A stretch of 60,693 bases of DNA, the filler included, from Basidiobolus ranarum (lineage: Eukaryota): assembly GCA_040143965.1 (NCBI GenBank). It is 6 parts of 6 records of this genome, joined end to end, with 100 filler letters (N's around TTAATTAATTAA, not from the genome) between each part and the next. Parts side by side here need not be neighbours in the genome. Positions count along the whole stretch, not along the records: positions 40,563 to 50,580 come from JASJQH010007628.1; 5 more parts are not named here. The stretch is one strand, 5' to 3'. Under the pieces are notes generated by a model, which was not told where the DNA came from, did not search any database, and was given only the letters and a program-made list of their open reading frames with translations. Position 1 is the stretch's first letter, and every line of letters begins with the position of its first letter. Both the position numbers and the translations under genes were made by a program. Positions 1 through 60,693 of this stretch are shown piece after piece.

Positions 1-190
1 CTGGCCAGAAAGTACACCCAAGTATACTTTGTCTTATCATCAATAAAGGTCATAAAATACCTTTTTCCACCTAAGGATTTTGTCTGCATTGGGCCACACA
101 GATCTGAGTGTTTCAGGCCCAATTTTTGATCAATTTTGCTCCTTTGAGAGCCCACAAACGGCTATCCGTGTTGCCTACCATAGGCATTTT
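1..190 (-). mobile_element. Ty1/copia retrotransposon integrase fragment (degenerate, cut by contig start)
   Basis: Manual minus-strand translation AYGRQHG*PFVGSQRSKIDQKLGLKHSDLCGPMQTKSLGGKRYFMTFIDDKTKYTWVYFLA matches the copia integrase core start (HSDLCGPM...SLGG.RYF.TFIDD...TWVYFL). One in-frame stop. Confidence 0.9.
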
Positions 191-1614
191 TGAACACGAA
201 ATGATCTCAAATTTAAATATATTTTTGACGAGGAAATATTGAGCAATAGCTATGATATATACAGTTGGATGGTCAAGTTATTGCAATAAGTATATCCACA
301 ACCATTAAGCTTTTATGTTGCTACATGAAGGGAAAGCTAACATGCTAAAAATAAGCAGATACATAAGTTGGATCAACAGCCCCGATACAAATGATCAAAT
401 ATAACCCTAACCCTTGAGACATCAACCTCAAGGTTCATGGTATTTTAGGGTATATACTTCTATATATTCCTCCATTGTTAGCGATTATATCACTAACAAG
501 TACTTTGACATATTTTAGGGTACATTTAACATGCAAATGATTGGCGCTTCACTAATTTTTATGAAGAGACAGTTCGATTATTTGCTTATTGCCTCTCGAC
601 CTTATGGCGCATGCGTCGTCAATTCATTATTTCTAACCAGACTGCAACACCAGAATGAATACCCCATTTTCATATGATGTAGCTCTGAAGAGAAAAAAGG
701 TTAAAAGATAATAGAGCTGGTGTATTGGATTAGCGTGAAATATTGTTCCAGAATCAGTTCTTCCATCGGACTTTGAATCACTGTTTGTTATTCAGTTTTT
801 TAGAGTTGGCATGACTCCAGTGACTGTTGTATAAAGAAATCTGAGTTGATCATATATAACCTAAAGAGCTGTATCCAGAAATGCAGCAATGTTCAAGGGC
901 AATTGAATGGAGATTGCTTGGTTGACATGGGCGATGTTTTGGCAATCCCGTGGAAAGACAGCTGGGGCATATCGCTTACGGTTAAATAGGTTGAACGTCA
1001 CTTCTCCCCATGAATCACCTAAAACAGAATATAAGCAACAGACACAAAAGCATGCTCAGTATGTCCGCATGAGAGCCTAGTCATGTGGAGGAAAGTGACA
1101 CACCTCTGGGTGAAGTCAGTCCATCCCATTTCCCATCATACAGTGATCTAACCCCATCAGAATCCATCACTAGTTTACTGTGACATCCAACCGAAATATT
1201 CGATATGGATGTTGGATTGACGTTTTCCATTTCATTCCCAGATCTTTAATGGGATTAACGTTGCAGATTTTCGTTCCCTAATGCTAAATGGAGATATCAT
1301 CCGTCACATAATTCCGCCCATCTTTCCAAATTTAGGGAAGCGAAGGATCTTGAGTCGTTGAGTGGATCCAGATCCTGACTGGAAGTGTTTACATAATGAA
1401 GTAGCTGGTATCATAATTATACAATCATTTCCATTTTAAAGAAAATCATCAATCCATCGCCTCTTATAAAGTTCCGTCCCCACTAGATAGTCCATAAATA
1501 TTTTGTTGTCTGAATTCACTTCTCTGACCCTTTTTAATCGTGATTTACTGCCGCCTTTGCCCTCTGCGTAGCTTTTAACCTTCGTTTAGATCCTACATTA
1601 ATTTCGTAATAGAC

Positions 1615-3013
1615 ATGAAGCTTGTCACAATGTCAGTGTTCGTGGCTGCTTCTTTCGCAAGTGCCGAGAGCTTGGTTCGAATGAATCTACGTCGCGACTA
1701 CCAGGAAAATGATGGAAATCTTCTTAAAGCCTTGCAAACACAGTTGGACGGACTCCAGGCGAAATACCCGGAATACATCAAGCAAACTTCCTCCAGTATG
1801 AGTAAAAGAGATGAGAATTTGACAAATGATCAAGACTTGGCATATTATGGAGAGATCTCGGTCGGAACACCCCCGCAGTCGTTCAATGTGATTTTTGATA
1901 CTGGTAGCTCTGATCTGTGGATCCCTTCCGACAAATGTGTTTCAGCAGCATGTCGCAATCACAATAAGTTCAAAGACTCTGCCTCTTCCACCTTCCAAAC
2001 GAGTAACAAGCGATTCACTCTTAAATATGGCACAGGCGATCTGGAAGGTGTAGTTGCTCAGGATACTGTTAGCATCGGAAACATCACCATTGCTAGGCAA
2101 GATTTTGGTCTTGCATTGCGTGAGGCGTCCTTTTTTAGAAATGTCAAGGCGGATGGAATTTTGGGGCTGGGGTTCTCCACGATTAGCTCGATGAGAGTTG
2201 CTCCGGCTTTTTATAATATGATCTCACAAAAGCTTGTAAATCAAAGTATTTTTGGTGTCTCCTTAGGGTCGTATCCCGCCGGTGGCGAGATTACTTTTGG
2301 CGGAACTGATAGCAGACTTTATTCTGGGGATCTTCAATGGACCCCTGTGGTTCGGAAAGGTTATTGGGAAGTAGAATTGCAGTCGGTCACCATGGGAGAC
2401 TCTCAAATCCGTCTCCGCTCTAAAAGTGCAGCCATGGATACTGGGACTAGTTTGATAGCCATGCCAATAGATGAGGCGCGGGAAATCAATCGGTTATTAG
2501 GAGGTGTGTCCGCAAGTGGTACCCAGGGGATTTATGTTGTTCCATGTAAGGCCAATCTGCCTAACATTAGCTTCAAAATTGGCAATCAGCAGTATACGTT
2601 AACTCCAGAGCAATATATCATGCGTGACGTGAACTCATGTATCTCCACATTTACCGCCATTCAAGTAAATCAGGTAATGATTTTGACATAGTGATGGTTT
2701 GTTTAGTACTTGGTTAATCTTTTTTAAAACACCAGCCCATGTGGATTGTTGGAGATGTATTTCTGAGACAATATTACTCTGCATATGATGTGGAAAAAGG
2801 CCGAGTCGGTTTGGCACCGGTAACAATCTCCTTTCTTTATTGGTCATCATCAATACCTATTTAATGCTTCATTTACAGTCTGTTCACAACAAGGTTGCGC
2901 CTGGAGTTATTGGCAGTACTAATAGTGCAGGCGATGGTGGTCGAATTCCGAGTTTGTCCATCATTCTCATTACATCTGCTTCATTGGCATATGCATTTTT
3001 AAGCAGTACCTAA
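1615..3013 (+). CDS. Secreted pepsin-family (A1) aspartic protease with C-terminal GPI-anchor-like tail; 3 exons (1615-2673, 2736-2819, 2879-3013)
   Basis: Signal peptide, propeptide ending KR, catalytic DTGS and DTGT motifs, flap YGTG, DGILGLG. Spliced exon 2 gives [28 protein letters not shown]. Exon 3 ends [32 protein letters not shown]. Confidence 0.95.
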
Positions 3014-4246
3014 ATACTCAACAAAAGTAAGCCAGATTTTGCCGTATTTTAAACCTTGGATTCACTGAATATATTCCGATTCCTCTGGAACTCCACTTTG
3101 GAACGCTCATAATGGCACATTCATGTATACTCTAGAAAACCACATCAATTGACGATGTGTTACACATGCTATATCATCCACCAGTTTTATTTGCTGAAAA
3201 CCCTGAAATAAAAGCCACACTTGCCCTATTTGTCCTCATCATCATTAGCTTGGCGTGCAACCACAATCTTGGCGATCACCCGTACCACGTGAGAAGTCCT
3301 CCAAGAACACTCTGGACTTCAAATTTCCATGCCCTAGTCACAATCAAAAAAGGTTGGTTGATCTGACTTCTCGCATGCATAGAATAGAGCCTGATCATTA
3401 ACAATGGATAACATAACGATCATCCACATCACGTGCCTGCCAATACATCCCTGACGTTTTAGATGGAATGAATGATTGCATTAAATGAGGCTTCGATTTT
3501 CGAAGTGTTCTATTTATCCGTAAGTTTCAGTAACATCAAACACCGAGCAAGCCAATGATGGTTCCCAAACTGGGGAGATGAGAATAGGGAATTTGGACAT
3601 GGCATCTGTCTACAGCAACTAATACAGAGCATTTGCATCAATGTAAGGGGACAACAACCAGATCCTTGTAATACTAAACCCAGAATAAGCGATAACCCAT
3701 CGGGTGTTTGGAGTTTGTTCGATATAAAGATGGTGAATTCTTCTTTCGATAGTCAGGAATGATTGACGCTCCCCAAGGTCAATCCACTTTCTATTGGGAT
3801 TTGGAATGTTTCCTCAGTTGTTTAGAATGTCCTGTAGATCTGCGCCATTGGTTAATACTTCGATAAAGTTTCGCAATATAGATGACAGATGCCAAGTTTG
3901 TATAGATGCTATTCTTATTAGCTATTCTAAAAATAGTTTCAGATGGATGCTGCTATCTACCGACTTCTTTTCTACTTCTATTGCTACCGGAGTAGGGAAT
4001 ATGTAATTATGTACAACTTCAGAGCTTCTAATGACAATTCGTTGTGGATTTGTGGAACATCGATCAACCATTAATATCTGATCGCTTTTCTTCTAAATAT
4101 CGTTGTGCTGCTTGGTTCTCTCACAATCTTCGTTCCATTTTCTACATTATTTGCTACTTCGCTTTACCCTTGTAGCTCTAAAGGTGATTTATAGTTTCAA
4201 TGCCTAAACTGCTGCTACCATCAACTCAACTTGTTATTCAATAGAC

Positions 4247-5627
4247 ATGCAAAACCAACGTGAGAGAGACCTGGAAATGGGAAGCCTCAAAAAAGGGTTT
4301 CCCGGAGTCATCCCGCTTGATGATTTTTACAATGAGGTTTTTATGGATCTCATCGTTGCAAATCTACTGTAAGTACTAAAGTGACTTTCGTGTAGGTCCA
4401 AACCATCGATAATTTCATCAAAGCCATCAATGAGAATGTTAGAACCATTGAGGATCTTCACATTCGCTCCTTAGATCTCGCTAGTAATGAAGAATCGGCT
4501 CGTATGTTCATTTTTTCTGATTACTTCGTTGTTACAGGACTATGGATGGTTTACTAAAACAATTGTGCATTAGAAAACTCCCGTGCGTTGGATAAAATAA
4601 TTAGTGATACTAGACTACGGTTAATTGACACCAAAAATCGCCTCCGAGGTTGGTTGTAAAGGAGTATCGTTCACCACATGTCCTGTATTCATCAAAGCAT
4701 TTGCTGAATTTTAGCAATGGAAGCAAACAATATGAAAATTGGTGCCTCTGCTGATGCACAGATAAGAAAGAATCGGGTATGGATGAGAGGCTTCTTTTCT
4801 TGCTTTAACAAACACCCATTTACGTTGAATTTCAATTTCGTTTCTATAGCACGCTGCCCTTAAAACAAAATTCATGGATTCTTTGAGGAGTTATCAAAAC
4901 GTCGAAATTAAATATAAGGAGAAATATCGTCAAATGATGGAGAGGCAAATTCGAATTGGTTAGTATATTGGATCTTTCGCTCACTGGTCAAGCATTCTCA
5001 TCTAAACTTATTCATGGTTGATGTACACAGTAAATCCAAGTGCCACTGACGAAGAAATTGAAGCAGCCCTGGATAATGGGCAAGGAGGCGTGTTTGCTCA
5101 AGCAGTGCGTAATCTATTTTGTTCTTCTTTCTTACTACAGTGACTGACACAATTTATTTTTTCACCAGATCGTGAACTCCAATAGAACCACCGAGGCCCG
5201 AAATGTGTATAGAGCTGTTCAAGATCGCCACGATGATATTATGAAGATCGAAAAAACCATCATTGTATGTCCTCACACTTCCAAGTGGTAATAGTCAAAC
5301 TTCCACTAATCTTCATTTCAAACAAAAGGAACTTTCCAACTTATTCCAAGAAATGCAATTACTTGTGGAGGCGCAGGATGAGGTGGTTCATCAAATCGAA
5401 ACACAAATAGGTGAAGCTGTCATTCATACTGGTCAAGCTGACAAAGAACTAGGTGGGGCGGTTAATAATGCTACGAGTGCTAGAAAGGTTTGTCTTGTCA
5501 GAATTGGCATCATCTTACTCAATACTTAAATCTTATTTCCGTTAATTAGAAACGATGGTGTATACTCATCACTGTCATCATCCTTATCATCGCCATTGCC
5601 TTGGTGATCTACTTCCAAGTTAGATGA
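4247..5627 (+). CDS. Plasma-membrane-type syntaxin (Sso1/2-like Qa-SNARE), multi-exon
   Basis: Spliced translation starts MQNQRERDLEMG. It includes KFMDSLRSYQNVEIKYKEKYRQMMERQIRI, the SNARE motif AVQDRHDDIMKIEKTII/ELSNLFQEMQLLVEAQDEVVHQIE and a terminal TM anchor KRWCILITVIILIIAIALVIYFQVR*. All introns are GT-AG. Confidence 0.92.
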
Positions 5628-6108
5628 CCACTGTCAGTAGCATTACAGTAGTTGCGCCTAATATAATGTTTAAACTTATACAATACATGCATATATGAAA
5701 TATTAATTTACATCTCATTTTGGATTCAAACAAACAATAAATCTCTGCCAAAAATCTTACACCAAATCCCCTAAAGATCTACAGGTTCATGTTGGTATCG
5801 GGAACATGAACAAGAGATTCTTCGGCTGCAAGTTGGAAGTCAATGTGCTAACTTCAGAGGATGGTACAAAACAGCTTTAGATGTCAAACTGAGCTCCTAG
5901 CATATTCGAGCGGATTTCGGTGGAAGTATTGGGCACTGAAAATAATGCCAACAAGGGTGTCTAACCAGGGCTTTGAGGCTGGTAGGACAAGGCTATTTAA
6001 CAACTAGATGTTAAAATCTAGAGTTTTGATGTGTTTATTCGGAACAATGGCGTATAGAATAGTTTTTTAATACCGTGATCTCATATGCTCAACGGTAGTT
6101 ATTCATTT

Positions 6109-6977
6109 TTACAGCTTGGCCTTTTGGAAGCCTTTAAGAACAGTGTCAAGTTTGGTAGCCAATATCATGGAACCCTTAAATGTTAATTTACCTTCCATAA
6201 AGGCTTTTTGTCCATTTAGTCTTCCTGAACTCAAATCTACAAAATCCTTATCACTAGCGCTGATCACAACATCAGGTTTCTGGGGTGGCTTCATAGGGCC
6301 TAGGATAAGTTCGCTATTACCATCCTTCATTTTTAGAGTCCAAGATTGCACCTTTCCTTCCACATTCTCGATATCGATCTGAAATATTCCTTGGACCTTC
6401 TGAATATTGTCTTTGCGTTGTTGAGAAAAAGAACTCATTCCGGACTTGATTCGGTCAAATACGGCAGAAGCCTGGAAGCCATCGACTACCACCAGTTCTG
6501 ACTCTGGCTTACCATTGGGAGTAGACGATCTGGGCATATAATTGACCTTTTTTGCGTCATTTAAGACACTATCCAGTTTGGTAGCCAGCATCATTGATCC
6601 TTTGAATTTTAATTTACCTTGCATGTAGGCTTTGGTAGAATCTAATTTTCCAGAAGCAAGGTCAGCGAAGACATCGTCGCTGAGAGTGAGAAGAACATCC
6701 GGAGTTCCACCAGGTTTCCCGGTATTTACTGTTCCTTGTTTCTTGAGGTCCATAGACCAAGTCTGCACCTTTCCTTCATTATTCTTGATATCAAACTGAA
6801 ATATCCCCTTGGTCTAATTTACAATGTTACATGAGAAACCTGCAATGAAATGACAGACCAACATTAGCATACCTTCTCAATGGTAACTTGCTTCTGGACA
6901 TCATTTTGGTCTTCAATAGTAGCTTTAAGTTTCTCGAAGATAGGAGACCTCTTGAGCCCGGGGACGCTTACAAGCAT
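6109..6977 (-). CDS. Peroxisomal lipid-binding protein with two tandem SCP2 (sterol carrier protein 2) domains, PTS1 -AKL
   Basis: Exon 1 6977-6873 (MLVSVPGLKRSPIFEKL...), intron 6872-6814, exon 2 to 6109. Two repeats of GIFQ(F/I)DI.N.EGKVQ.W...PDV...SD.DF..L.SG.L...KA(Y/F)M.GKL.FKGSM.LATKLD.VL. Ends AKL*. Confidence 0.9.
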
Positions 6978-7943
6978 AGATGTGAGTTGTGCTATAGATA
7001 TTTAAAGACGCGTGGAAGAAGCAATTGGAAATGCCTCTCATACTTATAGTTCCCTCTCCCATCCCAAAGCTTTGACAACGGAAAATTTCATTCACGTGCT
7101 GGACAGTCATCCGGCAACAAAATAACCAATTGAAGATGTCAAAGACCTTAGGCAATAGATGCAAGCAAGCCATAGAGTTCATGTACCAATTATAAATTCG
7201 TTACTTTTCTCAGACACTTGATGCATATCAGGCCCGGAAATTAGCATTTGTTACGAGCCTTTTCAAACTTACCAATTTTTTCATACTATTGAGTTATATC
7301 TAAGAACTATCTATCGAGCAAAGCGTAAACTACTACAGATATCAGATGGTTTACAAAACTTGGCCGAACATTCACTAAACTAACTCTGCTTCAAAGTGTG
7401 TGTGTGGATGTGCTGGGGTCAGCATGAGAAGCAAAATGCAAGACTCTACTCAGATATGATATGTTTATGAAGTGCCACATAACAAAGTAGGCTCTACTGA
7501 GCTGATTCGAGAAGACCTTAGACAAATACAATGGGGCATCCTGCGAACTCGCCATTGGCCACGAGACTGTGGTTTAGTTTCAACGTTGAGTTTCTGAATT
7601 TGCAATCATAGTGTAGGGTACACTTAGCAATAGTAAATATATACTGAAACAGTACAGAAGCTTTTAATATTCAATTTATACTCGTCAAATGATTTGAAAT
7701 CCATTGGCATCTTCAATTTATTCTCATACTCTTACCTGTAGAATGTTAAAAATGTGTCTTGGACTAAAGAACCCTTACGCCAGTATCGAAAATAAATATA
7801 CGGGAATTTTTGTTAAAGAGCAGAATATGAACTACTTTCACAGTCAAACATCGGATTCGTTCGATTGCTCAAATAAATGACCAGCTTTCACAAAATAGGC
7901 AGATATCGTAAGCGAATTTGAAGTGTTTTGATTGAATCCATTT

Positions 7944-8594
7944 TCACCAGATAGCGTTGCCAAAGATCAAATCATCTGGATCATCATGATTGTAGCAGCT
8001 CAGCTTCCCTCTGACATAACTTTTAAATATACTATATAACTTTTCTTCTAGCTGGTTGCTGTTTCCAAATTTCTCTTCTACATCGGTGAATGCGATTCTC
8101 TCAAAATTGATCCGAAATTTTTCGGAGAAAGTGTATGCAAACCAACGGTGATGCGTTTCAATCAAGTAGGGCTCGAAGGACTCAACAAGCCGATGCAACG
8201 AGTTCCAGTCTTGCTCTTTATGGACGAAAAGCTTGTTACGTAAAGCGTATGGTAAAAGTGTGGCGTAATGGACAACTCGCATGTCATAAACTGTGCGCCA
8301 ACCCGCCGAGGTGAAATCTAATAAAGGCGGCGCTGTGGCTTCTACATAGCTGAGAATAAAACCATCCTCCAAGGGTATCTCCAACTGGTTTGCCATTGCC
8401 AAGCCTTTCGAAGGCCAATTTCTGCAGTTAGAAAAATACCATTTCTTTACAAACTTACGACTCCCTAGTGATTCGTATAAAAATTCGCAGCTAAGACGTA
8501 AGGAGCGAATATCACCCCAATCAGTTACAGAGAATGCTACCATATGTAAAATTTCCAAAGGAAGTTGAATTAATGAAAGTGGCTTTGAAGTCAT
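7944..8594 (-). CDS. F-box domain protein, intronless, C-terminal region unassigned
   Basis: N-terminal SLIQLPLEILHMVAFSVTDWGDIRSLRLSCEFLYE fits the F-box consensus. Uninterrupted 216-aa ORF. Confidence 0.75.
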   Translation of the reverse strand: MTSKPLSLIQLPLEILHMVAFSVTDWGDIRSLRLSCEFLYESLGSRKFVKKWYFSNCRNWPSKGLAMANQLEIPLEDGFILSYVEATAPPLLDFTSAGWRTVYDMRVVHYATLLPYALRNKLFVHKEQDWNSLHRLVESFEPYLIETHHRWFAYTFSEKFRINFERIAFTDVEEKFGNSNQLEEKLYSIFKSYVRGKLSCYNHDDPDDLIFGNAIW

Positions 8595-10047
8595 TTTTAG
8601 TTTTGCGAGTATGTGCAGTTAAAGATACGACAAGTTTACAGAAGTATGATTGTGCTTACTAGCTCAATGTGACTGGCAAAATAGGGGCTCACTATTCGAG
8701 ACTTCTACCAATTAGGATTCGAAGATTTATAAGGTCACATTACTGCCGAGCGCAGCGACTGTGAAATTTTACCAAGTAAAATAAGGAATTGATGGAATCA
8801 ATTAAGTATCATTAAATTATATATAGAATAGGTTATATATTTGACCAATTATCTGCATTTCTGAATTTCGATAAATGATCGTTTTATGATGGGATATGGA
8901 CCGAAATCTCGATGAATTCCAAGAAATGCATGATGGCTCATTTATTCCAGAACATAAGAATCGAAGTTGTGCAATATTAGAGTCTTCAGCTCAATCAAAT
9001 TGTTGAATACTTACAAGCATAGAAATATGTTTAATACATCCATGTGGCACTCTTATCCCTGCTAAGCTGAGCACTTGTACGAGTACACCAGCACTCTTTT
9101 GTATTTATAGAAGCAATATCTATGGAATATGTATTTTACTTGTAACCATGGTATATTCCAAGTTATCAGTTGGGGGTATTGTGCCTTGATTAATCCAAGC
9201 TCCTATTTCTCAACTCCAGCAGACAGACCCGAGAAGAAAAACATAGTAGCTAATGTCATGACACAAATAGCCTCCGAAAAGACAAGGAGTCTCAAGTGAG
9301 TATCTACATAGATACTGTGTAATCATTATCTCGTAATTACGAAAGATGTTTTCAACATCATCGTTAGAAAGTTATATGGCGTTCATCGTGGTGAAGACAA
9401 TGATATGATTCTATGCAGCGTACCGCTCTACCTACGTACTCTGATGATGATTGAAATATCGCACGTATTCATCACCTAGATGGGGTTTGGATTGAAGCCC
9501 CCAAAGTTCATTTAATGCAGTGAACAGCTTTCTACTGATACAATACATGATTCTTCAGTATATTAATTGACGGCGGCTCAGTGTTTCGGGTTTATTCGAA
9601 AAGAGCTTGGAAACACTTTTACATAGTTTTCTTATTTATCTTACTTTGCAAACTTCGAAGGTTGATACCATGCAGTTGATGCTCATCAATGACAGACAAA
9701 CCCATTCAAGGTGCGTAAGCAGGGTCCAACCTTCTCTATTTATATATAATTCTCAATGCCAGCCATTGAGTCAGCCATGAGACCAAGTGATTCTATTGAA
9801 CCAAATGGAAGCAGAACAATGAATACGTGCACTTTGATTTTCTACTGCAAATACAACCATTACGATGCTAGAACGGGGCTAAATGCAAACATGTGAAACT
9901 GTCATAGTATTTAACTATATTGACGAATAAACGGCCCACTTTTGGTTTGCTCCTCTTCTATTTTGAGCACCCGATTAATGAATTGGTTTCAGCCAGATGG
10001 TCCTCTTCGATGTGGTGTATTATCTAGATCATAACACAGCATGGCTT

Positions 10048-10147
10048 NNNNNNNNNNNNNNNNNNNNNNNNNNNNNNNNNNNNNNNNNNNNTTAATTAAT
10101 TAANNNNNNNNNNNNNNNNNNNNNNNNNNNNNNNNNNNNNNNNNNNN
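10048..10147. other. Artificial 100-nt contig spacer (N-run/TTAATTAATTAA/N-run)
   Basis: The same spacer recurs five times. The core has stops in all six frames. Confidence 0.98.
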
Positions 10148-14249
<4,102 letters not shown>

Positions 14250-14705
14250 TGGTTTTTGATTGTGTCAAAATACTCTACACAACCTTTCACTCACTGGATC
14301 GAGGGAATAAACTTATCGGCAAAATACACTCCACAACTATAGCCTATTTAGTAATCTAAAGCTATAGTAAAAGCAAATAAATAACGGAAAACAAATACGC
14401 GCACAGGAAAAGGTTCAAAAAGTCGCGAACTTCGTCAATTACAAAAACTCAATACTTCTTGTTTTTATTTGAATGTATTTAATGAATCCATTGAATTTGA
14501 GATGCAAAGATCACTCGAGCATCTAGAAAAATTCATATAAAATATTCGATGTAATTAGGATTAATTAGGATGAAATAATCCATTGATTGCTTGGGTCTTT
14601 GTTCGAAACCATTAATTTTGACAACGATAGACAAATATGATAGGCTGATACTTCTGTCAATTTTATCTAATTCACCGGACTTATGCTGTATTTCGCTTTT
14701 TTATT

Positions 14706-14978
14706 ATGTTAATTCACGATTTTCGAATTCTGGCTCTTCTATTTCCCATAATTCTACTACTAAATCAATTTTCCAGTTCGAAGACACGGAGATCGAAACT
14801 TACACAAGTGTGTCAAAACATGTTCAGACCAATTTGTATTTGTGTAGGAAAGCAACTACTAGACCATCCCGTAGATCCACCTGCGCCGGACTGTGGAACT
14901 ATATGTGAGATGATGGGGCTGTGGAGGATTTGCTCAACTCTACGGTCTTGTACTGTATATTCCAGCCAAATAGTTTGA
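14706..14978 (+). CDS. Possible small secreted cysteine-rich protein (uncertain)
   Basis: ATG-initiated 90-aa ORF with a hydrophobic N-terminus (ILALLFPIILLL) and 7 Cys, divergent from the SNF2 gene. An overlapping ORF in another frame weakens the call. Confidence 0.25.
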   Translation: MLIHDFRILALLFPIILLLNQFSSSKTRRSKLTQVCQNMFRPICICVGKQLLDHPVDPPAPDCGTICEMMGLWRICSTLRSCTVYSSQIV

Positions 14979-17900
14979 AGATATCAATGTTGTTTATTTT
15001 GTCAGTAATTCCAGTCATATATTTGATTGGAGGGAGCTAATGGAACTGAGGCATCGATATTGTGACTACTTACACATTAGATTCATGCCTCAGTTGATGT
15101 CCTCTCTCCTGAACTGTTCTTGCCTGTTTAAAGCTCTTAAATAATCTCCATTTCTGAAACTCGTGACCACAATCTTAATTTAAATAGATTTAGTTTAAAT
15201 ATGGATATCCCAGATTATCAGAGGTATACATAGTAGTATGAAGAGCAATGCTCTGCAAGCTTCATGGCTTCTTAATCTCTTGATATTTCCATCATGTACT
15301 ACCTGATACCCATAAATAATGGGTGACCAGTTGGTTACCATATCATCTGGCCATGACTTCTTAATGTAACTGGAATGATTGAGCTATCCCCCATTCATTA
15401 ATTTGCCAAGAGGTATACTTGACGGTTTGGTATTCATAAAGAACCATTGATATTCATGAAGTCATACCGCTGAGGTATATAAAGACAAAGGGCCGAAAAA
15501 AAACGGAATGGTAAAACTGATGCATAACTATATGTATGTCTACATTGGCTCAGTTGAGTTATGACTAAATGGTGCGCGTTTATAGTTAATCATTTCTACA
15601 TATACTGTAGGCTGAACGAAATTTCGAAATGCTGGCTATCACTTGGAGATGACGAGATTACAAGAATATGGTAGTGTGGTAACTTAGTGATAGCAAGTTG
15701 AAAGAGATCTTTCGAAATATGTAATTAGTTCATCTATAGAATAGTCAAAGAGAGTAACCCAGTACATTATCTAAATTGTGCCCATAACGGAGGGCAACCG
15801 GAGAAAGCATAATCCATTCACACGTTTCGAGTTAGCATGACATAAAAACACTAGTAAAGCCCATAGTGGGTCTATCAATCCAATATCTGCAACATGATCA
15901 GCCAAGCATATCAGACTGCGGTTCGTTGGAACAAATATTGATTAAGGTTTTAGTATATCATCGGTAACTAATGGCCTCTACGGTTATCACATTCGAGACC
16001 TCCCTTTTATAGGAAATTGGTAGACTGAGAATAAGTGAAATAACGAGCTTGATTGAGGAATTGAGAATTGCTGAAGTCCATTTCTGGTAATTCAAGATGG
16101 TTCGCCTGATTGATGATTATTTTATCATGGGAATCGACGGATATGAGGCGTTGTTTTGTAGCTCCGTATTTCTTCCACAATCAGCTTTTATGGGGACACT
16201 AGTAAATCAAAATTGTACTGACCGTTTAGGATGATGGTATTCTTACTCCATATAGCAGCTTACATAGCTACGGTACGGTACCTCTGCCTCAACCAATGAA
16301 CCAGTAGGCCGGTGCCATAGAGCCTTACTAAGTCATTCGTAACTCCTGGACCGGTGGTCTAAGAATAAAATCCAAGTCCATATATATATCTACGTACCTC
16401 TGGGCCATAAATGTGGATTACTCAGCTTGCCGTCAAATCTCGTGCAGCAATTTCCGCAGAAGGATTTCGATAGAATACTCGCGCAATGTTGACGCTACTG
16501 CGCAGCAAAATAATTATCGAATTTCTGTTGATTGTCTTTTTAGGAAATCAGGGGGAGTTCTATCTACAAAGCCAATTTTAGGCAAGCTTAGCGCACTATG
16601 TGTTTGGTAAGAAAGCATCGGTTGCTACTGTCAACACTCAAAGTATGAGTATAGCTAGCCCCCAATCAGGTTTCTTGATTCACACCTTTGATCTGATCTG
16701 AGCGTTGAACAGAATCTGTTGCAAGTCTACACTCGGGCTATACATGATGCCAACGATCCGTTGCATGCACAAGGGAAACAGGGTTGCTTTGTTCGCTGTC
16801 CTCTGGGTAGTATGTGTGCATTGACAACGATGTGCAACGCAAATGAAGACACTTATTTGAATATAGGTAAACTTTGAATAATGCATATGCTAACATGTGC
16901 ATATGGGCTTTGCTTATTGACGGATCGACTCATCGCGAGAAACCTCTAAGCTAAATACACTACAATAGAATCCATGTTTCAACATGGGTGATTTGAATAA
17001 TGCATACTTCGAAGTTGCAGCCAACAGCTACTGGATGGTTGGAGCTGTGGACTGTATTTAAGCTTCTGTTTTCTTTGCCTTTAATTAAATGAGCATTGAG
17101 ATTCTGAAGGGTTCTCAAGAGAAAGCTTTCGAAACTTATCCATTGGAGATTAGTACATAGCGTATCATTGACCAATCAAATACATCACCAGCGCTTCTAA
17201 TCACGCTAAACTAATCATGATTAGTTCCATATAAAGTAGACCACCGACAACACATAACAGGTTCCAAGCAAAGGCATCCAGTAGGCTAGTCAGATCGTGT
17301 AAAATCCAGCTGTCTCTTTTTAGCTAGTTTATTTGGGTGGTCTACTCTAGGCCATATGAATTGGCGGGGCTCTGGCTCAAGTAATAGGTGCAGGTTTTGA
17401 GTAGGGTGGGGAGGTGATTAAGACACAACTTTTTTGTATACACTGGTTTATTGTTTCTGATACCCATTTGGGTTTACTGACCATGCTGAGATCATGACTG
17501 TGTCGATTATATAAGGAGCAGAATGGTTTCTTCTGTCGATTATCAAGCATATATTACTTTCTAAATCAGGCCAGACCCGACTGGTGCTGACATATGATTT
17601 CGGTTAAAACAAGCAGGGGAAATGAAAATCCTCCTCTGAAACAAAGATTAGAGGGTTAAACGTTTCGGCTTGTGTTATGATACGAAAGAACAAGAGACTC
17701 GAGTATCTTGTTTTGAGCAACGTAACTCGAAACATAGTTGATATCGTTGACTAGATATATCCTAGAGAAACCTGGACTTGTCGCACCAAGTCTTGGGGGC
17801 CTATGGATATGTTTGACTTGAGCATCTTTAAATGAAACATGTAGATTCATCGAAGACAAACATGTGACCTCGGTACAGATCATTTTATCTGTCAGGCGAT

Positions 17901-20191
17901 TTATCTGCATTCGAGGGACAGCAACACTGTGCATAGTGACATTCCTTACGAAAAAGTCAGCTTGAATATTCGCACACTGCCACTTTTATGGACTAACTGA
18001 GGATTTTCTACGATCCAAAGTTAAAGAGGCCTCTAATCGATTCCTTACATCTCTCAGTATTCTGTGCACTATACCGGCTTGGGGAAGATATGATGTGCCT
18101 CACTTGCCAATCATACAACGCGAGGTTCTAATATTTGCTCTAAACCCAAATAATGCCTAAAATGTTTTTGCGAATGCTTTTTGACAGACATAGGTATCTG
18201 TCTCACCTTCAAAGCATGCTTAATGGATATAAGTCACCCAGGAAACTGAGATTGAGACTTAATAGATGCTAAATCCATACTCAGGGCTAGGTGTGGGTGA
18301 TGCTCTCAGTAAAGTCTCAATAATATACTGATCGTTTAGGGAGAGTTTAATCCATCTTCAAATGGGCTTCTAGTCCTTCCAAACCCATACTGATCAGTAG
18401 CCATATACGCTATATGTCCTATACATGACTTGCATTGTATCCACCTTGCTTCCGCTACATGGCTAATCTCAAATTCGATATTTATCACTAACTGCGACTA
18501 ACGACTATCTCTAAAAGCGATGCTCCTGGCGAAGCAGCTCGAACACGGATCCAATTGAAATCCCTGAATCTCTGATAAGCATGGTGTAGTTTCAGCATCA
18601 CTCCCACCCCTCTCTATCAATGGGAAACACTTGCCTGGGAATAGCTTATTTTGGACCCAGCACCATACCCAACCAAGCTGCTTGATTTGCCAAAAAATGC
18701 GGAATGTTACAAGTAGGAATGTAGAATATATCGATCGAATCAAAGATATACATGTCATTCTCAATAAATCTCGCTCAATTGTGTTCCTTGTAGTGCTTAT
18801 AATGGCTATCTGAAGTGGAGCCAGATTGCCGACTGTGTTCACCCAATTTATCCGTTCAATTGGTGGACAATCGCAAGTACAAGTTCATCAGGCATGCGCT
18901 GCTGCATTGGCTATCCTACTTTTCTCAAGATCAAATTCAATGAAGGCGTTGTTATAAGCGAGCCTAAAACATCCATGGGGCAGGAATGAAAATGGCTAAA
19001 TTGAAAGCGCAACAAAGAAACAGACCTTGTTATTGTAGCTTCCGTCGTATAGTTTCATGCATGATATTCATTGTGATTCTTTCTCTGAGAACAGGTTTTA
19101 CCTCACTGTCTTGATTGTATTGCAAGCTATTATAGAATCCCATGATCTCATCCACATTCCAATTTTTAGTCATTGAGATGCCTGTTTAGGACATTGGTGC
19201 CAATTTATCTCTTTGTTGAAAGTTTCTCATGTTCCGTCCTTCGAAACTGGTTGAACGTAGGCTTGGTCAGTAAATCATCTCTCTGTTAAGCTTCTCTTGA
19301 TAGTGATCATCTACAATGCTTGGGGAGGGAGCTCTGAGATTCGCCATATTCCATCGGACAAGCTTAGCACCAACGAACGACAAAATCGTGCTCAACCCGA
19401 GCCATCTGGATTACCTGCAGATCCGCCAAGAATGGCGCAGGAGAGTCTGAGAGCCCGCAAGGCCTCCCCAAATCAATGCAAAGACCAGAGGTGGAGGTGA
19501 AGACCTCTTGAATGGAGTCGTTTCCGGGTGGTTGCTAGTCCTAGTAAGCAGTTCAAGTGACCACTAGTGCAGGATCACATCTACACCACAAACAATACAT
19601 GTATGATTTGGACCCAGATCCGGTATATCAAGAGATAGAACATTTACACTTGAGCTACCATACAAATATATGCTGATGGGTTTCATTCGGCTGGTGTCAA
19701 TAACCGGCCAGAAGAAGCACAGAGAGCTTATGTTATGTTCTGGATTCTCATTCAATTTTTTCCTTTTTCTGCACCATCTCCCTACTTCGATTTTTCAGCA
19801 TCGTACGGAATTGTATCATTATCAGCCAACAAACAATTCTCATCATCCTTTTCCCTCATAATTCCCATTTTGTGCCGTTCCACATCTGCTAGAAAATCAC
19901 AATTACATTATTGATGGATCTGAATATCATGATATGTGTTGCCCGATCAGTAGATGACTAGGGAGCCTTAGAATGATGCCTTATTTTGATCCCAATAGGT
20001 GGTGGATCTCGCTGCAATAGTCATTTATATTGACACACTTCTTTATCACCGCAACTGGAAGCCTCATACTTACCAACAAGAACCCGTAGCTTATTTTGAT
20101 TATTCGGTTTCCCCACTTCTCTCCCCACTATAAAATCTCCAACCGCTCCATATTTTTTTTTCGCCACCATCTGCAATCACGAGTACGCCTA

Positions 20192-20291
20192 NNNNNNNNN
20201 NNNNNNNNNNNNNNNNNNNNNNNNNNNNNNNNNNNTTAATTAATTAANNNNNNNNNNNNNNNNNNNNNNNNNNNNNNNNNNNNNNNNNNNN
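20192..20291. other. Artificial 100-nt contig spacer
   Basis: N-run/TTAATTAATTAA/N-run. Confidence 0.98.
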
Positions 20292-22411
20292 AGTGATAGA
20301 AATATTTTCAATGTGAAAAAATCGCCATTCATCCAGATTGTAATCCGTACACACTAAAAAATGATATCGCATTGATAAAAGTAGACATGAATTTGTCACT
20401 CATCACTGATACTATTCCCGATAAGCACCGCCAATGTGGCTGCCAAAGAAGTACTGAGAGCTGCTGGGTGGGGACAAACAGAGATGCAGAACAAGTCACT
20501 AAATTCGAGAGAAGTGGCCCTCCAGATTTACTTTTTCAGAATGCACTCAGGACATCCATCAATTTAAAGATTATTCTGGAGAACATATTTGCGTATGCTC
20601 AACTCCCAGCCAGGGTACATGTTCTGGTGATAGTGGAAGACCTCTGTTCCGATCAGAAAATGTACAGAAATTAGTAGGATTGACCAGCTATGGGGTTGTT
20701 AACACCTCAGATAAAAGGTGTTCAATTGGCATTTATACACATGCTCATGCATATTTGGGTTACATCCAAGGCGTTACTAGTCTTAGCTACCATGAGCAAA
20801 TTTCTACAGGATACCTCTGGAAAGTTCATCACTATGAATCAAACAAGAGAGCTCTACTTTCGCTGTGTATTGATTCTTCCTCTTGGCTATTCTCAGCTTC
20901 GTACGGTAAACTTTCGTTTCTACTCCACTATAATTCCTTGTATCTGGTTTTATCATTCGAGCATTATATGCATTATCTGACTTGATTTTTGCCATTTGCT
21001 TAATCGACACTTCAGTGTATACAGGTATAACTAGGCAATCGAGATTGAAACTTCGATTGTTGAATGCATATAAATTAGATCGAATACACTATGGACATGT
21101 AGCGTCTTACTTTCTTTGGCAAGAGCTTTAATTGCACAGAAACCGAGGACAGTATTTTCTTGCGTTACGATTGAATATGCCAAATATTGAGATGATGCAG
21201 ATTGCGCTGTTCTGAGTGAACGCGATAGCTCATTCAGTTGCAATGCTACATTAGTATGACTAGGTTACTCTATACTGTTGGCTGCTGAGCTTGTCAATAT
21301 ATCGGAGAACTGTAGTTGGACAGCATCCTTCATGTATTTTATACCTGGACGTCTGACACCTACATATCCCATTTCATATCCATCTCATACCATGGCAACC
21401 TGCCACGTATGTGCCATACAAGCATCTCTGTGACCATGTCGATTTATGCGAATCCGTTAAAGCTCTAGTGGTCAGATATATTATAACCTCTTATTGGTGT
21501 GCTGCTCTCCTAATTATGCTCTATGGTGTGTTTTGAATAGGGTGATCTAAAATCAGGTGATCCACCCGTACATATCGGGAGCTCTCCAACCTGATCAAAT
21601 CAAGGTAATATGATGAATTGAGCTACAGCCGGAGCTTTCGACCAGATCCATAAGGTCAAGGGTGCTGTATAAAATGGAGAACGATATAAAATACACATAA
21701 GAACATACGTGGCAAAAGAACACACTACTACAGATATACTCTTGTCATAGCACTTGTTTCAACTGAGTTTCTGGTAAAAACGGCTCTTGTTTCTCAATCA
21801 ACAAGATGACCGTCACATCACTACGGAAATTGCGGTCCCAAGATCGTCCACTGCTATATTGATGATCTTTGCTGCAGGAGCTTGGAAACTGCTTGATAAG
21901 CTCATCCCAGTAAGAGCTTTTATATGGCCAAGCCTGTACCAAAGAAACTCACACAAGCCCCATGCAGCCCTTATATTATTAACCGGTCTTTCAAAACGAC
22001 CCACCCCTGCCAGTTTTTCCGTCGAAAATCGTTTGAAGGGCAACTCCAACATTGCTTTCCCTTTTTGATCAAGCGTCAATATTAGTCAGCATATAACTCT
22101 TAAACAAAATGGCATCTGAATCCTGTTCTCATGAACAATCAATCTTCATAAATTTGTCATTCGGACATGAAATTTCGAAATCCTGTCAATTATTTTTTAT
22201 TGGATAGTGTGCATGATTTGAAACAGTGTGTACCTTATTTGCATGCTATAGCATCATTTGGAGGCTATGAGGGATGCCTACTCTTGAGTTAAGAGAGCTT
22301 ATCTATCCACGGATGTGACTCTCTTATGCCATCTCTATATCCTTTTAGATATTTTTCAGATAATAATTCCTTAGAAATTACTTCTCTTCTCCTTCCCGTC
22401 TACTCAGCTTA

Positions 22412-24235
22412 ATGATATTTACACAAACATTTGTTGTGCTCACAGTCCCGGCATTTCTGCTTGCCTTCATAAATTCTCGTTCTTCGAGTGCCGAACCCTT
22501 GCCTCTAGACGAAGAGGATCCAGATAAAGCTCAAGGAAAGCATGACCCAATAAAATATCGCTCTTTTCGTAACAAGTACTTGATTGTGTATTGCTTAGTG
22601 ATGGGTAAGAGTTGTGCTTTATAGAAAACTCTTAACTACTTATTAATACAAACTGTCAAATATTAGGGGGCGATTGGCTGCAAGGACCGTATATATATGC
22701 TTTGTATAAAAGCCACGGCTTGAACATGCATTATATTTCACTCTTGTTTATGACAGGATACCTTACAAGCGCTCTGTTTGGCGCCTTTCTTGGTTCTTTA
22801 GCGGACAATTAGTAAGAGATATTATCCAATATGAATATTCATCCAAGGACTTCACTGACTGATTTGTCTTTTAGCGGAAGAAAACGTATCTGCTTATGGT
22901 TTACTGTTCTTTACTCCATTGCAAGTATATTGGCTACCGTTCCAAATTTAGCAATATTATTTTTTGGAAAAATATTGGCCGGAATCAGCACCTCATTACT
23001 ATACTCAATATTTGAAAGCTGGATGGTTAGTCAACACTTTAAAGAGGGTTAGTTACCAACTTGACTTGCGATTGGTTTCTTTGTTAACATAGATAAATAT
23101 TAATTTTGTGACCTTTTATTTCCTGAAAAGATTTCTCTCCATTTGCGTTATCCAAGACATTTTCTTGGGCCACCTTTTTGAACGGCATTACTGCAATCAG
23201 CTGTGGTTTGTTCGCGGATACGGTAGTGGAAAGATTCGGTGAGAGTGCCCCGTTTTATGCTGCAGTCGGGTGCTTTGGATTTGGTGCAGCGTTGATTACT
23301 ATATTTTGGAGTGAGAACTATGGTGGAACCGAGGTAGTTATTGAAAACTGCACATTTCTCTGGCTGCCACTAATCAATGTTTTTCAGAAGTTTGAGAACA
23401 CGAAAGATTCGCTGTATCGTGGAATTACACATATTATTCAAGGTAACAATCAAGAAGTACAAGGCATGCTTTCAGTATTCTAATCAGCTCCCTATAGATC
23501 ATAAAATAGCCTTAGTAGGAGCTGTTCAAGCTCTTTTTGAAGGGGCTATGTTCAGCATCATATCCCTATGGGGACCTATATTGGAGGCAGCGGATGGTAA
23601 CATTGCTCATAGTTTCACACCCATTTCAATAGTGATCACTTACAATGTAATTTTCTTAGCATCCCACGAACTACCCTATGGCATCATCTTTTCTAGCTTC
23701 ATGGTCTCTATGATGATCGGTTCTTCGGTATTTCAATATTTGACGAACCGAGGATGGGATCCCAAAACTGTTGGCAAAATAACGTTTTTCATTTCTGGCT
23801 CTGCCTTGCTAAGTACAAAGCTAATTTCGGTGAAGTGCCAAACTATTAGATATTTTCGAAACTTTCTTTGTACTGACAAATGTTTATCGCTAAATTTAGA
23901 CTCAAACTTGGATTTTCATTTGCTTTAATATCTTCGAATTTGGTTGTGGTATGTATTATCCGATGATTGGCACTTTGAGAGGCACCTATATACCCGAAGA
24001 GTCTCGATCCACCATCATGAACTTCTTCACAATTCCTTGGAACATCTATGTTATATTCATTCTGCTAGCGGTAAGAGCGATTTCAATTACATACCCTTTT
24101 TATTGGAGTATGTATTGTGTACTTAACCGAATATCTATTCAATAGTCTGCCTCTACCTCGGCTTCTACATTACTAACCATATGTAGCGCCAATTTATTCA
24201 TGGCACTTGCATTGATTCATCTCCTACGTTCATAA
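22412..24235 (+). CDS. MFS transporter of the MFSD5/MOT2 (DUF791, molybdate-anion transporter-like) family, multi-exon
   Basis: Spliced motifs FRNKYLIVYCLVMG/DWLQGPYIYALY, LGSLADNYGRKR, GISTSLLYSIFESWMV, WSENYG, ALFEGAMF, PYGIIFSSFMVSMMIGS, YYPMIGTLRGTYIPEESRSTIMNFFTIPWN. Last exon ends ALIHLLRS* at 24235. Confidence 0.92.
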
Positions 24236-24822
24236 TGACCACTCTTGAACGCCACGTACCTTCTGATTTCTGTGCAATCTTTTATTTTGAAATGTCACCT
24301 GAATCTATTCGTTACTCTCACTCTGGATCGTCTGTCTATAATATCTTCTAAACTCCGAACATCCCTTATCTCCTATTGTGTTGGTACTAATTACACATAG
24401 ATATGTATTCATTGGAGCCCACCATATTATGTTACTATATATTTTCACTAAAACTCAACTGATCTTCAACATACCGCAGGGACTGGGACCACCTGTTCAA
24501 TGCATTGTGAGGGTCTTTACCGACTTGCTCAGGGAAACAACCTTTTAACAGGTTAATGCCGAATAAAGTAGCATCAATATTATTCATTTACCAAATAAAT
24601 CCACTGTGTACATATATATCTGTACGAAAGAGAAAAATTTATCATTTATTAGAGAGTGACCGATTTTACGGTTTTGGTATTTAAGGAAGATGATAGGTTG
24701 ATGTTGTACCATTTTTGTGTGTAATGGTCATGATAATAAAAATATCTGCCAGTTTGGTTAACTATTACATTTCAAGGTTCTCTCTTAGTATCTTGGGTTC
24801 TCCCAATACCTCCTTCTGAAAC

Positions 24823-26367
24823 ATGAGTGTAAACCCAGTATTGTCGAGTGCAGAATACATTCAGAAAGTACTTGTTGATTTTTCCCCTCCTCCATTTCAA
24901 GACAAGAAGAGAAACTGACTTTATTTTCTTAGAATAGTAGAGATGTAAAGATTCCGAAGGAGGGAGTCAAAGTTGCCGCTCAAAAAGTGACCTTTTTCCT
25001 TCCGCCTTTCAAGTTGAATTTGTTTTTGGTAACCTTTTCTTCAACTCAGATTTTCGAAAGTATGAAAAGCTTGGAGTACTCCACGGCAACTTGGAAAACA
25101 CACCAACTGAATCCGAGTATTGCTAACGAGGAAGCTATAGATTGGTAGAGTCATCTTTATGGAAAAAACCTCCCTTTTTTAATTTCTTATTAACTTGAGG
25201 GGTTTATCAAGGATATTCTTTGTGGATTCTTTGAACTTTTCTTTCTGGTCGAAATACGATACAAGCCAGCAATATGCGGTCAGTTACGAGGAAAATACTT
25301 ATCGTGGATACTGGACCCTATGTTGTTGTGTTAATAGAGGTAAACCTGGGCTTGAGTATTATACAAGATAACTTTGTATTTATTAAAGACTTGCTACCGA
25401 ATAGCCATTTCTGAAGGAATTTCCATTACCGACCCGAGAGTATTCAAGGACCTTGATGAAAATCAACTTTCGTACATTTTCCGGTCGGATACAAAAGAAT
25501 CCATTCCACTACTGACTGAGAGACTTGAAATCCTAAGAGAAGTGGGAACAGTTCTTGTAGAGGTAATTTAATGGCATATGATCGAGTTCATACATACACT
25601 TGTTTAAGTTATCTTTGAATTCTTTAGAAATTTGATGGTTCCTTTGTGAATTGTATTAAGCAAGCGGATAATAGCGCCATGAAGCTACTGAATTTGATAG
25701 TAAGTAACTTTAAGTCGTACAGAGACGAGCACTTTTTTGAGGGAAGAAATGGTATGATACTCAGTCAATAAGCCATCTTTAATAAGCATGTTTAATTGAC
25801 TGTACACACACATTCTCTTTCAGTTCAAATCCTCAAAAGAGCACAAATCTTAATCGCAGATATTTGGTAAGGAATTTATAAATGTTATTACAACTGTCCT
25901 CACCGACTCTAATCGACCATTCATATGTAGGGCATGCTTCGAGGGAAAAGGCTTGGGTCGCTTCGATGATATAGATGAAATAACTATGTTTGCAGATTAT
26001 AGGTAAGTGTCACCTTTTATTTGAACATCTTTCCCGATACTAAAGTCAGGATAAACCCAGAGTTCCGCAAGCTTTAGTATATTTCAATGCACTCGAATAC
26101 TCTGACCATCTCCTTTCTCTTCTCAATAATCAAACTCCTCTACCATCTGGCGGACGACTTGAAATTGAAATTCGTGGATGCTCCATTTGGGCGGTAGAGT
26201 GTGTTCGTCGAGAGATTCAACAGCTAATACAACTGAATCCGGACCAATTGAAATATGACAAAGTTAATCCGATCTTAATTGACTTTTACATATGGGATTA
26301 TGCCAAGGCACATTCGGATCAATTAAGGCAGATTCCCATTCATTTGACCCGCTCGATCTACTATTAA
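24823..26367 (+). CDS. QNG1: Queuosine salvage protein / queuosine-nucleotide N-glycosylase (DUF2419, C9orf64/Qng1 family), multi-exon
   Basis: Spliced motifs MSVNPVLSSAEYI, WKTHQLNP, WIFFVDSLNFSFWS, YRGYWTLCCCVNRA, LKRAQILIADIWACF, ITMFADYRVPQAL, EIEIRGCSIWAVE, LIDFYIWDYA, PIHLTRSIYY*. Confidence 0.93.
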
Positions 26368-26874
26368 TTTACTTGTCTTGATAGCTACATGAAAAACAAA
26401 TAGATCACCACCAAAATCCCTCCCTTGGAAGTGTAACTATTAGATGAAAGGATTTACAATACATATGAGACCATAAACTCGTGAAATTCAACTAGAATAA
26501 GATCGCCTTCTTTGATAATATCCTAGGATTCCCTTGGTCAATACGTTAGACTTAATATCGACTTGTGAAAGAACGAGTGGCATACTAGTGAATTTTTCAT
26601 GGTTTTTTAACTGGTAAAAATGAAAGTCGCGTGCTTATCTCGGGAGATGACCAAATGGTCACTCATATTAGTAATAAGCTGTTGGTATAATTTCGTTTTA
26701 TTAGTGAAGTATGAGGAGCGGGATAACCTGCTGGATTTGCATTCTCTATGGGTCAATATGTTATGTAAGTGAGTGTGTTTTTCAATAGTTGAAAAATGGA
26801 CTTTACGGTACATCAAAGAATGTTTAGTAGTAACAGTGAATGTAAATGTTTCCTTGATATACGGTTCACCAGTC

Positions 26875-28172
26875 TCACGTGAAGTGTCGCGTAAGAGTTT
26901 CCTAATATGCGCAAGTAGCAATAAAGAAAGAGAGTATGATTTGGTTAGTTATATGCTTCACCAAGATGATATATCCGATTTCTACTTACATGTGTGAAAA
27001 AGATGATCGCACTGGTGGGTGCACTCTTAGCTACGGTGATACCGCAACCGCGATAAAACCCGCGGATCCCTTCTGCAGCGTAGAGCTCTTTAGCGATCTG
27101 AATGATCCCCCGTTTAAACTGACTCGTATATTGAGATTGACCGACTACTTCAGTTTGCATTTGAGATTTAATAACATCAGCCGGGAAAAGAATAAAATTA
27201 TAGGACATCCCAGCAACTGCTCCTGCTAACATGAGATGACCGGCTCCAAGATTACTCTTTGTGATTATCTCTCCGGATTTGAGGTTCTTACTTTCTCTTG
27301 CTATGAGCCACCGGCATATTGCTTCGTAAACTCCGAACCATGCTGCTCCACCACCGACCTCACGGAAAAGTGTAGGTAAATTTCCACGATAAAATCCGGT
27401 TATCCCCTCATGTTTTAAAGTGTGGGAAATGACGGAGAATGGGCCAGTGAAATGGGTTACTTGACTGCCTCTCAAAACGGAATTCTGATACTTGCGAGCC
27501 TCTTGAACTTGTAGTTTGCATTTAATAAGTTCTATAGGGGTCAATACAAAAGTTGCAGCAATTCCAGAAAATCCTCCAGCGAGGCACAACTCCGAAAGGG
27601 ACAACTCTGGAAGAGCTCCCTTATCCTCCAGATCATGTTCACCACGTAAGAATTTCCGAATCAATTTCTGTCCTTGAGCGTAGCCAACAAACAAAGCCGA
27701 ATTCTCAAGCATGGCTCCTACTAAAGGCGAAGAAAGACCCTTGGGGGAGGTTAAACGGGTTAGAATCTACTTTGTTAGCAATGAACTGAACGAAAACATA
27801 CTCGATATAAGCCATGAAAACCTTCATGGTGAACAGTTTTTCTTAAACAGTCCCATGGACCTTCGAACATTCTTTGACCTGCAGGTTGAGACTGCAGACG
27901 GACTTTCACAGTATCAAGAGGGTACTCGATCAGTTTTCCCAACATTCCAGCGAACTGGCAGTTTAAAAGAAAATTTTTTAGACGACTTATGTCCCAAAAC
28001 AAGTAGGTTTCGTCCAACATGGACAATTCCCAGTTAACGTAATGAAACTAACCGAGCCGAAAAGTAGATCCGCAACAGTTGAACCTTTCTCGAAAAGCTT
28101 TAAGCCGCTCTCCTTCGACAAATCGAACCCTGTGCTGTTCACCTCAGTGGTTGGAGTCTGAATGTAGTCCAT
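26875..28172 (-). CDS. Mitochondrial carrier (SLC25), ornithine/basic amino-acid carrier ORT1/SLC25A15-like
   Basis: Three carrier repeats ([33 protein letters not shown]), [10 protein letters not shown] and [14 protein letters not shown]. Final mini-exon ETLTRHFT* ends at 26875. Confidence 0.9.
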
Positions 28173-29266
28173 TAGATTAGTATATACAACACTGATAAAG
28201 AGGCAATTGTCAAAATTTAAAGCTATTTAAATATGATACATGAGTAGAATTTGAATCGATTCAAATTAAATTAAATTCCTATGTAACATAACTAATACAT
28301 AAGTAACAACCGAACTGGCAAGTTAGAGCTGATATTTGTACTATGACCTCGTCCATTCACAAGTCAGCCTATATCTCGATCAAACCAATTCAATAAAAAT
28401 TTCACTAGAGCAGAGCCATCGAAAAGAAAAAATGAATGACGGAAATCAATTGGGTGATTCATGTCCAATTACTGCAGAAATCAGAGATGTGAAATGAATC
28501 CTTTCAACGTGGGATCCAACATGACAACTTTTATGAGTCATACAAACTAAGTAGCTAGGGAGAGAAGGCTTGTTATCAGATTGACATCAGGCTTAGCTCT
28601 CCTTCGCTTAATATCTTCCTCATTATAGATAGTACGTCCATATGGAGAAAGAGCGACATGCATTTTCCTTGATTGTCAGCACATGCTCTACACAGACTGG
28701 TAGCAGAGTTCTTAATTTACTGGTGATGCTACCAAGATAAGCATGTGCTCAGGTATCAGACTATTCAAGAAGTGGTGTGACCCCAATAATGTGAGCTAGT
28801 TCGACCAACGTTATTGCCAAACCATGCTACTACTAAGCACCATGACGAGCTTATTCTAAAACGAGCAGCAGAAGTTTACCCGATTCGATTATCTACAAAC
28901 TAATATCAATCTTAAACAGAAAATGGACTGCATGATTCATACCCGATACCACCTCCAATATATATATTGGCAGTGTCCGATTAATTCAATCAATTAATGC
29001 CTCCTGGAGATTCAATCAAGTTTGATTAAGTAACTTTGTTTAAGAATGCCGATGACTTCAGATGTAGGTATTGGAACAAAAGCAGGGAAAGTTTCAGAAA
29101 ACATCCCATTACAATCAGACATTTCTTGAGCATTCTCGTGGTTGTGTGACCTTCCTTTTCGTTGGTTTACTATACACTCCTCGATTCACGCCAGCTCGTA
29201 AATCTTTCTTAGCGGTTGATCCAAAGTAGTAGTAGTAGTTTTATTTACTTTGAAAGAACCAGAGCG

Positions 29267-30191
29267 ATGAAGAGATCTGGCGACGAATTTTCTGATGAGC
29301 AACACGAGCCTAAACGCCCACCAAGTTACGCTACTAGCCCATCTAATACCTCGAACGGAACTTCTCAAACTGTACCTGTTTCCCCATACATAGCCAATAG
29401 TCCCGGTACCTCATCGCCACTATACAAGCAGAGAGATTCCAAAAAGTTCACCGGATGTTCACGTTATGAGGATTATGAGATAGAGAAAAAGCTCGGCGAA
29501 GGAACTTTTGGGTAAGTGGATGAGACTAGAAAATTCTTAACATAGCTATTGTTAGGTTTTATAAAGAACACATTTCTCTAATCTTACTTTTGGGAATTCT
29601 GAAATTAGTGAGGTCCACAAAGCACGCCATAAGGTCACTGGTGAAGTAGTCGCGCTAAAGCGCATCTTGATGCACAACGAAAAAGAAGGAGTAAGATAGC
29701 TTTTTCTAAGCACCCTTGTACATGTGCTATTATTTCCCTTTGTACTTCACTTACAGGTACTTGTATCCAGGTCCCCATTACTGCTTTACGTGAGATAAAA
29801 ATCCTCAAAACTCTGAATCATACCAATGTGATAAACCTCACAGATATGGCTATTTTACGAGGTTTGACACTAAATTCGTGGCCCATTTGCTGAGTGTATC
29901 GTAACATCTATCTCTTCAATTTTGGTTGTCTTTATCTAGGCAATCGTCTTCACAGACAACGCGGTGCTATCTACATGGTGTTCCCATATATGGATCATGA
30001 TTTAGCGGGCTTATTGGAAAATCCGAACGTGTCATTCACAGTGCCACAAATCAAACTGTACATGCGCCAATTGCTAGAGGGAATGATGTACCTACATAAT
30101 GTACGCACACTATCTGTAATCATCTCTCTTATTTCTAAACTAACTATAATACGCACTGAATAGAACAAAATTCTTCACAGAGATATGAAAG
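29267..30191 (+). CDS. Cyclin-dependent kinase Bur1/Sgv1/CDK9 family, 5' part only (contig ends in intron)
   Basis: [40 protein letters not shown] (PITALRE signature), [24 protein letters not shown]. Confidence 0.93.
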
Positions 30192-30332
30192 GTAAACAAC
30201 AAGTCTCGATCGCCATTCTATCGGTCAGACACGACTTTTCGGCACTCCAATGTGTAGATGAGATCTCTGCTTAACGAGTAGAGATTGAGTATTGAGAGAG
30301 TGGTATGCTTGTAAGTACTGCTTTAGTCGACG

Positions 30333-30432
30333 NNNNNNNNNNNNNNNNNNNNNNNNNNNNNNNNNNNNNNNNNNNNTTAATTAATTAANNNNNNNNNNNN
30401 NNNNNNNNNNNNNNNNNNNNNNNNNNNNNNNN
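30333..30432. other. Artificial 100-nt contig spacer
   Basis: N-run/TTAATTAATTAA/N-run. Confidence 0.98.
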
Positions 30433-31642
30433 AATCGGTAAACTAACCAGTATCTACCAAATTGGAAGGAATGTGGTACTAAATATACACTAGGTTTTAG
30501 TTTAATTAACGCATATAAACCAGAATTTAAGTAGTTCATCATTTGTAGTAAGTCTATAGCTGGAATCTACGCATTTGGAATCGTGTATTCAGGGCATCTT
30601 TTCATACCAAATATCAACCAGGGTTCAGTTTAGGGTGTATACTATGGATGCAATTGCGCCTTTTGTTACCTCGGGATTCACTTGATATATGGGAAATGTC
30701 TATTCATACACATCGCTTCTGCGTATATGTGGCAATTATCAGTTATAGAACTTCTCCACAAAACGGAGTTCATCCACATAGGAGTTGCTCTTCCTATGTA
30801 TCAGGGCCAAGCATAATGATGCATGATTCAAATACTACTTCTCCTGCAAGGATAGTCACCTAAATTCACCTTGATTTCTCAGTGACGTGATGTTCGGCAG
30901 TGCTGTCAAACATCATATGAATTCATACCTCTTGTAATCATTATTTTAAAGAGACATTAGGGTAATATGTGTTTCACTGCCTAGGGCTTGAGTACGTGAG
31001 GTCTGGGTATATGAGAGGAAGGGGTGACGTATGACTGTGGATGCTACTGACATCAACCAACACGCCTGCTATTCTTAGATCTAAATATATCCATATAGAA
31101 ATATATTGAAGCGCAAGAAGTAAAATACAATAATCGATTTTTAATTGATACAATGGAATAAACTGGAATTAAACGAAAGCAGCGTTCGGGTTAACAACTC
31201 ACTTGTATCAAGTGTTTAACTATCCCTTACGTCAAGAATATATTAGAATACTAACATTGAGCCACTTTGGAAATGGCTATCTATTAATTATCATGGCTAC
31301 AAAAGAAACTAAAAAACAAATACAAATGCGAAAGGAGGAAAATGGTTTTGGTCGGTCGGATAAATGACCAAAGTTTTGAACAATCACGCCTGCGCTGATA
31401 TTCGGGAGCGATCATAAAAGTTACAAAGTGCCGGGAGAGCGAAGCAAGTACAAATGGAAAACCCCCCATCCTCCTATCTCCGTAAAGAAGCAAAGTAAAT
31501 ATATCTACTTATATATACAATATAAGTGGTGCTGATGAAAAGGGTAACCCGCAGTGAATACTAAATACTCATAAGATGTGTATGGCTGCTCTACTGTTTT
31601 ACATCTAACCAAAAGTTGTATCTTTCACTCGCTATCATCCAA

Positions 31643-33271
31643 TTACTGTTGAGAGGTCATAGGCATTGTTGAAGGAACTGAGGGACTTGCATACACCGAG
31701 TGAGATTGGAAAGATAAAGATGAATCGTTACTTGCCCCAGAATAACCTTGGTTTGATATTGATGGGGCTAATATCATTGTGCTTAGAGAGCTAGAAACAT
31801 TTCCGGAAACTGAGAATCGTGATGAACTCTCGTCAGTAAATGAATGAGACTGAATCACTGGTGGCTCAATCATATTCGAGGAGGTTTGCATGCCTTGCAT
31901 TTGAAGATTCGTTAATGTGAACGAACCGGTATTCACACTCATCTCAGTATCATTGGATGGCAAGCTGATGACTTCTCCAGTAGTATGATTGTTCATTGTA
32001 CTAATATCTTCGCCAGGTTTGGGCGGGCTGAAAAACGAGGACTCCGGGTGGTAGTGGTGGTATTTAAAATCATGCTGCACGTTCAAATCATTAGGACGAA
32101 AGAATTGTGGATTATTATAGTAAGCTACCCCATGTGGATTATTGTTCTGGAAATTTTGGGAATACACATGAACTGGTCTGGTCATTTCGTGTCCTTTAAC
32201 ATGCTTTCGTAACGAACGAGAGTGATAATATGCTTTCCCGCATCCAGGTACTGGACAAATATATGGACGAATGTTCGAGTGTGTTTTAACATGTGTAGCC
32301 AGTGAATCAGGCCTTGAGAATCGCTTTCCACAGTCTACATATATAGTTTAGTGTCATATAATATTGATGTGTTCTTAAAAAATGGATCTCACCTTCAACC
32401 GGACATTGAAAAGGTCGTTCCCCGGTATGCGTTCTCATATGATTGTACATTTTGTGACGTTTTGTGAATGGTTTTTGGTTTCGCGGACATCCTTGCCATT
32501 CACATTTGTACGAAGCCTAAATAATTGTTCAGAATTGTTTAGCGTTCCATCATGACTGCGGAAGTTAAGCATCTATAACAAATTTACCTTTCCACTCCCT
32601 ATATGTTCTTGGCCAATGTGAGATATTAGAGTCTCCAATACAGAATAGACTTTATTGCATCCATCCCAGAGACAGTCAAACTGCTCTTGATTAGATGGAT
32701 CATCATTAAGATCTGGTGAATCGGATGGAGATTGCTTGGTTTTCGCTAGTTCATTTTCAACGTATTTCAGTTTCTCTATTAACTCTTCACGAGTTAATTT
32801 ATCCAAAGACTCTTGCTTCTCAGTTGATTTTGTACGCTTTTCAGGTAAGCTATTCCGTCTGGGCAAAGGATCCGCGCTGCCCACGTCGCCTGAGTAGGCT
32901 TCATCTTGACTATTACAAGAAATGGACTGTCTCGTGTGAATATCATACTGCTTCTTACTCTCTTTGTATGAAACGGGATAATCAAATAGCCTACGCGCTT
33001 TGGAGTCATTATCTCCTTCGGGTCTTAGGTTGAACGCTTCCAACTGCTCTGCAGTGAAGCCTGATAAGCCAGGAACTGAGGTTAGATTCAGAGAAGACAT
33101 TTGCATCAGAGCCTCTTGTTGTTTGAACATTTCGTTCTGGGTAGTGTTTCTTAGTAGCTGCTGTTGAGTATGTTCAGGGAATTCCAAGGAATTTAATTCA
33201 GGTGCAGAGTATTGACGATAGTGACCAAGCTTTTTTCTCATTACGTATAATAAATCAGTGTTTTCGGTCAT
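31643..33271 (-). CDS. C2H2 zinc-finger transcription factor, GLI/ZIC-like tandem CWCH2 fingers; 3 exons
   Basis: Spliced fingers FDCLWDGCNKVYSVLETLISHIGQEHIG, YKCEWQGCPRNQKPFTKRHKMYNHMRTHTGERPF, QCPVEDCGKRFSRPDSLATHVKTH and YICPVPGCGKAYYHSRSLRKHVKGH, followed by a Ser-rich tail. Confidence 0.9.
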
Positions 33272-36200
33272 AGAAAGAATGGGTTTTTCGGATATAAAAG
33301 ATATCTACCTACTAGACATAAGCAGTGTATATTCAGTAAAGAAGGAAGCAAAGACGAGTTCTCTATCTGATTAGATGGCCACGGCGGATCCGGAGGTTTA
33401 TACATATATACTGTGCCGCTGATTCTGTGACATCATTATTATCCCTTTTTCCCCATAGATGTTCAAACCTGGTAAAAAGCAATAAGTATGGTCGCACAAG
33501 AGCTGTGTGTCTTAACCCAAAAATAATCCGATAAAACCAGATGTAGTGAATAATGTGAAATGTTATAAATTAAACTCTTTCATAATTTAAATTGGTGCGT
33601 AAATGATGAGTCTACGCGCAGTCTCTATAGACCATTGTGAAATATCATCCATACAGCCATAATACAGTGACGAAAACCATACAGATGGCCCATTCTGGAT
33701 ATGATAAGCATATCACAATGTCTCACATAAAAGCACTTGTTGCAACTTGTAAGTAAAACACTACGCAATGTGCGCGTGTATATATGTATGAGATCACTAT
33801 TGAAACAAAAGCAGCCAAGTTTAATTATGGAAAACGAATGTGAGCGGTGATCGGAACAAAGAAGATAAATATAGAAGCACTAGTAATCTGTTCCTATTTC
33901 TTGGCATTGTTTAGACTTACCGCCAATATAAATATTAGTGCTGAGGCGATGTATATGTTAGAATTGGTCGAGTCAAAACACATCAACACAGCCTCCCAAG
34001 TCTTATAGGCTGGGATTGTTGGGGCTAGATATATTGCAAAGCTTACAAGCCCAGAGCGGAACAACTCTTAAGTCAGCGTTTAAGATGAGACCTTTGTAGG
34101 CTGTTGCAGCAATGTTTGCAGCAATGCGAGAGCGCAATTAATTCAGCACGATACTGATGAGATTCAGTTTGATCATTGGCCTCACTCTAGCCGTCATCAT
34201 CAGGGAGCCTCTCTACCAACTGACATTAAAGGAGTAATATCTATTCTCTTCATCTCCGGACTTGTCTTGTTGTACTCAGAAAGCCCTCACACCCACCTAT
34301 TGGATCGAGAGCAGAACGACTCAAGAACATGGTTATCGTGTGAAAGAGCTTCTCAATGTTCACAACATAATTTCGTTTCACTTATGGTAGTGCACTTTCA
34401 TCACTATTGACATTTCTGACTTATTGGAATCATCGTACCTGCCAATTACAGCAGGGTAAAATGGTCACCATCGATTAATCGATCTTCTCTCTAGTCTCGA
34501 GAGCAAATAATGGGATGTACACGCATCGAATTAGTACCTAGTTTGTCATCTTCGCAGCTCTGAAATGAAGCACCCTGATGGCTCTTAGGGTTAGCCAATC
34601 CTCAACAGGATTAGGTCTGTATATGTGTGTAAGGATGAAACAATCCTATTAAAAAGAATCGATTGATTAGACCGATACAAACTTTGTCTATGTTTTGAGT
34701 AACTTGAGGGGCATTCTGGCAAATCATTAATCTCCATAACTTTGTTTCGTGGATGAGAGCAAATCACCTACTTTGTCCAGAGTCTTAATACAGTGTTAAA
34801 ATCTCATTGTCATATATAGTTCATTGACTTCTCTTTGGCTTTCGCTTACGTTTGCGCCGGAACAGTCAACTTCAAGTGATGACCTTTCGAAAGCTACCGT
34901 TGTTGTTATAAATATTCTGTTTTGGTGTACAGTTTTCAGTGTTATGCATTGGTCACTTTGTCTAGACTCAACAATCGTATATTCTCACTTAGGCTGGTGC
35001 TTGATACCGGTTGACACTGATATTGCTAAATATGAGCAGTATCCAGGTTCTCCTATTAGAGTGCATGAGGCGATGTGATCTCTGAGAGCAGGGGACTCAA
35101 GGCACTCCATGAAGTGATCCAGTATTGCTCTGTTATAGTTTTCTCAAAAGTCAGTGAGATATGAGTGCATGGTGTCTTTTCAGTCTCGTATCTGAGCATG
35201 CTAAGTTGATAAAATTAGCAACATTAGGCATTATGGGATGTAATAGGGTAGTTCGTTTCATTCGTAGCCCACTAGTTAAGCCTCTACACTTTTTTTGGTC
35301 TATATTCTGCTCCAGCAATACATGTATTATTTTCAAGAGAAAAAGACAATGATCTCATCATATGGCCTTCAAGTGCCAGGTAATGCTACTCTAAGCCATT
35401 CCTTTCTGCAGAAAGAGTGGATTCACTATGATAGCGATCGAGAAAATAGCATGCATTAGTAAAGTCATAGATCAATGCTCATTCAAAATATAGGCGTTTC
35501 CTCGTATCCAGTGATACCAACACCATTGTACTTGGTTATATAATACCTCGCATTAGTCTCTCATAAAGCTCCATATGAATAACTTTGCAATGAATTCAAA
35601 ACATAAGCAGTTCGTATTTCTGATATCCAATTAGATCCCATAATAGTAGCTTAACGACGGTTTTTAGTATTCAGATATAACTAGAACTTACTTTACAATT
35701 ATCGAGTGAGAGAATCCGGAAATGCCCTATTCCAACTATTGGCTTGTATCGAACCTCAAAGAAAAAGTAAGAGTAAGATAAATTCCTAAAGGTAGCAACA
35801 TATTTGTAAGCGGTAATGAAATTTATCATGAAGTACATATCTACCGTGAGTTCCAAGCTGGTAGTAAGTTGTACATTTGGGAATCGAAAACTGCCTACTA
35901 ACACCAATTAAGGATATATGAAGTAGGAACAAGACTCTGCTTGTAATGAATATTTTTCATCTACAATCTACTGTAGATGCAAGGGAAATTATGAAAAAAC
36001 TTGGGATTCAGATATATTCATAATTAGTTGAGTGCGAGCTTAGAGGCTTGTTATGTCTACCAATTTATTATCCCTATCTTTAAAACCTAACGACTGTATA
36101 TATGTCAGATATTTCTCAGCTTAAAAGGAGAGCATACATTCAGGGTATATATAAATTAGCTGTTGAAATTGAAATTTTTAAATTATCTAAATTCACCATA

Positions 36201-38871
36201 AGATGGCCCATTTTACTCCCACAGAGGTTCTAAATGCAACACTATCATTTGATTTTAGCATTACTGTCAAGAGTAAAAATACTTTAGCTTCTAGGCAATT
36301 AATAAGAATCTCATACTCATAACAACACTCTTTCTTGGAGTCTCTTCTGCGAACCTCAAATCCTCCCAACTGTTGAAATTAGCTTTGCCTATACACCTAT
36401 ATAGTCATATATAGCTTATTACTTAGTTATCTCATATTTCACCAAGATATTACCCATTATTCTCAATCGGAATTTACTTGAAATACTTTTACCAACTTAG
36501 AAGTTCTCAGATATATAGATTCTTCAAAGAAGCCCCAAACTTTGCACACATGTTCCTGGGACCTTCCTTAACACATTCTACACGTTAGTTTGTTTATATT
36601 TTGACAAAACTATGAATGTCAACTGAATACTCAATAAATCAATAAGTGAAAACACCAATATCTCTAATTCTCCAAACCACTTCCAACAGGCTCCCAAATA
36701 CTTTAACACCAACACCCCACCTGAAGAGCAATATATTTCTACTTCGCTTCATTCTGAGTTTAAATCAAAGTACTTTCAGTGCAGTATAATCATAATTGCC
36801 AACCACATCTTCCTTCTGTTCATGCTCAATTCAATGGTTACCAAGATGTTTTATTACTAATACTTTGTTAATCTAAGCTGCATTATATATGTTAATTAAT
36901 GACAAGCTTGAGGGAAAACTGTCAGCTATTGCAGAATGAAGATATCATATTAGTATAAAGATCTTGATGTCATGTGGTACAATCAGATAGAATGTATTGC
37001 TTTCACAATAAAGGAATGCAAAAGTTGGCTGAAAATGTTATTGTAGTAACGGATATATTTGGCTCAACATCATCAGATGTTCAGAAACATATAAAATTTT
37101 ATACAAAGTATGTCTCCAGCAAGATTGAACTATTTGCCCGCGTAGGCCTTAATGGATTTTTTCCAAACACAAGTGAGCCCTCAAGACAGCTACTTTGAGC
37201 TCTTCAAGTTAAGCCATCAACATCATATTTACTGACAATGCAATGGTAACCAACGATCTAAGGAGCGAGTTTGAGTGAACTTTTTGCACCTAAATTGGGA
37301 TATTTAAGGATACGGTAAAGACTGGATATATTTGGTAATCTAAGATAGGCTTAAAATAGGCTGTTCAAAATATGCTATATGAATGATTTTAGGTGGAAGA
37401 ACGGATGAGAGTTTGCAGATGCTTTCACAAGTAGTGTAAATACCCGAAGTAGGTCCTCTGTAAGTAACTTACAGACTGCGCTTTAAGAAATATGGTATAC
37501 AAAGCATATCTGAAGTGCTTTCCATGGTCATGATACATGGTATGTTCACTGAACGTAATCTGGGTAGTTCTATAGTGGAGAGTTAAACAGAAGAAAGGTC
37601 TTGCAAGAATATCAACATGAATGTCCTATCGAGTCATGCCTTATATTAATATGCTCAAGGAGCCTTAGTGTTTCTGATTTTCTGACTAGTTTTCTTTATG
37701 CGAACTTGGGTCTAAAAACAATGAATATATATAACAATCGGGTCAAGTTCGATAAATACAGTACAGTAGATCCAATATACGAAAGAAGTTAGAGCAAAGC
37801 CCATACGAATCACCCTGACTCACCGGCTTTTCACAGCTCGGATTATACGCCACAAACGCACTCTCCCGAATACTCCGTTATCAGATCTCTTTACCGAGTC
37901 AAGTAGCTAATTGTAAACTGTAACTGAGGTTGTATACCGTTACCGCAGTTGATGTTGTTACTAGAAATAGTAGGAGAATGTACTACCAATGCACGTATCT
38001 GTTAATGAAACTAACCTGATCCCAATTAAATGCTCTGAATAATTCTATCAGCAGGTGATTCGATACTTGTGTCATAAGGATGAGCTGTTACCATCGAATG
38101 TTTCAAGGAGTAAGCCTCATTTCTACACAAATCCATCATTGTTGCCAAAGTCACGGTTAGCGCAGCATTCGATAACCACTCAGTCATCCTACTTTGCCAC
38201 GCGTCGAACCCCTATAAATATATGTCATTCGATCTGATTGAGTCCTCAGCTCATGATCACCTTGGAACACAACTGTTAGCTCATGGCTTTTGGATTAGAG
38301 ATGATTCGCTGTGCAGGTTGATTATCGCAATGGTATTATGACCCTTCGTAGGATCAGGTTCTATTTTGCCGCCTTTTTTTTGAATCCAAAGTGAAAATTA
38401 ACGTGATCCACGTATTTGTCATATTAAGAAAGGCCCAATTTCCATCAATGGCTAAATTAAATGCCGGATGATCTTTGATTCATTCCTTACTATTCATTTC
38501 TGTCGATCTCAAGATTGAAACCCAAGTAGATGAGAGATGGGGTGACAAAGTAGAATAACGTTTCTAACGATTCCATTTCATAGATCAACCGAATCAATCT
38601 TTTTTACTTTACATCTGTAGAAATCATATACCCTTATATTCTTTTCCCAATCATTTTTGATGATTCTCGGGATAAATTCGGCGTTGTGCGCAGTATTGGT
38701 CATTTATAACCTTCCAAGTAGATTGAACTTCTGTTAGCTATTTTGGCTTTGTTGAACTTGAAGGAATCCTTGACTCAGATAACTTTATTCACAAACTATT
38801 GCTCACATACAGTCTGGTCCGTAATAGTCAATTGACTTCGTACCTTTGTCTTTAAAATATATATTGGCTAC

Positions 38872-40342
38872 ATGTCTTCTCAAATTGCCACCAATTCCAT
38901 GGATAAAGCTCCTACCATCGCACCCATCCATAAGATGGCATCTGCCTGTAGTGGAGCTTTAATCACCTCTCTTCTAGGTAAGCTGTTGCTTCGCATTCCT
39001 TTTAAGATAAAAGATTAACGTATGCCATTATATTTAGTTACCCCTCTTGATGTAGTCAAAACACGGCTGCAGTCACAGTCTTTCAATCCAAGCGTACCTA
39101 AGGTAGCTTATTGTTATGGGTCACCTCTATCCGTGGCTTGTATAGATACATACCCTTTAGTACCACACCGTGGTATCGCTGCATGCCGCTTGAAAGGACA
39201 CTCTACAATTTGCACACCAGTTTTACGCATTTGTGCCAGTGATTTTGCTATCGAAGATAGCAGACAATTTAAAGGAACTTGGGTAAATACAATATAACTC
39301 TACAGTTTTGAAATTTAAATATCTTTTCGTTTTTTCTAATTCCAATGTATAGGATGGTGTTGTAAAAATCGCCCGGAACGAAGGATTCACAAAGTTGTGG
39401 AAGGGACTCTCTCCTACACTGTAAGTACTTAATATGTATTATTCTTAATTCCTGTAACGGCTTAAATTAAGCCTCCAATGTTTAGGTTGATGCAAATACC
39501 TGCTACCGCCATTTACTATGTTGGTTATGATCATATGAGAGACTTCATTAAGTTGAATGTCCATGATCCGACTATTGACAAGTATAGTCCTCTGATTGTT
39601 GGATCTCTTGCAAGAAGTAGGTTTAGTAATGATTCATTTTTGATATATATACATTGACTAATTATGAATCCAGCTTGCGCAGCCACCTGTATATCTCCCA
39701 TAGAATTGATTAGAACCAGAGTCCAATCTGCAGCCACCGGCACTAGTTTACCTGGTAAAGACGAGTCTCTAGATACAAACTTTATTAGACTTTGGACCAA
39801 CACTTTTTGTATTTTCTAGAAGTCATAGCTGGTGTCACCGAGATGGTTAGACGCTCAGGTGTATCTTCTTTATGGAAAGGTTTAAGCCCGACCCTATGGA
39901 GAGATGTCCCTTTTTCAGGTATGTTATTGAATGCATTCATAGACGAGATCTATCCCATTCCTAAATTCCTTGCATAGGGTTATATTGGATGGGCTATGAG
40001 TCTATTAAGACAAGTCTCAAGAGTCACCATGAAGGCCAGATTTTGAGTCCCTCAGATGAGTTCCAACTCGCTTTCATCGCGGGAGCTGCATCAGGTTCGA
40101 TTGCCGCGGTCATGACCACTCCGTTTGACGTAGCCAAAACTCGAATTCAAGTAGATCCCGCCAACGATGCACACTCGAACAATAAACCCAAGATGTTTCA
40201 AATCATGAGGAATATCGCCAAACAGGAGGGATTTAAAGGGCTCTTTACTGGTTTAATTCCCAGAGTAGCTAAAGTTGCACCATCTTGTGCGATCATGATA
40301 TCCAGCTACGATGGGCTTAGGCCAATCCTTAATGTTGACTAA
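38872..40342 (+). CDS. MTM1: Mitochondrial carrier SLC25A39/40-Mtm1 family; last ~10 codons derive from an antisense gypsy fragment
   Basis: MASACSGALITSLLVTPLDVVKTRLQ, Cys-containing matrix loop, LWKGLSPTL, QIPATAIYYVGYD, SPIELIRTRVQ, LWRDVPFSG, TTPFDVAKTRIQ, PRVAKVAPSCAIMISSY. Confidence 0.9.
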
Positions 40343-40462
40343 CTTGAAAGGATCTAATTGGTGGCCTGTAGGAGTAACAATAAAACCAAGTAGATTGATT
40401 TTAAGATGAGCAAAGCTGCATTTTTCAGCATTCAGGATAAGTCCAGCAGAAGTAAGATGGTT
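40312..40462 (-). mobile_element. Ty3/gypsy reverse-transcriptase C-terminal fragment at contig end
   Basis: Manual translation NHLTSAGLILNAEKCSFAHLKINLLGFIVTPTGHQLDPFKLVNIKDWPKP matches the gypsy pol consensus GL.LN.EKC.F......LG..V...G...DP.K...I.DWP.P. No stops. Confidence 0.88.
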
Positions 40463-40562
40463 NNNNNNNNNNNNNNNNNNNNNNNNNNNNNNNNNNNNNN
40501 NNNNNNTTAATTAATTAANNNNNNNNNNNNNNNNNNNNNNNNNNNNNNNNNNNNNNNNNNNN
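40463..40562. other. Artificial 100-nt contig spacer
   Basis: N-run/TTAATTAATTAA/N-run. Confidence 0.98.
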
Positions 40563-40740
40563 AAATACTTTCTAATTCACTCAATTCGGAGTCAGGAAAT
40601 ACCTCGTCATAAGAAGTGTCCTTTGGTATAGATTGGGCTTTACTTGGTTTAGTGGTTTTATTCTTTCTAGGAAGGGATTTCTTTGGAAGGTCGTCAGGAA
40701 CTTTCTCAAGTTTGGTACGATTTCGACTACGTAATTGCAT
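40563..40740 (-). CDS. 5' end of an unidentified ORF cut by contig edge (host gene or retroelement gag-like N-terminus)
   Basis: ATG-initiated, open to the gap: MQLRSRNRTKLEKVPDDLPKKSLPRKNKTTKP...DSELSELES. Basic then acidic low-complexity sequence with no diagnostic domain visible. Confidence 0.45.
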
Positions 40741-42017
40741 AGTGAATATATAACACTACTTTAAATTTCTCTTAACTATATATACGTTGCAAGTGTTAAG
40801 AGGGGAACCTTGGGTTCACTCGTTGTTCTTGGAAGTAAAGTGGTTTAAAAAAAAAAGTACTGACTTTTTGGACGTTCACTTTCTTACCTCGATGTGATGT
40901 TCCAACGTCACATTTTCCCGTTTTTTTATAAAATTATGGAATCCGATCGCTTTGATCACCTTCCTTATCCGCTGCGCCTCATCGGGGATGGCTATTGGTT
41001 ACAAATCACTATCTATTACTAACATTTACTATGATCACCACAGTTACGATCTGAGCACACGTTATTTGAAACCAAATTTCTACAGAATTTTGACTAGAAC
41101 TGTGGCAAATAAGAGGTAATATAGGGGCACTTCAGATGGATCACTAAGAGCTGATGTATTATGCTCACACTTTCTGGCGAAATCCAAGAAGAAATGCTAC
41201 ACAAGCAATGGTAGGTCATGAAATTGAGAATTATTCAATGAAAGTCACTCTCAAGAAATTTCCCTGCTAGCAACAGATAGGTCTATATTCTAGGGCGCGA
41301 CAGATATCACCTTTGTGAACTTTCTCTCAGTTCACAGAACTCTAGAGTATCTTAACCTACCAGGGTCTTTCATCAATATTAAGGTTAACAACATATACGC
41401 GCCTCCGTGTATATTGAGTCCAGATAGGAATGTGTGCACCGAAAGACCTTTGCTTGGGTGCCTTGTCAGAAACGCCTCCTTGCTTCGAGCCCGTCAATAG
41501 TGAAGACGCTCTATGGAAATATGAATTGTGTGTTTACGTGTCAAATTATATACCCTCAGCTAACCGGGGCATGGAATACGCTGATGGTCTCCTTTGGAGT
41601 TTCCTGCAAATTAGTGTAACTCTACCCTTCATTAGCACCAAGAGAAGAGGTAGCTTTGGTATCTTTAAGTATCCTTTGAAGCTAGAAAAGCCCTATATTC
41701 CAATCTCTAATCGAGCTGTGATCCTCCAAGAATTCATCAACCATGAATTTCAATTAGTCAGCACCAGATCGCCTATACTTGAAGGGGAAATTTTGGTGCA
41801 CCATTTCTAGATACCATATATGTACGAACTAGTCTTTGAAGATCTCTATTAGTCGTATTGACTGTTTCATATATATACTCTTGCTTAGATCCATCGGATA
41901 TATCCTACTTTGAATAGACATGTAACAAAACGCATCCAGTCAGCAGCAATAGCTACACAATTGAAACAGCTAATGAAACTCTGAATTGTGAATAGGAAGC
42001 GTGACTTTTAACAGCCT

Positions 42018-42236
42018 TCAGATAAAGAGAGGAGGAAACGGGTAGAGGATTACAATGTGGGTGATAAGGTGGTTCACAAATTCAAATCCAAAGTCGCCTT
42101 AGAGTGTCACAAACAGAAAATCAAATGGTAAACTCAAGGACTCTTCTTACAGTATGAGGTCACCACTACGAACGCTTTAAGAATACGCAAGATGGATATC
42201 GATAGTACAATGCTGAAGCTTTCTGTGTCTATATAG
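42018..42236 (+). mobile_element. Degenerate Ty3/gypsy integrase C-terminal (GPY/F-like) remnant
   Basis: Manual translation SDKERRKRVEDYNVGDKVVHKFKSKVALECHKQKIKW*TQGLFLQYEVTTTNALRIRKMD resembles D..RR....(F/Y).VGD.V....K....W.GP(F/Y)...EV...NAYR. One in-frame stop. Confidence 0.5.
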
Positions 42237-44207
42237 CTGCAATTACTATTTATCAAACTCAACACCATTCTCCAGTAGCATTCAGCATAACTAGGCACCA
42301 TCACTCATAACTAATAGAAGAAAAGGAGCCGAAGGTTTGGTATGTTGTCACATGGCACAAGTCCATGGAAAAGTTGTTTCTAATAGGTGCATTAGCAATC
42401 TTACGATTACCAGTATATACAATGAGATATAGATCTGCCACCTTGGTTTTACATGAGTTCGTATTTGTTGTTTATCCGCAGAGAATATTCACGATCTCAA
42501 AACCTCTCATGCTAATCATGTACTATCTGCGTTCGCTAGCCAACCTCAACCGCTTGAAGTTGAATGTGATGGATTATAAGCACAACATTACTTTATTTCT
42601 GATTCTCGCGTGTAAATCCAAAACTCGCCATCGAAAGTATATAAATATATGTAAGAATTTAGAACTACAAGCCAGATCTAAACCCTTCAAGGACAACCTG
42701 TATTAGAGGAAAAGGAAACTTTGGGTTTAGCTACTATTGAAAGAGAGATACTTGTCAGTTTGAGCATAGAAGGTCCACCAATGATGCCTTCTCGTGACGA
42801 TAAGATACAGCTATCTTAGGTATGTTCATTGCATATATATGAGCTCCTCTTTTACTTACATCTGTGTAGACTCAAGTTTGCCACTGATTCAGTAGAGAGA
42901 ATTTCTTCAGTTAGTATTACTTTGATGCCTACCTATATGACACCTTGTCGGACTTGGTGACCCTGCTCGAGGTGTTGGAGGATCTACACTTTTAATAGCT
43001 ATACCCTGCAATTGCTGCTCCTGAGTCTCAAGGTCGTTCGCCAATGAGCTTAAGATCAGTTCCACTAGGTGACCTCTGACTGGTATACTAGGACGTCCTC
43101 CTAGCTTTCGAGACTTGTCCCTGAGTAAATACCTCGAAACAAGAGCCCTCTGGGTCTCCTCAGTCTCCAGGTCGTATTCAGTAAAAATTAGACTAAAAAA
43201 CGATATTTCTGTTGATGCGGGGACTAAACTGGCACGTATTAACATGTCTCCAGTTCAAGACATGGAATATGTTTCATATGTACTATTCTTACTTCAAATC
43301 AATGCATATTCAGGTTCACAACAATCTTACCAACCGAAGTGACTGCTTCTGATCTTATCAATAAACGAGAGAATCTTAATTATATCCATCTGATTTTCGC
43401 CCATTCTGCTAATCTAGTACGTTCGTTGCCTCCAGCTACCAAACCCAAGCTTTATCGTCATTCAGAGCTGAGTTACTGGAACCTGCTCAAGTCCCAAAAA
43501 ATGGTTAGTGATACCATGTCACAAATGGATATCCATTGCTTAACTCTGCGTACTTTTTTCCAATTGGCCAATTCAATGCTCGGAGTCCATCTTCTCGTAG
43601 CTTATTTTGTAAAGAGTGTGGGGTTATTTCCGGATCGAATCAACTACATTATATTTTTGTGATCGAAGTTATATTCAGTGTCAATGTAATAACCACTTCG
43701 TGACGTGAAAACACAGTGAAACGTTGTTAGCCCAATATTGGAGATTAGTGTAATTGGGGGATAATGGCACTCAAACTCTGATATGCTTAACCTGATAATT
43801 CCGATGTATGGATTATTTATTAATGTGAGAATACTATAATGATGTAAGTGATTGATAGTCCTTAGTTCCATATTCGACCAATGATATCGAGAGAAAAGGC
43901 AAAACAATTGATTTCCGATCTATCATTTGTTTATATGCATATAAGCGGTTCTTTGAAGTGAGCAGTTTCATCTTTGCCAATAATTCCTTCTCACGGCCAT
44001 ATTCCTTTACATCTTTCATCTAGAGTTTCCTCCATCTTAAGCTTCTTTTAGAGGTGTTTACTGTCCTTGATTTGATTGTCTTACACACATCGCCTCCAGG
44101 ACTATCTACAACACTACAATACTCATCTCTTTAACCTCACTCCGCCTTTAGCTATAAACTTCACCTCTTCACTTAGGCCAACCCAATTTCTGGCTTGATA
44201 GTACGGG

Positions 44208-44985
44208 ATGACTTATCTCCGCAGAAAATTAGTTATTGTTGGGGATGGGGCATGCGGTAAAACATGTCTTCTTATGGTATATGCGAAGAACGAATTTCCT
44301 GCGGTATTTTTAAATTGTGTTTTTACTACCCATTCCAGGCTTACGCTAATGTCCTCATCTCACTTTAGACATACGCCCCTACTGTTTTTGAAAACTACGT
44401 TGCTCGTGTCCAAGTTAGTCGTAAAGTCATAGACTTATCCTTGTGGGATACAGCAGGACAAGAAGAATATGATCGTCTTCGTCCTCTTTCTTACCCAGAA
44501 ACTCATGTTGTTCTCTTGGCATTCGGCATTGATAATCCTATTTCTTTGAGCAATATTGCTGAAAGGGTACGTTTATACATGTACAAATATTATTCCATAC
44601 TAGAGTAATTAATTAGATTTTCTCAATTCAAGTGGCACCCCGAAATTGAGCATTTTTTGAAAAATGTTCCATTCTTTCTAATCGGTTGTAAACAAGATCT
44701 TCGTCAGGACTCTTCTACTATTGCTAGTCTCACTAGACGAGGAATGGCCCCTGTCACATATCAAGAGGTGACTTATTTTAACCATATGACAATTGAGTTT
44801 GTGCCGATACTAATTATTTCTACTATTGACAGGGTGAAACTATGGCACGTCAAATCCAAGCACGGCGTTACCTGGAATGTTCCGCTAAGCTTGGTATCGG
44901 AGTCGAGGAAGTATTTGAGGCCGCTGCGCGAGCCGCCATTAGCCTCGGCACTAAAAAGGTTATGCGAAGTTGCGTCGTCTTATAG
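44208..44985 (+). CDS. Rho-family small GTPase; 4 exons
   Basis: [64 protein letters not shown] and C-terminal [14 protein letters not shown]. Confidence 0.95.
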
Positions 44986-45516
44986 TCATGGATGCAGATC
45001 ACCTATGTCATCGTGTGACTTCGTTTTATAGAGCAAAACTTGCCACTAATACGTCGGTTATATCCTACTCATCACGATATATATATTGTCTATACATCGC
45101 CTCGGAGTTGGTGACGATATATCATTGTTCATTCGATTATCTCAAATTTTGTTTATAATAAAGCTCTATTCTGTTACGATATATATATATATACTTTGGT
45201 GAATATTGCGATTACGAATGTAAACCAACCTTAGAATTTAATCAAGTTCTAACCACGCATAATCGAATGGAATATCCTTATATACTTGATTCATCATCGA
45301 TCGCTCCAGATTAGATCAGCTTGGAATTTTTTAAACCAATTCCGGGATGAGAAATCCAAACCAGTCAGGTCATAAAAAGGAATACTTATTTTGAGAGATT
45401 CTTCATATTCTGAACCTACTCGGGACCCAGAGTCAAATGAATAGGAATAAATCTTTTGGTGGTCCGTAGGAAGAGTCCTTCTTTCCCAACATACAAACGT
45501 GGTAACTAGTTTGAAA

Positions 45517-46297
45517 ATGGTGAGTTTCTCATTACAATATTTTAAGCAATTTCGTCGGGTTGTAAGTGATGTGTATGGATGTGTCAACACCAGGAAGGAA
45601 TGACATGGAGTATGTATGCTCGCAAGTTCCTAAACTAACTTGTGAATCTGTCATCCATCGAGTTGCTTTCACGCATCCATCGTATTCATTCAATCAAAAC
45701 ACATCGCCCGTTGAAAATTCCACCAAATTATTAGCATCATCATTTCTGACTATGTTATCTCATTAGGCTGCCGAAGCTTCCCCTTCTACCAACACCATGC
45801 GTGAGTTGCGTATTGAGAAACTTGTTCTTAACATTTGTGTCGGTGAATCTGGTGATAGACTTACCAGAGCTGCCAAGGTTTTGGAACAATTGACTGGTCA
45901 AACCCCCGTATACTCCAAGGCTCGTTATACTGTTCGTTCCTTCAGCATTCGTCGTAACGAAAAGATTGCTGTTCACACTACTGTCCGTGGTCCTAAGGCC
46001 GAAGAGATCTTGGAACGTGGTCTCAAGGTTAAGGAATACGAATTGAAGAAGTCTAACTTCTCTAGCACCGGTAACTTCGGTTTCGGTATTCAGGAACATA
46101 TCGATTTAGGTATCAAGTATGATCCTTCTATCGGTATTTACGGTATGAACTTCTTTGTTGTCTTGGGTCGCCCTGGATTCCGTGTCTCCCGTAGAAAGAG
46201 ATGTCAATCCAAGGTTGGTTTCTCTCACCGTGTTACTAAGGAGGAGACCCAAAAGTGGTTCAAGCAAAAGTATGATGGTATCCTCTTGAACAAATAA
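45517..46297 (+). CDS. RPL11: 60S ribosomal protein L11 (uL5); exon 1 is the ATG alone (45517-45519), intron 45520-45766
   Basis: [49 protein letters not shown]...[17 protein letters not shown], with strongly biased codons. AAAATG|GTGAGT donor, CTGAC branch and CATTAG acceptor give [15 protein letters not shown]. Confidence 0.97.
45548..45719 (+). promoter_or_regulatory. Predicted long nested stem-loop in RPL11 intron
   Basis: Several ordered complementary segment pairs found by eye (detailed in findings). Confidence 0.6.
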
Positions 46298-48245
46298 GCA
46301 CCTTAGCTCATTCCAATGATGTATCTAGTTACTAATACCATGATACATACACGATTGATTCCGAATCCTAAGTACTTGTCAATAAAAAAATACTTATCAT
46401 TCACTTCAACTTCATTTACGAGTATTTAATATAATTGCTACGGTTACAGGCTTTCTAAGTGTCTACAGAGAGTAAACCGTGTTGTGGCAATTACAATGAT
46501 AGTTTTGTTCATTCTCAAGTTAATGCACCCTCACGTTTACTTCCATCCCTTAAGACTGATATGTATATGGTTGATGTATCTTTACGCAGAGATTTTAACT
46601 AAAAGAGTTTTTCATAGTATCTCAAGCCAAAGGTTATTGCCAACTTTAACTTTTAGTTTCATTGAAATCTGATTCTGTCAGGCTGTTTTGACGAAAATGA
46701 TTGATTTTGTTGGCGTGTGTGATATTAATAGATCATGGAAGCCATCGTAATAGAGAGAAGCCAATAAGCTCTATATTCGCAACTTGGTAGTATTCTCTTT
46801 AGCTTGATATCTATACTACGGAGGACACCACCAATTAAACGAGAGTAATCCATATTACTTACAGACGAACCACTCTGATTGTAGATTTGATAAAGCAAGT
46901 GTTATCTAGGTTATGTTTCAGAAATCTAGTTCCTATCTGTATTTTCCCTTTTCAAAAGCTGATCTTGCTCTGGAAAAACTGAAACTTACCTTTCCTGTGT
47001 AGAGCCTCTAATTGATCATGAAGAGTGATTTTCAGGTATTCTTTTGTCATTCTCTATGTGTCATCCAATATGTCATAGTATATCGAAACTCATGTATTGG
47101 CTTCAACTAGTTAAATATTATGAGGATATGTGCTTTTGTAAACGTTATATTACCTAAAAGTCATTAGCAAGCATCATAGTTCCAAGTACCAAGGTGGAAA
47201 TTGAATTGATCTCGTGGGGACAAGAATCACTGTGATCTCATTGCAAAGTGTTCAATACAAACACAGGAAAAGTGGACATTATGAAGAGAAACCGGAATAA
47301 CCATGATCATGAGTCAACTAGGAATACCTTTGGTTTATGTACGATACTCGTAGGTAGCATTTACGGAGTTTTCATATGTTGTTAAAACTACGCCAATAGG
47401 GTGATAGGTGGGACATTAGAAAACTGCTCATTGGATTAGTGTAGTTTAGATTAAATGCTAAGATTAGATACCAAAGCAGCAACTAAGAAGTACAACTTTG
47501 GGATTGACTAATAGATGTATACCAAGTGAACTCAGAGGAAAGCTCATTTACAAACACCAGTTCAATTTTTGAATGGTAGAAGATAGCGCTAAAATTTGTA
47601 TACATTACAGGCACACAAATGTCCCATCTGTAGAGGAACCCCGATTTTACTCCCCCAACTCAGTGATTAACACTGTTTCTCGATAGTTCCACCACGATAT
47701 TAGTACAGAATCATGTAACGGAGCCCGAAGAGATGAAATCCTTCAAAGAGTGGTGGGAATAACCAATACGAACTACACAAAATTTCAACGACAGCAAATT
47801 ACCTGTATCTGCTATCATGTACAAGACAGAATCCTCGGCGGTGAAAGGGAGGTCAAACTTTGCATGTGTAACTGGTCCATTTTGTGGCTACCTTTAACAA
47901 GCATCTTTGAAGGGCGTAGAGTTTACTGGCCCTTCTAGCCTCTAGCTTTATTTACCTTCCTCATGTATAGCTACATAACATGGCTTGTGGAACCGTATGA
48001 AATCATGAGACTCCCATGGATAGAGTACTATTATAAATACTGATGATGATTTGATCTTTTTGACTTTTCTCTACTTGATCAAAATAAATACCATTAATGG
48101 AAATCTAACTAGGATTCAATACAAAGCGGGATAACCCGTTGAAAAACTCCTCATAGCATGGGCTTATACAAGATGCCGGAGTAGGTGGTTTGCATCGTTC
48201 TATCCAAGTGAATGAGAGACATCTGCTAGTAGAGGTATCCAGCGG

Positions 48246-48358
48246 ATGATGCAAGGATAAGGCTGCAATTACCATTGTGGTGGCTCGTGTGCGACAAAGT
48301 GCGCTCTAGCTAATGATGTTAGGATAAGGCTGCAATTACCATTGTAATGGCTCATGTG
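48246..48358. repeat. Imperfect direct repeat, two ~46-nt copies 67 nt apart
   Basis: ATGATGCAAGGATAAGGCTGCAATTACCATTGTGGTGGCTCGTGTG at 48246 and ATGATGTTAGGATAAGGCTGCAATTACCATTGTAATGGCTCATGTG at 48313. Confidence 0.9.
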
Positions 48359-49877
48359 AAACCCGTTATATGTCGAAATCCCCTTAAGGAGGAAATCGCT
48401 CTCAATCTTGGAAGTGTAACCTGTTAGAGGCTACGGATTAACAATCGGGATTGACAGATCACGGCATTTGTGGGCGTATCCCCAACGGATAATCACTGTT
48501 CACCTAGATTTAGGTAAACTAGCTACCCCAACTCTGTTTGATTTGGGAGTCTGTGGGGTCGACCAGCAGAGAGGGACCTACATGTTTCGATTGATTCATA
48601 TCCTCCGTCTATTGATACGATACTGTGGACCAACCCGGCCCAAACAATCCGAAGCAGTAGATCGCCATGTATTGATGGATAGTTGCTATACAATCATAAG
48701 CAGGCCCCCCTACTGGCTGGATAGTATTTTAACTTGGCTCTTACGATAATCCGATGAGAGTATACGGAGTTGACATCTCGGAAAGGTTAAATATGGATTT
48801 GAAAGCCATGGGGAGCAGCATCGGAAACCAGCTGACTCCATAGTCCTGATACTTGCTTGATTTCCAGGAGGGTCGGTGTAGAGATAACCAATCTTCCCTA
48901 ATTGCGCGCATTTTACCGAATCTTTACCCACGATCAATTCCCATGGATGAGATCTTGAATCTGCTACTAAATTCTAACAAGGCGGATTAAATCATCGAAT
49001 ACCAGGGTTTTGCCGTTTATTTGTACGCCAATCATTACCACATCAACACTGATGTGCCGCGCCAGCACCAAGATTATCAATAGATCCTAGAGGAAAAAGT
49101 GCAAAATACGGTGGGAAGTAGCTGCAATGTTGGTTACTAATTTTCGTTGCTCAAACTGATGTTTCTCTGTGTAACCCCTGGCTCTTCTCAAAACAGCTGT
49201 TGACAGGCGTTATCTTAACCACAAAAGTGCCTCCTTTCGTGTGCAAAATCGATCTACGTAGTAATAGTAGGTGGCGGTGGATCATCCTGGACAGTTCAAC
49301 TAATCCCGATGAAAGCGTTGTGCAGGCATGGTGATGAAGCCTAGCTGGATACTGGCCCAGACAAGCAACGGGATAAGCTCACGCACCATCATGGGCTTCT
49401 CGGCTCTAGGCAAGGAATGTGTCTCGACATTCAATGAGTTTGTGTTTCATGGTTTCATGTTCCCATCTTCTCTAATAGGCACCGTGAATAAGTTGGAGAT
49501 ACTAAAGCGTTTACTTCATTGTGAGCTAGCCAATCAGCATCGCGAATTCTGGGATTACCCTATGAAAAACTAATCATGGTGAAAACATCATTCAGATGAT
49601 CCTACAGGTGTGGCATCATCTGTCGTTTATATACAAATTATGGTGATTTCATATTAAAAATTGAGTGAAGTGGTCAGACAAGATAATCAGTCCAGTGGCC
49701 GTTTGGATAGGAAACTCGTGAGACTCAGTGGTTCGTCATGAATTTTCCTCTTTATATATCGATGCGAATTTGCTTAGATCTGCCAATTTTATTCTTGACT
49801 CATCTCTTTCTTTCTTTTCCAATCCCTTCCCTTCCTTCCCTCACATCTAGATACACTCGATTCTTTTCTGTAACATT

Positions 49878-50580
49878 ATGCCTGGCACTGACTTGCAAGA
49901 GTCAGACTTGCCAAACAAATTCGACCATGACAGGGCTGTTTCTCAGTTCGCTATATTTGCTGCTGACATAGCCACTTTTACTTGGTATCCACAAGTCGAC
50001 CCTATGACTAGTTCTGCTAGTACCACATTCAAAAATTATTGTCGAAATATGTTGCTTACCACCAAAGTCTCTTCTTCGGTTATCATTCTTGCATTAAAAT
50101 ATATTCAGCGCTTAAAGTTTTTGAATACTGAACTTCATGGTCAACCAGGCTCGGAAATTCGTATTTTCACTGTAGCGTTGGTTCTTGCCAACAAGTATCT
50201 TGACGACAAGGTATTGAACAAACGTATGTGGTCTAGAGTCAGTGGTATTGAAATTAAGGAGCTGAACCGTATGGAACTGGAGTTTCTGGCTTCTATAGAG
50301 TATCGTCTTATGGTTACTAAAGACGATTATTTCAACTGGTTGAAGTTTTTGGAGCACTTTATTACCACTCGAAACCAATATCGTAACAAGTTAAACGAGC
50401 ACCTTATTCCTCCCGAGGAGATGGTTGACTGGTCTCCAGAACAGACGGATATGCATGAGGCTAATCCCGCCCTTCAAGAATTTATTGAGCCGTGTCAAGT
50501 TCGCTTGAATCACAAGACCAAACTCCTCCATACTGACAATACCCACCCTTTGATTTGTTAATAGCGTTGAATACCCACTC
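49878..50580 (+). CDS. Pho80/Pcl-family cyclin-like protein, 3'-truncated at contig edge
   Basis: Cyclin box FKNYCRNMLLTTKVSSSVIILALKYIQRLK...RIFTVALVLANKYLDD....KRMWSRVSGIEIKELNRMELEFLASIEYRLMV. Confidence 0.9.
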
Positions 50581-50680
50581 NNNNNNNNNNNNNNNNNNNN
50601 NNNNNNNNNNNNNNNNNNNNNNNNTTAATTAATTAANNNNNNNNNNNNNNNNNNNNNNNNNNNNNNNNNNNNNNNNNNNN
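50581..50680. other. Artificial 100-nt contig spacer
   Basis: N-run/TTAATTAATTAA/N-run. Confidence 0.98.
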
Positions 50681-50681
50681 G

Positions 50682-50849
50682 CAACTCTACACCTCGGTTG
50701 CCGATGGCAGTGAGACTCGTAGATCATTGGAGAAGAACTCAGAAGAGAACTACCGTGAGGGATTAGAGAAGGAATTGGAAGAGATCCGTCAGAGTGAAAT
50801 GTGGAGAGCTGGTAAGACTGTACGCAGTCTTCGTCCCGAGAACAACTAA
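50682..50849 (+). CDS. ILV5: 3' end of ketol-acid reductoisomerase (not in the ORF track)
   Basis: Manual translation QLYTSVADGSETRRSLEKNSEENYREGLEKELEEIRQSEMWRAGKTVRSLRPENN* matches the characteristic fungal Ilv5 C-terminus (LY.S..G.ET.RSLE.NS...YRE.LEKEL..IR..E.W..GK.VR.LRPEN). Confidence 0.92.
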   Translation, partial: QLYTSVADGSETRRSLEKNSEENYREGLEKELEEIRQSEMWRAGKTVRSLRPENN

Positions 50850-51243
50850 ATTACTCTTCTCATTTTCATATCTTAATGCCAATGCAAATGTATATTTATC
50901 ATTGATTCCCCGGAATATATCATAAAATAAACAATATTACTTAAATTTTCGGTCTTGTCGAAGTACGTATGAATTTATCGTGATTCAGCCACTTGTCTTC
51001 GTTTGGTCTCGAACATACGAATACAACTAGCTTTGGAATGGGTGTAATCGTTGTGACACCGGTCACAGATGCTATCTATCATGACTAAAACATCGGATCA
51101 CAGTAATCCTTCATCTCATCTGTATTGCGCCACAATGATGGTCAAATTGGAATGAATTTATTCTTGTTAGTTTATGTACAGAACGATAGAGATGAACGTG
51201 ATGATTGGGAAATATATGAATGGGGTTAACTACTAATGGGCAG

Positions 51244-52396
51244 TCACCATTTTAGCAATCTTTCACCTTCCCATGTAATAACACCCCCCTTGACTTCATG
51301 ATCCCATACACCTGGTTGATAATCCAGTGAGTATTCTAGATCATCATTTGTCAAGGAATCCCAGTATTTGTAGATCATCATCACGGAAAACAAAGTGGCT
51401 AATATTGTGAAGAACAAACTATCGGTGTAATGGGATAACAATTCACATACATCCGGACCAAAGTAATTGAACAATACTTGTCCAGCAATAAATGAGACGG
51501 TAGAAAGAAATATCACACCTAAAGAGAAGCGATATGTTAGTAAACCTTCTACCATTAACAACCTATAGAATCTTACAAACCTAACGGCCAACGATCCGAC
51601 AAAGTCTTTAGGATTAGGAGGACTTGTAGCAGAACGTATAAAGCTAATGCCGCCCCATTTAGCACGTAATATATCACCCAAAGTAGCACTGGACGTTCTG
51701 AGCTCAACCATGGAGTCCAATCTTTAAATGTTCCAATAGAAAATAGAAGAACGATCAAACTAATGAGGCATGTGGAGGCTCTGATAGACCATAAAGATAA
51801 TGCGGTTCCATCTTCAGCGAATTGAAAGCCCACGAATCCGGTCAATAGGAGGCACCATATGGTACCAGAGATCAATCCAAGTTGTACCCCTACAAACCAC
51901 TAAGAAGGGAGATTAGTGACTGGTGAAGATAACCTAAAAGAACAAGACGTACTGGATATGCTGAGGTTGTCACGGATATGAACCCGCTGGTTAACAAGAA
52001 TTCAACGAAGACTGTGATAAGGTAGACATAGAAAAAGCAAAGCATCTCTTCTCGTCCTGTAAGACTAATGTCAATATCAGATACAAGTAGTCTATTGTGA
52101 GCCAAATGCTTACCAACTGCGGTGTACTTGGTGCGTGTACAATAAATGATGAATCCAGTGATGATCATAACTAGAATGTAGACAGCTAGAGTGCCTATAT
52201 AGCGTAATTTTAGTGGCACATCAGGGAAAAGACCAACTCTGGTTTGAAGATTACCTGGGTTGAATATCAAATACCCACCAACATCCAAATTGCGAGCTAT
52301 ACAAGTGGAATATGCCCTTTCTTGAATAGGTCCAACCAAAGGACACAATGGTAGTGACATAGTTTGACACACATGATTAAACTGTCCAAGTAGCAT
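51244..52396 (-). CDS. CHS7: Chitin synthase export chaperone, multi-exon
   Basis: GQFNHVCQTMSLPLCPLVG, CIARN, RTKYTAVGREEMLCFFYVY, WCLLLTGFVGFQFAEDGTALSLW, TLSDRWPLG, FFTILATLFSVMMIYKYWDSLTNDDLEYS. Confidence 0.93.
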
Positions 52397-52751
52397 GGTT
52401 CAAGTGTTGTAGTAGAGATCTAGAGTAGAACAAGAATGATAACCGAAACAGAGCTACTCTACACTTTACCTAAGAAGTAGTGCAGTAGAGAGATGTGAAC
52501 ATTGCTTTTATAAGTAACCGTTGACGCCGAACATCCATATACGCCCAACTCCAAATCAGACAAGACATTACTTTGGTTCTCATTCGTGCAATCATGGCTA
52601 CCCTTATCTTCATCCCAAAGATTTGCAAAACTAATAAAACGGATTGTGAAGTGGCAGTGTATTGGCGGTATATTAGCGGTATATTAATTTCTTTCATCTC
52701 GTATAGTGCCAATGGCAATTAAAGTGGCGCCAGGTCGATCAGATACAAATG

Positions 52752-52826
52752 AATCAATAGCAATAGAATAGAAATCAATAGCAATAGAATAGAAATCAAT
52801 AGCAATAGAATAGAAATCAATAGCAA
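52752..52826. repeat. 21-bp minisatellite (AATCAATAGCAATAGAATAGA x ~3.6) downstream of GUK1
   Basis: Perfect copies at 52752, 52773 and 52794, partial copy at 52815. A separate 13-bp duplication ATCAATCCCACAT lies at ~52890-52915. Confidence 0.95.
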
Positions 52827-52935
52827 GCCAGTACATATAATGGACTATATAATAGAAATCAATAGAGATCTACACAAAGAAAAGTGAAAATCAATCCCAC
52901 ATATCAATCCCACATATATTGCCTATTTAGCTTTA

Positions 52936-53846
52936 TTAATGTTTAGTAGAAGAGTCGTCAGTGAACACGAATTCTTTCAGCTTGGAATAGGCAGTATCCA
53001 GCTCATCATTCACGATAATGATATCATGAGATCCAGGTAACTTGGCATAATCCAACTCACCACCAGCTGCATCCAATCTACTCTTCAAACTAGATTCATT
53101 CTCAGTACCTCGTGCACGCAACCTCTTTTCAAGTGATTCCAGGGAAGGTGGTGAAATAAACACAAATCTTGCATTCAAGTTCGATTTTTTCACCGATTTT
53201 ACTCCTTGCTATTGATTCCCGAATATAAGTATATGAAGTGTCAACTTGGAGAATATCATTAATATTTACCATATCAATATCGAGAACACACAATTTTCCA
53301 CTTTTTAATACCTCTTGAATAGAGTCCAAACTAGTGCCTAAACAGTCACTTTTAGTCTTCTTTTTCTTTAAAGATAGCAAAGGAACTGTTAATTACCATA
53401 TAAATTTCCACTGAATTCTGCGTGCTCGATGAACTTTTCTTTGCGGATCTCTTCTTCCATCTTTTCTCTATCTATGAAATGGTAACTTTTCCCGGGGATT
53501 TCACCCGAACGTGGTTGACGTGTTGTATCTATTAAGAGGGAAAGTTTAATAAGGTGTATGTAAAGGCAATGAATACCAACAGTTTCTTCAAGTAGTAACC
53601 AGAAGATATAATAATATTTGAATACCTACGTGACACACTGAAGCCAAACTTCTCCGGATACTCCGCAAACAACTTGGTGAGTAGTGTACTCTTACCACTA
53701 CCAGAAGGGCCTGAGACCACTATGGGTCCTAAAAGAGAAAACCGGCATTAAGAAATATAACAGTATATGATTTTTAGTTGAAACATGTATTTACTAGTAG
53801 AATATGTTCGTACTTGACGACGTAAAAGTGAAGCAAATATTGACAT
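52936..53846 (-). CDS. GUK1: Guanylate kinase, multi-exon, with N-terminal Arg/Ser-rich extension
   Basis: [103 protein letters not shown]. Exon 1 [17 protein letters not shown] splices in frame. Confidence 0.95.
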
Positions 53847-54156
53847 GGTAAAAAGTGTTGAACAGAGTGTGTATGATTCAAGTTAAAAGAATTTTGGAAT
53901 ACGGCGATTCCATAAAAGAGTTACTTTTTTGTTCAGATTGAGAAATTTCAATAATTGAGATTGATCATACTAGATTAAACGTTAGGACTAAAACTGAAAT
54001 TATAATTTGATACTCGAAATCAAATCCCAATTTCTACACCATCAGTTATTCAATATGCATAAATTAAGCGAATAATGAAAAAGACTTGAACTGAGTAACA
54101 TATATTTGTTTAATGTTTTCTATTTGTACGAATAACTTTGGAATTTGGATTCTACT

Positions 54157-54718
54157 TTAAGACTCCATGTTGGTATCTTCTTCCTCAGAAGAAGAATCGT
54201 CACCTTGTGCCTGTGCTTGAGCGGAGGCTGGTATATTGCGACGAGTAGCTTTAGCGTCACGTAGTCTTTGGACAGTAGTATGATTTCCGTGAATACATTC
54301 GGTGTATAGATCACATACTTGTTTTCCAATCTATCAAAAATAGGGTCAATAAAGACAAGCTAGTCTGTAAATAAAGATATGCTACGTACCTGATATGCGC
54401 TATCATCTTCCAAAGTTGTATTAAATTCGTCGTTCATGATTTGAAACAAAATCTCTTCTATATCTTCAGCATATACATTACGTCCGTCTAGATAGTTGAA
54501 TAGAAAATGGATTGAGTAAATTTGTCTTTGGATGTTGGGCAAAAATCAGGGATATTACTTTGACCAAAATAGTCCACAATAGTGCTCACCAACCACTCTT
54601 GTTTAGCAACTGAATCGACACCACCCCATTCCATCTCTACTGCGAGTTTCAATGCAGTCCAATTTTCGAATAACAGGGTAACACCTTCAGTGAAGGCAAC
54701 TTGGTTTGGGTGAGGCAT
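54157..54718 (-). CDS. TSR2: Pre-rRNA-processing protein TSR2 (WGG domain); 3 exons
   Basis: FTEGVTLLFENWTALKLAVEMEWGGVDS..KQEWL, EDIEEILFQIMNDEFNTTLEDDSAYQIG, acidic tail DDSSSEEEDTNMES*. Confidence 0.93.
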
Positions 54719-55584
54719 ATTCAAAGTTAAAGTGATGAATCGAGTATATGCTCAAGTTGAAGTGGGATCTTTCCAAAGATTGCTTAAGAGTCGAAGTCGA
54801 TCAAGATAGTAATAAAAAATTCCCTTTTTTCGGCCATGGTCAACCTTTTTTTTTACAATGAATCCCATCGGTCTCATATGATTGGATAAATCTCCCAGAT
54901 CCCATAATCCATCCATTTATTACATATACCGTGAATCTCTGGGTAGGATGTCCTTTGGGTTCGGGTGGTGATTTTGGATCGAGGTCGGCCAAGTCGTCGA
55001 GCTTGGTTCTTTCCTACCCTTTAAATCAATTTTTGGCTTCCCACTTTGTGGGAAATACATTTAAGAAAGTGAAGTGATTTCAATGGTGAAAATCGAGATG
55101 TTCGTGATGAAGTGACATTTCGATTTAATATATCAGTGTTCTATGATTGAACAATCCATTTAGATGAATTTCTACTTTTAGTTGCTTTTTAGAGTCACCA
55201 GTTACTCTACTTTACATGACGCGTCACTTACCCACATACCATACACTGAAGAGTGTAATCTATTCTCAAACATCGAGAGAAATACGCGCTTTTTTGGTCC
55301 AAGAAGGGTAGAGTGGTTATACCATTGTGACTTGGAACGCGCTACTTTGATTGGGAGTCTTTGGACTGTCACCGATCTAGCCCAAATAGGAAATCAGGGT
55401 TGGTCTAGTGCACTTGGTAATAGAATTAGCACGGAGTCATACTCCTACCCCTAACCCTATATCGGGGATGGTGGTGAATGATGAAGCGTAGTGGAGTTAC
55501 TCCTGTGTTTCACTTTGAATCCATATAAATAGGCTTGTGGGTAGTAGGAAATCGAATTTAGCTAACTATACCCTCTTCAATTTA

Positions 55585-56124
55585 ATGATTCAATTACAGA
55601 ACGGACATTCCTTTCAACCTTCCACCGATAAAGAGAATGGTTTACTAACACGAAGATTCTCCCGAATTTTTGAAATCTTTAAGAGTGATCCGTTAGAGAA
55701 ACTTTCTTTTAATCTTCCTACAACTCAACCCACCACTGAATTCGAGATTGACGAAGATTTTACCGAGTCCGTTGGTGTCCTATATAAAGATGCTTTTATC
55801 ACTTTACATGAGGATCATATTTGTATTCCTTATTACGAAGTTCCCATCACTCGTTGGAAGCAGATTCACTACCGAGATATCGCCCAAGTGTACAACTCAC
55901 AAGACCTTTACAACCATCAACATAAGCTATGGGGATCCAGTGGGACAGGCACATGGTGGGGACTAGACAAAAGATTCAAGTTCTATTCAACCAAATACGA
56001 CACCATGATCTTAATATTACAGAATTCAAAACGTCTTGGTGTTTCTATCAAAGATTCTAACCAGATAGGATTCGTAAAACGTCTAGTCTGTGAAGCTAAC
56101 GAAACGATGGTATTAATTGAATGA
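55585..56124 (+). CDS. Intronless hypothetical protein with bacterial-type PH-like domain
   Basis: First ATG at 55585. The C-terminal ~115 aa LYKDAFITLHEDHICIPYYEVPITRWKQIHYRDIAQV...KLWGSSGTGTWWGLDKR resembles a conserved uncharacterised family (Y.D..I......+.I..YY.P....K.I.Y..I......K.WG.....WW.LD.R). AATAAA signals lie downstream. Confidence 0.75.
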   Translation: MIQLQNGHSFQPSTDKENGLLTRRFSRIFEIFKSDPLEKLSFNLPTTQPTTEFEIDEDFTESVGVLYKDAFITLHEDHICIPYYEVPITRWKQIHYRDIAQVYNSQDLYNHQHKLWGSSGTGTWWGLDKRFKFYSTKYDTMILILQNSKRLGVSIKDSNQIGFVKRLVCEANETMVLIE

Positions 56125-56591
56125 TTCAAGCATCATTCCGACTATCTCATGTACATATTTCATCACGTGCATCTTTTCATCCCAAATAAACATTCTTAAT
56201 CAATAACCACCACTTCTGAAACCATACATATCAATATATCAGTTTCTTGAAATTTATCCTATTCTCTCGATTATCTATATTTATCTACAAATCAAATAAT
56301 TGATCCTTTCCTATAGTATTTGAACTTGACAAATGATATTCTTTAAAAAAAGAGAAACCCATCTATGAATTGACCATTAATATATCCCCAACCAGAGTGA
56401 AATTTACTAAATACAAATGAATTCCTCAGGTCACATGATAGACCAAAGTGAAGTATATATATAACTTAAATAAGAAGTTTCATAAAGAAAGCGCGTGCAA
56501 TAAGGTGAGTTTATAAAAGGACATTTACAAAATTCCAATGAATGGAACGATCTATTCTATATCAATCTATACTATAATCTATATACTTTAC

Positions 56592-58866
56592 TCAATCATC
56601 AGAACGTCCAAAAGAGGGACGCCAATCGTCCGGATGATCGGGATTTTCCGAAGAACTTTCTTCGGGTGTCACTTTTTCGATAGATAATCGTATGGACGGT
56701 AGGGTATCAATGGAGATACTATCTGAATGTTCACGTTTCATATGAGGACGTGGGGGTGGATTTAGAGGGGTGAAAGTGGGTGGTTGGAATGCTTGAAAAG
56801 AATGTGATTTGGCACTGTTTAGTTGATCTTCACTTCCGATAGAGACATCAGTGTTAGAATTTCCCGTGGATGCGACACTACCATCAGATCCAGGCGCTGT
56901 TTCAAATCGAGTGACAATTCTTAAAAGTGGCTGAGAAGGACTACGTTCTAATTTGATTCCTTCTGACGGGATCAAATTCGACGGTTTCACATGATGATGA
57001 TCAGTTGATGAACGTCGATCGATGGTACGGGTACTATTTAAAACGGCAGCATAAGTGGCATTTTCATCAGTTCCACGAATCGAAAGAATCACAAATACTG
57101 GACTAAAGCAAATAATTCCAGATAAGATAGCTAACGTAACCATTGTCATATTTCCCGCTATAGAGTATGGAAGGGGGGTGCCTTGAACCAATAAGGCGAC
57201 TGCTTGTACCATAAACCCAATCCCAGCTAAGGAACATAGCATAGAAAGCTGAATAACAAAGATCAGAATGATTAGTGCTGGAAATGGTGGGGTTCCTCAA
57301 TTCATCCGATAATTTCCTTACCTTCTTGAAACTGGACTTCGTGCGTGAAGATAAACAAAACGTTTTCATACCTCGATAGAATTGAAGAGCTGTCAAGGCA
57401 GGATTAGAAAAGAGAAGATCAACGGAGGGGGAAACGATGTACTTACCATAATACAAGAAGAAATAACTTTGACCCAAAAATAAAATAGGAATATAGAAGC
57501 TGTAGATGTCCACAATGTAACCTTTGGAATCCAGATACGGACGTAATGCTCGGATTATGAGTAATACTAGCATGATGACATTGTTACAGATAGCAAATAT
57601 CCCCCAGTATATGGATATTCTGTAGATACGACGTTTGAAAAGTTTCGCCAGAATTTGTCCCCTAAATCATTCTTACCATTGAGTATCTTGAATAAGACCA
57701 TTGATTCGAATTGAACACACTTACCATTTCAGCTGTACAAAGCCATAACCACTGAAGGCTATAAGTTTCATCACGTGGTAGACGACATCAAATGGTATAA
57801 TCACGTCGGATGTAGATAGACGCAGCAGTGACCCTTAGATCAATCAGAAGTGCGTGTAAGCAGAATGTGCATCAAATCATAATAAGTAAGAAAGCACCAA
57901 CCAATAAACCACGTGATCGAAGAAACATAAAGAATAATTCTCGTATCAATAACCCAACCTTCTTGATAAAATAGATTGATAATTTGACAGGAAGCGTAGA
58001 CAAGCGAAAAGAAAATCTTCAGGAAGGATATTAATTATTTTGAGGGAAAACACAAACTCATGCAAAAGTAACATACCATGACAAACAGAGTTCTCCTATC
58101 TAACGCGATCGTATAAGAAATGGTGGAAGCGTTCCATGGCCCATACTCTAACATAAAGAAAGGGTTTAAAATTGGACATACTTGACTTACTTCTTCTAGC
58201 TCACAAAACCTACCATGAAATATTTGTATCACCGGCGTTTCTCCATTTTGAGTGAGTTGGTAAAGACGCTGACCACTATAGAAATCCGTGATAACTGTCC
58301 GGTTATTGGTGTCTAAATGATTCAGTTTCCCATAGTATTCGAAAGGGCCTCCAAATTCTAAACTATTCAAGGTAGAAGAAAACAGAGAGAGTAGGAAGGG
58401 ACGGTCTTGATTATCGTTAAACAACGTGCGATTATAACTCTCGGTTATGTCTAATTTGTTGAGAATCTAAGAAAGTACATAGGTTATTAGGGTCTTTCAA
58501 AAGGGTTTTGTATTTGAGAGTTACCTCAGCCATTCCATTACAACGATGTTGGGTAATATCCTCCGAAGAGACAAAGACAACGTAACCGTCTAATTTGTTT
58601 AAGGTTTCTTCTGAGAGATCGAGAGTGGGTAGACTGACATGAAATAGGCATTTATCATTTTTATCAAAGTTTAGTCTAATTACGACTGCAGTGTAATCAT
58701 AATTTATGGTGTCATGGTGCTTTTCAAAAAAACCATAGAAGTCGTGTGAGGGATAGATGTCTTTACTCAGTTGGATTGGGTATTCTAGGGTAAAATAGGC
58801 ATACGACACTAGGGGTAACACAAATAAGAGATACCAAGTGAATAGCATACAGTGAATAACCCGCAT
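56592..58866 (-). CDS. Orphan membrane protein: signal peptide + ~230-aa ectodomain + 7 predicted TM helices + Ser/Pro-rich cytoplasmic tail (GPCR-like topology), multi-exon
   Basis: In-frame GT-AG splicing reconstructs one protein from ORFs 58432-58866, 58035-58424, 57103-57573 and 56592-57242 plus small exons. Seven hydrophobic segments were counted by eye. Confidence 0.8.
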
Positions 58867-59908
58867 TTCATATTATAATTGAACTAATGGTGAAATGGTT
58901 CTGAACCTGTAAAACAAATCATTTATAAGTGAATGGAGGGGCCGATTTAGAACTTTCGAATCTGGATCTGGAAGTGTCTACCCGAAGGTCTAGACGGGCG
59001 AGATCTTAGTCGTTCTCAGACGAATTCCTAGCCGAAATGCCAAAAGCGTGCTGGTGTAGTTAAAAATGTGACAATAGGCAACCGCTATTTGGGATGATAA
59101 TAGGCATCCACTGGGTAATTTATTTGGCGAAACAAATATAATGGCAACTCTATCTACCTAAGGGAATTTATGGCTCATTAGTAAGCTGAGCTAACTGAAT
59201 GCGCTTGCTTGAATGCGCTTGCTCTCTCCGACAAACTCTTGTGTATTCAACACCACCAGTATAAATTTTATATTTATCTAATAATATGCAATATATATAT
59301 CCAAATATTGCTGAGAGATGCCTGGAAAGCAAAATAAACATTCGAGTTCAATTCAGCTCACAAAGCGGGACTTGTACCTCTGACTCTACATACTATGTCT
59401 AGTGGTATTGTAAAATAACTTGCGGAGAGGGGCCTGTTAGCTCTGAAGTTAAAAAGTATCTGTTTATAGTCTGTATATGGATTATTCAGAAGTATATAGT
59501 TTTAGTACAAGAGATGCTTATATAATCAGGCGAAATTAAGTATTTATACATTTGATTATACATTTGAAAACAACAAGTTAAGCCTCATGCATCTACATCA
59601 ACAAAATCAGCCATTGTATGTGTACTCCTAAGCAATATATCAGTTCTTCAGGTTAGAGTATTGGTAGTTTCAAGATTTATAACGTGGTAGCTTATTATCT
59701 TTGTTAAATATCTTATTCCTATCTTTATGCACCCTGCTATTTCGTGTAGCACAATCAAGTTAGTCAACATTGGCTAGTTCACTATCCTTGAGCTGAAAGC
59801 TTGAATATATGCTTGGATTGAGAATAATAGGAAATATCTTGCGCAAATATAAGATAACTAAATACTGAGCTATATATGACTATATAGGTGTTTAGGCAAT
59901 GCTAATTT

Positions 59909-59924
59909 CAACAGTTATGAGCCC
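59909..59924 (+). mobile_element. Copia LTR 3' end / primer-binding site
   Basis: CAACA followed by GTTATGAGCCC, similar to the AACA-GGTTATGGGCCC junction of copia-type elements, immediately upstream of gag. Confidence 0.65.
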
Positions 59925-59943
59925 CAAGCTTGCACTCTCTGTA

Positions 59944-60350
59944 ATGTTTACTTCTCAAATTTATGGAACTTTTCCCTCTTCTGAAAAATTGGATAGAACC
60001 AATTATCAAGTTTGGAATATTAAAATGAAAATGCTGCTGCAAGAGAAAAGACTCTGGGACACTGTTGTAGGAGAAGAAAACAATGCAAAATGTATGAAAC
60101 CCAAGTTTTACTCCAGGTTAAAAAAGAACAAAGTGTCTTTAACACAATATGTCTTAATATTGAAGACAAGTTGCTAATTCAATGTTGAAGAGTTAAAGCT
60201 GCCAAGAAGGTATGGAAAGCCTTGAAAGTCACCTACCAAACATATTCTACTGCTAACAAGATGTTTCTAAGAAGACAATTGTTTAACTTAAAGATGAAGC
60301 CAGGAGAAGGTATTAAATGACTAATTAATAGAGTCACTTTTTTAGTGAAA
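59944..60350 (+). mobile_element. Degenerate Ty1/copia gag (DUF4219/UBN2-type)
   Basis: EKLDRTNYQVWNIKMKMLLQEKRLWDTV, then after a frameshift CLNIEDKLLIQC*RVKAAKKVWKALKVTYQTYSTANKMFLRRQLFNLKMKPGEGIK*LINRV. Stops and the frameshift indicate a dead element. Confidence 0.9.
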
Positions 60351-60693
60351 TGGAATGCATTTGAGTACCTACTACTCATTAAGATATCATAATTGTTGGA
60401 TAATTAATCTTTATTCAACATCATAGGTAACTTTAGTTATGATACATATATCAGAAACAGAAAGCAACATATCTATAGCCCATATATTCTAAATAGGAAT
60501 ATCTCTATATCTATATAACAAGTATGCCTTATTACCCCCACTTATCTATTATATCTTATTACACAAACTCCTGAATATCTTGAACAATTGATTTACTTTT
60601 CTACTATATAAGTCACCATATACTCTTAAGAATAAACTAACTAAAACACACTATCATAAGTTGCTTCTAATACTCAAAGTCTAACCCCATTAT

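Follow-up and report, generated by a model that had tools for sequence, protein, structure and literature searches.

A predicted rod-like fold in the long start-codon intron of a Basidiobolus RPL11 gene: a candidate looped-out, zipper-type hairpin

In a stretch of Basidiobolus DNA (60,693 nt, hereafter the window), the gene for ribosomal protein uL5 (RPL11) is interrupted directly after its start codon by a long intron in which a first-pass annotation had noted nested complementary arms. The locus raises the question of what such an intron would fold into, and whether the fold would serve splicing, regulate the gene, encode a separate RNA or do nothing at all.

The gene model is established (Table 1). 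A 247-nt intron after a lone ATG exon, as first annotated, agrees with the splice signals, the Pfam matches and the N-terminus of the ortholog. The product of exon 2 carries Pfam domains Ribosomal_L5 (PF00281) and Ribosomal_L5_C (PF00673), matches the uL5 chains of solved ribosomes in the PDB (E 3e-91), and has as its nearest proteins three Basidiobolus meristosporus CBS 931.73 paralogs, at 95% identity, and a partial B. ranarum entry, at 94%. When the ATG is joined to exon 2, the predicted N-terminus agrees with that of the annotated B. meristosporus ortholog (MAAEATPSTNP), which supports a first exon consisting of the start codon alone. Two YTRAY motifs occur in the intron, of which CTGAC is the sole one suitably spaced from the 3′ splice site. 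According to the predicted translation, retention of the intron would lead to a premature stop after 28 codons. Splicing from the cryptic donor at 45562 would insert 14 residues that are absent from annotated orthologs.

Table 1. Positions of the RPL11 gene parts, splice signals and predicted intron helices, counted along the window
Feature	Position	Strand	Remarks
Exon 1, start codon alone	45517-45519	+	ATG abuts GTGAGT
Phase-0 start-codon intron, 247 nt, U2-type	45520-45766	+	GTGAGT...CTGAC...TTAG
Outer (zipper-type) stem, 5′ arm, predicted	45550-45560	+	pair probabilities 0.72-0.90, isolated intron
Cryptic GTAAGT donor, in frame with ATG	45562-45567	+	7-nt bulge between outer stem and core rod
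Core rod, nested imperfect helices, predicted	45568-45705	+	GT-rich 5′ side versus CA-rich 3′ side
Apical hairpin, 9 bp and 8-nt loop, predicted	45620-45645	+	45620-45628 with 45637-45645; pair probability 0.998
Outer stem, 3′ arm, predicted	45706-45716	+	ends 29 nt upstream of CTGAC
Branch-point motif CTGAC	45746-45750	+	17 nt upstream of 3′ splice site
Exon 2, uL5/RPL11 coding sequence and stop	45767-46297	+	176 residues; TAA 46295-46297

Several smaller features accompany the gene. Additional splice-like motifs lie inside the intron, namely the cryptic GTAAGT of Table 1, GTATGT at 45610-45615 and CTAAC at 45635-45639, each placed by the predicted fold in a loop or bulge. Nested or tandem introns within the 247 nt were considered from these motifs together with CAG and TAG, and rejected; no combination had a well-placed branch point. 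The 13 nt that follow the GTG of the 5′ splice site (45523-45535) are 92% complementary, with 9 nt perfect, to 45810-45822 in exon 2 (RIEKL codons). Such pairing might span the splice sites or mask them, and by our own rough estimate one 13-nt match of this kind per 500 nt is about the level of chance. An in-frame open stretch of 66 codons (45566-45763) and a minus-strand open frame (45297-45629, no Pfam match) were both regarded as chance. Upstream, a Rho/Ras-type GTPase gene (44202-45031, +) ends ~485 nt before the RPL11 ATG.

The pairings are likewise established as complementary sequence. All six arm pairs listed in the first-pass annotation are present at their coordinates and complementary when G-U pairs are allowed. 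In the minimum free energy (MFE) fold, four of them pair as originally described, whilst two are re-registered (to 45593-45601 with 45662-45670 and 45605-45609 with 45654-45658). At its MFE of -56.8 kcal/mol, the intron is predicted to form one unbranched rod, 45550-45716, with ~49 bp across 168 nt. Inside the outer stem, the predicted core begins with 45568-45584 paired with 45671-45680 and 45699-45705, and continues with the two re-registered helices; sampled pairs in the core have probabilities of 0.67-1.0 in the isolated intron. The apical hairpin has the 8-nt loop CCUAAACU and contains the CTAAC that resembles a branch point. With flanking sequence included (361 nt in all), the core rod was retained in both the MFE and the centroid folds, and the outer stem was lost, the region of exon 1 and the 5′ splice site now pairing with that of the branch point. 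The fold of this longer segment had a z of -1.42, and 8 of 100 shuffles were as good.

We compared the folding energy with that of dinucleotide shuffles, as the first-pass annotation had proposed. The intron does beat its shuffles, modestly: z was -2.15 for the whole intron (5/200 as good) and -2.03 when the splice signals were fixed during shuffling (7/300 as good). In a GC-regressed comparison within the stretch, a fold equal to or better than that of the whole intron was found in 359 of 2940 segments 247 nt long. For the rod taken by itself (45548-45719, 172 nt, sense strand), with borders set post hoc, the energy was -49.7 kcal/mol with a z of -3.56 and none of 200 shuffles as good, and its rank among grid windows was 12/2962, again with those post hoc borders. 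The antisense strand of the same segment gave -41.2 kcal/mol, a z of -1.72 and 8/200. Stronger folding of the sense strand is consistent with G-U pairs that are effective only in the transcript; this bias is established, and it is the one feature that favours RNA over DNA.

The rod was also placed among all local folds of the window with RNALfold (both strands, span up to 180 nt, ~121 kb of strand). By raw energy it came ~36th. Considering both strands, no other unbranched local fold was as stable, the lead being only 1 kcal/mol and the next four lying within 3 kcal/mol (-49.7 versus -48.7, -48.5, -47.9 and -46.9 kcal/mol). When the 33 most stable of the other border-optimised local folds were scored, 4 reached a z of -3.56 or below and 10 a z of -3.0 or below. 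The intron fold exceeds chance only slightly. Local folds with stronger z values (-3.8 to -4.8) lie at 377-548 (-), 27772-27944 (-, inside a mitochondrial-carrier gene), 17662-17839 (+) and 51199-51379 (-, inside a Chs7-like gene). The local fold with the lowest energy in the window lies at 19305-19485 on both strands (-69.7 kcal/mol on the minus and -57.2 kcal/mol on the plus strand; 53-55% GC), with a z of only -2.5 to -2.8.

It had been suggested that folding would place the branch point near the 5′ splice site. The path between them is indeed shortened, to 53 steps in the fold versus 221 in the linear sequence, but there is nothing special in this: 298 of 300 shuffles shorten the path at least as much, with a median of 15 steps. 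Since shuffles give still shorter paths, we dropped the structural distance as a test statistic. The position of the outer stem can be compared with a published definition. Zipper stems have been described in long ribosomal-protein introns of Saccharomyces cerevisiae (accessible text of PMC12350175 and of Rogic et al. 2008, PMC2536676), and the definition, obtained by modelling within the A complex of yeast, takes linkers of 10 nt or more on the 5′ splice-site side and 20 nt or more on the branch-point side, summing to 42-85 nt, and a stem of at least 6 bp (Rangan et al. 2025, PMC12350175, accessible text). When the intron is folded by itself, the outer stem of the MFE structure lies 30 nt beyond the 5′ splice site on one side and 29 nt short of CTGAC on the other, 59 nt in total, and has 10 bp at -10.6 kcal/mol; it falls within the zipper limits on position, linkers and base pairs, which were drawn from S. 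cerevisiae, not from this lineage. This geometry is established for the predicted fold. A qualifying stem was found in 42 of 250 shuffles and an equally stable one in 14 of 250. The core rod alone would leave linkers of 48 and 40 nt, and their sum of 88 nt is just beyond the yeast-derived 42-85 nt.

The likeness to the S. cerevisiae zipper stems, whose prototype is in RPS17B, thus covers the setting (a long, 5′-proximal intron of a ribosomal protein gene), the linkers of 30 and 29 nt and the suggested effect, a reduced effective distance separating the 5′ splice site from the branch point. The differences are that the host here is Zoopagomycota-like, of another phylum than S. cerevisiae; that zipper stems are short stems closing a large unstructured loop, whereas here the whole inserted segment forms a single predicted rod of 170 nt; and that stability over shuffles is marginal (those 14 of 250) for the predicted structure. 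To our knowledge, RPL11 of S. cerevisiae has no intron.

The position of the intron is much more widely shared than its length. Among 80 loci kept from 452 metagenome relatives, an ATG|GT intron before codon 2 of RPL11 was found both in short form (L044, 53 nt; L052, 56 nt; L054, 59 nt; L020, 75 nt; and L057, with donor and acceptor coordinates identical to those of L052) and in long form (L061, L062, L064 and L072, 302-326 nt; L016, 393 nt; L009, 401 nt), so that across these loci the start-codon intron spans lengths of 53 to ~400 nt. The position is common to many unrelated metagenome contigs and is ancient. The four loci with introns of 302-326 nt are on related contigs, and the 3′ ends of their introns are near-identical. 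No metagenome relative exceeds 84% protein identity, and accordingly none of the introns can be aligned with the one studied here. Folding of four further long start-codon introns of metagenome RPL11 loci (50 shuffles each) gave z values of -0.2, +2.55, -1.04 and -1.04. As none of the four showed excess structure at a z of -2 or below, structure is not a property of the class as a whole. Placement of an intron between the ATG and codon 2 has been treated by Nielsen and Wernersson (2006, PMC1626468, accessible text); that work concerns the position of introns, whereas structure is at issue here.

Within the window, the earlier statement that this intron is several times longer than its neighbours is plausible but not proven, the census of introns being crude. 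It used motifs and open reading frames and is noisy: of 74 candidates, 15 are 44-70 nt long and lie mostly within Pfam-supported genes, and 59 are 82-593 nt long; 31 of the 74 are at least 247 nt, and the long ones are mostly weak in signal and unverifiable. Candidate short introns include 51900-51952 in the Chs7-like gene, four in an SNF2 gene and 54331-54389 in a TSR2-like gene. With relaxed exon chaining, the Chs7 and Rho/Ras genes received predicted models and a guanylate kinase gene none. Without its 172-nt rod, the RPL11 intron would measure 28 + 47 = 75 nt, which is similar to the short introns of the window (44-70 nt) and to the homologous introns of 53-75 nt in L044, L052, L054, L057 and L020.

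The explanation that we favour, tentatively and at slightly less than an even chance, is that the rod is a looped-out, zipper-type hairpin that holds the splice signals ~60 nt apart in an enlarged start-codon intron. An ancient phase-0 start-codon intron of RPL11/uL5 would have gained ~170 nt in a Basidiobolus-like lineage, and the extra sequence would fold on itself into the imperfect hairpin 45548-45719. During transcription the added segment would zip up and loop out, in a passive, structural role, and leave the splice signals at the spacing of the short introns that are usual for the splicing machinery of this genome. This would apply to the RPL11 intron the zipper stem principle of long budding-yeast ribosomal-protein introns. 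We infer from the model that the hairpin may form in the cell, where it might aid splicing or where the extra length might merely be tolerated. Of the roles put forward in the first-pass annotation, stems that enhance splicing fit the observations best, and the fold would be a new zipper-type case only if it is functional at all. If the hairpin forms and matters, compacting over-long introns by structure would be a fungal solution of old standing and general reach rather than a budding-yeast peculiarity, operating in a lineage with otherwise very short introns; the present evidence is compatible with a harmless, partly fortuitous fold. In the accessible main texts on Basidiobolus introns, which concern horizontal transfer and minor introns, we found no account of the structure of the RPL11 intron.

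That the pairing is fortuitous and without a role is unlikely, though a possibility to be taken seriously. The GT-rich and CA-rich halves of a ~220-nt unconstrained stretch would then yield a hairpin on paper that is unstable in the cell and leaves splicing unaffected. The whole-intron z of only about -2, the GC-adjusted rank, the 4 of 33 other local folds that score as strongly and the continuity of the energy of the rod with that of the next four unbranched folds are all in keeping with such an origin, as is the absence of excess structure from the other long start-codon introns, and there is a selection effect in that the site was picked because its arms were noticed. What chance would have to accommodate is that the top unbranched fold in ~121 kb of strand coincides with the one long ribosomal-protein intron, together with the sense-strand bias, the high pair probabilities in the core and a zipper stem geometry that just 42 of 250 shuffles attain. 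It is improbable, on a further reading, that the rod is what remains of a hairpin-forming insertion (a foldback element, a MITE or a local inverted duplication) within a ~75-nt ancestral intron, harmless and hence kept. This reading addresses origin and is compatible with a looped-out hairpin. The usual size of the intron once the rod is subtracted and the five other loci with 53-75 nt at the same position would suit it, and the rod is flanked by a weak 10-nt direct repeat (8/10 matches, starts 45539 and 45727), although by our rough estimate a flank match of 8/10 is within chance for AT-rich sequence. A multi-copy MITE had been named as an alternative to a functional fold; within the 60,693 nt the intron proved to be single copy by blastn, the best other match being 18 nt with an E of 0.03. 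The ends of the rod lack clean terminal inverted repeats and a target-site duplication of the kind expected for a MITE or foldback element, and its pairing is imperfect and runs along the entire length instead of being terminal. The mismatches are bulges of 7, 8 and 18 nt, not the point changes of a once-perfect palindrome, and neutral decay of a DNA palindrome would not give the sense-strand bias.

The two regulatory or coding roles raised at the outset, a uL5 feedback element and an intron-encoded RNA, are without support from the analyses run. By analogy, free uL5 or the 5S RNP might bind the rod and block splicing of its own pre-mRNA, with the retained intron leading to an early stop and decay. 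Budding yeast offers the precedent of intron-structure autoregulation in RPL7B, RPL18B, RPL28 and RPS22B (Granas/Stormo; PMC13232506, accessible text), and the present intron is likewise a structured ribosomal-protein intron in which an alternative fold might compete with the zipper fold. The stop after 28 codons upon retention would suit such a circuit, as would two possible off states, pairing of the 5′ splice site with the branch point and the match of the splice-site-adjacent 13 nt to exon 2. We nevertheless give a sensor of this kind very little credence. The autoregulated yeast introns differ in this respect from the one here, in which no mimicry of an rRNA binding site was detected: the intron does not detectably resemble 5S rRNA or another rRNA family in Rfam at E ≤ 10, subtle mimicry aside. 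The alternative fold, at a z of -1.42, is not significant. Titles and abstracts of the literature on RPL11 introns and splicing autoregulation contained no case of an RPL11 intron, and the accessible text of PMC13232506 names neither RPL11 nor uL5. Highly doubtful, too, is the more elaborate model of a conserved, Basidiobolus-specific regulatory RNA that toggles between the hairpin and pairing of the 5′ splice site (with the branch point or with exon 2), uL5 or the 5S RNP selecting between them; if true, it would be the first splicing-level uL5 feedback loop and the first outside budding yeasts, in early-diverging fungi. Least credible of all is an intron-encoded small RNA, either a snoRNA or the precursor of a hairpin cut by RNase III. 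Ribosomal-protein introns are frequent snoRNA hosts, and the rod has ~49 bp over 168 nt. However, the intron matches no Rfam family at E ≤ 10, 5S rRNA and all snoRNA models included. For a C/D snoRNA, there is no RUGAUGA; relaxing the C box yields UGAUGU at 45567 alone, and the sole CUGA is the branch point, 179 nt off, with no terminal stem by eye. The H/ACA layout is also absent, no ACA being seen by eye three nt from a hairpin end. Hairpins cleaved by Rnt1-type RNase III have an AGNN tetraloop closing the stem, and the 8-nt apical loop here is of another kind.

Elsewhere in the window, no Rfam family reached its gathering score, and the permissive Rfam search gave two weak matches, both upstream of the ATG. 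A tRNA scan and a tandem-repeat scan found nothing. N runs gave five pairs of 44 nt, ~10.1 kb apart, at 10048-10147, 20192-20291, 30333-30432, 40463-40562 and 50581-50680, which are the filler joins. The TSR2-like pre-rRNA processing gene (54491-54751, -) lies in another part of the joined stretch than RPL11. At the end of the window, an open frame at 59896-60174 (+) matches DUF4219 (E 4e-8), a domain typical of the Gag proteins of Copia-type retroelements, and this suggests a retroelement fragment.
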